Positions 1 through 64,000 of a stretch of DNA of 64,000 nucleotides are shown piece by piece. Under the pieces are notes generated by a model. It ran no database searches. It was given only the letters and a program-made list of their open reading frames with translations, and had not been told where the DNA came from. Source of the stretch: an uncultured Planctomycetaceae bacterium (lineage in GTDB: Bacteria > Planctomycetota > Planctomycetia > Planctomycetales > Planctomycetaceae); assembly GCA_963815195.1 (NCBI GenBank), contig CAWFGE010000012.1, positions 128,001-192,000 on the forward strand. The letters are read 5' to 3'. A program made the translations under genes and the position numbers. The first letter of the stretch is position 1. Each line of letters opens with the position of its first letter.

Positions 1-1
1 C

Positions 2-520
2 GTCAATTACCGCAACCTGAAAATCATGGAACTTCCCGACACGCCGATCGATCCCCAATACATCGCCACCGCGAACCGGGATTTTCGGTCGCTGTATTCG
101 GGCATCGATTTGAGCGGGTGGAAAGCCGAGGGCGACGGCTGGAAATCCCAGGATTGGATTCTCGCCCACAACGGAAACAGCCCCGGCACGCTGACCACCG
201 CGGAAGACTTCGGCGACGTCGGCTTCGTGTTCGATGTCCGCCTCAATAAAGACAGTCAAAACACCTCCGCGACCTTGCGGGGCGTCGACATCCCGATCAC
301 AGCGGATGAACCGGCGATTTCAAAACACCTGGAACGGACCGGATGGAACCGCTTTGAAGGCGAACTTCAAAACGGCCGGCTCTCCCTGAAACTCAACGGA
401 AAAACCGTGTGGACCGACAAGGACGTGTCCGCCTCCAAAACCGGCCCCTTAAAACTCCAAGCCCAAGGTCCGGTGCAGTTCGCCAACATCTATGTCCGCA
501 AGCTGAAACCTGCACCGTAA
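2..520 (+). CDS. DUF1080 (3-keto-disaccharide hydrolase-like) domain protein, 5'-truncated by window edge
   Basis: Frame open from window start (VNYRNLKIME, end of a preceding DUF1080 repeat); LYSGIDLSGWK, WNRFE and GPVQFANIYVRKL motifs. Confidence 0.8.
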   Translation, partial: VNYRNLKIMELPDTPIDPQYIATANRDFRSLYSGIDLSGWKAEGDGWKSQDWILAHNGNSPGTLTTAEDFGDVGFVFDVRLNKDSQNTSATLRGVDIPITADEPAISKHLERTGWNRFEGELQNGRLSLKLNGKTVWTDKDVSASKTGPLKLQAQGPVQFANIYVRKLKPAP

Positions 521-677
521 GAAGCCATTGACGTAACGCCCGCGGCGGTTATTCTAATGGTAGGTTCTTCCGGCTCTTGACGGGTTGGAATCTTTTGGCA
601 ACGAATGCCTTCCCTCCACCATTCGGGAAGGCATTTTGTTTGCGCGGTCCTTTGTACCATAAAGCCAACGCGCACGG

Positions 678-742
678 TTTGGATATTGAGATTTCGGTCA
701 TTGGAGCTTGTTTCGGATTTCGAGATTCGGATTTCGGATTTT
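678..742. repeat. Intergenic short tandem repeat (TTCGGAT/TTCGAGAT units)
   Basis: tttcggatttcgagattcggatttcggattt read directly. Confidence 0.6.
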
Positions 743-779
743 TGGCGCAGAATGGCGCACGGTTTTTGGACGGTGTGAC

Positions 780-1208
780 ATGCTTTCGCGATTTCAGCAT
801 ATTCTCGTTCCGCTGGATTTTTCCGAGAAGAACCAGGCGGCTTTGGACGTGGCGTTTGAACTGGCGGTGACCAACGAGGCCCGCGTGACCCTGCTGCACG
901 TCATCGAGACCCTCGACTTGCCCGATGACCCGGAAGTGGAGCAGTTCGTCGGGCACCTGCGGGAACGGGCCGACCGGGAATTGGAGTTTTGCACCAGCGG
1001 TTCGCCGACGCCAAGCTGGCGGTGGAGTGGAAAATTCGCCTGGGAAAACGGGCGCAGGGAGATCGCGGCTTACGAGGCGGAGCACGACATCGACCTCATC
1101 GTGCTCAGTTCGCATCCCATCAACCCGGACGACCCCGGCGGCAGCCTGGCCACGCTGAGTTACCAGGTCGCCCTGTTGTCGCGGTGCCCGGTGTTGTTGG
1201 TCAAATAG
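780..1208 (+). CDS. Universal stress protein (Usp family), two compensating frameshifts at about 990 and 1058
   Basis: FQHILVPLDFS N-terminus, DLIVLSSH, CPVLLVK C-terminus; the alternate frame supplies the expected middle HQRFADAKLAVEWKIRLGKRAQ. Confidence 0.9.
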   Translation: MLSRFQHILVPLDFSEKNQAALDVAFELAVTNEARVTLLHVIETLDLPDDPEVEQFVGHLRERADRELEFCTSGSPTPSWRWSGKFAWENGRREIAAYEAEHDIDLIVLSSHPINPDDPGGSLATLSYQVALLSRCPVLLVK

Positions 1209-1263
1209 CGGAGAGCGGAGAGCCGAACCTAATCTTCTGGCTCTCCGCTCTTGGCTCTCCGCT
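1207..1263. repeat. Inverted 7-mer repeat array (AGCGGAG / CTCCGCT)
   Basis: agcggagagcggagagcc ... ggctctccgctcttggctctccgct. Confidence 0.6.
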
Positions 1264-1316
1264 TTATAGAATCAACGTGTCATTTACGCCAGAACTTTGT
1301 TGAAAGGAACACGTCT

Positions 1317-1835
1317 ATGGAACCTCAAATGGACGATTTAAAACCCATGCCCCGCGCGGAAAATTTTATGACCACCCACGTCGAGACCATCACTCCGGAA
1401 ATGCCCTTGGCATCGATTATTCAATTCCTGGAGGAGCACAAGGTGTCCAACGCCCCGGTCGTGGAAATGAAAGGGGAAGCGAAGATGCTCGTGGGATTCG
1501 TGTCCGAGCGGGAGTGCCTGGAATTCCTGGCCAACGAATCGTTTTTCGGTTCGCCCAGCCCCCCGCAGACGGCGGCGACGATCATGCGTCGGCATCCGGT
1601 CTGCGTGCAGCCGGAGACCGAGGTCTTCACGCTCGCGTCGATTTTCGTCAGCCACGGCTACCGCCATTTGCCCGTCGTGGACAACGGCCGGCTCGTGGGC
1701 ATCGTCAGCCGGCGAGACATTCTCAAAGCGATGGACGAGTATTACCGGAAAATCCTGCGGGAAAAAGACCGGGAACGGCAGCACCCCGATTACAGTGAAA
1801 TCATGCAGCAGCGGTTCGTCGTGTCGAGCCGATAA
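1317..1835 (+). CDS. CBS domain pair protein
   Basis: Two CBS repeats (VSNAPVV..LVGFVSERE; YRHLPVVDNGRLVGIVSRRDIL); AAGGA upstream of ATG. Confidence 0.9.
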   Translation: MEPQMDDLKPMPRAENFMTTHVETITPEMPLASIIQFLEEHKVSNAPVVEMKGEAKMLVGFVSERECLEFLANESFFGSPSPPQTAATIMRRHPVCVQPETEVFTLASIFVSHGYRHLPVVDNGRLVGIVSRRDILKAMDEYYRKILREKDRERQHPDYSEIMQQRFVVSSR

Positions 1836-1919
1836 GGGGTTCGGCGCCGTGGTCGGATGTGATAGGATGAGGTCGGGATTCCCACTTCGACTTTTGATTT
1901 TTGACCAGACCGATTTCTC

Positions 1920-2381
1920 ATGACCTCTTCCCTGCCGACGCCCTCGCGGGATGATGATACGCTGATCGTCCGCCCGGGACTGGAGATTCCGACTAGCGAG
2001 TTCGAGTTTACGTTCATGCGGAGTTCGGGGCCGGGCGGGCAGAACGTCAACAAGGTCAGCACAAAGGCCCGCCTCCGCTGGCCGGTGGAGGAAACCGAGA
2101 GCCTGCCCGAAGCTGTCAAGGAGCGGTTCACCAAACGCTATCGCCGGCGGATGACCAACGAAGGCGAACTGGTTCTGACCAGCCAGCGCTACCGCGACCA
2201 GACGAAGAACGTGGGCGACTGTTTGCTCAAGCTCCGCGAGCTGATCGACGCGGTCGTGGATGTCCCCAAGCCCCGCAAGAAGACCAAGCCCTCGCGCGGC
2301 TCGAAAGAACGCCGGCTCAAACAAAAACGCGAGCGCTCCGCGCGGAAGGAACTCCGCAAACCGCCCCGCCGCGCGGAATAG
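1920..2381 (+). CDS. arfB: Alternative ribosome rescue factor B / peptidyl-tRNA hydrolase (YaeJ)
   Basis: RSSGPGGQNVNKV GGQ motif and basic tail KPSRGSKERRLKQK. Confidence 0.95.
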   Translation: MTSSLPTPSRDDDTLIVRPGLEIPTSEFEFTFMRSSGPGGQNVNKVSTKARLRWPVEETESLPEAVKERFTKRYRRRMTNEGELVLTSQRYRDQTKNVGDCLLKLRELIDAVVDVPKPRKKTKPSRGSKERRLKQKRERSARKELRKPPRRAE

Positions 2382-2489
2382 TCGGCAGGTTCAGGGCCCC
2401 GGCGAGAGGCTTTCGCATTCGGGCGGGTTTCACTATAACCGGCTCTTGTTCCGAGGGTTGTTTTTTGGTTTTGAGTGAAGTGGTTCCTC

Positions 2490-3707
2490 ATGGCTCCAGA
2501 TCGGCCTCCGCTGGTGGTGGGCGTGCCCCGCGAGACGTTTCCGGACGAACGCCGCGTGGCGGTGGTTCCCGCGACGGCGAAGATGCTGCAAAAAGCCGGG
2601 CTGAAGGTGGTGCTCGAATCGGGGGCCGGGCATGCGGCCGGTTTTCCCGATGCCGACTACGAGCATCAAAACGTGCACATCGCGGCGAGGCGGGAGGAAG
2701 TCTTCGAGACCGCCGACGTTCTGGCGAGCGTGCGGGCGGGCGGGGCGAATCCGGAGTTGGGCGGGGCCGACATCGCCCGCTTGCGGGACGGGCAGATTTG
2801 GATCGCGATGTGCGATCCGCTGTCGAAGCCGGGGCCGATCCAGGAGATGGCCGAACGCGGGGCGATGGTATTCGCTTTGGAATTGCTCCCGCGAATCACG
2901 CGGGCCCAGAGCATGGACGTGCTGTCGTCGATGGCGACGGTCGCGGGGTATAAAGCCGTGCTCCTGGCGGCCGACACGCTGCCGCGGATGTTTCCAATGC
3001 TGATGACGGCCGCGGGCACCGTGGCGCCCGCGAAGGTCTTCATCGTGGGAGCGGGCGTCGCGGGACTGCAAGCGATCGCCACGGCGAAACGGCTCGGGGC
3101 GGTCGTCAGCGCCTACGACGTGAGGCCCGCCGTCAAAGAGCAGGTCGAAAGCCTGGGCGGAAAGTTCGTCGAGTTCCAGCTCGAAACCGAAACCGCCGAG
3201 GCGAAAGGCGGCTACGCCAAGGCGATGGATGAGGAGTTCTACGTCAAACAGCGCGAGATCATGACCAAAGTCGTCGCCGGGAGCGACGTGGTCATCACCA
3301 CCGCCGCCGTGCCCGGCAAGACTGCCCCGGTGCTGGTCACGGCCGAGATGGTTCGCGGCATGGCCCCCGGTTCGGTGATCGTCGATCTCGCGGCGGAGCG
3401 CGGCGGGAACTGCGAACTCACGAAACTCGACCAAACGGTCGTCGAACGGGACGTGACGATTTTAGGGCCGGGAAACCTCGCCTCGTCGATTCCCTATCAC
3501 GCCAGCGAAATGTACGCCAGGAACGTCGCGACCTTCCTCAAGCATCTGGTCAACACCGGCATGGGGAGCGAACGCCAATTGCCCGCGGAGATTGAAGACG
3601 AAATCCTCCGCGACACGCTCATCACCCGCGGGGGCGAAGTCATCCACCCCCGCCTCCGCGATCAACTCGGCCTCGAACCGCCCGGAAGCTTATTGACGGG
3701 GGACTGA
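2490..3707 (+). CDS. pntA: NAD(P) transhydrogenase alpha subunit, soluble domain I (PntAA)
   Basis: GVPRET..ERRVA, PRITRAQSMDVLSSMA, GAGVAGLQAIATAKRLGA, DLAAERGGNCE. Confidence 0.93.
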   Translation: MAPDRPPLVVGVPRETFPDERRVAVVPATAKMLQKAGLKVVLESGAGHAAGFPDADYEHQNVHIAARREEVFETADVLASVRAGGANPELGGADIARLRDGQIWIAMCDPLSKPGPIQEMAERGAMVFALELLPRITRAQSMDVLSSMATVAGYKAVLLAADTLPRMFPMLMTAAGTVAPAKVFIVGAGVAGLQAIATAKRLGAVVSAYDVRPAVKEQVESLGGKFVEFQLETETAEAKGGYAKAMDEEFYVKQREIMTKVVAGSDVVITTAAVPGKTAPVLVTAEMVRGMAPGSVIVDLAAERGGNCELTKLDQTVVERDVTILGPGNLASSIPYHASEMYARNVATFLKHLVNTGMGSERQLPAEIEDEILRDTLITRGGEVIHPRLRDQLGLEPPGSLLTGD

Positions 3708-3723
3708 GCTGAGCGTCTGTCCC

Positions 3724-3836
3724 GAACATCGCCCTTCGCTCCGCGAAGGTGGCGTATTGGTTGTTCGACGAGGTATGGAATCCGAACTTCGACTGAGAAT
3801 CTTCGCGCTCCCTTCGCGGAGCGAAGGGCGACGTTC
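3724..3836. repeat. REP-doublet (REPIN/MITE-like) with 26-bp inverted repeats
   Basis: gaacatcgcccttcgctccgcgaagg (3724-3749) vs ccttcgcggagcgaagggcgacgttc (3811-3836), 1 mismatch. Confidence 0.85.
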
Positions 3837-4041
3837 CCGGCTTATGGGACAGACTCTACGCTAAGCGAGGGACAGTTCGAGGCATTGGCCGGAGAATTGT
3901 CGAGGCGATTCGCCAAGGGTCTCAACGGCTTTTTCCACCAAGGCGTGCAAAGTTTTCGGGGCGGAGGGTGGTCCCGGCGGGCCGGATTCGTTAGAAGGTG
4001 GACGCCGATTGCAAAACCTCCCAACCTGCCACGGAACGAGA

Positions 4042-5840
4042 ATGTCCGCCGCGAACGATTTCGCAAATCCCGCCGCCGAGTATGACCGCCGGCTCTCAGG
4101 CCGCCAACAGACGGCAGCCCGCTGCGCCGACGCGGATCGGAAATATTCACAGGGCCGCGGCGCGGTGTTTCTCGCGGCCTTGGGTCTGGCGGCCGCCGTC
4201 TGGAACGTCGGTCTTTCGCCGTGGTGGCTTTTGGTGCCGTTGGCCGTTTTTACCGGGCTGGTGATCGCGCACGGCAAAGCGGTTCGCGAGTGCAGCGCGC
4301 CCGCCGGGCCGTCAATTATTACACGACCGCCCAAAGGCGCATCAAAGACCGCTGGATGGATGACGGCGCGACCGGCCAGCGCTATCGGGATCCCGAACAT
4401 CCTTACGCGGGGGATTTGGATTTGTTCGGCACGGCGTCGCTGTTTCAATTGATCTGCCGGGCTCGCACGCGATTGGGCGAAGATGCCCTCGCCCTTTGGC
4501 TTAAAGCCCCGGCGGAGCGGGAAATCATCCGGGAACGCCAGCAGGCGATCGATGAACTGCGGGGCCGGCTCGATTTGCGGGAAGAGCTCGCCCTGCTCGA
4601 TGCCAAGGTCCAGGAGGACTTGAACCAGAATCGGCTTCTCGCGTGGGCGAATGAACCCGCGCATCCCGTGAGCCGGGGACGCCGCATCGCGGCGGTGGTG
4701 GTTTCGGTGGTGGCGGTCGCGGGTCTTGTGGGTTGGATGCTGGGCATGCGGGTCTCGTTCGCGATCGCGGCGTTGCTCGTGCTTTTGGGGTTTATGGCGC
4801 TGTTCGCCCAAGCCATCAGGCGGGTCGCCGAATCGATCGACGCGGTTGGCTCCGGGCTCGCGATTTTGTCGCAAGTGCTCAGCGTCATCGAACACGAACA
4901 GTTCCAATCGCCGATGCTCGCGGAAACCCGCCGAAAGCTGGACACCGACGGCCATCCGCCTTCGTGGGAAATCGCCCGGCTCAACCGGTTGATCCAAAGC
5001 CTGCGGAATTGCTTGCAGAACCAGTTCTTCGCCCTGTTCGGATTTCTGTTGTGCCTGCCCGTGCATGTGGTCCATGCGATCGAAGTCTGGCGGGAACGCG
5101 TGGGGCCGCATATTGCGGATTGGCTCGAAGCCGCCGGCAAGTTTGAGGCCCTGTCCTCGCTCGCGGGATATGCCTACGAGCATCCCGGCGATCCGTTCCC
5201 GGAGATTGTGACGGAGTCGCCGCTGCTCAACGGGGTGCAATTGGGGCATCCCTTGTTGCCCGCCGCGGCCTGCGTGCGAAACAACGTCAAACTCGATGCG
5301 GGGCTGCGGCTGATTCTTGTCAGCGGCTCGAACATGTCCGGCAAGAGCACGCTGTTAAGAACCGTGGGCACGAATGTCGTGCTGGGGCTCTGCGGAGCGC
5401 CGGTGCGGGCCGAGTCGTTTAGGCTTTCGCCGGTGCAAGTCGGCACGGCGATGCGGATCAACGATTCCCTGCAGGACGGCAAGTCGCTGTTTTATGCGGT
5501 CGTCAGCCGGTTAAAAATGGTGGTGGATCTCGCCGACCGGAAACTGCCGCTATTGTTTCTGTTGGACGAGATTCTGCAGGGCACGAATTCGCACGACCGC
5601 CGAGTGGGGGCGGAAGGCGTGATCCGCAAACTGGTCGAGGAAGGCTCCGTGGGTCTCGTGACCACGCACGATTTGGCGCTTGCGCAAATTGTCGATTCGC
5701 TGGACGGCCGCGCGGTGAACTGCCACTTCGAAGACCAGCTCGTGGCGGGCAAGATGAGCTTCGATTACACGATCCGCCCCGGCGTCGTCGAGAAAAGCAA
5801 CGCCCTCGAATTGATGCGGCTTTTGGGTCTGGATGTGTGA
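4042..5840 (+). CDS. Membrane-anchored MutS-related ATPase (MutS domain V), frameshift at about 4290
   Basis: SGSNMSGKSTLLR Walker A, LFLLDEILQGTNS, LVTTHDL; N-terminal TM segments; HPYAGDLDLFG motif. Confidence 0.9.
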
Positions 5841-5967
5841 TCTCCGCGTCCCGACGCCGCGGCGAACAATCCGCCTTGCCTGGTTTGGACAAGACCTATA
5901 CAACGTCAAATAGGCGGAGGGTCGTATTTTTTGGCCTTCGCCGGCTTCTCTCACGAGGGGAGAAGGA

Positions 5968-8900
5968 ATGGAATCGGCGGCTATGGAGAAACTCATGACC
6001 TTATCAACTTCCCCCAATTCCCACCGATTTTTGCCGCTGCGCGGGATTTGGCTACTGGGAATGTGCGTGCTTTGGGGATGGGGGCCGGTCGCGCCCGCTC
6101 AGCAGCCGAATTCACCTCCTCCCGCGACAAAACCCCCCGCGCAGAACGCCGCGGACCCTCCGATCATCCAGACGTTGCCGATGCCGGAGAACGCGGCTCC
6201 GCCCAAGGACAAGCCGGCGTCCCCGTTGTTTTCGGATTCGCTTTCCAAGCTTTCCAAAGAAACGGTGGAGAGCCGGCTCAAAGAGGCCGGCAATGATCCG
6301 AATTTGGACAAAACCCAAAAAGAGAATCTCACCGCGCTTTATCAGCAGGCTTTGAACGACCTGGCGGAGGCGGCGGCCCAGGACGCCGAGGCGGCGAACT
6401 ATGTGCAGCAAATGCAAGAGATTCCCGCGAAAATCCAAGAGGCGAAGAAAACCAAAGAAGCCTTGGAGAAACAGGCCCTCGAGCAGCCGCCCGACAAGCC
6501 GGCCTCCGTGGAGATTCCTCCCGAAGCGACGCTGACGGAACTCCAGCAGACATTGGCGGCCCGCGAAGAGGAAAAGTCCAATGAAAAGAAACTTTTCGAA
6601 GATGCCGTCAATATGCTGAAAGACTTCACTGCGCAGCAAAACGATTTGACGCAGCGGCGGAAAACGGCTCAGGACGGGCTGGCCGAGACGGAACAGAAGC
6701 TCAAAGGTTTGCCCGCCAATGCGGTGCCTTCGACGCCGAAAACGCTCGCCGAACGCACGCAGCTCCGCGCCCGCGCAAAAATGGCAGGCGACCCTGGCCC
6801 GGCTGGACAAGGAAGAAGCCTGGCGGAAGGAGCGGATGGCATTGGTCCCGTTGGAGCGCGACATCGCCGCCAAGCGGGAAATGCAGTTGGAGTCCATCAT
6901 TCAAGGCTGGCGGAAGGCCGTCGCGGTGAAACGCCAAAACGACCTCGAGCAGCAAAAAGCCGAGGCCGAGTCGCTCGTCCGAGAGGCGGAGGGTTTCAAG
7001 CAGTATGCGGGCATCGGCGACCGCGCCCGCAGAATTGTCGAGCTGACCGAACTCCGCCGGAAAACGGCCGCGGAAATCCCGCAGGCGGTCAAAGAACTGG
7101 ATTCCGCCAAAGCCCAATTGAAAACCCTGGAGGACAATTTCAAGCAAAGCCGCGAGCGGGTCACCGTGGCCGGCCGCACGATGAACGTGGGCACGCTGCT
7201 CCGCATTCAGCAGAAGAAACTGCCCAACGTCCGCAAGCTGGAGCAGAACATCCATTCGCGGCAGGATGAAATTCAGCATTTGGAACTCTCGTCGTTCGAG
7301 TTCACCGACCGCACGAAGGAGTTGGCCTCGCAGTCGGCGGTGGAGTTGGTCAACTCGCTCGAACCGCCGCCCGAAGCGGACGAGCGGGTGAAGTTGGAGT
7401 CCTTCGTGGCAAAACTGCTCGAGACGGAAACGAGGCACCTCGATGCGCTCAACAAGGATTACAACGACCTTTTAGACAAGCTGTTGGAACTGGACAAAGA
7501 CGAAAAGCAGCTCATCGAGAAGACAAACGACTACAGCCAATTCATCGGCGAGCACGTGCTCTGGATTCGCAGCTCCGAACCGCTGTGGAAGCAGCCTTTC
7601 CGCGACTTTCAGAGCGCGTTGGGGGAACTGTTTCAGGCGAACGATTGGGCCAACGTGCTTTCCACGTTGGGGCAGGACTTTTGGGACAGCCCGGCGGTGT
7701 GGGCGGCCGCGATCGCCCTTTTCGGGTTGTTGTTCATCCAGCATCACCGGATGAAACGGCAAATCGACGAGATTGGCAAGAGCATGAACAAGCGGGGGCT
7801 CACCGAATTCCGCCCCACGCTCCGCGTGCTCGCCAATACCATTTTCATCGCGATCCTCTGGCCCGCCGTCTTGTGCTGGGTCGGCTACCGCTTGTTCCAC
7901 CGTTTGGAGACCCCCGTGGCGGTCGCGGCGGTCGGGTCGGCTTTATTCGCGATGGGATTGATTTTCTTCCCGCTCGAACTGTTGCGGCAAAGCTGCCGGA
8001 CCAACGGCCTCGTGCAATCGCATTTCACCTGGCCGGCGCCGGTGGTGACGATGATCCGCCGGAACCTCCGCTGGCTGAAACTGTTCGCCCCGCCGTTCGC
8101 CTTCGTGGCGGCCCTGTTTCATGCCGCCGGAGGCACCGCGCTCGAAGCCCACGAATCCCTGGGCCGGGCGTGCTTCGTGGCGGCGCTCCTGCTGGCCGCG
8201 TTGTTTTTGCATCGCGTCCTTCGGCCGTCCGGGGCAACGTTTCGGGCCCTGGTCGCCAATCGGCATGGAGGCTGGATCGAGCGGCTCAAATACGTGTTCT
8301 ACGCGGTGGGGGTCCTAGTGCCCGTGTCGCTCGCGGGTCTGGCCGTGTTCGGCTATTACTACACCGCCGAGCAACTCGTGGGCCGGTCGTATGCGACGCT
8401 GCTTTTGGTCCTCGCCGTCTTGATTTTGGATGCTTTGATTCTCCGCTGGCTCTTGGTGACCCGCCGGCGGCTGGCGATGGATCAGTTACGCCAACGCCGC
8501 CAGGCCGCGCTGGCCCAGGCCCAAGCCGCTCAAGCGGCCGGCGGCACGCCCGGTGCCGCTTCGCCGGTCATTCCCAACCCCGTCGAAGCCGACGATGAGC
8601 GGTTGGACGTTTCGGAGATGAACGACCAGACCCGGCAACTGATCCGCAGCCTGCTCTTCGTGGGAATCGTCGTCGGGCTGTGGGGCGTCTGGGTGGATGT
8701 GCTGCCGGCGCTCGCGGTGCTGAAAAAAGTCCAAATCCACGCGTTGACGATCGAGCGCGTGATCGAAGAACCCGCGAAGCCGGTCACCAAAGCCACAGAA
8801 ACCCCCTCGGCGACCGGGGCGGCCGCCGCCACCCCGGCCACGGCCACGAACGAAGCCGCCGAGAAACCCGCGGAAACCACCAAGAGAATCATCCGCGTAC

Positions 8901-9760
8901 CCATTACGCTCGCGGATTTGCTGTTGGCGGTGATCCTGTTGATCGTCGCCATCGGAGCCGCCCGCAACCTGCCGGGCATGTTGGAAATGATCGTGCTCCA
9001 ACGCCTGCCCATCGACAACGCCGCGCGGTACGCGATCACCACGCTCGCCCAATACGGCTTGATGATCGTCGGGATCAGCGCGGCCTTCTATGTCGTCGGC
9101 CTCCGCTGGCAGAACGTGCAATGGCTGGCGGCGGCCCTCATGGTCGGCCTGGGCTTCGGCCTTCAGGAAATCTTCGCGAATTTCTTCTCCGGCATGATCG
9201 TGCTTCTGGAACGCCCGGTCCGCGTGGGCGACATCGTCACCGTGGGCAGCACCACCGGCATCGTCACCCGCATCCGCATGCGGGCCACCACGATCACCAA
9301 CTGGGAACGCCAGGAGATGATCATCCCCAACAAGGACCTCATCACCGGCACCGTGCTCAACTGGACGCTCTCGGATACCATCCAGCGCGTGTTTATCCAA
9401 GTCGGCGTCGCCTACGGCTCGGACACCGACAAGGCGACGAAGACGCTTTACAAGGTGCTCAAAAACCACCCCGCGGTCCTGGACGACCCGCCGCCTTTGG
9501 TCACGTTCGCGGGCTTCGGCGACAGCACGCTCGATTTTGAAGTCCGCTGCTTCCTGCCGAACGCCGCCATCAAGCTGGCGACCACGCACGAACTGCACAT
9601 GAACATCGACCGGGCGTTCCGCGACGCCAACATCGAAATCGCCTTTCCCCAACGCGATTTGCACATCCGCTCGGTGGAATCGGCGTTCCCGATCAAGCAG
9701 GTTTCCGCCACCATCAACGGCCAACCCGCAAAAGAGTCGGCCGTTTCCAAAGGGGCATAA
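5968..9760 (+). CDS. MscK/KefA-like mechanosensitive channel, frameshift in A-run at about 6780
   Basis: Signal peptide, long coiled coil, multiple TMs, GLGFGLQEIFANFFSG, IEIAFPQRDLHIRS. Confidence 0.92.
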
Positions 9761-9795
9761 GCAGCCCGCTTTTTGATGGGCTGTTCGCAATTCAC

Positions 9796-9872
9796 CCCAA
9801 GCCGCCGGCTTGCCGGCGAACCGACGCCAAGGCGTCGGCTTGGGCGGCGAACCGACGCCAAGCCGCCGGCTG
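9796..9872. repeat. Tandem palindromic repeat of about 30 bp (2.5 units)
   Basis: ccaagccgccggcttgccggcgaaccgacg / ccaaggcgtcggcttgggcggcgaaccgacg / ccaagccgccggct between convergent genes. Confidence 0.75.
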
Positions 9873-9926
9873 AAAGTAGGCTTCCGCCGTGAGGAGTTGT
9901 TCCGCGGTGGACATGCTTTTGGGCTT

Positions 9927-10304
9927 TTATTCGGAAGGCAAGGGTTCAATGGTCACGCCCAGCGGAAACCGCACGGTCTGCTGGGCGTAATGATCGGGGC
10001 CGAAGCCGCGAATCTGATCTCGCTTGAGTTCCGCAACTTCTTTGGGCCCGGTCCAGACAGCGGCCCGCCCCGTGAGATCGACCGCCTGCGTCAGGATGAA
10101 CGCCTTTTGCAAATCGTGCCCGCAGACTTTCTGCAGCACTTCGATCACATATTCGTACGTGTGGTGGTCGTCGTCGTGCACGATGACCGCATAGGGCGGT
10201 TGCTTTTTGGGCCGCTTCTTGTCTTCGGTCTTCGTGCCGGTTTTGGATTTCGTGCGAACCTGCGGCTCTTCGAGCGTCGTGGTTCCCGGTTGTTCTTCGG
10301 CCAT
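9927..10304 (-). CDS. clpS: ATP-dependent Clp protease adaptor ClpS
   Basis: PPYAVIVHDDDHHTYEYVIEVL, GRAAVWTGPKEVAE, PLGVTIEP. Confidence 0.9.
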   Translation of the reverse strand: MAEEQPGTTTLEEPQVRTKSKTGTKTEDKKRPKKQPPYAVIVHDDDHHTYEYVIEVLQKVCGHDLQKAFILTQAVDLTGRAAVWTGPKEVAELKRDQIRGFGPDHYAQQTVRFPLGVTIEPLPSE

Positions 10305-10547
10305 AGATTGACAATCTCCCAACAATTCTGATGACCCGGCCCGTGAACGTCTTCCTTTTTTGTAACAGATTCTTTGGGCAAACGTAACATCTCATTGGGC
10401 GGCGGTTGCCGAATTGCGTGGCACGGGGGTGGACCACCTTTCAGGCGGTGCCCGCACACGAATGGTTTAATCCGCGTTCATTTTTAATCGAAATCCCCTC
10501 ATCCGGCCTTCCTGTGCGTCTCACGAAAGTAGGTAATGGGCCAATTT

Positions 10548-10583
10548 GGGTGGCACGTCGCTGAGGCTCAGGGCGTGCCACCC
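10548..10583. repeat. GGGTGGCACG...CGTGCCACCC palindromic REP family, copy 1
   Basis: gggtggcacgtcgctgaggctcagggcgtgccaccc; relatives at about 11983, 14461 and 45368. Confidence 0.8.
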
Positions 10584-10735
10584 AGATTTTCCAACGACCT
10601 TCGTGAGACACACGGCCGGCCTTCGGCCACAGGGGGATTGCATTGCCGGCGAACGTTTCTGGGATTACGGTTTATGGGCACAAACTTTCAACAGAAGCCT
10701 CTCCCGCGAACCCGCCCATTAGAAACCGGTTCCCC

Positions 10736-11965
10736 ATGAGTATTCAAATTCAACGCATCCGCGCAATTCCCACGGCCCCGGCGGGCATTCGGCTCGTCGT
10801 CGTCAAAGTGGAAACCACCGAGCCGGGTCTGTATGGCCTCGGTTGTGCCACGTTTACGCAGCGGCCGCTCGCGGTGATCGAAGCGGTGCATCAATATCTC
10901 GACCCGTTTCTCCGCGGGCGAAATGTCAACGAGATCGAAGACATCTTTCTCTCGGCCCAGGTGAGTTCCTACTGGCGGAGCGGCCCGGTGCTCAACAATG
11001 CCCTCTCCGGCGTGGACATGGCGCTGTGGGACATCAAAGGCAAACTCGCGGGCATGCCGGTCTATGAACTTTTAGGAGGGCCCTGCCGGCGGGCGGTGCC
11101 GGTTTACGTCCACGCCAGCGGCGGCACGTTTGAAGAGGTCGTCGCCCAGGCCCGAAGCTGGATGGAGCAGGGCGTCCGCCATGTGCGTCTGCAGATCGGC
11201 GTCGCGGGTCAAGCCAGCTATGGAACCAAGTCGGACCTCCAAAGCTCCGAGGAAGCCGACGGCCCGCTGTCGCCCCGGAACATCTTCGAGCCGGCCGATT
11301 ACGTGCGGATCGTGCCTCGACTCTTCGAGTATGCCCGGAACGAACTCGGCGAGGAGGTGGAACTGCTCCATGACATTCACGAGCGCATCCCCGCGCCGAT
11401 GGCGATTCAATTGGCGAAGGATTTGGAGCCTTATCGGCTGTTCTTTTTGGAGGATCCGTTGCCGCCGGAGGAACTCGCGTTGTTCCGGCATTTTCGGACG
11501 CACACCGCGGTCCCGCTGGCGATGGGGGAATTGTTTACGAACATCAACGAGTTTTTGCCTTTGATCCGCGAGCAGTTGATCGATTTCATCCGCGTGCATC
11601 TTTCGGAAATCGGCGGACTGACGCCGGCCCGCAAACTGGCCGCGACCTGCGAGCTCTTCGGCATTCGCACGGCCTGGCATGGACCGGGCGACACCTCGCC
11701 CATCGGCCACGCCGCGAATTTGGCCTTGGACCTGGCGGCGCCCAACTTCGGGATTCAGGAGTTTACCCCGTTCAACCAGGCGACGCTCGACGTGTTCCCC
11801 GGGTGCTTCGAGTTTCGCGAAGGCTGCCTGTGGCCCGACAATCGGCCCGGCTGGGGCATCGATATCGATGAGACCCTCGCTGGGAACTTCCCCTTTCCCG
11901 AGCATCCCTACAACGGAGCCTGGCCCGCGATCCGCCGCCGCGACGGCAGCGTCGTGCGGCCATAA
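10736..11965 (+). CDS. Enolase-superfamily sugar-acid dehydratase (ManD/RspA-like)
   Basis: YWRSGPVLNNALSGVDMALWDIKGK, LLHDIHER, FFLEDP, AMGELF, WHGPGD. Confidence 0.9.
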   Translation: MSIQIQRIRAIPTAPAGIRLVVVKVETTEPGLYGLGCATFTQRPLAVIEAVHQYLDPFLRGRNVNEIEDIFLSAQVSSYWRSGPVLNNALSGVDMALWDIKGKLAGMPVYELLGGPCRRAVPVYVHASGGTFEEVVAQARSWMEQGVRHVRLQIGVAGQASYGTKSDLQSSEEADGPLSPRNIFEPADYVRIVPRLFEYARNELGEEVELLHDIHERIPAPMAIQLAKDLEPYRLFFLEDPLPPEELALFRHFRTHTAVPLAMGELFTNINEFLPLIREQLIDFIRVHLSEIGGLTPARKLAATCELFGIRTAWHGPGDTSPIGHAANLALDLAAPNFGIQEFTPFNQATLDVFPGCFEFREGCLWPDNRPGWGIDIDETLAGNFPFPEHPYNGAWPAIRRRDGSVVRP

Positions 11966-11982
11966 GAATTGCTCTCAGGTTT

Positions 11983-12070
11983 GGGTGGCACGACCCTGAG
12001 GAACGAAGGGCGTGGTCTTGGCAATCGCCACGCCCTTCGCTGCATCAGGGACGTGCCACCCGTGCCACCC
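11983..12070. repeat. GGGTGGCACG REP doublet, copy 2
   Basis: gggtggcacgaccctgaggaacgaagggcgtgg...ccacgcccttcgctgcatcagggacgtgccacccgtgccaccc. Confidence 0.8.
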
Positions 12071-12084
12071 GGGCGTGACGAGCG

Positions 12085-13315
<1,231 letters not shown>

Positions 13316-13334
13316 GTTATTCTTCGAACGCGGC

Positions 13335-14333
13335 TTATTTGCCTTTTCCGAAGAACGGGAACAGTTTGCGGAGTTCGTCTTTGCTTGGCCGGCGGCCGTA
13401 TTCGCAGATTTCAAAGGCCTCGGCATGGCCGATGTTCTTGGATTGATCTTCGCCATACCACGCGGCCAAGGAGTCGCGAAAACGATCCGCAGTTCCGGCG
13501 AATCGGCGGCGGAAACTGTCCAACACCTGCTTCTGCCGGGCCGTCTTTTCATCCGGCGTGTCCGGCAGTTTTGTGATCCCGCTGCAGCAGCCGCCTTCGT
13601 AAAACTGCGATTCCAAGGCTTCCACCGCGGCGAGCTTTTTCTGGATCACGTCGTCGATGCTCACCACCACATCGGCCGAGAACGGGTTCGGCTTCTGGAA
13701 GCGGTCTTCAAAATATAAAAACACGGGATTCTTCGAGAGGAAAGGCGTGTCGGGGCAGAAGTAGGGCACGGTGACCATATACGCGGCATCCTGCACCAAC
13801 AGGCCGACGTTGCGGTGATCCGGATGATAATCGTTCGGGCGATGGCACATCACCACGTCGGCGTTCCATTCACGAATGATCCGCGTGATGGTTTTGCGGT
13901 TGTCCAAGGTCGGCAGCAATTCGCCGTCGTGGATGTCGAGCACCTGCGTTTCGATGCCGAGAATCTCGGCACAGCGGTTAACTTCGGCCGTCCGCCGCTG
14001 GGCCAAGGGGCCGCCCGCCATGTTCCAATGCCCGATGTCGCCGTTGGTGCAGGAGACGAACTTCACATGATGCCCCTGCGCGGCCCATTTCGCCGCGACG
14101 CCCGCGGCCCGCAGTTCGCAGTCATCCGGATGGGCCCCGAAGCAAATAATCCGCAGCTTGCCGTCCTCGGGAATGGCCGCGGGCACCGCCACCGCCTGCA
14201 CCGTCACGGCGGGCGGCTGGGCGAACGTTTTGCTCTCGGGCCAATCCAGCCGGAGCCAACACACGGTCGCGCAGAGCGCCGTGAGCACTCCCGCCGCAAA
14301 CCACCGCAATTTCAACAACCGCTCGCGCGACAT
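13335..14333 (-). CDS. PIG-L/LmbE family deacetylase, exported
   Basis: FGAHPDDCE and HRPNDYHPDH motifs; N-terminal hydrophobic segment. Confidence 0.92.
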   Translation of the reverse strand: MSRERLLKLRWFAAGVLTALCATVCWLRLDWPESKTFAQPPAVTVQAVAVPAAIPEDGKLRIICFGAHPDDCELRAAGVAAKWAAQGHHVKFVSCTNGDIGHWNMAGGPLAQRRTAEVNRCAEILGIETQVLDIHDGELLPTLDNRKTITRIIREWNADVVMCHRPNDYHPDHRNVGLLVQDAAYMVTVPYFCPDTPFLSKNPVFLYFEDRFQKPNPFSADVVVSIDDVIQKKLAAVEALESQFYEGGCCSGITKLPDTPDEKTARQKQVLDSFRRRFAGTADRFRDSLAAWYGEDQSKNIGHAEAFEICEYGRRPSKDELRKLFPFFGKGK

Positions 14334-14460
14334 GGCCGACTCCTCATTGTGTGAATTTATTTCAAAAGTGCGTCCTCAAATGAAAGTACCCCGCGCTTGC
14401 GGAAGAATCAAATCCCCGGGAGGAAATCCCGTGTCTGGGTCACAAGAGTAACGAGGAATT

Positions 14461-14499
14461 GGGTGGCGCGCCCTTCGTTCCTCAGGGACCTGCCCACCC
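14461..14499. repeat. GGGTGGC REP family, degenerate copy 3
   Basis: gggtggcgcgcccttcgttcctcagggacctgcccaccc. Confidence 0.65.
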
Positions 14500-14645
14500 A
14501 ATCCACAAAAAAAGCGAAAAGTTACGCACCTACGTTTTTGAGATACAGCGGCAAATCCGCTCCCGGCGGCGGATGTTGGCGTCCTGGATTGGTTCCGGGT
14601 TATATTGGGACGCTTGCCGCCTCTGCCCCGCGACGTTCAAAGGAG

Positions 14646-15807
14646 ATGATGATGCCGGTTCCGTTCCGTCTGTTGCTGGTGTTGACCGTTTGCCTTCAAA
14701 GCATGTCGCGCGGACGAGCCCGCGCAGAAGTCTCTGTGGAAGAAGCATGTGATTCACCAAGGGCCCCGGAGCGTAACCGCGGTCGCGGCGGATTTTACGG
14801 GGGATGGAAAGCCCGATGTGATCAGCAACAGTGCCGGCAAGACCCGGCTGTTCGTGGGGCCGGATTGGCGGGAACTCGTTCTCGACGACAACCCGCAGCA
14901 TAATTTTATTCACAGCGAGTTTTTCGATGTGGACAAAGACGGCGATTACGATTACATCGGCGCCCGCTATAACCCCGGCCTCATCGTCTGGCTGGAATGT
15001 CCCAAAAATCCGCTCAAAGATGCCTGGACCGTCCGCTTGATCGATGACCAGGTGCATGGGATTCACGGGCTCCTCAAAGGCGATGTCGACAAGGACGGCC
15101 GATACGATTTGCTCGCGACGAGTGCCCAGCCCAAGGAGCCGTTTCCCAATTCGCTCGCCTGGTTCCGCGTGCAGAGAGTCGCCAGTACCAGGTACCGCTG
15201 GAAGCGGCACATTTTCGCGAAGCACGATGCGCCGGGATTGACGCATTACCTGGGCTTCGGCGATGTGAACGGCGACGGCCGGCCCGACGCCTGCACCGGA
15301 GCCAAAGGCGGCCCGCAAGCCGAGCCGGGCACGGGCGACTGGTTCGCGTGGTGGGAAGCCCCGCCCGATCCCAAGCAGGTCTGGAAAAAACACCTCATCG
15401 CGGCCGATCAACCGGGAGCGACGAATATCCACCCCGCCGACGTCAACGGCGACGGCAAGATGGACTTCATCGCCTCGCGCGGGCACGGCAACGGCGTCCT
15501 CTGGTTCGAAGCCCCCAACTGGAAGTCCCACGACATTCACCCCACGCTCAAAGAGCCGCATTGCCTCGCGGTGCAGGATTTGGACGGCGACGGCGACATC
15601 GATGCGGCCACCTGCGCCTATGGCGACAAAATCGCCGCCTGGTTCGAGAACGACGGCCGCGGCAATTTTCGAACGCACATCATCGGCGAAGATCAAGAAG
15701 CCTACGACATCCGGGCCGTCGATCTGGACAGCGACGGCGACCTGGATTTCCTCATCGCCGGCCGCGGCAGCAATAATGTCGTCTGGTACGAAAACCCCAA
15801 GAAGTGA
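14646..15807 (+). CDS. Secreted FG-GAP/VCBS repeat beta-propeller protein, frameshift at about 14737
   Basis: Repeated DxxxDGxxD motifs; signal peptide in upstream frame joins W-K-K-H-V-I-H. Confidence 0.85.
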
Positions 15808-15928
15808 AGCGGCTTCCCCGGCGCATTCGGCAGCCACGCGAACCGGATTCGGCTTGCGTTTGCGGGGCGGGCGGCTACGATGAACGGTTTGTGAAGATCT
15901 TTGAAACCCATCGCTGAATCGACCTCTC

Positions 15929-16132
15929 GTGACCGATTCCTCCGTTCCCGAGTCCCGATGGATCGAGCTGGAAATCCAGTTGATGCACCTCGAGCGCGAT
16001 TACGAAGAGCTGAATGCGGAAGTGCTCAGGCAGAGAAAAACCATCGCGCAACAAGAGCAGCGGATCGCCGGCTTGGAAAACCTCGTCCAGAGGCTGCTCG
16101 AGCAGATCGAACACGGGCCGACGTCCTCTTGA
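15929..16132 (+). CDS. slyX: SlyX family protein
   Basis: Short coiled coil ELEIQLMHLE...EELNAEVLRQ. Confidence 0.7.
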   Translation: MTDSSVPESRWIELEIQLMHLERDYEELNAEVLRQRKTIAQQEQRIAGLENLVQRLLEQIEHGPTSS

Positions 16133-16183
16133 ATTGGCTTTCGAAATCCACCAGAAAACCCATCGCCGCCGCCGGAGTGCCTT

Positions 16184-17239
16184 TTGTCCATCGAATCCCC
16201 GCAATCGACGAATAACAACCCTCGCAAAATGCTGACTCCCGAAGAAGTGCAAGAAGCCCGCGGGCATCTGGGGCAGCTTTTGGAAGGGTTGGAATCTTCC
16301 ATCCTCGGGCAGCGGCCGCTGTTGGAACTGGTCGTGATTTGCCTGTTGGCCCGCGGGCATATGCTGCTCGAAGGCCTGCCGGGGCTGGGCAAAACGGAAT
16401 TGGTCAAAGCGCTCTCGGCCCTCTTGGGGCTCGGGTTTCGCCGGCTGCAATTCACGCCCGACCTTCTGCCCAGCGACATCGTCGGCGTGCCCATACTGGA
16501 AGAGCGGGCCGGCGGGCGGCAGTTGGTGTTTCATCAGGGGCCGGTGTTTACGAATCTGCTGTTGGCGGACGAAATCAACCGGGCCACGCCCAAAACGCAG
16601 GCCGCGCTTTTGGAAGCCATGCAGGAACGGCGGGTGACGGTGATGGGCGAATCGCATCGTCTGCCCGAGCCGTTCTTTGTCCTCGCCACGCAAAACCCGA
16701 TCGAGTTGGAAGGCACGTATCCTTTGCCCGAGGCCCAGCTCGATCGGTTCACATTCAAGATTGACGTGGGGGGCGTTTCCAGCGAGACGCTCGAGCAGAT
16801 CATCGCCACCCGCCCGCACGGCCGGGCTCCCGCGCTCGATGTGGTGCTTTCGGCGGAGACGCTCTCGCGATTGTTCGACCTCTGCGATCGCGTGCATCTG
16901 CCGCGGGCGGTCTCCAACTACATCGCCCGCCTGGTGACGGCCACGCATCCGCAGTTGGACGGTTCGCCGGAAAAAGTCAAAAACTTCGTCCGTTACGGAG
17001 CCTCCCCGCGGGCGGGGATTGCGATGGCGGCCACGGCGCGGTCGGCGGCGCTCTTGGCGGGAAAACCCAACGCCGGTTTCGACGAAGTCCGCCGCGTGGC
17101 GTCCAGCGTGTTGGGACATCGGCTGATTCTGGATTACGCGGCGAAACTCGAAGGCTGGACCCCCGCCAATTTGGTGGCCCATCTTCTGGAAAGCGTCCCC
17201 GAAGTTCCGCGCGAACTCCCCGCTGACCTGTCGGCTTAG
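16184..17239 (+). CDS. MoxR-family AAA+ ATPase
   Basis: HMLLEGLPGLGKT, QFTPDLLPSD, LADEINRATPKTQAALLEAM, YPLPEAQLDRF, GASPR. Confidence 0.95.
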   Translation: MSIESPQSTNNNPRKMLTPEEVQEARGHLGQLLEGLESSILGQRPLLELVVICLLARGHMLLEGLPGLGKTELVKALSALLGLGFRRLQFTPDLLPSDIVGVPILEERAGGRQLVFHQGPVFTNLLLADEINRATPKTQAALLEAMQERRVTVMGESHRLPEPFFVLATQNPIELEGTYPLPEAQLDRFTFKIDVGGVSSETLEQIIATRPHGRAPALDVVLSAETLSRLFDLCDRVHLPRAVSNYIARLVTATHPQLDGSPEKVKNFVRYGASPRAGIAMAATARSAALLAGKPNAGFDEVRRVASSVLGHRLILDYAAKLEGWTPANLVAHLLESVPEVPRELPADLSA

Positions 17240-17273
17240 GATGGGTTAGGATCGTTCGACAAATATCGGTCCG

Positions 17274-17335
17274 ATCAGCCGGAACGCGCTCGCGTCCGGT
17301 TCTCCGGGAACCGGGGCGAGCGCCCTGCGGCTGAT
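17274..17335. repeat. REP doublet (TCAGCCG...GGTTC family)
   Basis: atcagccggaacgcgctcgcgtccggttc ... gaaccggggcgagcgccctgcggctgat; same ends as the 63-bp repeat at 13061. Confidence 0.75.
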
Positions 17336-17417
17336 GAATCAAGGCGAAAATCATTCTTCGACTGATCCTTAGCGGCCGGTTGTTTCTCTTTTCGGCAAAT
17401 CCCTCTATGCTGGAAGG

Positions 17418-17966
17418 ATGCAGACGGCTTCCCCGAATCAGCTGATCGTTTGGTGCCGGCGATGTTCGGTGATAATCTTTCTTCTCGCCTACATCGGGAC
17501 GGGCGTGTTCTTTTTATATGGCCACATCTTGGGCGACACGGGCCGGTTTGCCGCGGGCTATTTTTGGACGTGGGACATGTTTCCCAACTATCCGTCGTTC
17601 TCGGCCGGGCGGCTGGCTTTGGGGCAGACGAAAAGCGGCAAATACGTGCAGCTTTTTCCGACGACCTTGATCAAATACCGCCGGGGTGCGCACCGGGATT
17701 ATACGCGGTTCGATCTTCCCCGAAATGATGCCGCCTTGCGAAAAGTCGCCGAAGAAACGCTCGCCGCGCATCCGCCCGAAGACATGAAAGACCCCGTGAT
17801 CTATGTGTTCTTGATCGAGCGGTATTGGCCCGTGCGGTTCAATCTTCCCGATTCGCTTTACGAAGACGCCTACGGCCAAGAGAATCCGCATCGCCAATCG
17901 TGGCGGATTGTCGACGAAGGGCCGGCCGAGAACGGCGGCAAAATCCGCTGGACTTCCTCCCTATGA
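17418..17966 (+). CDS. Membrane-anchored hypothetical protein (SdpA/DUF5819-like partner)
   Basis: N-terminal TM followed by YFWTWDMFP; stop overlaps start of HTTM gene (ATGA). Confidence 0.6.
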   Translation: MQTASPNQLIVWCRRCSVIIFLLAYIGTGVFFLYGHILGDTGRFAAGYFWTWDMFPNYPSFSAGRLALGQTKSGKYVQLFPTTLIKYRRGAHRDYTRFDLPRNDAALRKVAEETLAAHPPEDMKDPVIYVFLIERYWPVRFNLPDSLYEDAYGQENPHRQSWRIVDEGPAENGGKIRWTSSL

Positions 17967-19423
17967 AGGCGTTCCTGTTCGCTCCTGAAAGCCCCCGGCC
18001 GTGGGCGATCCTGCGAATCCTCCTGGCGTCGGCGTTGCTGTGGGACGCCGCCGGCCGCTGGCCTTATGCCGTGGAACTCTATTCGTCCGCGGGTTTTTCC
18101 TTTCCGGCGTTCCCCGCAGCGGCATTTCAACCGGCGGCGCTCGGAGCGCTGCCCACGGTCGTGCTGTATTCGATGCTGACCGCGGCCTTGGCTTTCCTGT
18201 TGATCGGCTGGCATTCGCGGTTGTGCGCCTTCGCTTCGTTTGGACTGATGGGCTGGTTCTCGCTGTTGGACGGGGCGGGCTCAATGACCAAATACACCGC
18301 CATCGGCCTGCACCTTCTGTTTTTGATGAGCCTGTCCCAGCCGGGCGGCGCCTGGTCGGTCGACGCCTGGTGGCGGAAGCACACCGGACAGGCCACGCCC
18401 TTGGCGCCGGCCTGGACGCGGTGGCTCGTCCGCCTGTTGGTGTGCAGCATCTACGTCGGGGCGGCGGTCACGAAAATCCGCCTGCCCGATTTCGCCACGG
18501 GCGATCTGTTGGAGTTTTCCCTGTTGGACGACGCCTTCGGCGGACGCTGGCTGGGGATGTGGCTCGCGACGAAACCGAAGCTGCTGATCCTCGCGAGCTT
18601 CGCCACCATCGCATTTGAACTCCTGTTTCCCGCCCTGATTTGGGTCCCGCGGTTGCGCCGGCCCGTGTTGGCCTCGGCCTTCTTATTTCACATCGGGCTG
18701 GCGGTCGTGATGCATCTCGAAGTGTTCTCGCCGGTGATGTTCGCGGCCTTGTGCGCGTTTTTGACCGAAGACGACCTGGAAGCGATCCAGGCACGATGCC
18801 GAAAACCGTTCGCGCTCGTGTCCCGCCAGCGCGAGAAAGAACCAGGAATTGCGTTGAGCGCGGAACGTCCGCTCATGCCGATGCGCTGGTTCAATTCGCC
18901 ATTATTTGTTCTGATCTTCAGCGGTGCCGCCATGGGCCTGGCGGGGTATCAATATCAAGAAGACGCGTATGGCGTATTTCATCGCTCGGTGGACCTCGTA
19001 TTCCCGCCCGTGAAAGCCGAACTCGCGAACCAGATGATCGACGCGTTCCAGCCCGACCCGCGGGATTATTTCCATCGCATCGAAATGGGCAGCCGGTTGG
19101 GGTATCGGCATGTGTTTGGGGAGCGGGAGACGTTTCATCCCGGCGAGGTGGTGTATGTGATGGTGCGGGTCCTTCAGCCCCATCCGAGCTGGGACGTGGA
19201 GTGGGAACTCGTCGCCCCCGGCGAGACGGACGACGACGAGCCGCCGCCCACCGCCCGGTTTGCGAGCCGGCTGGATGCATCGCATTCCTACGCGAGCATC
19301 GGGTTTCAACTCAAGCCCGAGTTTGCCGCGGGACGGTATCTCATTCGGCTCTCCGTGAGCGAGAACTTCGCCGCGAAGGAAGTCGTCGCGGAGATTCCGT
19401 TTGAGCTCGTCAAACCCGACTGA
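17963..19423 (+). CDS. HTTM domain membrane protein (SdpB / vitamin K-dependent carboxylase-like)
   Basis: GGAWSVDA, IYVGAAVTK, FELLFPALIW, FHIGLAVVMHL. Confidence 0.85.
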   Translation: MKAFLFAPESPRPWAILRILLASALLWDAAGRWPYAVELYSSAGFSFPAFPAAAFQPAALGALPTVVLYSMLTAALAFLLIGWHSRLCAFASFGLMGWFSLLDGAGSMTKYTAIGLHLLFLMSLSQPGGAWSVDAWWRKHTGQATPLAPAWTRWLVRLLVCSIYVGAAVTKIRLPDFATGDLLEFSLLDDAFGGRWLGMWLATKPKLLILASFATIAFELLFPALIWVPRLRRPVLASAFLFHIGLAVVMHLEVFSPVMFAALCAFLTEDDLEAIQARCRKPFALVSRQREKEPGIALSAERPLMPMRWFNSPLFVLIFSGAAMGLAGYQYQEDAYGVFHRSVDLVFPPVKAELANQMIDAFQPDPRDYFHRIEMGSRLGYRHVFGERETFHPGEVVYVMVRVLQPHPSWDVEWELVAPGETDDDEPPPTARFASRLDASHSYASIGFQLKPEFAAGRYLIRLSVSENFAAKEVVAEIPFELVKPD

Positions 19424-19459
19424 GCCATGACGCCGACGAAGCCGGCATGTGGTGGTTCG

Positions 19460-22400
19460 TCAGTCATTGGGTTTGGGCCGCGTGGCGAATGCGAGGACGG
19501 GGGCGAGCACCAGGAGGCCGAACCCGACCGCGCTGCCGGCGAGGCAGGTCCACCACAATCCGCCCAGGATTCCCATCGCGATCGTCTGATGCCGGTGCAG
19601 CCATTCGCCCGTCTTCAGCCGGAGTCCCCAGTGCATGACGCCCCCGACGACGAGCACCAGGATCGCGAGGAGCAACACGCGCTCGGAACGGGAATCGATG
19701 AGCCAGAAGGAGACCGGCCAGTTTGTCCCCTCGCCCGGCAGTTCGCCTTGAAGCGCGCGGCAAAGTTGGCCGAACTTTCGCCGGTGTTGGGAGTCGTCTG
19801 AAAAGCCCGCTGGGGAATCAATCGCGTATGGACCGGCGGCAGGAGGGTGACGCGGGCTTCTTCCAGGGGCACATCCAGCGGCTTGGGCAGCGACAGGTCG
19901 AGCCGGCCAAAGCGGGGAAGCCCGGCCTCCAGTTTTTGCGACCAATAGAGTTCCAGCGTCCCCGCATCCTCGAAAGCCGGGGCCGAGAGTTCGAGGGTTT
20001 CGTGTTCCTCGTCCGGCGTTGCGGTTTGCGGGATTCCATCGATCAAGCACGCCTCGAGTTCCGTGGACTTGGGCCAATGCCAAACTAGGTCGTGCAGGTT
20101 TTCTTTGGAAAGTTCGATCACGGTTCGCCCGGCGATCCGCTGGGGATCGGTCAGCCAAAGCGTGGTGTGGAGCCGGCCTTCGTGCGCTGGATTGGTGCCG
20201 GGGGCCAGGCGGGCCGGGACGAATTCCAGATGGCTTTTTGGGTGTTTATAAACTTGAAACCCCGCGTCCTCGGCCGGGGCGTTCCACGACGCCTGGATCC
20301 AGCCGGGCAACTCGGAAACGAGACTTGGGGTTCCGGCGTCGTCTTCGGCGCGGGCGGCGAAATCCGGGGACACGATCAGAAACGAATCCTCGATCCGCCC
20401 GCCCGGGATTTGGATTTGCGGAGGCGTCCAGGCCCCTGCGGACGAAACGTCCACGGACGCAATGATCCCCAGCACCCGCCGGTTGGCGAGCACCGCCGGC
20501 TCGAAGTGAAGCCTTAAAGATTGGTCCGGGCCGATGGTGGTTTGATAGGGAACGATGGTGCGCGGCTGATCCGCGAACTCCACGCGGAATTCCTGCGTCA
20601 TCGCGGGCGGGATTTGAATGGCGAGGCCCCGCCGGGTTTGGGCGTTCTCGCGCACGCGGATCAACGTGGCGATTTCCGATCGAGATTCCAGATCGGCCCC
20701 CACGATGACCGCGCGATCCACCGCCGCGGGTTCGAGCGGCGCCTCGACCACCAGCACCGGGGCGGGGGAATCGTGTCTCAGCCGAACCGCTGCGAGCAGA
20801 AACGCCTCCCCGGTCGCGGGCTGCGACTCGACCGATTCCCACGGCGGCAAGTCGTCCAGCTTCTCGATGCGGAGATTGCGTCCCACGCTTTGGAGTTGAT
20901 AGACCCTGAGGCCCGAATCGACCTGTTCCGCCTCGTCCACTCGAATCAGCGGGAGCGGGGCGCGGCGGCCTTCCTCGAGCGCCAGCGGCAGATGGCCGGT
21001 GAGATTCACGTTTTGAATCCCGGACGTGCCCTCGCTGAGCACGAGTTCGAGCCGCGTGCCGGTCTTGCTCCAGCGGACGAGGCGTTCGGTTTCGTCTTCC
21101 TGCACGGAGAGCGATTCGATCACCAAATCCGCCGGCACTTGGAGCACGTGCCGAAAGGCCGGGGCGTTTGTCGTTTCCACCTCGGCGGTCAGCCGCCATT
21201 GGATTTCGTGTTCGCCGATGCGGCCTTCCTGGTTCAGCCGCGCCCGGCGGACCGGTGTGCGGGGCTTGAGCGAAAACTCCAATTCGACCGGTTTTTGCAG
21301 CTTCCAGGCCAATTGCGGCGTGCGGATTCCCAAGGTCTCCGCGGCGGTCGTGCGGTAAGCCGCCAGGAATCTTTCCGGCGCGACGGGCGCGAGGTTCTCG
21401 CTCATTTTGAGCGTCGAACCCACCGGAGCCATCGCCAGTTCGGGCGTCGTCACCACCCCGAACTGATATTCGGCTTCAACGACGTCCGGCTTCGTTTGTC
21501 CCGACGGCGCGGCAAACAGATCGAGCGCCGGCAGCGAGACCTGCGGATTCGACGAGCGGGAGGCCGGCCGCGGGGTGACGCAATGCACGTCCACGGTGAA
21601 TTCCGACGCGGGCGGTTCCTGGAATTCCAAAAGCAGCCGCGATTGCGTTTTGTCGCCGATCAACCGGTAGGACAAGAGCTTTTCCGCTTTGACGGATTTC
21701 ACATTCGCATTCGCCGGCAGCGACCACACGAGCGAGGAAACCTCGGCCTTGGGCCGATATGCCGCGCGAATCTGCCATTCGTTCCACAGCGGATGCAGAG
21801 TGGCCAAGGCAAACACTTTGGCTTCGGCGTTCACCACGGCGGGTGTTTCGCCCGGTTGCTGGTTCCAAAAGATCTCCAGTTTCTGGGCGGCCCCCACGTC
21901 CGTCGCCGCGGTCTTGCCGGTGGTTGTGGACAGCACCTGCCCGTGAAGCCCGCGGATGCCCAGCGCGGGATAGGCCTTTGGAAGATTCACCGAGAGCCGG
22001 CTCGCGGCAATCGGGGGGACGGTCAGCGAATAGCGGCCGCCGTTGGGGACCGACTCGGACCGACCGTGCAGCCGGAGTTTTATCTCGTGGGTCTCGAACG
22101 ACGTTTTGCCCGGTCCGTTCGAACCGGCTTTCTCGGCGACGGCGGGCCCAGGGGACGCCGGCTCTAAGGGACGGGCCGCCAATTCCACGACGTAGCCTTT
22201 GCCGGCCGGATCGGAGAGCACCGAATGCGGAGCCCCATCGACCAGGCAATGATTGGGACCGCCCGGGTAAGCGTTTCCGATCGGCAGCGGAACTTGCACC
22301 GTTTCATTCGGCGTCAGAACGACAACTTGAAACGTCGCCGCGATCTCGACCGCGCCTTGCGAATCCACTGCCGCCTGGTAATCCGCCGACGAGATCAAAT

Positions 22401-25400
22401 AGGTCGCTGGTTTCGGCGGTTTGGGCTGGGCCTGTTTGAGGCGATCCAAAAACTGCCGATCCACATAGACCAACGGGCCGGGTTTTGGTCCCTGGGGATC
22501 TTGGACGGGAATCATCACATGAAACTTCAAAGGCGGCTCTTGGGCCGGGAGCGGGCGATCGGCGAGGGACGGAGACGTTTCTTGTCCGTAGATTTGCCGG
22601 GCCGGTGAAGCCCCCGCCCACAGCCACCACGAGAATCCCAAGAGCCCCAACACGAATACGGACATGCCGTGTTGATGATGAAACGTCGCGGTGCTGTCCT
22701 GCGAAATGGCTTCCGCCGGCGGCTCGGGCGATCGCTTGAGAAACCGCCGGGGAAACAAAAACGCAAGACACGTTCCCGAAAAACAGCCTCCCGCCAGCAT
22801 CGCCCAGGGCATCGGCAAGAGGCCCGCTGCCAACAAGCTCGCCAGAAACCACACCAGCCCCACCTGCCGGCGATGACGGTAGTTCGCAATCCGCAAAGCG
22901 AACCCGGCCATCAAGCTGCCCAGCAAAACGATCCAGCCCCACCGGTCGGCGGCGCTTTGTTCCCAAAGGGGAAGAGTCAACCGGTCGCCGGCGCGGGGGC
23001 CTTGGGCTTCATAAATCGTCCACCCGGCCGGGAAGAAATCGTCCGAGGCCGATGTCTCCGCCGCAGGTCCGGCCGCGGGCTCGGAGACAAACAGCCGCTG
23101 CCAGGAGTCGCCGTTCCAGGGCAAAAACGGAACCGACGTGCCTCGCCCCAAGGGGCCGAACAGTCGCGTCGTCCAATGCGAAGCGGGCATGGGGGTGACG
23201 AGACTGGTTCCCTCGGGAACGTCCGCAAGCCGCAAGTTGGGGGACAGGCCGATCAGCCAGCGAAATTCCAGCAGCCTCGTATCGGCTTGTGGAATCGGAA
23301 CGCCGCACGTCCACCGCATCGCGGCCGGTTCGGAGGGGACTTCGTAATCGACTTCCACAACGTTCGTCTGGTCGGGCGGCAGATAGGGAATGCTCCGCTG
23401 GTCTCCGCCTTGCCGGGGAATGACGGGCTCGCCGTTCACGCGGACTTCGATCAACTCCGCCTCCTGGGGCAAGCGGAAGGCGAAGGGAAAATGCTGGCTG
23501 CGCGGTTCGAGCGCGAAGCGGGCCCGGTGCCCATTCGCGCGGCCGAATTCCTCGATCCGCGAAGCGAGCGAGAGCCGGGCCAAAACGGGTTCGGCGGGAG
23601 CGGAATCGCGGGAAATCGCCACCGCCAAGACCGCCTCGGGCAATCGATATTTCCAGCGTTTGAAAAGCCGCGGCCGCGCGGTTTCCCGCTCCTCCATCGG
23701 CGTTTCTTGAAGCTGCGACTCCGTCACATCCAGGCCGACGCCGGGCAGAGCACCCAGTTCGATGGCCCCCTGAAACTCTTGAGCGGTCGGCAACTGAGGC
23801 AACGCGAGGTTTTGCTGCGGCTTGATGGGCAGTTCCCGCCGGGCCGTCAACCGGAACGGCTTGACCTGCGGCATCGGCAGGTGGAGGATCCAGGGGCGTT
23901 TTTCCGGCGGCTCCCGTCCCGCGGACTCGGGCGGAGAAATCGCGGCCGCCGCTTGTCCCGCCGGCTCGATCTGCCAGTTCCATCCATCGCCCGCGGCGAA
24001 TCCCCGCAAAGTGATTTGATCGACCGGCGAATCCAGCGGCTGGATCGAAAACTCCAGCGTCTCCGCCAGGGTTTGCTCTGTCACCATCGCCTGAACGAGC
24101 ACCGAGGCATCAAACGGCGGTTCGATGCTGTGCAGCGTGAGTTGCCCGGACGCGGACGAGTCGCTGGGCGCGGCATAAAAAAACTCGGCCGGAGCTTGGC
24201 CGTTGGCGGGTTTTGCCTGCGGAGCGAGGCTGCTGCTTCTGGCAAACTCGGGAAGGTTCCCAACGGTCTTTTGAACGATTCCCGAAGCGTCCTCGATCGC
24301 CAGGCTGCTCCCTTTCGGCAGAAAGGCCGCAAGAAACTGTTCCACAGACCGGCACGACAGCGGCCGCACCGACGACAGCGACAGCGATTGGCCGGGCGAC
24401 ATCGGCAGCCGGCGGGCCAGAATCTGCACGCGCTTTCCCTGCATCGGCGTCAAGGCTTCCAGAAACTCAATCGTCAGCCGGGGCGTTCCAACGCTTTCGG
24501 ACAGACGCCAATCGGAAATCACGGGCAGCGACGATTCGCTCACGCGGCGGACATCCAGAATCTCCCAGCCCGGCAGGACTTCGCAACTCGCCACGAACCG
24601 CGAACCCGCCTGGCAGGTCCAGGCAATCTCCGAACGCATTTGCCATTCTTCCGTTTCGGTCGCGAGTTGATTGACGACCTGAGCGGACATGGAAAAACGC
24701 GGCGTGCCGATGTAGGCCGTGAACTCGGCCTCCGCCGCGATTTGAGAAAACGTCAGCGTCTCCCGCTGGTCGGGCTTCACGGAAATCGCGGTCTGCCGGT
24801 AGCCTTGGGCATCGTAAGTGCGGAGTTCCAAGGGGGCTTCGATCGTCAGGTAAACTTCGCCCCGCAAGAGCGACGCCTGCCGGCAGGTCACTTGGGGCAG
24901 TTTCCAGGCCCGTCCCGATTGCACCCGCGCCAGACCTTGGATGCGAATCGGCCGGCTTTCGCCGACGAGCGGGTCCGGCAATTGAATCACGAGGCGCTGC
25001 TGCTGGTTCCCGCCGGACTTGACCTGCCAGCCCAAGCTCGCATCCCCGCCGTAGGTCACGGCGTAAACGCGAATGGTCCGCGGCACCTGAAACGAGATTT
25101 CCGTAATCGGAGCAAACGCGACCTTGAGATCGTACCGGGCCTCGACTTGCAGCTCCCGATCCCGCACGACGTAGGAGGTGTCCGCCTCGGCGAGGACCAG
25201 GGGCTTCGCGGGACCCCCGGGCTTTTTGCGGGACAAGCTCAATTTCGATGCGTGCTCGCTTCCCAAGGAAATCCGCCACAACCCGAACGCCGAGACCTCG
25301 GAAATCGGAAGCCCTGAAAAGCGATCTTCCGCCCGGATCGGCGAAGGCCCCTTGACATGCCCGGCGGACGCGGCGAGTTCCCAGTCAAGGGGCAAGAGCA

Positions 25401-26003
25401 ATTCGAGTTCGCTCACCGTGGCCGGGACCAGACTGAGATCGAACTCGGTGCGTTCGGCGAATCGGCGGGCGGGGGCGCTCCATTCCCCGTGAAGCTCCAG
25501 CGTCTTGGCCCCGGCCGATCCCGGCAGGACCAAAAGCGTCTCGCCTGCCGACGTGCTGCCCCAGGTCGCGTTTTCCGGCGCACCGTCCTGGTCCGCCCAT
25601 GTCAGCGACGACAAAGCCAGGTTGGAATGATCCCACGGAAACAGCAATCGCCGGCCGCCGACGCGCTGAATCCTCGCCAAAAATCTCCCCTGAAGTTTCT
25701 CGCCGGTGAACACCGCCTGATAGCGGATGCGTCGCAGGACCGCCTCGGAGGGCGCGGGCGGAGGCGGCGTCAGTCCCTCGACAAGCCGCCGGTATTCCTT
25801 CCGGTCCACAACTTGCCAGTCGCCTTCGGGCCAGAGTTCGGGCTGGTTCGCCGGGACGAAAAGCTCCCGGATCTCGGCCTCGGAGAGCCGCGGGCCGGTG
25901 TTTGTGTTTTCCGCAGGCGCGGAGTCTCGGCGCGGGCAAGATTTCCCGCGAGCGCCGCGAACAACACGACCCATCGCCACCGCTCGATCGGCCCCGCCAT
26001 CAT
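19460..26003 (-). CDS. Giant (about 2180 aa) secreted/membrane hypothetical protein; frameshifts near 25920 and 19730
   Basis: 2121-aa ORF, signal peptide in ORF 25770-26003, C-terminal TM bundle in ORF 19460-20158; internal TM cluster; beta-rich repeats. Confidence 0.75.
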
Positions 26004-29000
26004 TCCGGCTTCTCCGAGATGGAGGAACCGATCAATTCGGGGGCCGAACTGTCGCCGGTCGACGGGCGCGAACCGCGGTGCTGCGTGGCAGACGAGCCGG
26101 GATGGGCCGCGGGCAATTGCCGAACCGCGGTGGGATCTTCCGAGCCGATGGGCTGGGCATAAGGCGACGCGGACGAGGGATGAAAATCACTCGGGCTGGG
26201 CATCGCGACCACGGTCGCTTGCCGCCGGCGATTGAAGGACCCGTCGATCGCCACGGCAACAATCGCCAGCAGCAACCCCAAGGCCGCGGGCTGAAGCAGC
26301 AACTGCATCGGGGCCGCGTACCAGATCCCGCACACCGCGAAGGCAAACACCGCCAACAGCACCGTCAACACGTTTCGCGTGGCGGGGATTTTGAGCAGCA
26401 GCACGCCGCCAAACAATGCCAATCCCGCTCCGAACAGCACCACGATCGAACGGTTCATTGAAGAAAACCGCAGCGCCGGCGGGTTTCCAAAACACCTGAA
26501 CCGGTAAGTGTTTCCCTCGTAGGCGAACGGGTCGGCGTCCTCGGCGGCGGAACGATCCAGCCATTCGTCCAACTCGGCGGACGATTGCTTCGGCGTCCGC
26601 TGCCAAAACACGCCTTGGTGGGTCCAGGAGAATTCCGGCGTAAATCCGTCCGGCAGTGTGAACAGGTGCTGATCCACCGGCAGCGTGACGTCCCAGATCG
26701 TTTTATCGATCCAGACCTCGCCGGGAAACGCGGGCATCGCCAAGCCGAAGTCCTGGCTCCATTCGAGGGCCGCGGGTTTCTTGGTGTGAAACTCGACCAT
26801 GAGCAAATGGCCCTTGATCCCGGCCGGTGAAATGTCCTTTGCCGGGAGGTCCAAACGGTAGGTCCCGGACGCTGGCTGCACTTCCGCGTACTGTTTCTCG
26901 TCCAACTCCACGCCGTCCCAGTGAAAACCTTCGGGAACCAGCTCTTCCGGAGGTAGCGAGATCAACACATAGTCCATCTCCGGCCGGAGTTGATAGTAGG
27001 CCTGCGTATAAACCTGCCCGTTGGGCAAAACCGCGCTTTTCACGAGGGATTTGGGGATTTTCAGGTTTTGAATGTCGATGTCCGTGCGGGGCGTCCAGGC
27101 GATGGACAGCGTCTCGCCCACGTTGTTCGTGGTCCACGTTTCCTCTGAATCCCGCTCCGGACTGATCGTCCATTGGGGCGATTCGACGGTGAGATCCGCC
27201 TGGTAATCCGCCGCGAATTCCAATCGCCCGGTGACATCGTTGGCATCGCTCGCGCGGACCAGCGGCAGCTCGAGTTGGTGCCGATTGTGGGACGACCCGG
27301 GAACCGTGTAGTGGGCCAGGATCTCAAACTCATTTAGCCGGGGCTCCGGCAGAGTCAGCCGGGCCTGCCGGGAGTTCTCGACCTTGAGGCCCGTCCATTC
27401 GAAGTGCAGGGGGACGAGTCCCAGTGTGAACTCCACGTTGCTCGGAAACGAGTCCGGCACCATCACCCGCAGTTGGGAGATCGGTTCATATTGCACATCG
27501 TAAAGCAAATGCTGGTGGACTTCGATCTGGTCGTCTTCGAGCGTCACCCGAACCTGGGTTTCGCAGCGGATGGATTGGGGATGCGTGACCAACTGGACCA
27601 GAAAATCGTGCGCGTCGGAACGCACGAGAAAACCCGTTTGCCGTTTGCCGCGGATGTCGCTCATGCGGGGCTCTTTCAAGAGGCGTTCCACCTCTTCCGC
27701 CAAGGTCGCGGAAAGCGGCTGCGTGGTGGTGTCGTCCGTGGGGAGCAGCGTGGACTCCACGCTTTCCTGATTCGTCACCACGACCACCGACCGCACCGGA
27801 TTCGACGCGATCACGCGCGGCAAGGTCAGCGGAAACGCCTCCGCCATCGTGTTGTCCACGTTGCGGTTCGCCCGCAACAAGAGCCTGAGCGGCGACGAGC
27901 CCTGGCTGATCCTTTTGGCGAATTGAAACGTGATCCGCCCCGTCGCGGCGTCGCTTTCGATCATTTCCACCAGGCCCGGAAGCTCGGCCCTGTCGATCGT
28001 CCAGCCCTGTTCCTCAAACCGCGGCCAATCGATTTCCAACGACTGCAACACGCCCCGGTAAACCTCCAGTTCCAGGTCGGCGAGCATCTCGATCCGCTTC
28101 TCGCCCATCCTCAGAAAAATCTGAGGCCGGACCGAATACGACGGCACGATCTTCTGCAAATCGAGCACGAGTTGAAACGGCTGCTGCTGGAATTGATACG
28201 CGCTCGAGATCGGCCCCGGTCCCAAAAGTTCCTTGACGTTCGTGCGATAGACATCGGTGGCCGACCGCTTGACGATCCGGTAGCCGTCGAAGGCGACGAT
28301 CGCGATCACGCCGGATTGCCGAAGCGTGTCGCTGACATTGAAGCCTTCCACCATCAGCTTTCCCGACGCGGGCCACGGCGCTTGCAACAGCCAATCCAAC
28401 CGCGTCCGATTGGTGGTGGCGGCGGGAAGAGAGATCTTCACCGGTTCGGGCGCCTGCGGGAACGAATCCAGCGTCCGGTACCGCTCGCCGTCCACTTTGA
28501 GCTCCACCACCGAAAACCCGGCGGGCAAGGTAACCTCGAACTCTTTCATGCTGCCTTGCAGCGGCTCCACCAACTGCCGGGCTTTGAGCAGGATCGATTC
28601 TTCCGTCGGCTCGACGCGGATTTCGGTTTCCGCCTGGAGCAGCGTTTTGACCTGCCGGGAATCCGGGAGCGCCCGCCAGCCCAGGTCCAGGCGTTTGCCC
28701 AGGCGGACGACTTCCACCTCCGTCGCGTCTTCCCCGGCCGGCTTGGTTTTTTGAAGTCCGGCCGCCGTCGGCTCCAGCGAAAGCTGCTCCTGCGGAATGG
28801 GCAGGGTGAGTTTTAAATAACTGCTCGCCGCCGAGGGCACGGCCAGCTGCAGCCGCCGGACGCCCGAAACCTTCCGCACATCCACGAGCATGTCCATCGT
28901 GAGCTTATGCTCGCCTTGTCCCCGGAACCACCACACCAACCCCGTCCGCCGATCGAAACGTCCAAACCGGGATTGTCCCGCCGGCTTCGTCTTGCGGCCG

Positions 29001-29452
29001 GCATTCGCGGGGGGCGTAAATTCATGCTGGAATTTCAGCATGCTCGCTTCGTTCAGCTCCAAAGGCACCTCCACCCAGCCGGTCTCGTCGGTGATCTGCA
29101 CCGTGATCGACACCGAAACCGCGGCCTCTTCGTCGCTCGCGGTTCCCTCGATCGTCACATCCGAAAACGCATACGCCGGCCGTTCCACAAACTGGGCTTG
29201 CTTTTCCTTGAGCTTCAAAAGCTCATCGTACTCGGCCCGGGGCACTTGAATCCAACCCGCCGTGTTGGCGACGCGCGGGGCAGTCTTTTCCGCTGCTGTT
29301 TGGCCGGAATTCGGCCTGGCCGGCGGATGAGGCGTCTTCTGCAAAGTCGCCATCGGCGGCTCTTGCGCCCCGGCGGGCGAATAGCTCAACAGACACGCGA
29401 TCAGCGCGGGCAGCAGCACATGCCGGAATCTATCGATGGAGCGGGAAAGCAT
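26000..29452 (-). CDS. Large (about 1150 aa) hypothetical protein with signal peptide and three C-terminal TMs
   Basis: MLSRSIDRFRHVLLPALIACLL signal peptide; stop overlaps next start. Confidence 0.8.
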   Translation of the reverse strand: MLSRSIDRFRHVLLPALIACLLSYSPAGAQEPPMATLQKTPHPPARPNSGQTAAEKTAPRVANTAGWIQVPRAEYDELLKLKEKQAQFVERPAYAFSDVTIEGTASDEEAAVSVSITVQITDETGWVEVPLELNEASMLKFQHEFTPPANAGRKTKPAGQSRFGRFDRRTGLVWWFRGQGEHKLTMDMLVDVRKVSGVRRLQLAVPSAASSYLKLTLPIPQEQLSLEPTAAGLQKTKPAGEDATEVEVVRLGKRLDLGWRALPDSRQVKTLLQAETEIRVEPTEESILLKARQLVEPLQGSMKEFEVTLPAGFSVVELKVDGERYRTLDSFPQAPEPVKISLPAATTNRTRLDWLLQAPWPASGKLMVEGFNVSDTLRQSGVIAIVAFDGYRIVKRSATDVYRTNVKELLGPGPISSAYQFQQQPFQLVLDLQKIVPSYSVRPQIFLRMGEKRIEMLADLELEVYRGVLQSLEIDWPRFEEQGWTIDRAELPGLVEMIESDAATGRITFQFAKRISQGSSPLRLLLRANRNVDNTMAEAFPLTLPRVIASNPVRSVVVVTNQESVESTLLPTDDTTTQPLSATLAEEVERLLKEPRMSDIRGKRQTGFLVRSDAHDFLVQLVTHPQSIRCETQVRVTLEDDQIEVHQHLLYDVQYEPISQLRVMVPDSFPSNVEFTLGLVPLHFEWTGLKVENSRQARLTLPEPRLNEFEILAHYTVPGSSHNRHQLELPLVRASDANDVTGRLEFAADYQADLTVESPQWTISPERDSEETWTTNNVGETLSIAWTPRTDIDIQNLKIPKSLVKSAVLPNGQVYTQAYYQLRPEMDYVLISLPPEELVPEGFHWDGVELDEKQYAEVQPASGTYRLDLPAKDISPAGIKGHLLMVEFHTKKPAALEWSQDFGLAMPAFPGEVWIDKTIWDVTLPVDQHLFTLPDGFTPEFSWTHQGVFWQRTPKQSSAELDEWLDRSAAEDADPFAYEGNTYRFRCFGNPPALRFSSMNRSIVVLFGAGLALFGGVLLLKIPATRNVLTVLLAVFAFAVCGIWYAAPMQLLLQPAALGLLLAIVAVAIDGSFNRRRQATVVAMPSPSDFHPSSASPYAQPIGSEDPTAVRQLPAAHPGSSATQHRGSRPSTGDSSAPELIGSSISEKPE

Positions 29453-29598
29453 CGGGCCTGACACGGGAGATGGAAAACAGAGAAGGGAGAGTTGTGGAAA
29501 TCGGATTGCAGAGATCGGGCCGATACGCAAACCTCTTCTGCTATCATACCCGACCGTGGATGCCGGAGAAAGCAGGAATCTCGGTTTGTTCGCCGGCT

Positions 29599-30372
29599 TC
29601 AGCGCATCAGCCCGCACAGTTCTTGATGCAGCGAAGTTCCGTTGCTCGCCAGTATTTCGGGTTGATCCACCGAAAACGGGCTGTTGTCCAATCGCGACAC
29701 GCGGCCGCCGGCTTCTTCGACCAGGAGCGCTCCCGCGGCCATGTCCCAGGGCTTCAAGCTGCTGGACCAATACACATCGATCCGCCCGCAGGCGACATAC
29801 GCCAAATTGAGCGCCGCCGAGCCCGTCCGCTGTAAACTCTGGGCCGCGGGCAGCACGGCCAAGAACCGGGCCACCGCCGGGTCGTCCTTTTTCGTGGCGA
29901 CCGGCAGACTCGCGACGGCCATCGCGCTTTTCAGGGAGCCCGCGTCGGTGGGGGCGATCGGGTCCCCGTTGAGCTTCGCCCCCTCGCCTTTCACCGCAGT
30001 GAACATCTCATTCCGGTTAGGATCGTAAACCACGCCGACGATCAGCTTCCCGTCGGATTCCAAGGCGATGGACACCCCATAATAGGGGAAGCGATGCACA
30101 TAGTTCGAGGTGCCGTCCAAGGGATCGATGATCCAGCGGAAAGGCGAATCCTCGCGGGGCTGGTTGAGTCCTTCTTCTCCCAAGTAGCCGTGATCGGGAA
30201 AACGCCCGCTGATGATTCTGTAGATGGCGTCCTGCGAGGCGAAGTCCGCCTCGGTCACCAGATTGGACCGGCTCTTCTCGCTGACGGTGAACCGCGATCC
30301 CCAATCCTCGAGCACCTCGCCCGCTTTTCTCGCGGCCTCTTCGGCCGTTTTCAAGAATTCCGTTTCTCCCAC
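29599..30372 (-). CDS. suhB: Inositol monophosphatase family protein
   Basis: LGEE, WIIDPLDGTSNY, GSAALNLAYVACG, PWDMAAG. Confidence 0.93.
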   Translation of the reverse strand: MGETEFLKTAEEAARKAGEVLEDWGSRFTVSEKSRSNLVTEADFASQDAIYRIISGRFPDHGYLGEEGLNQPREDSPFRWIIDPLDGTSNYVHRFPYYGVSIALESDGKLIVGVVYDPNRNEMFTAVKGEGAKLNGDPIAPTDAGSLKSAMAVASLPVATKKDDPAVARFLAVLPAAQSLQRTGSAALNLAYVACGRIDVYWSSSLKPWDMAAGALLVEEAGGRVSRLDNSPFSVDQPEILASNGTSLHQELCGLMR

Positions 30373-30581
30373 GCTCGCTCCACTCCTTGATGGGGCTATC
30401 GGCTGAAAGTCCTTTGTCCCATTCGCACTTTTTCAGTATTCAAATCATTCAATCTCAAAGGTTCTCTGTGGGGCAGTTTGGCAAAGCGGGAGGCGACCGT
30501 CAACATCTCGCCGGGGGACTTTCCGAAAGAAACGCTTTTCCCTGAGAGAACGATTGGACATAATCGAAGAAAGGGGCATAG

Positions 30582-30682
30582 GCCGCAAAGGAGCAAAGGC
30601 CACAAAGCGAAGAGGAAAGCCGGAAACGCCTTTCTGCATGTTTTCCCTTTGCCCCTTTGTGGCCTTTGTGGCCTTTGTGGCC
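30582..30682. repeat. Inverted 9-mer array (GCCACAAAG / CTTTGTGGC x3)
   Basis: ggccacaaag ... ctttgtggcctttgtggcctttgtggcc. Confidence 0.7.
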
Positions 30683-30703
30683 TCTAAAAAAAGGAGTCCC
30701 TGC

Positions 30704-33346
30704 GTGGATCTCGATTCTCGTTACGAGTTATTGGAAAAAATCGGCAGCGGCAGCTTTGCCAAGGTGTACCGCGCCCGCGACCGCGAACTCGGCCGGGAAG
30801 TGGCCGTCAAACAGATCCACGAACAATACCTGGACGATCCCGCCCAGCTCGACCGCTTCTGGCAGGAAGCCCAGCTTCTCGCTTCGCTCAGCCACCCCAA
30901 CATCGTCACGATCTACGATCTGCACCGCGACCGCGGCTGGGTGATTATGGAGCTTATGCAGGCCAGCCTCGCCGAGCGGTTCGAAAACCGGCAGATGCCG
31001 ATCTCCTCGATCCGCACCACGTTGGCCCACGGGCTCCGGGCGCTCAAATATCTGCATGCGCGGGGCATCGTGCACGGCGACATCAAACCCTCGAATCTGA
31101 TGATCGACTCCCGCCGGCGAATCAAGATCGGCGACTTCGGCCTCGCCCGCCGGGTCAGCGACGAAGACGGCAGCCTCATCAAAGGCACCACGAAATACAT
31201 GGCCCCCGAAGTCGTCTCCGAGGAGTTCGGCGAGATCGGCCCCGCGAGCGATCTGTATTCCCTGGGCTTCTGCGCTTACGAACTGATGTGCGGCCCCAAC
31301 TTCGAAACGCTGTTTCCCGGCCTGAGCGCCTTCGGCCGCAACAAGCAGATCGCCTGGATGATGTGGCACGCCGCCGCCGACCGCAAACTCCCGCCCGTCG
31401 CCCGCGTGTTGGAAGGCGTGCCCGAAGACCTGGCGGCCGTCATCGAAAAGCTGATCGATAAAGACCAGGCCGCGCGGTATCGCACCGCGGACCAGGCCCT
31501 CGCGGATTTGAAGGTCGATCTGAAAGTCGTCAAGTCGGACGATCCCGACGAACTCGAAGCCGAGGAAGACGCCCAGGACCAGGCCCGCAAGAAACGCCTG
31601 GTTTTCGCGGGCGGGGCGCTGGCGTTTTCGCTGGTGCTGTCTTTGGTGCTCTTGTTTTCGGGAGGCTCGCAGCCCCCCGAACCGCCCAAGAAACTCGTCC
31701 GGCTGGTGATGGAAGTTTTCCCCAAAGAGAACAAGCTCAAAGTCGAAGACCTCGACCGCACGTACGCCAAGGAGATCGCGCTCGGCGACGATCCGCGGAT
31801 CTTTTTGACCAACTCCCAAAAGAACATCGTGCCCCGCGAAATCCAGCCCGGCGACCGCATCGAAATCGAGCAAGCCCAGGATGACCGGGGAAAAACCCGG
31901 CTGGTGATCACGGTTTCCCGGCCGATCACCAATCACGGCGTCGTCAAAGACATCGATCGGCCGCACCGCCGCATCGTCGTTGCCGTCAACGAGGGCAGCC
32001 TGCGGGAAGATTTAACTCTCCGCGTCCCCGAACACGCGGAAATCAAGACCCAGGCCGCGGGCCAATCCCAAACCGGGCATCTGCGAGATTTGAACCTGGG
32101 CGATGAAGTCACGGTGACCCATTTCGACGAACTGGGCGACAAGCCGGGCCGATTCGTGGTGCGGCTGTCGGTGCTCAAAGTCGAAGACGGCGTGGGCTTC
32201 GTGGCGGAGGTCGATCCCCAAAAACGCACGCTCACGATTACCTCGGGCCTCAATCAAAACGATAAAAAACGCCTGCGCGTCGCGGAGGGTTGCGAGATGA
32301 CATTGGCCGGCACTCCCATCACGCTCGCCGATCTCAAACCCAAAGACCGGGTGCGTTTCCGCTTTGACACCGAGTTCCGCAAAATCCTCGTGCTCCGTGA
32401 CCAGACGCTGTCCGAGGCCGTCGTGGATGATGTCCGTCTCGACGAGCGGCAGTTGCAAGTCTCCGACGCCCAGGGCCAGATGCGTACGTTTCACATTCCC
32501 GCCGGCTGCGAAATCACCCTGCGAAATGAACCCGCCTCCTTAGCCGATTTGCGGAAGTACGACACGCTCGACCTCACCTGGCACGAGTCCGAAACCCTGC
32601 CCGCGGCCAGCAGCGTTTATGGGCTGAGCCGGAGGGTCGACGAACAGCGGGCGGCCCTGCTCATCGGCATCGAGAAGTACGACGACCCCGCTTTGACCCG
32701 GCTGTCGTTTCCCGTTGCCAACATCGAACTGCTCCGCAAAACGCTCGTGGACCGCTACGCCTTCAACCCGGACCGCATCGAAATCCTCACCAACCCCGAC
32801 CGCACGCAGCTTCGCGCGGACGTGGAACAATTCCTGAGCGGGCAGGGCCGAAGCACGCAGGTCATCGTGTATCTCTGCGGCCACGTGTACCGCATCCCCG
32901 GTGAGCATTACGTCATCGCGGCGAAGCATTTTGAATGGGACCGCCGGGCCGAGACCGGCGTGCCGATCGATTGGCTCGTCCAGGCGATGGAAAACTGCCC
33001 CTCCCAAAACAAACTGCTGCTCTTGGACACCTGCCATCCGGGGCTGGGCGCGGACTCGATGTCCGAACCCTCGCCCGAAACCGTGCTGGCGAGCCTCAAA
33101 CAGCCTCCCAAAACCACGACCATCATCGGCAACTGCGAAAACGGGGAACGCGGGTTTCTCGTCAACGAGGAACAATACAGCCTCTTCGCCCACGAAGTCG
33201 CCAAGGGCTTCGGCGGCCCGGCCGACGCCGACCGCGATCTGATGATCCGCCCCGCGGAGCTTTATCGCTACCTCAAGTCGGCCCTCAAAAACGCCAAAAT
33301 CCCCGGCGGCAAAACCCAAACGCCTTACCGGTTGGGCGGCGAATGA
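30704..33346 (+). CDS. Ser/Thr protein kinase - TM - beta repeats - caspase (peptidase C14) fusion
   Basis: IGSGSFAKV, VAVK, HGDIKPSN, DFG, YMAPE; TM LVFAGGALAFSLVLSLVLLF; C-terminal ALLIGIEKY, VYLCGH, LLLLDTCH. Confidence 0.88.
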   Translation: MDLDSRYELLEKIGSGSFAKVYRARDRELGREVAVKQIHEQYLDDPAQLDRFWQEAQLLASLSHPNIVTIYDLHRDRGWVIMELMQASLAERFENRQMPISSIRTTLAHGLRALKYLHARGIVHGDIKPSNLMIDSRRRIKIGDFGLARRVSDEDGSLIKGTTKYMAPEVVSEEFGEIGPASDLYSLGFCAYELMCGPNFETLFPGLSAFGRNKQIAWMMWHAAADRKLPPVARVLEGVPEDLAAVIEKLIDKDQAARYRTADQALADLKVDLKVVKSDDPDELEAEEDAQDQARKKRLVFAGGALAFSLVLSLVLLFSGGSQPPEPPKKLVRLVMEVFPKENKLKVEDLDRTYAKEIALGDDPRIFLTNSQKNIVPREIQPGDRIEIEQAQDDRGKTRLVITVSRPITNHGVVKDIDRPHRRIVVAVNEGSLREDLTLRVPEHAEIKTQAAGQSQTGHLRDLNLGDEVTVTHFDELGDKPGRFVVRLSVLKVEDGVGFVAEVDPQKRTLTITSGLNQNDKKRLRVAEGCEMTLAGTPITLADLKPKDRVRFRFDTEFRKILVLRDQTLSEAVVDDVRLDERQLQVSDAQGQMRTFHIPAGCEITLRNEPASLADLRKYDTLDLTWHESETLPAASSVYGLSRRVDEQRAALLIGIEKYDDPALTRLSFPVANIELLRKTLVDRYAFNPDRIEILTNPDRTQLRADVEQFLSGQGRSTQVIVYLCGHVYRIPGEHYVIAAKHFEWDRRAETGVPIDWLVQAMENCPSQNKLLLLDTCHPGLGADSMSEPSPETVLASLKQPPKTTTIIGNCENGERGFLVNEEQYSLFAHEVAKGFGGPADADRDLMIRPAELYRYLKSALKNAKIPGGKTQTPYRLGGE

Positions 33347-33445
33347 CCCACGGATGCGACACCGCGCAATGGTTCGTCGAGCCGGCGTTTGGGCCTGTCT
33401 CTCTCGCTTTTCTCTCCATTTTTTCACGATTTGCCCACATGGAAA

Positions 33446-33473
33446 TTGCCTTTCGCGACGAAAGATGTATAAT
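33446..33473 (+). promoter_or_regulatory. Putative sigma70 promoter
   Basis: TTGCCT-N16-TATAAT about 85 bp upstream of the 33557 ORF. Confidence 0.55.
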
Positions 33474-33556
33474 TATGTTCAGTTAGGGGTGATTGCGGGG
33501 ATTGGGCTCCGCGGCCCTGTGTCGCATCTTTCGGTCTTTGTTTGGGAGGATGAATT

Positions 33557-33928
33557 GTGGAAGCGACCATCCGATTGGCGGGAGGCAACCGCCTGGTGAA
33601 AGTGGAAGGCGAAACGGCGAAAGACCTGTTCGAGAACATGGCCATGGCCTATGAGGTGTTCAATGAGACCGCCTGCGGCTTGTGCGGGTCCACGAACATT
33701 CGGCCCGTGCATCGCGTGGCCGACAAGTACCACTTTTACGAATACCATTGCCAGGAGCCCGGCTGTTGGGCCCGCCTGAGTTTGGGCCAACTCAACGACA
33801 ACCACGGGGCCTTGTTCCCCGTCCGCAAGCTGATGGGCAACGGCAAACCGAGCTTCAAGCACGGCGACTACGGCCCCCACCAAGGCTGGACGAAATACAA
33901 AGGCGAACCCGCGGCCAAAGCGTCGTAG
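33557..33928 (+). CDS. Small zinc-ribbon hypothetical protein
   Basis: CGLC and CQEPGC pairs; GGAGG RBS before GTG. Confidence 0.75.
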   Translation: MEATIRLAGGNRLVKVEGETAKDLFENMAMAYEVFNETACGLCGSTNIRPVHRVADKYHFYEYHCQEPGCWARLSLGQLNDNHGALFPVRKLMGNGKPSFKHGDYGPHQGWTKYKGEPAAKAS

Positions 33929-33946
33929 CTTCTTGAGGGAGTCCCG

Positions 33947-34591
33947 GTGGCAGTCAAACTTTCCCAAGAACCGAGCCCGGCATTCGACCTTCCCAGCAAA
34001 GACTGTTGGGTCGTCAAGGTCGGCGGGAGTTTGTTGAATCACCCGCAGTTGACGAAACGGCTGCGGAAAGTCGTCCGCCGGGTCTCCCCAAAACCTTTGC
34101 TGGTCGTCGGCGGCGGGCCGGTCGCGGATGCCGTTCGCCAATGGGATCAAACCCATCCGCTTTCGGCGTCCGCCGCCCATGGGCTCGCCATTCGGGCGAT
34201 GGACTTCAACCGGCATTTGATCGAAACCTTGCTGCCTGAAGCGGCCGCGGTGGCCGATCCTCATTCAGCGGCCGCGGTTTGGGAGCAAGAGGGGATCGCG
34301 GTTCTTAAAGTCCGGGACTGGCTGCGGGCGGAGGAAGACCATGCGGAAACGTTGCCCCACTCCTGGGATGTGACGAGCGATTCGATCGCCGCCTGGGCCG
34401 CCATTCGCTGGCGGGCCGCGGGTTTGCTGCTGTTGAAATCGGTTGATCTTCCTCCGCATTCGCCGGAAGGGCGGTCCGCAGGCGAACCTGCTTTCGTGGA
34501 TCGATACTTTTCCCAGTTCGCATCACGGCTGCCGCGAATCGCGTGGTGCAATCTCGCCTCGCCCGGCGGCGAGATTGTGGATTGGAAGTGA
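33947..34591 (+). CDS. Amino-acid-kinase family protein (MfnE/Orf21-like, methanofuran pathway)
   Basis: VVKVGGSL, VGGGPVADAVR, LPHSWDVTSDSIAA, LLKSVD. Confidence 0.8.
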   Translation: MAVKLSQEPSPAFDLPSKDCWVVKVGGSLLNHPQLTKRLRKVVRRVSPKPLLVVGGGPVADAVRQWDQTHPLSASAAHGLAIRAMDFNRHLIETLLPEAAAVADPHSAAAVWEQEGIAVLKVRDWLRAEEDHAETLPHSWDVTSDSIAAWAAIRWRAAGLLLLKSVDLPPHSPEGRSAGEPAFVDRYFSQFASRLPRIAWCNLASPGGEIVDWK

Positions 34592-34602
34592 CCCCCCCAA
34601 CG

Positions 34603-34653
34603 AAAAAACGCCGCGTCCCGTGAGTGACTTTCACCCATCGGACGCGGCGTTTT
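34603..34653. terminator. Bidirectional intrinsic terminator
   Basis: aaaaaacgccgcgtcc...ggacgcggcgtttt between convergent genes. Confidence 0.75.
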
Positions 34654-34681
34654 GCATTTTGTGCCGTCGCCTCGTTTCTCG

Positions 34682-35146
34682 TTAATTGAAGAACGGGTTG
34701 GACAGGTTGGTGTTATAGATCGGTTGCAGCGGCCGAGCGGAACCGGTCACGAAACGCGAGTTGTTGCGGTAGCCATCATAGGGCCGATTGGCGGTGTAGC
34801 GGTTGAGATAGGACTGGGAATAGTTCGCGGCAGGATAGCGGGCCGCGGTCCCGAAGTCGTTTCGCGAAGTCCAGTTCGCGGGGTAATTGGTGCCCCGATA
34901 CGAGCCGTACCCGCCGGTCTGTCGGCATTGGCCGTTGGGGCAGTTGCCGGTGGAGCAGGCTCCGGTCGTGCAGCGGCCGTTCGCACAGTTGACGTTCGAG
35001 ACCCCCGCCGCGTAGCGGCCCGGCAAAGCCTGGGCCACGGGCAAGCGATATGCCGAGGCCCCGTACCAATCGGCGGCTTTCACAGCGGACTGGCCCATCA
35101 CACCCATCGCCAACATCGCTCCGCACAGCATCATGAAGTTTTTCAT
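34682..35146 (-). CDS. Secreted Tyr/Asn/Gly-rich protein with CxxGxC repeats
   Basis: Signal peptide MKNFMMLCGAMLAMG..AVKA; CANGRCTTGACSTGNCPNGQC; AAGGAAG upstream. Confidence 0.75.
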   Translation of the reverse strand: MKNFMMLCGAMLAMGVMGQSAVKAADWYGASAYRLPVAQALPGRYAAGVSNVNCANGRCTTGACSTGNCPNGQCRQTGGYGSYRGTNYPANWTSRNDFGTAARYPAANYSQSYLNRYTANRPYDGYRNNSRFVTGSARPLQPIYNTNLSNPFFN

Positions 35147-35249
35147 CTCTTCACTTCCTTTCGAGAAACTTTGAAACGGTTTTCACCTTTTGGCAGCGAT
35201 TCTTGGAAAATCATTTTGAATCATTCCGCCAAGACTGGTGTTGCGAATA

Positions 35250-35266
35250 TGCATCAATCGTGCCAA
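35250..35266 (-). promoter_or_regulatory. Putative sigma54 (-24/-12) promoter
   Basis: Minus strand TTGGCACGATTGATGCA: TGGCACG and GG-N10-GC spacing. Confidence 0.65.
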
Positions 35267-35588
35267 AGCCCTCACGAAAATGATTCGGAAAACAGACGGG
35301 TTATAAGAATTGCTCCAGCGATCCGCGTGTTTCCTAAAAGAATATAAGGCCTGGCTCTCGAAAACTGTTTTCAATTTGAATTGAACAACCTACAAATGAA
35401 TCAAAAGAACTCGAAACAGGGGATACTTAATATCAAAAGTATTGAAAACCTTGTCCCAATTCGGTTGTAGATTCGTGGAAAAAAATTCGGAAACCCAAAT
35501 CGGTCCGAAAGAGTGGTTTTTACTCAAACCTGTATGTTTAAGCGACTTACAAGAAATCCATGTATAAAAAATTTCTCTTGACACGCCT

Positions 35589-35605
35589 TTGGCACGCCCT
35601 CTGCA
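35589..35605 (+). promoter_or_regulatory. Putative sigma54 (-24/-12) promoter upstream of csrA
   Basis: TTGGCACGCCCTCTGCA: TGGCACG and GG-N10-GC spacing. Confidence 0.65.
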
Positions 35606-35719
35606 ATAGTCGCTGTCAACCTGAGTCAAACGGCCCGACGCAAAGTGCAACCGACCTGAGACTCATTCCTCCTCACCGGGCGGGTTATACCGCCTGCAAC
35701 GAAAAGAAAGGAATCGACC

Positions 35720-35971
35720 ATGCTCGTCCTCACCCGCAAACAATCGGAAATGATCCACATCGGCGACGACATCGTTGTCAAAGTGATTCGGACTGGCAAA
35801 AGCACGGTGAAAATCGGCATCGAAGCCCCCGCCCATGTGCGGGTATTGCGGGCGGAGCTGTGCGACGACGGCCCTCAGGTTCCCAAACCGAACCTGGTGG
35901 ACCTGCCCAGCCGCCTCGACCTGACCATGAAAACCGCCGTCTACTCCGACCAATACCCCCACGTCGTCTAA
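35720..35971 (+). CDS. csrA: Carbon storage regulator CsrA
   Basis: MLVLTRKQSEMIHIGDDI..VKIGIEAP..VLRAEL. Confidence 0.95.
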   Translation: MLVLTRKQSEMIHIGDDIVVKVIRTGKSTVKIGIEAPAHVRVLRAELCDDGPQVPKPNLVDLPSRLDLTMKTAVYSDQYPHVV

Positions 35972-36230
35972 GCCGCTCGCCGGTGATGTGGGAACCTGAC
36001 GAACGTTTTTTTCAGAACTCAAAACTCAACGAAGCAGAAACCAGAAGATTTAAGACTTAAAATCATCATCCTCAGGCCTTGGGCATCATTGGGGTTCTCA
36101 AGGGGAGGTTCGCAAGGGGGCGAAACTCGGGATGGTGTTCCTCGCAGTGACGGAGGAATCGGGACAAGCTTCCGCAGGGAGAAGGCGGGGCACCCGGTTT
36201 CGTGGCCGACACGCGAAAGGACGTGTAACG

Positions 36231-38354
36231 ATGTTGTCCTACACAACGCACCATGCAAAATGTGGGGGAAACCGTGGGGCCTCTTTGATCACAAAAGCGG
36301 GACTCGCTCTCGCGGCCTTGATGGCAACCCTGTTCTTGGGGAACGCGGCCAGCGCCCAAACCGGCGACTATTTCCGCAGCGACAACCTGGCCCCGGCTTA
36401 TCAAACCAACGGCTACGACCGGGGATATAACAACGACCTCCAGGGCAATTATTTCACCGACGACGACAACGGCTCGTTCAGCAATCAAAATTCCCGCGAC
36501 AATCGGGGTTGGCTGGCACCGCCGCGGAACGATCGGCCCGCGTACGGAGACTTTCAGGGGGACCGCTATTCGCCGGAACCGCCCCGCGATTCCCGCAATC
36601 GGGATCGGTTCAGCCTCAGCAGTTCCGGACGCCGCGGACGGTTAGGCGGCGGCCTCAATCAAAATGGCCGGACCGATTACCAAGCCCGGCGGGTTCCACT
36701 GCCGGATCTGAACGATCGCGGTCTGAACTCGAATCCGTACGATTTCCGCGACCGCGACAATTCCGATCCGTATGCCGCCCCGTATGCCGCCCCGTTGCCG
36801 CGGGATTACACCCCGCCCCAGCAGCCGCTGCCCAACAATCGGCTGAGCCCGAACAGTTCTCCGTGGCTTGACCAACGCGACTATGCTCCGCCTCGCCCGG
36901 CGATTCATCCGGCGGACGAGTTGTCGGAATCGGAGCAAATCCAGCAGCACCTGTCGGCCCGGTATGGGAACCCGGTGATCCAGCGGTTCATCTATAACAT
37001 TTCGCCTGAACAAACTTTGAACGCCTACCGCGAATCGATGCAACTGGTCGACGCCCGGGCTCTCAATCCGACTTCTTACGAAGCCCGGACGCAGCGGACC
37101 GCGAAGAACTTGATCGAAGGCCTGAGGAACCGCGAGTTTCTTGCGGCCAACCGGATTTCGCCCTCGCCGGCCCAGGTGCAAACTTTTGAGACGGCCATGA
37201 ATCAGCTCCTGCAAAGCCGCCCGGTGCAAAGCCAAAGCGACGCCGTGCAAATGATCTACGCGATGGCGAACCTGGCGTACAACGATGTGGGCATCCGCCC
37301 GACGAGCGTGGTGATGGAGTCCATCTTCGGAGCCACGGAAACTTTGGACAAATACTCGACCTTCCTTCCCGAAGACCCGACTCGCCAGCCGAGCGCGAGT
37401 GCTCTCGACGACAGCGTGGTGGGCATCGGGGTGGAGATCAAACCGAATGACCAAGGCGTCGAAGTCGTCAAAGCCTTGCCGGGCGGACCGGCTCAGGCGG
37501 CGGGACTTCAAGCCGGCGACATCATCACGGGCATCAACGGCCAATCGATTCGCGGTCAGAACCTGAACTACGCCGCCGACTTGATCACCGGTCCCGCCGG
37601 CAGTCCGATTTCGCTCAACATTGTGCGGAACGGCCGGCAACAGAGCCCGCTGAACCTGGTTCGCCGGGAAGTGAAGATTCTAAGCGTCAGCGAAGTCAAG
37701 ATGCTGGGGCAAAGGAACGATGTCGGGTACATCAAGCTCGACAAGTTCGCCCAGAACTCCAGCCAGGAAATGGACCAGGCGTTATGGAAGCTGTATCAAT
37801 CGGGCATGAAGTCGCTGGTGCTCGACCTGCGGGGCAACCCCGGCGGGCTCTTGACCACGGCGATTGAACTGTCCAACAAGTTTCTGCCCTCCGGGACGAT
37901 CGTCTCGACCCGCGGCCGGAACGCCCAGGACAACACGACCGAAACCGCCAACTCGACGCAGACTTGGAAAGTGCCTCTGGTGGTGTTGGTCGACGGAAAC
38001 AGTGCCAGTGCCAGCGAAATCTTCGCGGCCGCCATTCAAGAAAACGGGCGGGGCGTGATCGTGGGCCGGCACTCCTACGGCAAGGGCACCGTGCAAACGC
38101 ACTTCCCCTTGCGGTCGATCACCGGCAACTTGAAACTGACGACGGCGAAGTTTTATTCGCCCAAGGGCCGGGAAATGGCCGGGGCCGGCGTCCAACCGGA
38201 CGTGCTCGTGAACAATACCGCTTACCGCGGCGCGATCGGCACGGCCGGCACCTCGGACCAGGACATCCAAACGGCGGTCCAAGTCGCCGAAAGCGGCCGG
38301 GCCCAGAACGATCTGGCCTCGACCAGCCAACCCGCCCGTTCCTTCGGGCGGTAA
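36231..38354 (+). CDS. Carboxy-terminal processing protease (S41A, PDZ) with long low-complexity N-terminal extension
   Basis: GIGVEI PDZ, DLRGNPGGLL, SASASEI, SYGKG; signal peptide. Confidence 0.92.
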   Translation: MLSYTTHHAKCGGNRGASLITKAGLALAALMATLFLGNAASAQTGDYFRSDNLAPAYQTNGYDRGYNNDLQGNYFTDDDNGSFSNQNSRDNRGWLAPPRNDRPAYGDFQGDRYSPEPPRDSRNRDRFSLSSSGRRGRLGGGLNQNGRTDYQARRVPLPDLNDRGLNSNPYDFRDRDNSDPYAAPYAAPLPRDYTPPQQPLPNNRLSPNSSPWLDQRDYAPPRPAIHPADELSESEQIQQHLSARYGNPVIQRFIYNISPEQTLNAYRESMQLVDARALNPTSYEARTQRTAKNLIEGLRNREFLAANRISPSPAQVQTFETAMNQLLQSRPVQSQSDAVQMIYAMANLAYNDVGIRPTSVVMESIFGATETLDKYSTFLPEDPTRQPSASALDDSVVGIGVEIKPNDQGVEVVKALPGGPAQAAGLQAGDIITGINGQSIRGQNLNYAADLITGPAGSPISLNIVRNGRQQSPLNLVRREVKILSVSEVKMLGQRNDVGYIKLDKFAQNSSQEMDQALWKLYQSGMKSLVLDLRGNPGGLLTTAIELSNKFLPSGTIVSTRGRNAQDNTTETANSTQTWKVPLVVLVDGNSASASEIFAAAIQENGRGVIVGRHSYGKGTVQTHFPLRSITGNLKLTTAKFYSPKGREMAGAGVQPDVLVNNTAYRGAIGTAGTSDQDIQTAVQVAESGRAQNDLASTSQPARSFGR

Positions 38355-38399
38355 AAAATCAGGCGAGCGGTGTGGCTGACGCCCACCGCTCGCCTTTTT
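38353..38399. terminator. Intrinsic terminator, probably bidirectional
   Basis: aaaaa..aggcgagcggtg..caccgctcgccttttt. Confidence 0.8.
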
Positions 38400-38428
38400 G
38401 CGCCTTTTTGAGTTGCAAAATGCTTCCG

Positions 38429-41065
38429 TCAGTTCACGGAGCGGACTTCCAATTCCGCATCGAGGACCTGGCGGATTCGGCGTTGGGAATCCAAGAAGTG
38501 TGCCCGCGAGTAATCGTCGAGCTTGACCTTGTCATCCTTCAGCAGCGTGTCGATCTGACCGTCCAATGTGGAAAGGTGCATGCGGGCCAGGGTGCGGGCA
38601 TCTTCCGGAGCCCCGAATCCCGATACCACCAGCGACGCCAAATCCTTAAGCGCCATCCGCTGGAGTTGCCGGCGGAAGCTGGTCAGGTAAGGCTTGCGAG
38701 CCGTGTATTCGCCCGGCGCAGGTTTTTGCCATTCGGTGAAGATCCCATTCACCACCAACCGGAGATGCTCGGCCAGCGTGTAGGCGTCGGTTCCGTCCGC
38801 GACTTTCAGTTCGGTGTCGTGGAGGCGGGTCAGCGTCAGCCCGCTTAGAAGTTGGCTCAACAGCCGGGCTTGCATCATGCCCACGATGTCGTGGATCGGG
38901 TAATCGAGCCGGCTTAAGGAATCCATTCCCCAATGGCTCCACCGCGAGGCGGCCAGATGGTTGAGCAATTTGTGATCGTACTCCGGCGTGCCGAAGGCGG
39001 TTTCCGCGAGGAGCTTCATCGCGTCCCGCTGGTCTTTGGGATTCACGACTTCAAACGGGGCGCGCTGTTTGGGGTCGCCTTTGTGGTCCCGGTGGACGTG
39101 CACGCCGCCGGGAAATCTCGCGGCGAAGAACGCGGTCCGCCAATATTCGCTGAGCAACAACCCGAACGCCTGCCGGGCCCGCTGATAGCCGTCGCCGTCC
39201 TCGACCGAGCGCTCCAAAACTTTTTCCATTAGCTTTTCTGACATGGCCATTTGCTGGCGGGCGAAGTTGATGGGGCTTTGGCCCAGGTCGAAGCGGTTGG
39301 AGAGCGGATCGGAATCGTAGGAGCGGGTGTCCTCATCGGTTGAATAATCCAAGCCGTCTTCGCCGCCGCGGGCAGCGATCTTTTTGAGGTCCTCGTCGCT
39401 CGCGTCGGTCTTATAGCCGTATTCGATGGCCCAGTAGTCATAAGGGCCCAAGGTCGGCGAATAATACGGGCCTTGGCTTTCCTTCTTGGAAGCGATGTTG
39501 GGAGGCGAATAATCCATCACGCTCGCGATGGTCGCTTCTTCGGAATCGATGGGCAGCTTGTTGATCTCGTCGAGCGACTTCCAGGAACTGGCTTTGAAGT
39601 TGTGGCGGAGTCCGAGCGTGTGCCCGACCTCGTGCATGACGACTTCCTTGATCGCCTGGTGGATGAACTTGTCCGGCAGCTTGCCTTTGCCTTCGGTCGC
39701 GCCCTCGGCCATCAGCGCCGCGGCCGCATAGCCCATCTGCTGCTGCATGCCCACGCCCAGCGCGCAGCTTTTTACGAGCTGTTCCTGGCGGGACGCGAAG
39801 GGGTTTTCCGGCCGGGCGGGGAGGCCCTGCGGGATGTTGTTTTTGGCGGCTTCCACAAGCGACAAGGGTCCGCCACCCATCAATTGGGCCACGTCGCCTG
39901 GGGTGAAGGTTTCGTAATCGTGTTTCCAATAGCGGAGGAAGCTGGCATCGAAGATGATGTCCGCATCGAGGATTTCCCCGGTGAAGGGATTCACCCGCGA
40001 CGGCCCCATCGCAAAGCCGGCTTCCGCGGTGATCCAGCGGAACGTGTTATACCGGACATCTTCCGGGTCCCAGTCATCGTCGTCGCGCTGCTGGCGGACT
40101 TCGATGGCGTTGTCGAAACCGAGCTTGCGGAAGGCTTTGTTCCATTCCTCAATCCCCGCCCGGACATAAGGACGCAAATGGATCGGAACCGTCTTTTCCA
40201 GGTAGAACACGATCGGTTCTTTGGGCGGCGACAGCTTGGCTTTCGGGTCGGCTTTTTCCAGTTCCCAGCGGTTGATGTAGCGGATGAAATGCTCGTCTTC
40301 CTCGCTGGAGAAGTCTTTGAGGACGGTCATAAAATAGCCGACGCGGTCATCCGCCACGCGGGTTTTGTAGCCGTTTTCGGGGAGTTCGCTGATGCTGTAA
40401 TGCACATTGACCTGGACGCCCCGCGGGTCGGCGACGGTGTCGAAGCTCCGCGAGCCGGAATACACCGCGGCCACTTGCAGTTCGACATTGTGCGGAAACG
40501 CCTTGACCTTGGCCCAGGTGGAACGGTCGGAGGCGAAACGATACCCGATGGACTGCCCGATGCCTTGGTCGTCGCTCATGAAGATCGAGCTCATGTCCAC
40601 GAGATACCCGCCGCCTTCGCTCGAGAGAATCGGCAGGGCGTAGAGCACGCTGTCGCTGTAGGCTAAATGCACGGCCTCAGCTTCGGGCGTGCCCTTTTTG
40701 GCTTTGAACCGCACGTTCCGGCGGAGCACGTGCAGCTTGTCGCCGACTTTCTTGAACGACCACACGGCGTCATCGCCGAAGCCCCAACTCATGCCCCCCA
40801 GCACCTGCCCGCTGCTGATGCCCCGGGCGATCGAGGTGATCACGATGTAGTTCTTGCTGAGGTCGGCGGTTTTGATGTGCACCAGCAGTTTTTGATCTTT
40901 TTGATAGAGGGTGAACATCCCCTCGCTTTTTTTCATCTCTTTGGTGAGGGTTTCCAGCTTGGAGGCCGGTTTGTCCTGCCCGAAGACGGCCGGTCCTCGA
41001 GCGCTTCCCGCGCCCATTCCCAGGGCCAAAACTGCCGCCAGGCATCTTAAATTGACATTTCGCAT
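38429..41065 (-). CDS. Secreted zinc-dependent metalloprotease (EcxA-like; DUF5117/DUF4953)
   Basis: HEVGHTLGLRHNF zincin motif, SVMDY Met-turn, DDRVGYF. Confidence 0.92.
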   Translation of the reverse strand: MRNVNLRCLAAVLALGMGAGSARGPAVFGQDKPASKLETLTKEMKKSEGMFTLYQKDQKLLVHIKTADLSKNYIVITSIARGISSGQVLGGMSWGFGDDAVWSFKKVGDKLHVLRRNVRFKAKKGTPEAEAVHLAYSDSVLYALPILSSEGGGYLVDMSSIFMSDDQGIGQSIGYRFASDRSTWAKVKAFPHNVELQVAAVYSGSRSFDTVADPRGVQVNVHYSISELPENGYKTRVADDRVGYFMTVLKDFSSEEDEHFIRYINRWELEKADPKAKLSPPKEPIVFYLEKTVPIHLRPYVRAGIEEWNKAFRKLGFDNAIEVRQQRDDDDWDPEDVRYNTFRWITAEAGFAMGPSRVNPFTGEILDADIIFDASFLRYWKHDYETFTPGDVAQLMGGGPLSLVEAAKNNIPQGLPARPENPFASRQEQLVKSCALGVGMQQQMGYAAAALMAEGATEGKGKLPDKFIHQAIKEVVMHEVGHTLGLRHNFKASSWKSLDEINKLPIDSEEATIASVMDYSPPNIASKKESQGPYYSPTLGPYDYWAIEYGYKTDASDEDLKKIAARGGEDGLDYSTDEDTRSYDSDPLSNRFDLGQSPINFARQQMAMSEKLMEKVLERSVEDGDGYQRARQAFGLLLSEYWRTAFFAARFPGGVHVHRDHKGDPKQRAPFEVVNPKDQRDAMKLLAETAFGTPEYDHKLLNHLAASRWSHWGMDSLSRLDYPIHDIVGMMQARLLSQLLSGLTLTRLHDTELKVADGTDAYTLAEHLRLVVNGIFTEWQKPAPGEYTARKPYLTSFRRQLQRMALKDLASLVVSGFGAPEDARTLARMHLSTLDGQIDTLLKDDKVKLDDYSRAHFLDSQRRIRQVLDAELEVRSVN

Positions 41066-41235
41066 GCGGACACTCCCAAAAACTGGGTGGAGGAGAAAAT
41101 CGCTGTGAGGATCGTCCCGGAACCGGATGGCCGGTTGGGGAAGAAGCCTTAGATGAATTCTGGGTGAAGAATCGCCGGCGTCAAGGGGCCGACCCGGCGG
41201 AATTTGCCGATTTTGCGAATTGTATGAAAATACGA

Positions 41236-42133
41236 TCAGGTGTCGGAGTTGTCGACAAACACCACGAGGCAGGTGATATTATCGCGGGAGCCGCCGGCTT
41301 CGGCCGCGTCGACGATGGTCTTGGCGGTTTCCTGGGGATTGTCATTGGCGGAGAGAAGCTCTTGGAGCTTGGCATCGTCCACGCCGTCGGTCACGCCATC
41401 GGAGCACAGCAAAAACCGGTCTCCCGGCTTGGGGAAGATTTCGCGGGGGTCGGTGCCGGTCCCGCCTTCCTTGGTGCCCAAGTAGCGGTAAAGCACGTTT
41501 TTGTAGCGGTGGTTGGCGGCTTCTTCTTCGGTGAGGGTGCCGGCTTCTTTCGAGCGCCTGGGTCAACGAATGATCCCGCGTGAGCTGCTCGAAGTTGCCG
41601 TCGCGGAGGAAATACGCCCGGCTGTCGCCGACGCCTCCGACGTAAAACGTGTTCCCCACGCCCACCACGAACACGATCGTGGTGCCCATGTTGTGAAATT
41701 CCGGCTCCATTTTGCCGAGGGCCATGATTTCGGCGTTGGCGTAGGCCACGGCTTCGTCGATGGACTTGCGGACCGTTTCTCGGGCGTCGTTCTCGAAGTT
41801 GATCAGTTGTTCGAGCTTTTCGGGAACGAGTTCGGTCGCCAATTGGCTGGCTTTTTCGCCCGCGGACTGGCCGCCCATCCCGTCCGCGACGAGAAAGAAC
41901 CGCCCCTCGGGATCGACATACAAATTGTCCTCGTTGTTGGAGCGAAAATTGCCGGTAATAGTCACGTAGCCGCAGCGTGTACGCATCATAGTTTTCACCG
42001 CGTGGGTGTCGGAAGAAGGCAATGAATTATTGTCATCCGGCAATCCCGCTTCATCAACCTTTTTTCCGGTCCCGTTGGGAGAACGCCCGAAAAATCCGAG
42101 TTTTTTTAGGATCGAAGTAAATAAGTTCTCCAT
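41236..42133 (-). CDS. PP2C-family Ser/Thr protein phosphatase, frameshift at about 41550
   Basis: NNED, VADGMGG, MGTT, GDSRAY, LTRDHS; C-terminal LLCSDG and GGSRDNIT in second frame. Confidence 0.92.
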
Positions 42134-42273
42134 TACTGTATCTCAACACGAATCGGAAACGCAACACTGTCGGTCGTTTACGTGCTATTCGCCGCGGGGA
42201 CTTTATGTATTGTAACAACCCGGCGGGCCATGCGGGTTTCCCTGAACCGATCCGGCGGGTTTGTCAAACGATT

Positions 42274-42371
42274 TCGGCCCTGAAGGGATTTCCAGTCCTC
42301 TCATCGCGTTGTGCGGCGGTCATCGAACTCTTCGATTGTGAGGTTTATCGGCCCTGAAGGGATTTCCAGTC
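42274..42371. repeat. 24-bp direct repeat duplicating the last codons of the vWA gene
   Basis: tcggccctgaagggatttccagtc at 42274-42297 and 42348-42371. Confidence 0.85.
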
Positions 42372-44161
42372 GCCGACGACGAGAGCCAGCACCGCCGCCA
42401 GGCCCAAGAGAATCAGCCAGGAGTAGGGATTGTCGAGGCGGAACAATTCGCCGTCCTGGTCTTCCGGTTCGCGGCGGCCTGAGTTCAACGGCCCCAGGTT
42501 GGATTCGTCCTCGTCAAAAAAATTCACCGCGAACCGGTCCAGCACCGTCTCGCCGGCTTTGAGTTCATAAATCCCGGCCCGGTCGATGGATTGGATTTCC
42601 ACGCGGTCTTTCGCCCCCCGCACCAACGGCCGGGCCGCGCCGTTTCCGACCAGCAACAAATCCCGCGAGCGGACGTCTCGGGACGGACCCTCCGGGCGCG
42701 AAACTCTATGGTTTCGTTCAGGCGATAGTTCCACTGATGGAGTCCCGGCAAATCGTCGCGGCGGAGCTCGACGAGGTTGCTGAGCAAAATCGGCCAGTCT
42801 TCGCTGTCCTGAAGCTGCGAGCGTTCAAAATCGATGTTGAGCAAAAACCCCGTCGTGAACGTCCCCTCCAATTGAGCCAGAAGTGCGGTGCGGTCGCAAC
42901 TGATGAGCGGGGTGATCATATCCGGCGTGGCCTGCACGCCGCCCCAAATCAATGTCCCCGGCATCAGCCCGCGAACCAGCGGATGCCGGCGTTCGAGAAT
43001 GTAAGGCCCGCGGACGTCGATCGCTTTCTCCCGCGCCGCTTCCGACCGATCGATCGGACCGATGCCGAACCACCACAGATCCCGCTCGGAGCCCGGCAAC
43101 GGGTTCGCCGTCGCGATTTTCAAATCGGACTCGGCGGGCGGAACAATCTTCACGGCAGGCAGAATGCTCAACCCCTCTCGCACCACCTTGAGAGCCGGGC
43201 TCTCTTCGGGAAGCTCCACGGAAACCTTGACCTGCCGCGGTTGGGGTTCGATGAGCGTGACCGTGTTGTCCAGCTTCAATCCGTCCGCGGGGGCGGAAAT
43301 CTTCACCGTCAACAGGCCCGTGCCTTTTGGGATGTCGACTTCCAACGGTTCCTCGCCGCCGGCCGGCACGCGGACCGATCGATGAAAAACTTCCCGCTGT
43401 TTCGCCCGGCCTTCGACATCGACCAGAGTCGTCGCCCCACTGAAATTGGCAATCCGCAAATAGGCCCGGCTGGCATTTGTGGACGGATCGAGGGTCCATT
43501 CCGCGGTGGTGATGGCGACGTTCCGCAGCGCTTCGCCGACGGCGACGACTTCCAGCGGTCCGGGGATGTCTGCGGATTCGGGCGGAAGATGATCGGTCAG
43601 AAACAGCATCTCCCCCGACTTGTCCGCGAACTGAGCCGCCCGGTCCCACGCCGGTCCGAAGCGATGCTGGGGGAGGCTCGGCTGCCAATCGGCGAGGCGG
43701 GACTCCGCCACCGCCCAGGGCACCGCAGGCCCGGCCAACGTCTGCGGCAAAGGGCCGGAGAGAATCACGGTCACCCGGCTTCCGCCAGGCAGGTCGGCGG
43801 TGCGCTCGCGAAGTTTCTCGAACGCCAGATCGCGGAAGGATTTTCCATTCGGAGCCGCGGCCTGCATCGAAGCGGAATCATCCAAGACCACCACGAGATG
43901 CGTCGCGTTTCCTAAGATTCCCAATCGCGGCTGGCTCAATAGGAGAGACAAAAAAATCGCCGCCAAGAGTTCCAGAAACAGCGACGCCGAAAGCGGCAGC
44001 CGGTCCCATCGCCGGCCCATTGTCTGGACCTCGGTCTCGATGCCCCACAGGTGCGCCCCGGCGATGACCAAGGGCGGATAACGTCGATGGAAAAAGTGGA
44101 TCGCCAGAATCGCAGGCACCGCCAGCAACCCCAACAACCCCCACGGGTTGGCGAAATACAT
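42345..44161 (-). CDS. BatA/vWA domain membrane protein, frameshift at about 42700
   Basis: MYFANPWGLLGLLAVPAILAIHF BatA N-terminus; VVLDDSASM MIDAS; C-terminal TM in second frame. Confidence 0.88.
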
Positions 44162-44188
44162 TGGGTTTCAAATGATGAAAGGAGCAAA

Positions 44189-44257
44189 GAGCCGCGCACG
44201 AAGTAAGCGGTTTTCGGGGATTCAGACAACCAGGACCGCTTACTTCGTGCGCGGCTC
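44189..44257. repeat. REP doublet with perfect 23-bp inverted repeats
   Basis: gagccgcgcacgaagtaagcggt / accgcttacttcgtgcgcggctc. Confidence 0.9.
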
Positions 44258-44291
44258 AGGCTTTTTTGGAACGACTGAGTTTGAGTTTGTG

Positions 44292-45194
44292 CTATCTTTT
44301 ATAAGTCAGTTCGCGTTGTTTGAGCCAGCCGGCGGCGCGGGCGGGCCAGGTTTGGACGTTGGAGTTTTTCACGGGCCGCATGCCGTAGCCGTGGCCGCCG
44401 GTTTCGTAGATGTGCAGTTCCGCGGGGATGCCTAACTTTTTAAGGGCGGTGTAGAAATAAACGCTGCTGAGCGAGGTCGCCCCGTCGTTGTGGGCATGCA
44501 CTAAAAATGTCGGCGGCGTGGCTTTGGTCACGGTGACCGCGTCGATCAGGCCGCCGGCTTTTTCATCGGCGATCCGCCAGGGATAGATCAGCAGGCAAAA
44601 ATCCGGCCGGGCGGAAAGCCGGTCCGTGTCGTCGATCGGTTCGTAATCGGATTTCTCAAAACGTGTGGCGACGAGTGCCGCCGCTTGGCCGCCGGCGGAA
44701 AATCCAATGACGCCGATGCGATCGGGTTCGATCCCCCACTCTTTTGCCCGCTGCCGAACCAGGCGAACCGCGCGCTCTCCATCCTGCACCGGCCGCAGCC
44801 AAAGCGGCGCCTCGCCTGCCGGCGTTTTGGGTTTGGTGCGATAATGCACGACGAAGGCGGTGATGCCCAGGCCGCTGAGCCACTCGGCGGTTTCCGAGCC
44901 TTCCTTGTCCGCGACGACATAATTGTAGGCGCCGCCGGGAAAAATCAGCACAGCCGCGCCGCTGTTTTTCTCGGCGGGCGGGGCAAACATGTGAAGTTGC
45001 GGCCGGGTGATGCGGGCGATCCGCGTGGCGGGCGGGTCTTCGTTCGGCCGGCGGGGCAGCGCCTCCCCGGTGTTCCGCGTGGTCTCGCCCGGGGCCAGGT
45101 CCTGCCAGATGTCGAACACCCGATCCGGCTCTGCGCGCGGCGGCCGAATCCAGACCACACAAAACCAGCCCGCACCAAACGCCCAGCCCCACAA
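44292..45194 (-). CDS. Alpha/beta hydrolase (acetyl esterase, BD-FAE-like); start uncertain
   Basis: FPGGAY, GFSAGG nucleophile motif, GGHGYG. Confidence 0.88.
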   Translation of the reverse strand: MWGWAFGAGWFCVVWIRPPRAEPDRVFDIWQDLAPGETTRNTGEALPRRPNEDPPATRIARITRPQLHMFAPPAEKNSGAAVLIFPGGAYNYVVADKEGSETAEWLSGLGITAFVVHYRTKPKTPAGEAPLWLRPVQDGERAVRLVRQRAKEWGIEPDRIGVIGFSAGGQAAALVATRFEKSDYEPIDDTDRLSARPDFCLLIYPWRIADEKAGGLIDAVTVTKATPPTFLVHAHNDGATSLSSVYFYTALKKLGIPAELHIYETGGHGYGMRPVKNSNVQTWPARAAGWLKQRELTYKR

Positions 45195-45367
45195 TCCGCG
45201 CCTGCGATTTCCAATTCAATTTGAACTCTCCCCACGCAATAAGCTTCCCAAAACGCCAGGATCGCAAAGCAATCGGCGACCTCCTCTTAGCTTAACGGCA
45301 ATCCCCGCCGTTGTCGCGGTCTCGCCTGCAAGGGGAAGTGTGTGTTTCAGAAAAGTCGGTCGGACTT

Positions 45368-45407
45368 GGGTGGCACGTCCCTGAGTGAAGCGAAGGGCGT
45401 GCCACCC
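45368..45407. repeat. GGGTGGCACG REP family, copy 4
   Basis: gggtggcacgtccctgagtgaagcgaagggcgtgccaccc. Confidence 0.8.
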
Positions 45408-45935
45408 AACCGCCGTTGTCGCGTTTCCCCGGGTGAGCCGGGATGATTTCATTAGCCCCAGGTCGCTAGCCCGGTTGCTTCATTCGTCGGAAAAGAAACC
45501 GACCAATCGCGCGTTCCGATTGATGCGCAACGCGACAACGCGACGCGTGCGGGACGCGCTTTGGAAATACCTCCTTCCGCTGGCAGATAAAGAAGGCAAG
45601 GGTGAATCGGGAACCTGTTGTTGAAGTTTAGGCGAAACGAGAGGACACATGAAAGCCAGGGACAGGGAAGTAAGCTAAGAGGTCGTTACAGAGTATCTCG
45701 TCCGCGCTCTTTCACCTCCCCTTGGGCCCTTGGGGAGGTGAAATTCCTCGACAAGTGGCGATTTCTGGTTTTGACAAAAACAACACCACCGGGATCCGTG
45801 GCAAACCCTGTCCCGTAACTCCAACGCGACAACGCGAATCCTCCAAAAACTCTCTTTGACTCCGTCGAACGAATCGGCGAAGATAACGGATTGGCGGCCG
45901 GGGCATTTGGGGCCGCCGGGATGAGGGCGTCAAAC

Positions 45936-47529
45936 ATGTCAACGAACATCGTCAGTCAGCAAGATCGATCCGCGAAGAGCGAACGCCGGGCCGTGCGGCC
46001 GGTGGCGGTCATCGACGTGGGCACGACCTCGATCCGCATGGCGGTCGCCGAGATTCTGTCCACCGGGGAAGTCCATCGCCTGGAAACGCTCACGCGGGCG
46101 GTGAGCCTGGGAAAGGACACCTTCACCCGCGGGCGGATCGCCAAAGCGACGATGGAAGACTGCGTGAACGTGCTGAAAAGCTATCGCCGATTGCTGCGGG
46201 AATATGAAATCACGCAGCCGGACCAGATCCGCGTCGTGGGCACGAGCGCGGTTCGCGAAGCCGAGAACCGTCTGGCGTTTCTCGACCGCGTGTATTCCGC
46301 CACCGGGCTCGAAATCGAGCCGATGGACGAGGCGGAAGTCAGCCGGATCACCTATCTGGGCATCCAGCCGCACCTCAAAGCCGACACCAAGCTCGCCGCT
46401 TCGTGCTCGGTCGTGGTGGAGATCGGCGGGGGCAGCACCGAAATCCTCGTGGTGCATCAAGGCGAGGTCCTCTATTCGCACACCTACCGCTTGGGGTCGC
46501 TTCGACTGCGGGAATCGGTCGATACGATCCGCGCCTCCCGCGCAGTCCAAGCGGATCATGCGGAGCCAGATCGAACGCACCGTCGGCGAAGTCGTGCAGC
46601 ACGTGCCCCACGACCGCGGCCCCGTGGAGTTGGTTGCCTTGGGCGGCGATGTGCGGTTTGCGAGCAAGCATCTCCTTTTGGAGCAGGCGCCGGACGACCT
46701 CGCCCGCCTGCCGCTCGACGACCTCGCGGAGTTCACCGACCGCCTGTTGAGTACCTCCGCCGAGCAGTTGGTGCAGAAGTACCACATCGGTTTCCCGGAT
46801 GCCGAGACCGTGGGCCCGGCCTTGCTCGGATACCTGCTTCTGGGGCGCGGGCTGGGCGTGGACAACCTCCTGGTCAGCAACACCAACCTGCGGGACGGCC
46901 TGTTGGAAGACCTCGCCGCGAGCGAATCGTGGACCGAAGACTTTCGCGACCAGGTGATCCGCTCCGGCATCGAGCTCGGCCGCAAGTTCGATTTCGACGA
47001 AGCCCACAGCCTGCACGTGGGCAAGCTCTGCCGGAGCCTGTTCTGCGCGCTCCAGGAAGAGCATCAACTCGATTCCCGCTACGAGCTGTTGTTGTATCTC
47101 TCGGGGGTGCTGCATGAGATCGGCTTGTTCGTCAGCAACCGGGCCTATCACAAGCATTCGTTTTATCTCATCATCAACAGCGAACTGTTCGGACTGGCGA
47201 AGCAGGACATGCTGCTGATGGCGCTCGTGGCCCGCTATCACCGCCGGGCTTCGCCGAAGCCCAACCACGAAGGCTATTCCACGCTCGAGCGGGAACGGCG
47301 GATTGCGGTCTCGAAGCTCGCGGCCCTCCTCCGCGTGGCCGACGCTTTGGACCGTTCCTACAGCCAGCGCGTGGATGAAATCCGCGTCTCGCGCGAGAAG
47401 TCCAAGATGGTCATTTCCGTGCCCCACGTGGACGACCTCTCGCTCGAACAACTCGCCCTCAAGCAAACCGGCTCGCTGTTCGAGGAAATCTTCGGCATCC
47501 CCGTCTTCCTCCGCACCGTCCGCAGTTGA
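45936..47529 (+). CDS. ppx: Exopolyphosphatase Ppx/GppA, frameshift at about 46540
   Basis: AVIDVGTTSIRM, GTSAVREAEN, EIGGGSTE; C-terminal LHEIG..YHKHSFY..LRVADALD. Confidence 0.92.
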
Positions 47530-47598
47530 TGGCAGCGGCCCGTTTTTGCGATTCGTTTCGATCACACAGAAAACTCTGAAAGACTCGGGGAGGAAAAC

Positions 47599-47967
47599 AT
47601 GAGGAAAATTTTGGTCCTGGCGGTCGCCGTCTTGTGTCTTGTGTTCTGTTGGAAGAACCGCGAAACAGCCGCAGGGTTGGTGCCGGGAAGAATCGCCAAT
47701 CCACAAGGACAGGTCCCAGCGAAACAACCGCTGCGCGGAAAGATCGTCTGGGTGGATCGAAAGGCGCAGGCCGTGTGGATCAACTTGGGCCAGGCGAACG
47801 GGCTGGAGCGAAACGCAAAAATTCCGGTGATGCAGCCAATGGACGACGAAGCGATCAAAGCCCGGATTGAAGTCGTCCGCCTGTTGGGGAAGCATCTCGC
47901 GGAAGCCCGGATTTTAAGCGAGCCGCAGGAGAATCCCATCCGCAAGGGCGATCCGGTCTTCCCGTAG
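47599..47967 (+). CDS. Small exported hypothetical protein
   Basis: GGAGG RBS, signal peptide, VWINLG..GL..PIRKGD beta domain. Confidence 0.7.
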   Translation: MRKILVLAVAVLCLVFCWKNRETAAGLVPGRIANPQGQVPAKQPLRGKIVWVDRKAQAVWINLGQANGLERNAKIPVMQPMDDEAIKARIEVVRLLGKHLAEARILSEPQENPIRKGDPVFP

Positions 47968-47994
47968 AATTGCACTTCGATTCTGCGATCCCCT

Positions 47995-49623
47995 CTAACC
48001 AGCCGTCTTTGCCTTTGCGCTGATCGGTTGGCTCGCGGGGGTAATGCGGATCACCCGCTGCCCGGTGACGCTGGGGGCGGCGAAATTCTTGGCCCGCACG
48101 TGAAGGAAATACGTGCCCGGCGAAAGCCCGGCTGGCAGATTCGCTTTCCAAAGATGCATCGACTTGTCTGGCTTGGGCAGGTTCCGCCAGGGCACCTTGC
48201 CGAGCGATTTCTCCCATGCGACGACGTCGAGAAAAGTCGGGTCGGCTTCCTGGGTGTAGCTCATCGGAATCCAGTCGCCGTCCTCGCCGATCTTCATTTC
48301 GACTTGGGATTTCTCGGACCCGTTGAACACGTTGGCGAACACGGCCGCGGTTTCCAACTGGTTGACGGGCACCGCCTCGGCCGCGTGAATTTGCATTTGG
48401 TAATCTTTCCGCCGGCCGGCCGCCCGGTAGTCGAGCGAATAGTTATGGCCGTCGAACGTCATAATCGAATAGCCGTTCGGCGCGCCGTCGGCCATTAACG
48501 TATTGGGGATGCCCCGCTCGTCCGGCGCGCCTTCCCACCAGCTTCCGCTGACCGTGACGTTGACGATATGGTGATGCGGTTCCGGCCCCCGCCAGCCGTC
48601 CTCGCGGGTGATGAAGCGGTGCTGATGAACGTGCTTGTGCGCCGAGATCGACATGCAGAACGGCCGCTTTTCGATCAGCCGGTACAACTCGTGGCGGTCC
48701 TTCACATCGACGAGCGGAATGTGCATCATCAACACCACCAGTTGATCTTCAGGAATCATCGCGAGGTCGCTTTGGATGAACTGCATCTGCTCTTTGCCGA
48801 GGCCGCCTTCGTAATGGCCTTTGCCCTCGCCGTTCACCAGCCATTCCACATCGTCGAGCACCAAAAAGTGAACCGGGCCGTAATCGAAGGAGTAGTAGCT
48901 GGGCCCGAAGTGCTTTTCGAAGGTCTCGTCGCTTTCGTGATCGTCGTGCGCGTCGTAATTGATGTCGTGGTTGCCGATAACGTTGTACCAGGGGATGCCC
49001 AACAGCGCGATCGCGCGGGCCTGCGACTCGAACACGGACAGATCGTCGAACACAATATCGCCCAGGGTGACGCCGAACGAGGCATCGGTCCCCGCGAGTT
49101 CCTCGACGACGTCGTGGCCGATGTAATCGATCTCCCGCTGGTCGCGCGGCTGCGGATCTCCGAACAGAATCGCCTTGAACGTCTCCGGCTCTTTTTGCGG
49201 CGACAGCGGAAAATCCACCGAGTCCGGCAGCGGCCCGGTCGGCTCGACGCCGGCGAACTTCAAATTCGGCGAACCCGTCGGCTTATGAATGTAATAAAAC
49301 TGCGGCAGTTCGTTGTCCGAAAGGGGCACCTGCCAGCCGCGGGGCTTGATGACGAACAAAATGGTATCCGCATCCACCGGCAATTCGTAGCGGCCGTTTT
49401 GGTCCGTGTTCACGATGTCCACGCCGTTGGAAACCCGAATGCCCGCCAGCGGCTTTTCGCCGGGATCGCGCTTGCGGTTGCCGTTGGCATCGTGAAACAC
49501 GACCCCCTTCGCATGCTGGGGGGCGTCGGCGTCGTCCTTGTTGCCCGCCTGCCGATCCGCTAACCCCACCGCGAACAACCCCATCACTGTGACAGGGACA
49601 ATCAAACTCAAAATCCAGCGCAT
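47995..49623 (-). CDS. Exported calcineurin-like metallophosphoesterase
   Basis: FGDPQ, LGDIV, IGNHD, MHIP, SAHKH. Confidence 0.9.
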   Translation of the reverse strand: MRWILSLIVPVTVMGLFAVGLADRQAGNKDDADAPQHAKGVVFHDANGNRKRDPGEKPLAGIRVSNGVDIVNTDQNGRYELPVDADTILFVIKPRGWQVPLSDNELPQFYYIHKPTGSPNLKFAGVEPTGPLPDSVDFPLSPQKEPETFKAILFGDPQPRDQREIDYIGHDVVEELAGTDASFGVTLGDIVFDDLSVFESQARAIALLGIPWYNVIGNHDINYDAHDDHESDETFEKHFGPSYYSFDYGPVHFLVLDDVEWLVNGEGKGHYEGGLGKEQMQFIQSDLAMIPEDQLVVLMMHIPLVDVKDRHELYRLIEKRPFCMSISAHKHVHQHRFITREDGWRGPEPHHHIVNVTVSGSWWEGAPDERGIPNTLMADGAPNGYSIMTFDGHNYSLDYRAAGRRKDYQMQIHAAEAVPVNQLETAAVFANVFNGSEKSQVEMKIGEDGDWIPMSYTQEADPTFLDVVAWEKSLGKVPWRNLPKPDKSMHLWKANLPAGLSPGTYFLHVRAKNFAAPSVTGQRVIRITPASQPISAKAKTAG

Positions 49624-49878
49624 GGAATCAGGTTCCCCTCATTGAGAAGAAACGTTGGTTGGGAAAACACGAGATTAGCTCGTGCGTGTTAAGAAAAAAT
49701 GATCGTAACGAGAATTGTTTCTTTCCGCGACCATCCGGCGGAAACGTCCGGCCGCGGGCCACTCCGCGGGCAGCGCCCGTCTCGGGAGTTTCCGCAAATG
49801 ATCCGCGGCGAAGGCTCGAATAAACCCGGCGGATCCTGCATACTGGAATCCTCCTGTTTTCTAAAACCCATCTCATGA

Positions 49879-51735
49879 GTGAGCCACATGACTCAACTGT
49901 TTGCGCTGCGAAGCCTGACGTTTGTTTTCCTCGCCGTCGTTCTAACCGCGGCCCCGGTGCGGGCCGAGCGGGATCCGATTCGGCTGACCCACGGCCCCAT
50001 GCTCGGAAATCCCACCGCCCATTCGATGGACGTGTGGGCGCGGACTTCCGACCCGGGCGAGTTCCTCGTGCACTACGGCACCCACAAAGACAAACTCGAC
50101 GAGATCAGCAAACCCGCGACAACGACCATCGCGCACGATAACACCGGCGTCGCGCATCTCAAAGACCTCCAATCCGACACCCGCTACTATTACCATGTGT
50201 GGGTCAACAATCGGCCGCACGGTCTGCCCGGCAGCTTTCGCACCCTGCCCTCGGCTGAGGACACCAAGAACGAAAAATACAATCCCAAGGGCCTCTATAA
50301 TTTCCGCTTCGAGATCGGCTCTTGTGCGAACCAGAACCCGCTCCACGGCGGCGGACCGGAGCTTCTTACCTATCAACACCTCAACAAGGACTGGGCCGAG
50401 AAAGTCCACTTCCACATCATGAACGGGGATTGGCTTTACGAGGAACTCCGCGACTACCCGCCCGAAGCCTGGCGGCTCACGCAGGGCATCAAGGACTATC
50501 CGCTGCCCGTCCAGGTCATGCCCACCATCGTCGGCGTGTGGGAGAACTATAAGCTCTACCTCAGCCGGGGCGTCGACCTCGCGAAATGGCATCGCAACGT
50601 CCCCAGCTATTTCACGTTTGACGATCACGAACTCGTCAATGACATCTGGGGCTCGTCCGAAGCAGGCAAACGCCATCGGCGGACCGTGTTTCGCGACATC
50701 GGAACCTATGCCTGGTACGATTACCTCGGCTGGGCCGACCCGATGGTTTACAAGCATCCCATCCACTATGGCAAAGGCCAACTCAAAGCCGGCAGCGATC
50801 TGCTCGTCGATGCCGACACCGATTTCTCCAAGCTCCCGCTGGGGGAAATGCTGAACCTGCACGTCCACTGGGGCACGCCGGAAGCGGGCCTTAACGACAT
50901 CAAGTACGACAACGACGAGGGCAATAAAAACTCCTATGTCTATGACATCAAAGAGGTCGTGAACCCGCACACGCTCCGCCTGCACATGCCGGCCAAGGTC
51001 GATGACGAGGTGAGCTATTCCATCGGCCGGCGGAGCTACGCCAAATTCCGCGTGTCGAACTGCGAGTTTTATCTGCTCGACACGCGGGGCGATCGCGACA
51101 TGCACGACGTCCGCCACCGCGACAAGCCGGGCGTCTCGATGATCGGCAAGCACCAGCGGGATTGGCTGTTAAAATCCATGAAGGAAAGCGATGCGGACTT
51201 TTTCTTCGTCGTCTCCACGGTGCCGTTTATGATCCCCCACACCGGCGCGGGCGGCTTCGAGTTCGATGCGGAGAACAAGGAGGAATCCTGGACCGGCTTC
51301 TTCGACGAGCGGGAACTCTTAATCAAGGAATGGGACAAGCTGGGCAAGAAGGTGTTCGTGATGACGGGCGATTTGCATAACAGCTTCGCCATCAAAGTCA
51401 CCGACGACGTGTGGGAGTTCTGCTGCGGCCCCCACAACAGCGTGAACCACGTGCCGGTCTTGGATGAAAGCAATCGCCCCGCCACCGGCAAGTTCAAGTT
51501 CGGCCCCCGCGAATGCGACATCCGCTGGAGCAGCTACATCCTCCCCGACCTGCCAAGATTGCAGCGCCTTTACCCCCACTACTGCGTGGTGCAGGTCAAC
51601 AACGTGTTCAACATGCCCAAAAAACTCGGGGACAAACGCTGGGTCGCCTACCCCCACCCGCAAGTCATCTTCCAATACTTCGACGGCCGCACCGGAGAAC
51701 TCGACTACGCGGAGGCAATCTCGGTCGATCGGTAG
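49879..51735 (+). CDS. phoD: Alkaline phosphatase D family protein
   Basis: THGPMLG, GSC, NGDWLYE, FDDHE, LLDTR, TGDLH. Confidence 0.88.
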   Translation: MSHMTQLFALRSLTFVFLAVVLTAAPVRAERDPIRLTHGPMLGNPTAHSMDVWARTSDPGEFLVHYGTHKDKLDEISKPATTTIAHDNTGVAHLKDLQSDTRYYYHVWVNNRPHGLPGSFRTLPSAEDTKNEKYNPKGLYNFRFEIGSCANQNPLHGGGPELLTYQHLNKDWAEKVHFHIMNGDWLYEELRDYPPEAWRLTQGIKDYPLPVQVMPTIVGVWENYKLYLSRGVDLAKWHRNVPSYFTFDDHELVNDIWGSSEAGKRHRRTVFRDIGTYAWYDYLGWADPMVYKHPIHYGKGQLKAGSDLLVDADTDFSKLPLGEMLNLHVHWGTPEAGLNDIKYDNDEGNKNSYVYDIKEVVNPHTLRLHMPAKVDDEVSYSIGRRSYAKFRVSNCEFYLLDTRGDRDMHDVRHRDKPGVSMIGKHQRDWLLKSMKESDADFFFVVSTVPFMIPHTGAGGFEFDAENKEESWTGFFDERELLIKEWDKLGKKVFVMTGDLHNSFAIKVTDDVWEFCCGPHNSVNHVPVLDESNRPATGKFKFGPRECDIRWSSYILPDLPRLQRLYPHYCVVQVNNVFNMPKKLGDKRWVAYPHPQVIFQYFDGRTGELDYAEAISVDR

Positions 51736-52155
51736 GCGGAGTGCCACGTAGGGACAAGAACATCTGTAGGGCAGGCTCCTGCCTGCCGATTCGGTTTGAT
51801 ACCTGTCCGATGGCAGGCAGGAGCCTGCCCTACACAAACTGGAGCAGCTACATCCTCCCCGACCTGCCAAGATTGCACCGCCTTTACCCCCACTACTGCG
51901 TGGTGCAGGTCAACAACGTGTTCAACATGCCCAAAAAACTCGGGGACAAACGCTGGGTCGCCTACCCCCACCCGCAAGTCATCTTCCAATACTTCGACGG
52001 CCGCACCGGAGAACTCGACTACGCGGAGGCAATCTCGGTCGATCGGTAGGCGGAGTGCCACGTAGGGACAAGAACATCTGTAGGGCAGGCTCCTGCCTGC
52101 CGATTCGGTTTGATACCTGTCCGATGGCAGGCAGGAGCCTGCCCTACGCAAACTG
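51525..52155. repeat. Tandem 314-bp duplication of the phoD 3' end plus downstream REP doublet
   Basis: 51525-51841 equals 51839-52155 except two substitutions (cagcgc/caccgc; tacaca/tacgca). Confidence 0.95.
51766..51833. repeat. GTAG-type REP doublet (second copy at 52080-52147)
   Basis: GTAGGGCAGGCTCCTGCCTGCC and its perfect reverse complement GGCAGGCAGGAGCCTGCCCTAC. Confidence 0.9.
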
Positions 52156-52473
52156 ACAAGTGGAGGTTTAACGCATACCTTGGAGCGACATGTGCCATCT
52201 TATTATTCAGGTGCCAACCGAGGTGCAGGTAGTGATACACTATTCCCGCACGGCACTACGCCTGCAGATATTGTTGACATTGTGCGCGATGCTGCACAGA
52301 AAGCTCCAGCAAATATTGGGCCAGACGATGCCTTTCGAGCCGTTTTGAGAAATGGGAAGGAAGTAAAAGTGCAGCTAAATGGCTATAAAGTAAAATCCGT
52401 GTACCCCACCGTTACGGGCGATGGTTTTGGATTCGATTTGAACACAATTAAACACCTCGTCACAAGGACATGA
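52150..52473 (+). pseudogene. Orphan polymorphic-toxin C-terminal fragment (putative RNase tip)
   Basis: AT-rich; frame reads KLTSGGLTHTLERH...TLFP...VKSVYP from the duplication junction with no convincing start. Confidence 0.55.
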
Positions 52474-52484
52474 TAAAGGATTGA

Positions 52485-53162
52485 TTGATGCCAGCCTTCA
52501 TATCTTACGATTGGCTCGACACAACAGACGATTCAATTGTCCCTAGAGGCATTGGATTACGAAGTGATCTAAAAGATGATCTAGCATCTATCGATTCAAT
52601 AGACAGTGGAATCGTAGTGTTTCAGAATAGTGCAAATCATGAACTCGCTTTTACGCCATTAAGCGTTTGCAAATTTGCAACCTGGATTACCCAGCAGTGC
52701 TCAACCCTAATTCATTCTACGCCAGTTTTCTTAATCGCATCTGAAGCAAACATAGTTTTCGACACGGATGGCGACAGTATTCGTATGTGTGCATATGTCG
52801 ATTCAGTGACTGCAGAATGGCATAGATTTCTTGGAGAATCATTATCTGTTGTTTCTGGTCGTAGACTCGTCACCGCCCATAGGCTACTAGTACCTCAAGG
52901 GACAATCTCTAATGTCAAATACTTTCCAGGCAAAATCGCAATAGATCTTTCAATAAAAACCATTGATTGGATTTCATGTGTAATTGACATCGGAAAACAA
53001 TTTCAAACGCTGGTTCTTGAAGCCAAGAACCTGCTGTCGCAGAATGCTGAAAATTATCGAGCCGAACATCGGAAAGAACTCGTCGATTTAGCGTTTGATT
53101 TTGCGGACAAGTTTCCTGCTATATGCGACAAGATCGAATGGGAAGGAGCGAATAAGTCCTAA
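52485..53162 (+). CDS. AT-rich hypothetical protein, putative immunity protein
   Basis: Directly downstream of toxin-like fragment with AAGGA RBS; acidic; low GC. Confidence 0.55.
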   Translation: MMPAFISYDWLDTTDDSIVPRGIGLRSDLKDDLASIDSIDSGIVVFQNSANHELAFTPLSVCKFATWITQQCSTLIHSTPVFLIASEANIVFDTDGDSIRMCAYVDSVTAEWHRFLGESLSVVSGRRLVTAHRLLVPQGTISNVKYFPGKIAIDLSIKTIDWISCVIDIGKQFQTLVLEAKNLLSQNAENYRAEHRKELVDLAFDFADKFPAICDKIEWEGANKS

Positions 53163-54525
53163 GGAACTGCGCAATAATTAGTTGACCAATGATGCTACAT
53201 TGTTTAAGTTTACAGTTGGGGGATATCATACGGATAGAGTGTGGTGCATGGAAGTGCGACGATGGAAGCGACAATCGCAGACAAGTTTCGGAATCTGTCT
53301 TCTCTGATGAACGAAAAACTCAAACGCCGTTGGGCGGGCTGCGAGGCGATGGCATTGGGGCGCGGCGGCATCTCGGCTGTCGCGGAAGCCACCGGCCTCT
53401 CGCGAACGACGATCCGCAAAGGCATCCGAGAAGTCAACGAGAATTACCCGGAGTTGGCTCAAGAGATTCATGGCCGCATTCGAACACCGGGGGCCGGTCG
53501 GCCGCCTGTCGAACAGGCAGACCCCGCGGTAATCACCGATCTTGAGCAACTGGTATCCCCGGCGACCCGAGGTGAACCCACTTCGCCGCTGCTCTGGACA
53601 TCCAAGAGCACTCGTCAGCTCGCAGAAGGACTCCAGAAGATCGGCCACAAAGTAAGTCCCCGAACTGTGTCGCGGTTGCTCCATGAGATGGGATACAGCC
53701 TTCAGGCCAATCGAAAGACCCGAGAAGGAAAGCAACACCCGGATCGGGATGCTCAGTTCCGACACATCAACCAGAAGGTGAAAAGCTTTCAAAGGCGTGG
53801 CCAACCGGTGATCTCCGTTGACGCGAAAAAGCGGGAATTGGTGGGCGATTTCAAGAACACCGGACAAGAGTGGGAGCCAAAAGGAACTCCGCAAGAAGTT
53901 CGCACGCACGATTTCAAAGACAAAGATCTCGGCGTTGCCATTCCCTATGGCGTCTACGACCAGACGCAGAACCAGGGTTGGGTGAATGTTGGGATTGATC
54001 ACAACACAGCAGAATTTGCCGTCGAGTCGATTCGACAGTGGTGGCGGCGGATGGGGCGCCAGACATATCCACAAGGCGCGAACTTCTGATTACTGCTGAC
54101 GCTGGAAGTAGCAATGGCTACCGATGTCGGCTCTGGAAAGTGTGTCTTCAGCAACTCGCTGACGAACTTGGACTTCGGATTATGGTGTGCCACTTTCCCC
54201 CCGGCACAAGCAAGTGGAACAAGATTGAACATCGCATGTTTTGCCACATCACAGAAAACTGGCGAGGAAGGCCGCTGTTAAGTCGGGGGGTGATCGTGAA
54301 TCTCATCGCTAACACAAAGACCAAGGCGGGCCTCACCATTAACGCGGGTCTCGACGCAAACGGCTATGAACTCGGGATCAAAGTATCCCCTGAGGAAATT
54401 GCCGCACTCAATATCCACCCAGATAAGTTTCATGGTGATTGGAACTACACATTACGCCCCACCTACGAGACATAGTATATATACAACATTAGTTCAAATT
54501 GGATAATTTATTTCTGCGCAGTTCC
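53163..54525 (+). mobile_element. ISAzo13-family insertion sequence, 1363 bp, TAA target duplication
   Basis: IRs GGAACTGCGCAATAATTAGTTGACCAAT vs (rc) GGAACTGCGCAGAAATAAATTATCCAAT; TAA at 53160-53162 and 54526-54528. Confidence 0.93.
53262..54475 (+). CDS. ISAzo13-family DDE transposase, frameshift at about 54078
   Basis: PLLWTSKS, HPDRDAQF, ISVDAKKRELVG, LLITAD, PPGTSKWNKIEHRMF, FHGDWNY. Confidence 0.93.
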
Positions 54526-54660
54526 TAACAGTCTTTCGGGTACCACTGGCAACTTGTTGCCAGTGCTTTTCAGCAGTATGGAATCGGGGGACGTTTCAAA
54601 ACTCGATTGGTTCATCCGATTCACACTGGCAGGCAAGCTGCCAGTGGCACCCGGCGTGAA

Positions 54661-54815
54661 ACGGCGGGGTGGCTGGGGCCAGGGATTGGATTCGTGTGAT
54701 GAGGACGTTTGGGAATGCTGGGGCCGTGCAGTTTGGTTCTGGCATCCTCTTGGCCCCAGCTTTTGAAGACTGGCCTTTCATGAATGCGAACCTGGGCCCC
54801 AGCCACCCCGCCGTT
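54661..54815. repeat. GGGTGGCTGGGGC REPIN/MITE-like element
   Basis: acggcggggtggctggggcc ... ggccccagccaccccgccgt; related to spacer 13124-13252. Confidence 0.75.
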
Positions 54816-55149
54816 CGGTTTTTGGGGCCGAGTGACGGCTTTTCGTCGTCAATCGGCGGTTTGCCGGGGTTCGTTTGCCTTGGAGAAGGTGCCCAGGTCC
54901 GCGGCCCGGAATTCCGGCGGAGGAACACCGTCTCGGTGGGCCGGCCCAAAACGAGGACGTGCCGGTCGGCGTAAGTCCTGATGCTTCAAAGCAGGCGGGG
55001 CATTGGAGAATCCATCGAATTCTAATCTCGATCCGAGACCATCCGTCCGGGAGATGCCCTGCGGGGAGACGGGGATGATAAGTTGAAGAACTTTCTTCGC
55101 CGATTTGGTAGGATGTGCGGTTGGTCCGATCTCAATTGAGGCCACTCGC

Positions 55150-55725
55150 TTGTCCGATGTTACCCGCATCTTGTCGCAAATCGAATCCGGCGATCTCTCT
55201 GCCGCCGATCGCTTGTTGCCTCTGGTGTACGATGAACTGCGGATTCTCGCCGCCCAGCGGATGGCACACGAGAAACCTGGTCGGACATTTTCTGCAACGT
55301 CTCTGGTTCACGAAGCCTATATTCGGTTGGTGGACGGGGATGAATCTCAGAAATGGAACGGGCGGGGTCATTTCTTCGCGTCGGCGGCCGAAGCCATGCG
55401 GCGAATTCTCGTGGAGAACGCGCGGGAGAGGAAATCCGCCAAACGGGGCGGAGATTGGCAACGGATCGAATTGACGGGCCTCGCCGTCGCCGCCGATTCG
55501 CAGCCGGATCGGCTTCTTGACTTGAACGAGGCCCTGGATCGGCTGGAAGCAGAGGACCAGCCGGCGGCAAACATCGTCAAGATGCGGCTGTTCGCCGGAA
55601 TGACTCTCGATGAGTTGGCTTTATCATTGGGGCTCTCGCGAACGGTGGTCCATCGCCAGTGGACTTACGCCCGCGCCTGGCTCAAGCGGGAACTGAGCGA
55701 AGACGCGGTCCAAGACGATTTCTGA
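55150..55725 (+). CDS. ECF sigma factor, planctomycete kinase-associated type (TIGR02999-like)
   Basis: SDVTRIL..LLPLVYDELR..TSLVHEAYIRL..HFFASAAEAMRRILV..WTYARAWL. Confidence 0.93.
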   Translation: MSDVTRILSQIESGDLSAADRLLPLVYDELRILAAQRMAHEKPGRTFSATSLVHEAYIRLVDGDESQKWNGRGHFFASAAEAMRRILVENARERKSAKRGGDWQRIELTGLAVAADSQPDRLLDLNEALDRLEAEDQPAANIVKMRLFAGMTLDELALSLGLSRTVVHRQWTYARAWLKRELSEDAVQDDF

Positions 55726-55809
55726 GGATTTTCTCAAAATCTCGCGAATTCGCGGAAAGTTTGTGGCTGGATTTCGCACTGTCTTCTGGCGATTATCTGG
55801 AGTTCCGCA

Positions 55810-58800
55810 ATGCACGCGACCGATCGACTGGCCAAATCTCTGTTTCTTGATGCCGTCGAAAAAATTCCGCCCGACCAATGGCCGGGGTTTCTCGACTCGC
55901 ACTGCCGTGGCAACGCGGAATTGCGGCGCGAAGTCGAAGGGCTGTTAAGTGCCCACGCCGCTGCCGATTCCCTCCTGGATTGCGCGGTTCCCGAACGCAC
56001 ACAGGAATGGCAACAGCTCATGGAGACGCCCGGCACGCAGATCGGGCTCTACAAACTCCGCGAACAGATCGGTGAAGGCGGCTTTGGGGTGGTGTACGTG
56101 GCCGAGCAGGTTCAGCCCGTGGCCAGAAAAGTCGCGCTCAAGATCATCAAGCCGGGGATGGATACCCGCGAGGTCATCTCCCGCTTTGAATCCGAACGGC
56201 AAGCGCTGGCGCTGATGGATCACCCCCACATTGCCAAGGTGTTGGATGCGGGGACGACCGGCAGTCCCGGCCGCCCCTATTTCGTGATGGAATTGGTCAA
56301 AGGCCTTCCCATCACCGATTTCTGCGACGGAGGGCAGCTCTCGACCCGCGAACGGCTCGAACTTTTCGTGGATGTCTGCCGGGCGGTGCAGCATGCCCAT
56401 CAAAAAGGAATCATTCACCGCGACATCAAACCGTCGAATGTAATGGTTGCTCTCCACGACGACCGGCCGGTCGTGAAGGTGATTGACTTTGGCATCGCGA
56501 AAGTCCTTAGCCGGAAACTGAGCGAAAACACGATCTATACCGCCTACGGTCAGATGATCGGCACGCCCGCCTACATGAGTCCGGAACAAGCCCAGTTGAA
56601 TGCCCTGGATGTGGACACGCGGAGCGACGTTTACTCGCTGGGAGTTCTCTTGTACGAACTTCTGACGGGGACCACGCCGTTTGATATGGAGACGTTTAAA
56701 AATGTCGGCTTTGACGAACTCCGCCGCATGATCCGCGAAGAGGAGCCGCCGCGACCCAGTGCCCGCATCAGCACGTTGAACGCCGCGGTGCTTTCCACGA
56801 TTTCCGGCAAGCGGCAAATGGACCCTCGAAAGCTCAGCCAATCCTTGCGGGGGGAAGTGGACTGGATTGTGATGAAGTCCCTCGAAAAGGACCGCAACCG
56901 GCGATACGAGACCGCGAGCGCATTCGCAGCCGACGTCCAGCGTTATCTGGCCGATGAAGCGGTTCAGGCCTGCCCGCCGTCGGCGATATATCGGTTTAGG
57001 AAGTTCCTACGCCGTCACAAGTTCGCCCTGGGAATGGCATTCGTGATTGGGTTAGCGGTCTTGGTCGCAGTCGCGGCATCGGTCCGGTCCACTCTCCTCA
57101 TTGCCCAAGAGCAACACGTGACGAAAAACGCACTCGAATCCGAGACCCGCGCCAGGAGAATCTCGACGAGACTCGGCAGCGAGAGCGGCGGGACGCGTAC
57201 TTCCATCGGATTTCCTTGGCCCACCGAGAGCTCGCCGATAACAACCTGGGCCGTGCCCTCGAGTTGCTGGAGGAATGCCCCAAAGACCTCAGGCAGTGGG
57301 AGTGGCATTATCTCATGCGGATTTGCCGTGTCGAACCGGTCATCTTGCGGCAGAAAACCGAGGTCAACAGCATTGGCTTCAGCCCAAATGGAGATCGCCT
57401 GGCCTCAGCGGGCGGGGATGGAAACATCAAGATATGGAATCGGCAGACATGGAACGTTCAAACTCTCGAAAACGCGCAGCGCGGGGTTTGTTTCCAGCGT
57501 GGTTTTTCACCCCGACGGAAAACACTTGGCTTCTGTCGGCGCGGATCGGCAGGTCAACGTTTGGGACCTGACAACCGGCGAAAAGGTGTTCGCTCAACCC
57601 TGCGATTGCGTTCATGCTTATGGGACGGCTTATGCCGTAGCGTTCAGCGTCCAGGACCGTCGGCAACTCGCGGTGGGGAATGAAGGCGCGGTGAAGATTT
57701 GGGACTGGAAGAGCGGTCGACTCTTGCAAGATCTGACCGGGCACGACAAGCGTCCCATTAGCGTGGCATTTAGTAAAGAGGGACGCCTGGCGTCCGGCAG
57801 TTGGCAAGGCAGCGTGAAACTTTGGGATGTGAAGTCAAAAGCTGAATTGTTGGGGACCTACGGCGAAAAGGAGGGCTCTCGACATCCCGTGGTTGCACTG
57901 GCATTTAACCGGGATGGCCGACGGTTAGCAACCGCCAGTTACGATCGCCGTGTGGATGTGTGGAACACGAAGACGGGTCAACGATCGCTGACGCTTCCGC
58001 AAGCCGGACTGGTCATGTGCGTCGCCTACAGTCCCGACGGCCGGCGCATCGCCTCTTCCGGCGAAGACCGGACCGTGCGGGTCTGGGACGCGACGACGGG
58101 CCGGGAGATTCTCGGCCTCCGCGGACATGCCGGCAATTGTGGATGTCTGGCATTCAGCCCGGACGGGAGACTCCTCGCTTCTGCGAGCAAGGATGGCACA
58201 ATCCGCATTTGGGACGCGAGTCCGCTCCAAGGTTCCGAAGGCCAGGAAATGAGGACCTTTAGGCAAAGCAGCAACGAAATTTGGACCGTTGCGGTGAGTC
58301 CCGATGGCCGGAACATTGCTTCGGGTGGCTGGAGCATGCCGATCAAAGTCTGGGACATCGAGTCGGGACGAGTGAGTTTCGAATTCAACGGTCAAGGAAA
58401 CATTATCTTCGGTTTGGCTTGGCATCCCAACGGCGTACGGATCGCGTCGGCTGGCAGAAGTGGCGAGATGTTTACGGTCAAAGTCTGGGACGCCCGCACC
58501 GGAAAAGAAGCCTTCTCACTCCCGGCGGGCCCCGAGTACTTCTCTGCGGCGTTTTCTCCCGACGGCAGATCCTTAGTCACGGGAAGCGCCAACCGGTCCA
58601 TTCAGGTCTGGGATGCGGAGACCGGCAAGGCCGTCGCAACGCTGGGGACTCACGACCGGGTCATCCGCGGAGTCGTCTTCAGCCCCGATGGCCTGCACCT
58701 GGCTTCCGTGTGCGATGAGGGGATCGTCAAAATCTGGGACGCGACCCGCTTGGATGCCAAGCAAACACCTCGCCTCAGCGTTCAGGGTTGGATCCACGGC

Positions 58801-59172
58801 CAGTGTTTGAACATTGCCTTCAGCCCGGACGGCGGCCGATTGGCGACAGCCGGCGAGGAAAACACGGTCAAAATCTGGGATGTCGAGACCGGCCAGGAGT
58901 TGCAAACGCTGCGGGGACATACGGGGGATGTTTCCACGCTCGCGTTTAGCCCCGACAACGCGGGACGGTGGATTGCCTCCGCGGGGGAAGACAGCACTGT
59001 CAAAATCTGGAATAGCCGGACCGGTCGGTTGGTGCACAGCTTTCGAGGGCATCTCGGCCTTGTCAGCAGTCTTGCCTTTACACCCGACGGCCGGCGATTG
59101 GTCTCGGGAAGCCGGGATCACACCGTCAAGATTTGGGACGTGACGGGGTTGGATGAAGCGCCCGAACTCTAA
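55810..59172 (+). CDS. Ser/Thr kinase - TM - WD40 repeat receptor; compensating frameshifts at about 57150 and 57478
   Basis: IGEGGFGVV, HRDIKPSN, DFG, GTPAYMSPE; TM; about a dozen FSPDG..WD repeats; LRQWEWHYL linker in alternate frame. Confidence 0.93.
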   Translation: MHATDRLAKSLFLDAVEKIPPDQWPGFLDSHCRGNAELRREVEGLLSAHAAADSLLDCAVPERTQEWQQLMETPGTQIGLYKLREQIGEGGFGVVYVAEQVQPVARKVALKIIKPGMDTREVISRFESERQALALMDHPHIAKVLDAGTTGSPGRPYFVMELVKGLPITDFCDGGQLSTRERLELFVDVCRAVQHAHQKGIIHRDIKPSNVMVALHDDRPVVKVIDFGIAKVLSRKLSENTIYTAYGQMIGTPAYMSPEQAQLNALDVDTRSDVYSLGVLLYELLTGTTPFDMETFKNVGFDELRRMIREEEPPRPSARISTLNAAVLSTISGKRQMDPRKLSQSLRGEVDWIVMKSLEKDRNRRYETASAFAADVQRYLADEAVQACPPSAIYRFRKFLRRHKFALGMAFVIGLAVLVAVAASVRSTLLIAQEQHVTKNALESETRARRISTRLGSESGGTRTSIGFPWPTESSPITTWAVPSSCWRNAPKTSGSGSGIISCGFAVSNRSSCGRKPRSTALASAQMEIAWPQRAGMETSRYGIGRHGTFKLSKTRSAGFVSSVVFHPDGKHLASVGADRQVNVWDLTTGEKVFAQPCDCVHAYGTAYAVAFSVQDRRQLAVGNEGAVKIWDWKSGRLLQDLTGHDKRPISVAFSKEGRLASGSWQGSVKLWDVKSKAELLGTYGEKEGSRHPVVALAFNRDGRRLATASYDRRVDVWNTKTGQRSLTLPQAGLVMCVAYSPDGRRIASSGEDRTVRVWDATTGREILGLRGHAGNCGCLAFSPDGRLLASASKDGTIRIWDASPLQGSEGQEMRTFRQSSNEIWTVAVSPDGRNIASGGWSMPIKVWDIESGRVSFEFNGQGNIIFGLAWHPNGVRIASAGRSGEMFTVKVWDARTGKEAFSLPAGPEYFSAAFSPDGRSLVTGSANRSIQVWDAETGKAVATLGTHDRVIRGVVFSPDGLHLASVCDEGIVKIWDATRLDAKQTPRLSVQGWIHGQCLNIAFSPDGGRLATAGEENTVKIWDVETGQELQTLRGHTGDVSTLAFSPDNAGRWIASAGEDSTVKIWNSRTGRLVHSFRGHLGLVSSLAFTPDGRRLVSGSRDHTVKIWDVTGLDEAPEL

Positions 59173-59245
59173 GGGGAATCTCTCGTGGGACAGCTGTTTG
59201 ATTCGTCCCTAATGCGCAATCTCGTCAAAGAAAGGTCAGCCAGCC

Positions 59246-60231
59246 ATGTTGAAGTTCCAAAAGACGCCCGTGAGGCGAGGCTTCACGCTGATCGAATTGA
59301 TGGCCTCCCTCGCGATCATCAGCCTGTTAATTGGCCTCTTGCTCCCAGCGGTGCAAGCCGCCCGTGAGGCCGCCCGCCGGATGCAATGCGGGAACAACCT
59401 GCGGCAGCTCGGATTGGCCGCCCACCAGCACCACGACACCTTTCAGCATCTGCCGCCGGGCATTGGGTATTATCCCACGGAAAACAACGGCGTGTTTGGC
59501 ACTTATTTTTTCCACCTGCTGCCATTTCTCGATCAGGGCAACCTCTTCAAAAACTCGCTGGGGGATGTCACTTTTCCGTCGCCCGTGGGAGTCAGGACGG
59601 TTCATTATCCCGGGAATCAGTCGGTCTATCGCCAGCCGGTGCCGGTGTTCCTTTGCCCTTCGGATCCGAGCGCCCCCGATGGCGTCGTGATCGTCGATGG
59701 TTATACGTTCGGCGCGTCGAGTTACGCCGTCAACGCCTTCGCCTCGGCAAGAAATCCTCTCACCACGGCTCCCATCGAAATTCCCCAGGGCAAAGTTCGC
59801 ATCCCCGAGGACTTCCCGGACGGCACGTCGAACACCATTCTCCACGTCGAGAAATATGCCCGCTGTTCCAATTCTATCCTGCCTGTCCTCGGCGACGGCG
59901 GCAACGCGTGGGCCTATTGCAATTCTCTCTTGTTTCCTTGGCTGCCTCCGCCCATGAATCCGCCCGGTCGAGCGTATCAAACGGGCTTCGCAATCCCCGC
60001 CCTGGCCTTGCGGGTGCGCCGAATGCGATTGGTCCCGGATCGAAGTTTCAAGTGCAGCCCACGCCGTTTTTGGGCAATTGCGATCCGACGCGGGCCTCAA
60101 CGTCCCATGCGGGCATGTTGGTCGGTCTGGCGGATGGCAGCGTGCGAACACTGAATCCCAACATGACCGGCACCACCTGGTGGGCCGCGGTCACGCCTGC
60201 GGGATCAGAAGTCCTCGGCTCGGATTTTTAG
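59246..60231 (+). CDS. DUF1559 prepilin-type N-terminal cleavage protein, frameshift at about 60012
   Basis: RGFTLIEL..LLLPAVQAAREAARRMQCGNNLRQ, DGTSNT, C-terminal H..LADGSV in second frame. Confidence 0.93.
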
Positions 60232-60247
60232 TTGGTCCGAAGAAAAT

Positions 60248-60381
60248 CGGCCGGTGAATCCCAACCGCGAAGAACGGGGGCACCCGCTGGGTCCACCGGC
60301 CTTGTGGCCTCGCCCCGGCGCTCAGTCTGCCGCGCTGGGAACGCGGCATCTCATTTATCGCAGACCACAAGGAGAATTGCC
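60248..60381 (+). promoter_or_regulatory. Structured 5' leader, copy 1
   Basis: Near-identical to 60906-61038; GGCCGGTG/CACCGGCC stem; CCTTGTGG complementary to CCACAAGG at the RBS. Confidence 0.65.
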
Positions 60382-60891
60382 ATGAAGCGTTTGAGTTTTG
60401 CAGCAGGTTTCGCGTTGGCCGGTCTGATTGTTCTGGGAATGACCGGCTCAATTTCCGCCGGGGAGCAGGTGCCGTTTAAAGGCAGCATGGAAGGCGTGCA
60501 TGTGAGCAGGACACCGAGCGAAACGCCCCTGGTGTTTTTTGACGTGTTCGAACTCACGGGACAGGCGACCGAACTGGGGGAGTTCGAGCTGGTGATCGAG
60601 GCGGAGGTGGACTTTAGAAATCTGCCGCCGACCGGCGAGGGAACCCTCACGTTCACGGCCGCCAACGGCGACACGCTGGTCGCCCACGATACCGGAGCAT
60701 CAAGACTCGTCGAACCTGGCCTCGTCTTGATTACCGAGCACGCGACCATCGACCCCGACCGCTCCACCGGTCGATTCGCGGGCGCCACCGGAACCTTCAC
60801 GGTCGAGCGCCTGGCGGACGCAGCCACTGGCGTGACGGGCGTGACCGTCGGTTCCTTCGAGGGGACCATTTCCTCGCCCGGCGCCAACTAA
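60382..60891 (+). CDS. Secreted beta-rich hypothetical protein, paralogue 1
   Basis: AAGGAG RBS, signal peptide, VPFKG, AANGD, TGRFAGATG. Confidence 0.85.
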   Translation: MKRLSFAAGFALAGLIVLGMTGSISAGEQVPFKGSMEGVHVSRTPSETPLVFFDVFELTGQATELGEFELVIEAEVDFRNLPPTGEGTLTFTAANGDTLVAHDTGASRLVEPGLVLITEHATIDPDRSTGRFAGATGTFTVERLADAATGVTGVTVGSFEGTISSPGAN

Positions 60892-60905
60892 CTTTCTATC
60901 CAAAG

Positions 60906-61038
60906 CGGCCGGTGAACCCCAACCGTGAAGAAGGGGGGCACCCTCTGGGTCCACCGGCCTTGTGGCCTCGCCCCGGCGCTCGGTCTGCGCGCTGGGAACG
61001 CGGCATCTCATTTATCGCAGACCGCAAGGAGAATTGCT
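60906..61038 (+). promoter_or_regulatory. Structured 5' leader, copy 2
   Basis: Same stems as copy 1, including CGGTCTGCG/CGCAGACCG. Confidence 0.65.
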
Positions 61039-61524
61039 ATGCAGCGTTTCAGTTTTGCAGCAGGTTTTGTGTTGGCTGGGCTGATCCTTCTGGGAATGAC
61101 CTGCCCCATTTCCGCCGGGGATCAAGTTCCCTTCAATGGAACTTTAGACGGGGACCAGTTTAGGACGCCGCTCGACGATCCCTTTGTGCTGGATCAGTTC
61201 TACATGACGGGAAACTCCACCCAATTGGGAGAGTACGATCTGCTGATCGAAGCGACCGTCAACACCGCCATGAGGACCGCGAGTGGACGCTATTACTTCG
61301 TCGCGGCCAACGGCGATGAGTTGACCGCCGAGTTTGAAGGAAGCTCCATGCCCACCGCAACCCCCGGCGTGATCTTGATTATGGAAATCGCAACCATTGA
61401 CGGCGGCACGGGTCGGTTCGCCGGCGCAACTGGGAGTTTCGTTTGCGAGCGATTGTTCGAAATCGCCAGTGCGACGAGCGTCGGAACCTACACCGGAACC
61501 ATTTCCAACGTTCGAGCAAAATAG
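61039..61524 (+). CDS. Secreted beta-rich hypothetical protein, paralogue 2
   Basis: Same signal peptide and VPFNG, AANGD, GGTGRFAGATG motifs. Confidence 0.85.
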   Translation: MQRFSFAAGFVLAGLILLGMTCPISAGDQVPFNGTLDGDQFRTPLDDPFVLDQFYMTGNSTQLGEYDLLIEATVNTAMRTASGRYYFVAANGDELTAEFEGSSMPTATPGVILIMEIATIDGGTGRFAGATGSFVCERLFEIASATSVGTYTGTISNVRAK

Positions 61525-61640
61525 CGATCCGGCCCACCCATTAAAATCGACTTTTCTGGTGAGACATTGTCCCGGCAAATTGCCGCGGCGCCGGGGCAAT
61601 GGCCTCTCACTTTCTTCTCAACGGCCAAGGCGTCTCTCCC

Positions 61641-62757
61641 ATGATCCCAATCTTGTTCGGAACGGTTTTCCCTTGGTTGTTGATAGCATTCGGCGGTTGG
61701 CTCGGCTATCAACTCGTCCGCCAGAACGGTCGCATTCTGTTGCGGCTGGAAGGGATCGAAAAGCTTCTGGGATCTCGCGGGGGAACTCCGCGGCGGGAGA
61801 ACGCAGGTTTGCCCGTGGGCAGCGTGGCCCCGGATTTTGAACTGCCGGATCTTTCGGGTGCACTGCGCAAGTTGTCCGAATTCCGTGGCCGGGATGTGCT
61901 CTTGATCTTCTTTAATCCGCAGTGCGGGTTCTGCGCGAAAATGGCCGACAACTTGGCGGCCTTGCCGACGGAAGGATCCAAACGGCGGGCCTTGCCCGCC
62001 TTGCCCATTGTCGTGTCCACCGGGGATCTCGACATGAATCGGCAGTTCATTGGAGGATCACGGGATTCGCTGCGTAGTTTTACTCCAGAAAGAAATGGAC
62101 GTTGCCTCACAGTTTCGTGCTCAGGGCACGCCGATGGGCTATCGCATCGATGCTCAAGGACGCATCGCCAGCGAATTGACGATCGGCGCGGAGCCGCTGC
62201 TTCAACTTACGAATCCACCTCATCACCGCGCCACAGGGGGAACAGGCAATGGTTCCCCATCGCACGGAAAACCGGCCGATCCCTCGTTGGCCCGCAGCCG
62301 CCTGAATCGCAATGGCCTCCAGGCCGGCACCGCAGCCCCCGAATTTACGTTGCCGCGGATCGACGATGGAGAACTTTCGCTCTCGGATTTGCGAGGCCAG
62401 CACGTGCTTTTGGTGTTTTCCGATCCCAATTGCGGCCCCTGCGATGAACTCGCCCCGCAATTGGAAACGTTGCAGCAACAGCGGCCGGATTTGCAAATCC
62501 TGATGGTAAGCCGGCGAGATGCCGAGGCCACGCGCGCAAAGGCCGCTTCGCTGGGATTAAGTTTCCCCATTGTCATGCAAAACCAGTGGGAAGTCTCGCT
62601 CAAGTATGCCATGTTCGCCACCCCCATCGGTTATCTGATCGATGAAAAAGGCGTCATCTCGAAAGATGTGGCCGCCGGCGTCGGCCCCATCCTGGCACTT
62701 GCCGCCGAAACTTCCCGCGCACCACAAAGCGATGTCGAGATGTTCTTCGTTTCTTAA
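61641..62757 (+). CDS. Membrane-anchored tandem TlpA/redoxin protein (MauD-like N-terminus), frameshift at about 62050
   Basis: TM then LVRQNGRILLRLE..GLPVGSVAPDFEL..CGFC; second domain GTAAPEFTL..CGPC..FATP. Confidence 0.85.
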
Positions 62758-62805
62758 ATCGAATCCAAAACTGAGTCACTTTCCTTTCTATGAAAGACCA
62801 CGATC

Positions 62806-63624
62806 ATGTCACAACAATGGGATGAATTCTCAAAATCACTGGCGGAAGAATCGCTTCCTCGCCGCGAATCCCTCAAGCGTCTCGGCGCGGTCCTCGCCGG
62901 GGCGATCTTCGGTTCTTTGGGGTTGAAGCAGGCTGTCGCGGGACGAAATTCAGACCCCTGCAAGGCCTTCTGTCGGTGTCGCAACAAGTCGCAGCAATCG
63001 CAATGCATCGAGGCCTGCCGGGCCTGCAATAATGACACCAGCCACCTCTATGGCAACTGCGGATACTTCGGCTGTTGCAATGCCACGGTCTGCGAGGACA
63101 ACTATGGCAAGTACTGCACCGACCTCGACCGGGACCCGGACAACTGCGGCAACTGCGGTAACGCCTGCGAACCGCCAGGGCCATACGAATACGTTTTCTG
63201 TGTTTCCGGGGAGTGCCAGTACGTCTGCGAGCAAGGTGCGGTATTCTGCAATGGGAACTGCACCCTCTTGGAAATGGATCCTGACAACTGCGGAGCGTGC
63301 GGCAACGTTTGCGGCGGCTCAACTCCCTATTGCAGCAACGGTGCCTGCACGGAGTGTTCCGCGGGAATGACCCTCTGCGGGAACACATGCACCTATTTGT
63401 ACTATGACAACGACAACTGCGGCGCATGCGGCAATGTTTGCGGCGGATCGACGCCCTACTGCTACCAGGGAGGATGCACGAGCTGTGCCGGGGGAGCCAT
63501 CTGCAATGGGCTTTGCACCGACGTCTACTGGGACTCGGGAAACTGCGGGGGGTGCGGCAATGTCTGCCCACCCAATACTGGCTGCGCTTGGGGCACTTGC
63601 GAAGGGCTTTGCATTGGCTGTTAG
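62806..63624 (+). CDS. Cysteine-rich repeat protein with Tat-like leader (Stig1/MXAN_6577-like repeats)
   Basis: PRRESLK plus hydrophobic stretch ending AVA; four DxxNCGxCGNxC repeats; 42 Cys by manual count. Confidence 0.85.
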   Translation: MSQQWDEFSKSLAEESLPRRESLKRLGAVLAGAIFGSLGLKQAVAGRNSDPCKAFCRCRNKSQQSQCIEACRACNNDTSHLYGNCGYFGCCNATVCEDNYGKYCTDLDRDPDNCGNCGNACEPPGPYEYVFCVSGECQYVCEQGAVFCNGNCTLLEMDPDNCGACGNVCGGSTPYCSNGACTECSAGMTLCGNTCTYLYYDNDNCGACGNVCGGSTPYCYQGGCTSCAGGAICNGLCTDVYWDSGNCGGCGNVCPPNTGCAWGTCEGLCIGC

Positions 63625-63859
63625 AGGAATGGCCAATGAATTAGCAAATCGGACTCTTAGGAAGTGTCCTGGTTCAGCCGATTCGCATCTGATGGCGACG
63701 CATGCAACAACCGCGGGTAAAGTTCGCCAAGCGAGTTTCGCCTGGCGAACAAAATGTCCCCGGCGTATTCCGCCTGACCGACCAATTAGAAGATGAAGAG
63801 GGAAAGCCGGTTGGGGCGAGTTCTGGCGAGTCGTGTTGTCCAGTGGCAATGAACAAAGG

Positions 63860-63933
63860 CACCCCGAGTAGGATTCGAACCTACGACCGCGGGATTAGAA
63901 ATCCCGTGCTCTATCCAACTGAGCTATCGGGGC
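63860..63933 (-). tRNA. tRNA-Arg (anticodon TCT)
   Basis: Minus strand GCCCCGA TAGCTCAGTTGGATAGAGC CGGGA-TTTCTAA-TCCCG GTAGG-TTCGAAT-CCTAC TCGGGGT G; CCA not encoded. Confidence 0.97.
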
Positions 63934-64000
63934 GCGTCTTATTTTCTAGGCTTTGGCGGGTTCCGAGGGTTCTCGTTTTTGGACCACATCCTGGACGACC

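Follow-up and report, generated by a model that had tools for sequence, protein, structure and literature searches.

Introduction

Control in which an antisense RNA acts against a pseudoknot is known from plasmid replication and from type I toxins. In the antisense modules of the phages P1 and P7 (C4) and P4 (CI), listed as RF01695, a hairpin loop is complementary to sequence by the downstream ribosome binding site (RBS), and riboswitches of the c-di-GMP type occur in the context of exported and pilin-like genes. For the plasmid systems, an excerpt of PMC10724649 gives IncK RNAI primers that contain CCCGCCAAAG, and a title cited with it names the target motif 5'-rUUGGCG-3'. An excerpt of Weinberg 2010 (PMC2864571) lists Rhodopirellula-1 as a candidate cis-regulatory RNA of Planctomycetes and Proteobacteria.

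Here we analyse a duplicated leader in the window, i.e. the whole stretch of 64,000 nt taken from a contig of an uncultured Planctomycetaceae bacterium. This leader is apparently a member of an undescribed family of RNA control elements in Planctomycetota. No description of the element was found in the literature searched, where supplements of motif surveys could still hold one, and the main text of Weinberg 2017 contains no planctomycete term. ECF sigma factor groups accompanied by kinases have been described in Planctomycetes, in a text whose excerpt mentions no such element, and the ECF reclassification, in its excerpted parts, gives gene neighbourhoods and finds promoter motifs mostly unconserved.

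Results

A duplicated leader behind an ECF sigma factor and kinase pair

The order of the locus is ECF sigma factor, Ser/Thr kinase-WD40, DUF1559, element, cargo gene 1, element, cargo gene 2, with the following genes and Shine-Dalgarno (SD) sequences:

55105..55725, plus strand: ECF sigma factor (TIGR02999 / PF07638), gene 1 of the locus
55810..59172, plus strand: Ser/Thr kinase whose C-terminus consists of WD40 repeats, out of frame over an internal stretch in the assembly (translation read by eye)
59246..60231, plus strand: prepilin-type DUF1559 gene, in two frames with the break near 60013
60369..60374, plus strand: Shine-Dalgarno AAGGAG of copy 1
60382..60891, plus strand: cargo gene 1, 169 aa, with a signal-peptide-like N-terminus and a predicted eight-stranded beta-barrel
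61026..61031, plus strand: Shine-Dalgarno AAGGAG of copy 2
61039..61524, plus strand: cargo gene 2, a 161-aa paralogue

As pointed out in the initial annotation, the leaders (60248-60381 and 60906-61038) are far more alike than the mature coding regions: 126 of 133 nt are identical in the former and 254 of 398 nt in the latter, which encode domains with 47% identity. The first 27 codons of the cargo genes agree at 70/81 nt, and the 100 nt upstream of the leaders at 47/96. When the leader was searched against its own genome by BLAST, these two were the only strong copies (E 4e-71 and 4e-55), the third best match having an E of 0.007. The cargo protein, with a pLDDT of 87 for the predicted barrel, has 2314 homologues and no match among Pfam, NCBIfam and PDB sequences; a fold search yielded weak barrel matches alone (E about 0.01), dirigent/AbyU-like in kind.

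Fourfold degenerate sites of the two cargo genes agree at 11 of 13 positions in the signal peptide versus 22 of 43 in the mature part. In the trees, the mature domain of cargo 1 clusters with that of another locus, L200 (75% identity, support 100/98), while its leader clusters with the copy 2 leader (94%, 97/93) and the L200 leader sits in another clade. At the level of sequence comparison, this conflict shows that element copies of about 120 bp recombine, moving leaders between cargo genes, in keeping with the earlier suggestion of a leader cassette that accepts variable cargo, since the leader moves between unrelated cargo genes. The tree conflict and the contrast at fourfold sites make a recent exchange, of leader and signal peptide together, the best explanation for the near-identity of the window pair. 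Recent gene conversion, which the initial annotation had named as speaking against its regulatory reading, thus appears to account for the high identity of this particular pair.

Members of the family in other planctomycetes

BLAST found close copies in a genome of the same genus, two of them before unrelated genes. An iterated nhmmer search together with a covariance model detected 17 copies at E<0.001 in the own genome, one of them at a contig end, and 7, 8 and 13 copies in three congeners. Among 150 other genomes from the class, at least 17 matched the covariance model, as did at least 3 of 150 from the phylum; 23 candidates per genome were scored, so that misses are weak evidence here. A scan of GTDB contigs with the pattern of hairpin P1 (see below) gave at least 125 loci; among the matches listed, 113 fit the profile and 12 are chance matches, and those that fit are labelled Planctomycetota in 104 cases and other phyla in nine, the latter in MAG bins that are possibly misbinned. 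In an independent sample of 80 metagenome loci chosen by their cargo protein, 65 of which had enough DNA, the element lies directly upstream in 30/65 (one weak; L222 was missed by the distance rule). Another copy was found 3' of the stop codon in 19/80, and copies that are partial or consist of P1 only often trail the last cargo gene. Altogether, 172 distinct copies were aligned, mostly from Planctomycetota, with a patchy, multi-copy distribution.

An Rfam 15 cmscan of the whole window gave only a tRNA and nothing on the element, and scans of 8 loci (E<=10) and 15 loci (E<=5) gave no credible match on it, the best overlap being Scr3920 with an E of about 4. A motif search of the Weinberg alignment archive, covering both places with CCGCCAAG, all 11 with GCAGACC and 17 of the 123 with GGUGAG, revealed no match to the element. 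Rhodopirellula-1 was considered and rejected: in the first three alignment rows, read by eye, it is a single hairpin with AAC...GUU ends, sharing no P1, loop or pseudoknot motif. One pattern match in viral contigs was rejected by the model, and no plasmid record covers 80% of the element.

As a rule, copies stand behind a pair of ECF sigma factor and Ser/Thr kinase and ahead of unrelated genes for exported proteins. Four of the six pairs of ECF sigma factor and kinase in the own genome have elements downstream, comprising 11 of the 17 copies in arrays of 2-4, and elements also lie between successive genes of tandem arrays. Upstream ORFs (n=63) code for TPR, WD40/PD40 or kinase proteins in 34 cases, DUF1559 in three and other families in nine, with 17 having none. 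A start codon follows 6-47 nt downstream in 96/113 copies, mostly 13-33 nt past GCAGACC, and 86 have an SD. The downstream products, read by eye, nearly all begin with signal-peptide-like, prepilin or 'LExLEDR' planctomycete N-termini; complete cargo ORFs range from about 140 to over 500 aa, and their family matches include delta-60, HAF, ELWxxDGT and pilin.

Three covarying helices

In the window, the structural parts of the two copies are as follows:

60249..60301, no strand assigned: hairpin P1 of copy 1, arms 60249-60256 and 60294-60301, conserved loop CCGCGAAG at 60265-60272
60277..60293 and 60935..60951, no strand assigned: 17-nt insert within P1, seen only in elements or remnants of this genus
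60307..60347, no strand assigned: hairpin P2 of copy 1 (60314-60321 with 60332-60339) and its extension P2a (60307-60312 with 60342-60347)
60324..60366, plus strand: pseudoknot stem S2 of copy 1, P2 loop GTCTGC at 60325-60330 with GCAGAC(C) at 60360-60366
60907..60959, no strand assigned: hairpin P1 of copy 2, loop CCGTGAAG at 60923-60930
60972..61023, plus strand: P2 (60972-60979 with 60989-60996) and S2 (60982-60988 with 61017-61023) of copy 2

The stems and complementarities named in the initial annotation are all present: the GGCCGGTG/CACCGGCC arms (60249-60256/60294-60301 and 60907-60914/60952-60959); CCTTGTGG at 60300-60307 and 60958-60965, complementary over AAGGAG to CCACAAGG (60365-60372, copy 1) or CCGCAAGG (61022-61029, copy 2); and GTCTGC (60325-60330), which complements GCAGAC (60360-60365) in copy 1. 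Folding of whole leaders showed no excess stability over shuffled sequences (z of 0.29 and -0.46), and the P1 part folded modestly better (-1.87 and -2.50). Since folding energy does not establish the structure, it rests on covariation in the family.

In the alignments, covariation is seen in three helices, namely the hairpins P1 and P2 and the stem of an H-type pseudoknot (GGUCUGC/GCAGACC) that ends just 5' of the RBS. The first alignment was made from sequence only with MAFFT; of the 119 full-length copies it leaves out the six with long indels and holds 113. Its P1, P2 and S2 cells are 90% paired, versus 38-46% in slid controls, and 20/27 pairs have double changes, a level not reached by any of 500 shuffles. 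Because 91 of these 113 copies had been chosen by the P1 pattern, so that core and loop of P1 are fixed there, a second alignment was made of 45 copies not fetched by this pattern (13 common to both alignments), with P2a included in the structure. Again, 88% of the cells are paired versus 32-40% in slid controls, with 17/31 pairs double-changed and 0/500 shuffles as high. P2a had first been detected by comparing own with cross pairing (-7.0 versus -5.6 kcal/mol, 0/2000). Double changes in S2 were scorable in 139/172 copies; placed on a tree made by FastTree with the S2 strands omitted, they fall into 9 and 6 separate groups, which so short an alignment may over-split. That a structured element exists is thus virtually certain, and the initial annotation was right in proposing an unannotated structured cis element, the homologues covarying and Rfam holding no such family. 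The GTCTGC/GCAGAC helix, seen there as competing with the anti-RBS pairing, is instead the conserved pseudoknot stem.

The direction of wobble pairs tells the strands apart. At the three central pairs of S2, mismatches on the plus strand are G.U in 42 cases versus C.A in 5, which assigns the pseudoknot to the mRNA. In P1, mismatches on the plus strand are C.A, which is G.U on the minus strand, in 33 cases (15 of them at the terminal pair) versus G.U in 8. P2 is 82% paired with no strand bias in its wobbles, and fold z-scores are near-equal on both strands (-3.97 minus versus -3.67 plus).

Several variants were observed. In 3/172 copies from two genomes the P1 loop is inverted with the pseudoknot intact, and two of these keep the opposite-strand motif TAnnnT described below; they are natural test variants (L290:1501-1619, L290:2486-2604 and L300:1501-1621). 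A kiss between sense and antisense loops tolerates inversion and is therefore compatible with them. A second subfamily of five own-genome copies (G000 C4:24796, C4:22778, C11:25384, C12:1113781 and C15:172457), with P1 arms of the GGTTGG/CCAACC type and a GGTCAAAG-like loop, lies 100-190 nt before prepilin-type genes and keeps P1, P2, the -10 and the A-run, without pseudoknot and ECF link; hence the two halves of the element are separable. At L032:1984, L205:520, L214:599, L218:883 and L257:2949, P1 occurs 3' of the barrel gene and is followed by a different conserved 3' part that ends in ACCAAGGAG and a new start codon, possibly a third element type.

The 17-nt insert in P1 recurs in otherwise different elements, namely the window pair, L021, L023, L026, L029 and L041 (G000:C16:68660); L021 precedes an unrelated gene. 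It is once in the opposite orientation and always adjoins CAC, and its exact form occurs only in elements or remnants of genomes G000 (that of the window), G002 and G003. An examination of its origin revealed no transposon end, and it may be the footprint of a mobile element targeting P1.

Signals of an antisense RNA gene on the opposite strand

The opposite strand, whose promoter and terminator are absent from the initial annotation, carries the following features:

60240..60246, plus strand: A-run before P1 of copy 1, the U-tail of the predicted minus-strand terminator
60249..60301, minus strand: P1 of copy 1, predicted to be terminator stem and kissing loop
60240..60346, minus strand: predicted antisense RNA of copy 1, about 106 nt including the insert, with inferred ends
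60352..60357, minus strand: family -10 position in copy 1, TAAATG, one base short of the family pattern
60898..61003, minus strand: predicted antisense RNA of copy 2, with its -10 position (61009-61014) showing the same one-base shortfall

Across the family, the conserved CATTNTA directly 5' of GCAGACC reads in reverse as a sigma70-type -10 box on the minus strand, with T94 A92 n A77 A89 T85. Position -14 is a G in 87% of copies, and 87% have a purine 7 nt downstream of the box. The motif TAnnnT occurs in 95/113 copies, in 17/25 protein-selected copies, eight of which thus do without it, and in 21/29 copies found by the model, against a background of 0.8%. TTG at a spacer of 17 occurs in 14/113 copies versus 0-7 at other spacers; this -35 is a weak one, and as it shares positions with the reverse of the SD, part of its signal may come from the latter. 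Similar TTG-17-TAnnnT boxes were seen by eye upstream of the tRNA genes of the own genome. An A-run precedes P1 (5.2 of 8 positions versus 1.9 in the control) and nearly no T follows it on the plus strand, so P1 can be a terminator only on the minus strand; in copy 2 the U-tail is weak because only AAA precedes P1. The implied RNA, which folds into two hairpins, has a length of 87-99 nt in 110/113 copies. Its second loop would be CUUGGCGG, facing CCGCCAAG in the mRNA, and in sequence this predicted antisense loop (UUGGCG/CGCCAA) matches the kissing loops of plasmid Inc RNAs. The P1 loop fits YUNR on the minus strand in 112/113 copies versus 68/113 on the plus strand, a figure that restates the conservation of the loop. 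Taken together, these signals make an antisense gene on the opposite strand likely.

In both window copies the -10 position is occupied by TAAATG, which lacks one base compared with the TAAAAT of a relative. The assembly contains indels, with rpoC in six pieces (G000:C19:19264-23363) and rpoB and alaS whole; in the window, the genes for the kinase (55810-59172), DUF1559 (about 60013) and a peroxiredoxin (about 62050) change frame. Single-base features therefore need read support here, and the short -10 is possibly a homopolymer error. Real decay is also possible, since L027, the locus of a sister genome, lacks the last T too.

Other features of the window

Just upstream of the ECF locus lies an IS-like element (53162-54526) with 29-nt inverted repeats around ORFs 53241-54089 and 54038-54475, which look like a split transposase, presumably of the ISAzo13-like family. 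An exact 300-nt direct repeat with 314-nt spacing (51525-52138) adjoins an EndoU-like ORF (52180-52473), whose match to PF14436 is below cut-off, and what may be an immunity gene (52485-53162); the repeat region may be a polymorphic-toxin remnant or an assembly duplication. Downstream, 62806-63624 codes for a Cys-rich repeat protein with a STIG1-like match and a twin-arginine-like N-terminus, and is followed by a tRNA on the minus strand (63860-63933), which may mark an island edge. An exact 63-nt direct repeat is found at 13061-13123 and 13253-13315, 192 nt apart.

A proposed model of control by the two strands and its alternatives

We propose that the element is a two-strand control module ahead of genes for exported proteins. 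The mRNA strand would probably come from read-through of the upstream operon of ECF sigma factor and kinase, and its P2 loop pairs with GCAGACC in the H-type pseudoknot, shown by covariation, about 13-33 nt before the start codon, where it may aid expression as a 30S loading site or mRNA stabiliser. On the minus strand, a promoter of housekeeping type and an intrinsic terminator formed by P1 and the U-tail, both conserved as signals, would delimit a predicted RNA of about 90 nt. This RNA would be complementary over the full length of P1, P2 and the pseudoknot's 5' strand and leave the SD uncovered. By analogy, the P1 loops would make the first contact by kissing, CUUGGCGG with CCGCCAAG, and zippering would then remove the pseudoknot and leave a duplex open to cleavage. 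The cargo would stay off until operon transcription exceeds the antisense pool. We give an even chance to the proposal that, much as in Inc/repZ or TimR/timP, the cargo gene is silenced by an antisense RNA that blocks the pseudoknot.

Folding of 85-86 copies revealed no consistent change of RBS accessibility driven by pseudoknot or antisense RNA. Opening the RBS window would cost 9.5 (free), 9.3 (pseudoknot) and 9.4 (antisense-bound) kcal/mol (n=86), and opening the SD only 4.3 versus 4.0 kcal/mol, with 35 copies up and 14 down (n=85). Because the opening energies are equal and the antisense RNA ends short of the SD, a role in loading or stability is favoured. Against the full model, the window copies and L027 have no complete -10 as assembled, the two halves of the element are separable in the second subfamily, and the loop polarity is the reverse of that in Inc/repZ; the incomplete pairing of P2 without strand bias and the near-equal fold z-scores of the two strands also count against it. 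As to an ECF promoter inside the element, the alignment gave no fixed-spacing pair, and no shared motif was seen by eye upstream of six ECF genes.

The missing SD switch would also suit a real minus-strand RNA that acts mainly by transcriptional interference, cleavage of polycistronic mRNA or trans targets, with the pseudoknot as a separate 5'-end stabiliser of the cargo mRNA. The second subfamily, which retains promoter, P2 and terminator at its distance from the prepilin-type genes, and the P1-only or partial copies behind the last cargo genes of the protein-selected loci fit this explanation as well. Against it, the span of the antisense RNA includes the 5' strand of S2, and the pseudoknot would necessarily be lost on pairing; we regard this explanation as unlikely.

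A ligand-binding riboswitch, e.g. for a nucleotide second messenger, in which P1 and the pseudoknot form an aptamer and surface or secreted proteins are controlled, would account for the multi-copy occurrence 5' of exported and pilin-like genes, the H-type pseudoknot near the RBS and the highly conserved loop. It leaves the minus-strand -10, G-14, purine +1 and U-tail unexplained and comes without an expression platform, there being neither a plus-strand U-tail nor a covarying anti-SD; moreover, the loop can be inverted and Rfam gives no match, which makes it improbable.

We see equally little prospect for a put/EAR-like signal of processive antitermination, or for an attC-like site that recombines cassettes at the DNA level and recurs between the genes of variable arrays. 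Copies between successive genes of tandem arrays, leaders shuffled among cargo domains and the recurrence of the P1 insert in both orientations would agree with it; against it, wobble directions indicate RNA on specific strands, the distance to the start codon is narrowly set, the element lacks the AAC...GTT ends of the Rhodopirellula-1 rows, and no integrase was noticed in the own-genome arrays read.

The anti-RBS switch of the initial annotation, in which CCUUGUGG pairs over the SD and is freed by a competing helix in a thermometer- or riboswitch-like manner, is very improbable, since the CCTTGTGG helix is not conserved in the family: of 113 copies, just five, all related, have CCTTGT 3' of P1 (L147 has one match elsewhere), six further copies of this subfamily have an imperfect partner or none, CC(A/G)CAAGG occurs in copies without CCTTGTGG (L204, L209 and L214), and within the subfamily the GG of CCTTGT covaries with the 3' side of the P2 extension instead. 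The CCUUGUGG helix does have eight complementary pairs in both copies and L027, is mutually exclusive with the pseudoknot and reaches a probability of about 0.6 in copy 1 without the latter, against 0.12 in copy 2, 0 in L027 and <0.01 with the pseudoknot strands held. Family-wide, pairing of the SD with the linker is marginally above permutation (58/2000 as good), and pairing with L3 (201/2000) or the P1 loop (1808/2000) is unsupported. The anti-RBS helix may at most have a local role in copy 1 and is not the mechanism of the family.

Discussion

Planctomycetes possess many pairs of ECF sigma factor and kinase. The element marks the genes that lie behind such pairs and suggests that these are also subject to post-transcriptional control. 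If the two-strand model is true, antisense-versus-pseudoknot control would extend to a chromosomal leader present in many copies ahead of genes for secreted and surface proteins. Nature provides compensatory, loop-inverted and pseudoknot-less variants for direct tests, and a covariance model now exists for a family absent from Rfam. More speculatively, dozens of interchangeable heads of promoter, antisense RNA and pseudoknot, spread by recombination to unrelated genes for exported proteins, might form a chromosomal, plasmid-style 'incompatibility' network that sets a shared threshold on the output of ECF sigma factors and Ser/Thr kinases, with antisense RNAs of the same seed cross-repressing and loop variants (CCGCC, CCGCG/CCGCT, CCGTC, GGTC and inverted) as separate specificity groups; we consider this unlikely.

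Among known systems, the C4/CI RNAs share with the element a hairpin loop complementary to sequence adjoining the downstream RBS, but the predicted small RNA of the element is on the opposite strand. As an antisense module of this type the element was rejected, an upstream loop target being found in 2/108 copies versus 1/108 in the control, with no Rfam match.

With Inc/repZ, as far as the excerpted sources describe it, the element shares a cis-encoded antisense RNA about 100 bp before the start codon (predicted here from sequence signals), a pseudoknot 3' strand just 5' of the SD, and CGCC/GGCG kissing loops with the same CGCCAA/UUGGCG hexamer. It differs in being chromosomal and multi-copy and in preceding genes for exported proteins instead of rep. 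Its kissing loop (P1) and pseudoknot loop (P2) are separate hairpins, whereas Inc/repZ has one shared loop, and the polarity is reversed, CGCCAA being on the mRNA of the element and not on the antisense RNA (CGCC in most copies, inverted in 3/172). Moreover, the element has strong SDs and no leader peptide, as the alignment contains no conserved leader ORF, and no conserved SD-masking hairpin was detected in the family.

TimR/timP, in the excerpts of PMC11228461 and PMC13000454, has a 5'-UTR pseudoknot that is needed for translation and destabilised by an antisense RNA upstream of the RBS, and we group the standby site of IstR-1/tisB with it. In contrast to timP and tisB/istR, the cargo consists of large or barrel-type exported proteins and not of small membrane or hydrophobic toxins; unlike in TimR/timP, the predicted antisense gene fully overlaps its target and the element is repeated before unrelated genes. 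In the proposed model the element would work most like Inc/repZ and TimR/timP, yet it is a member of neither.
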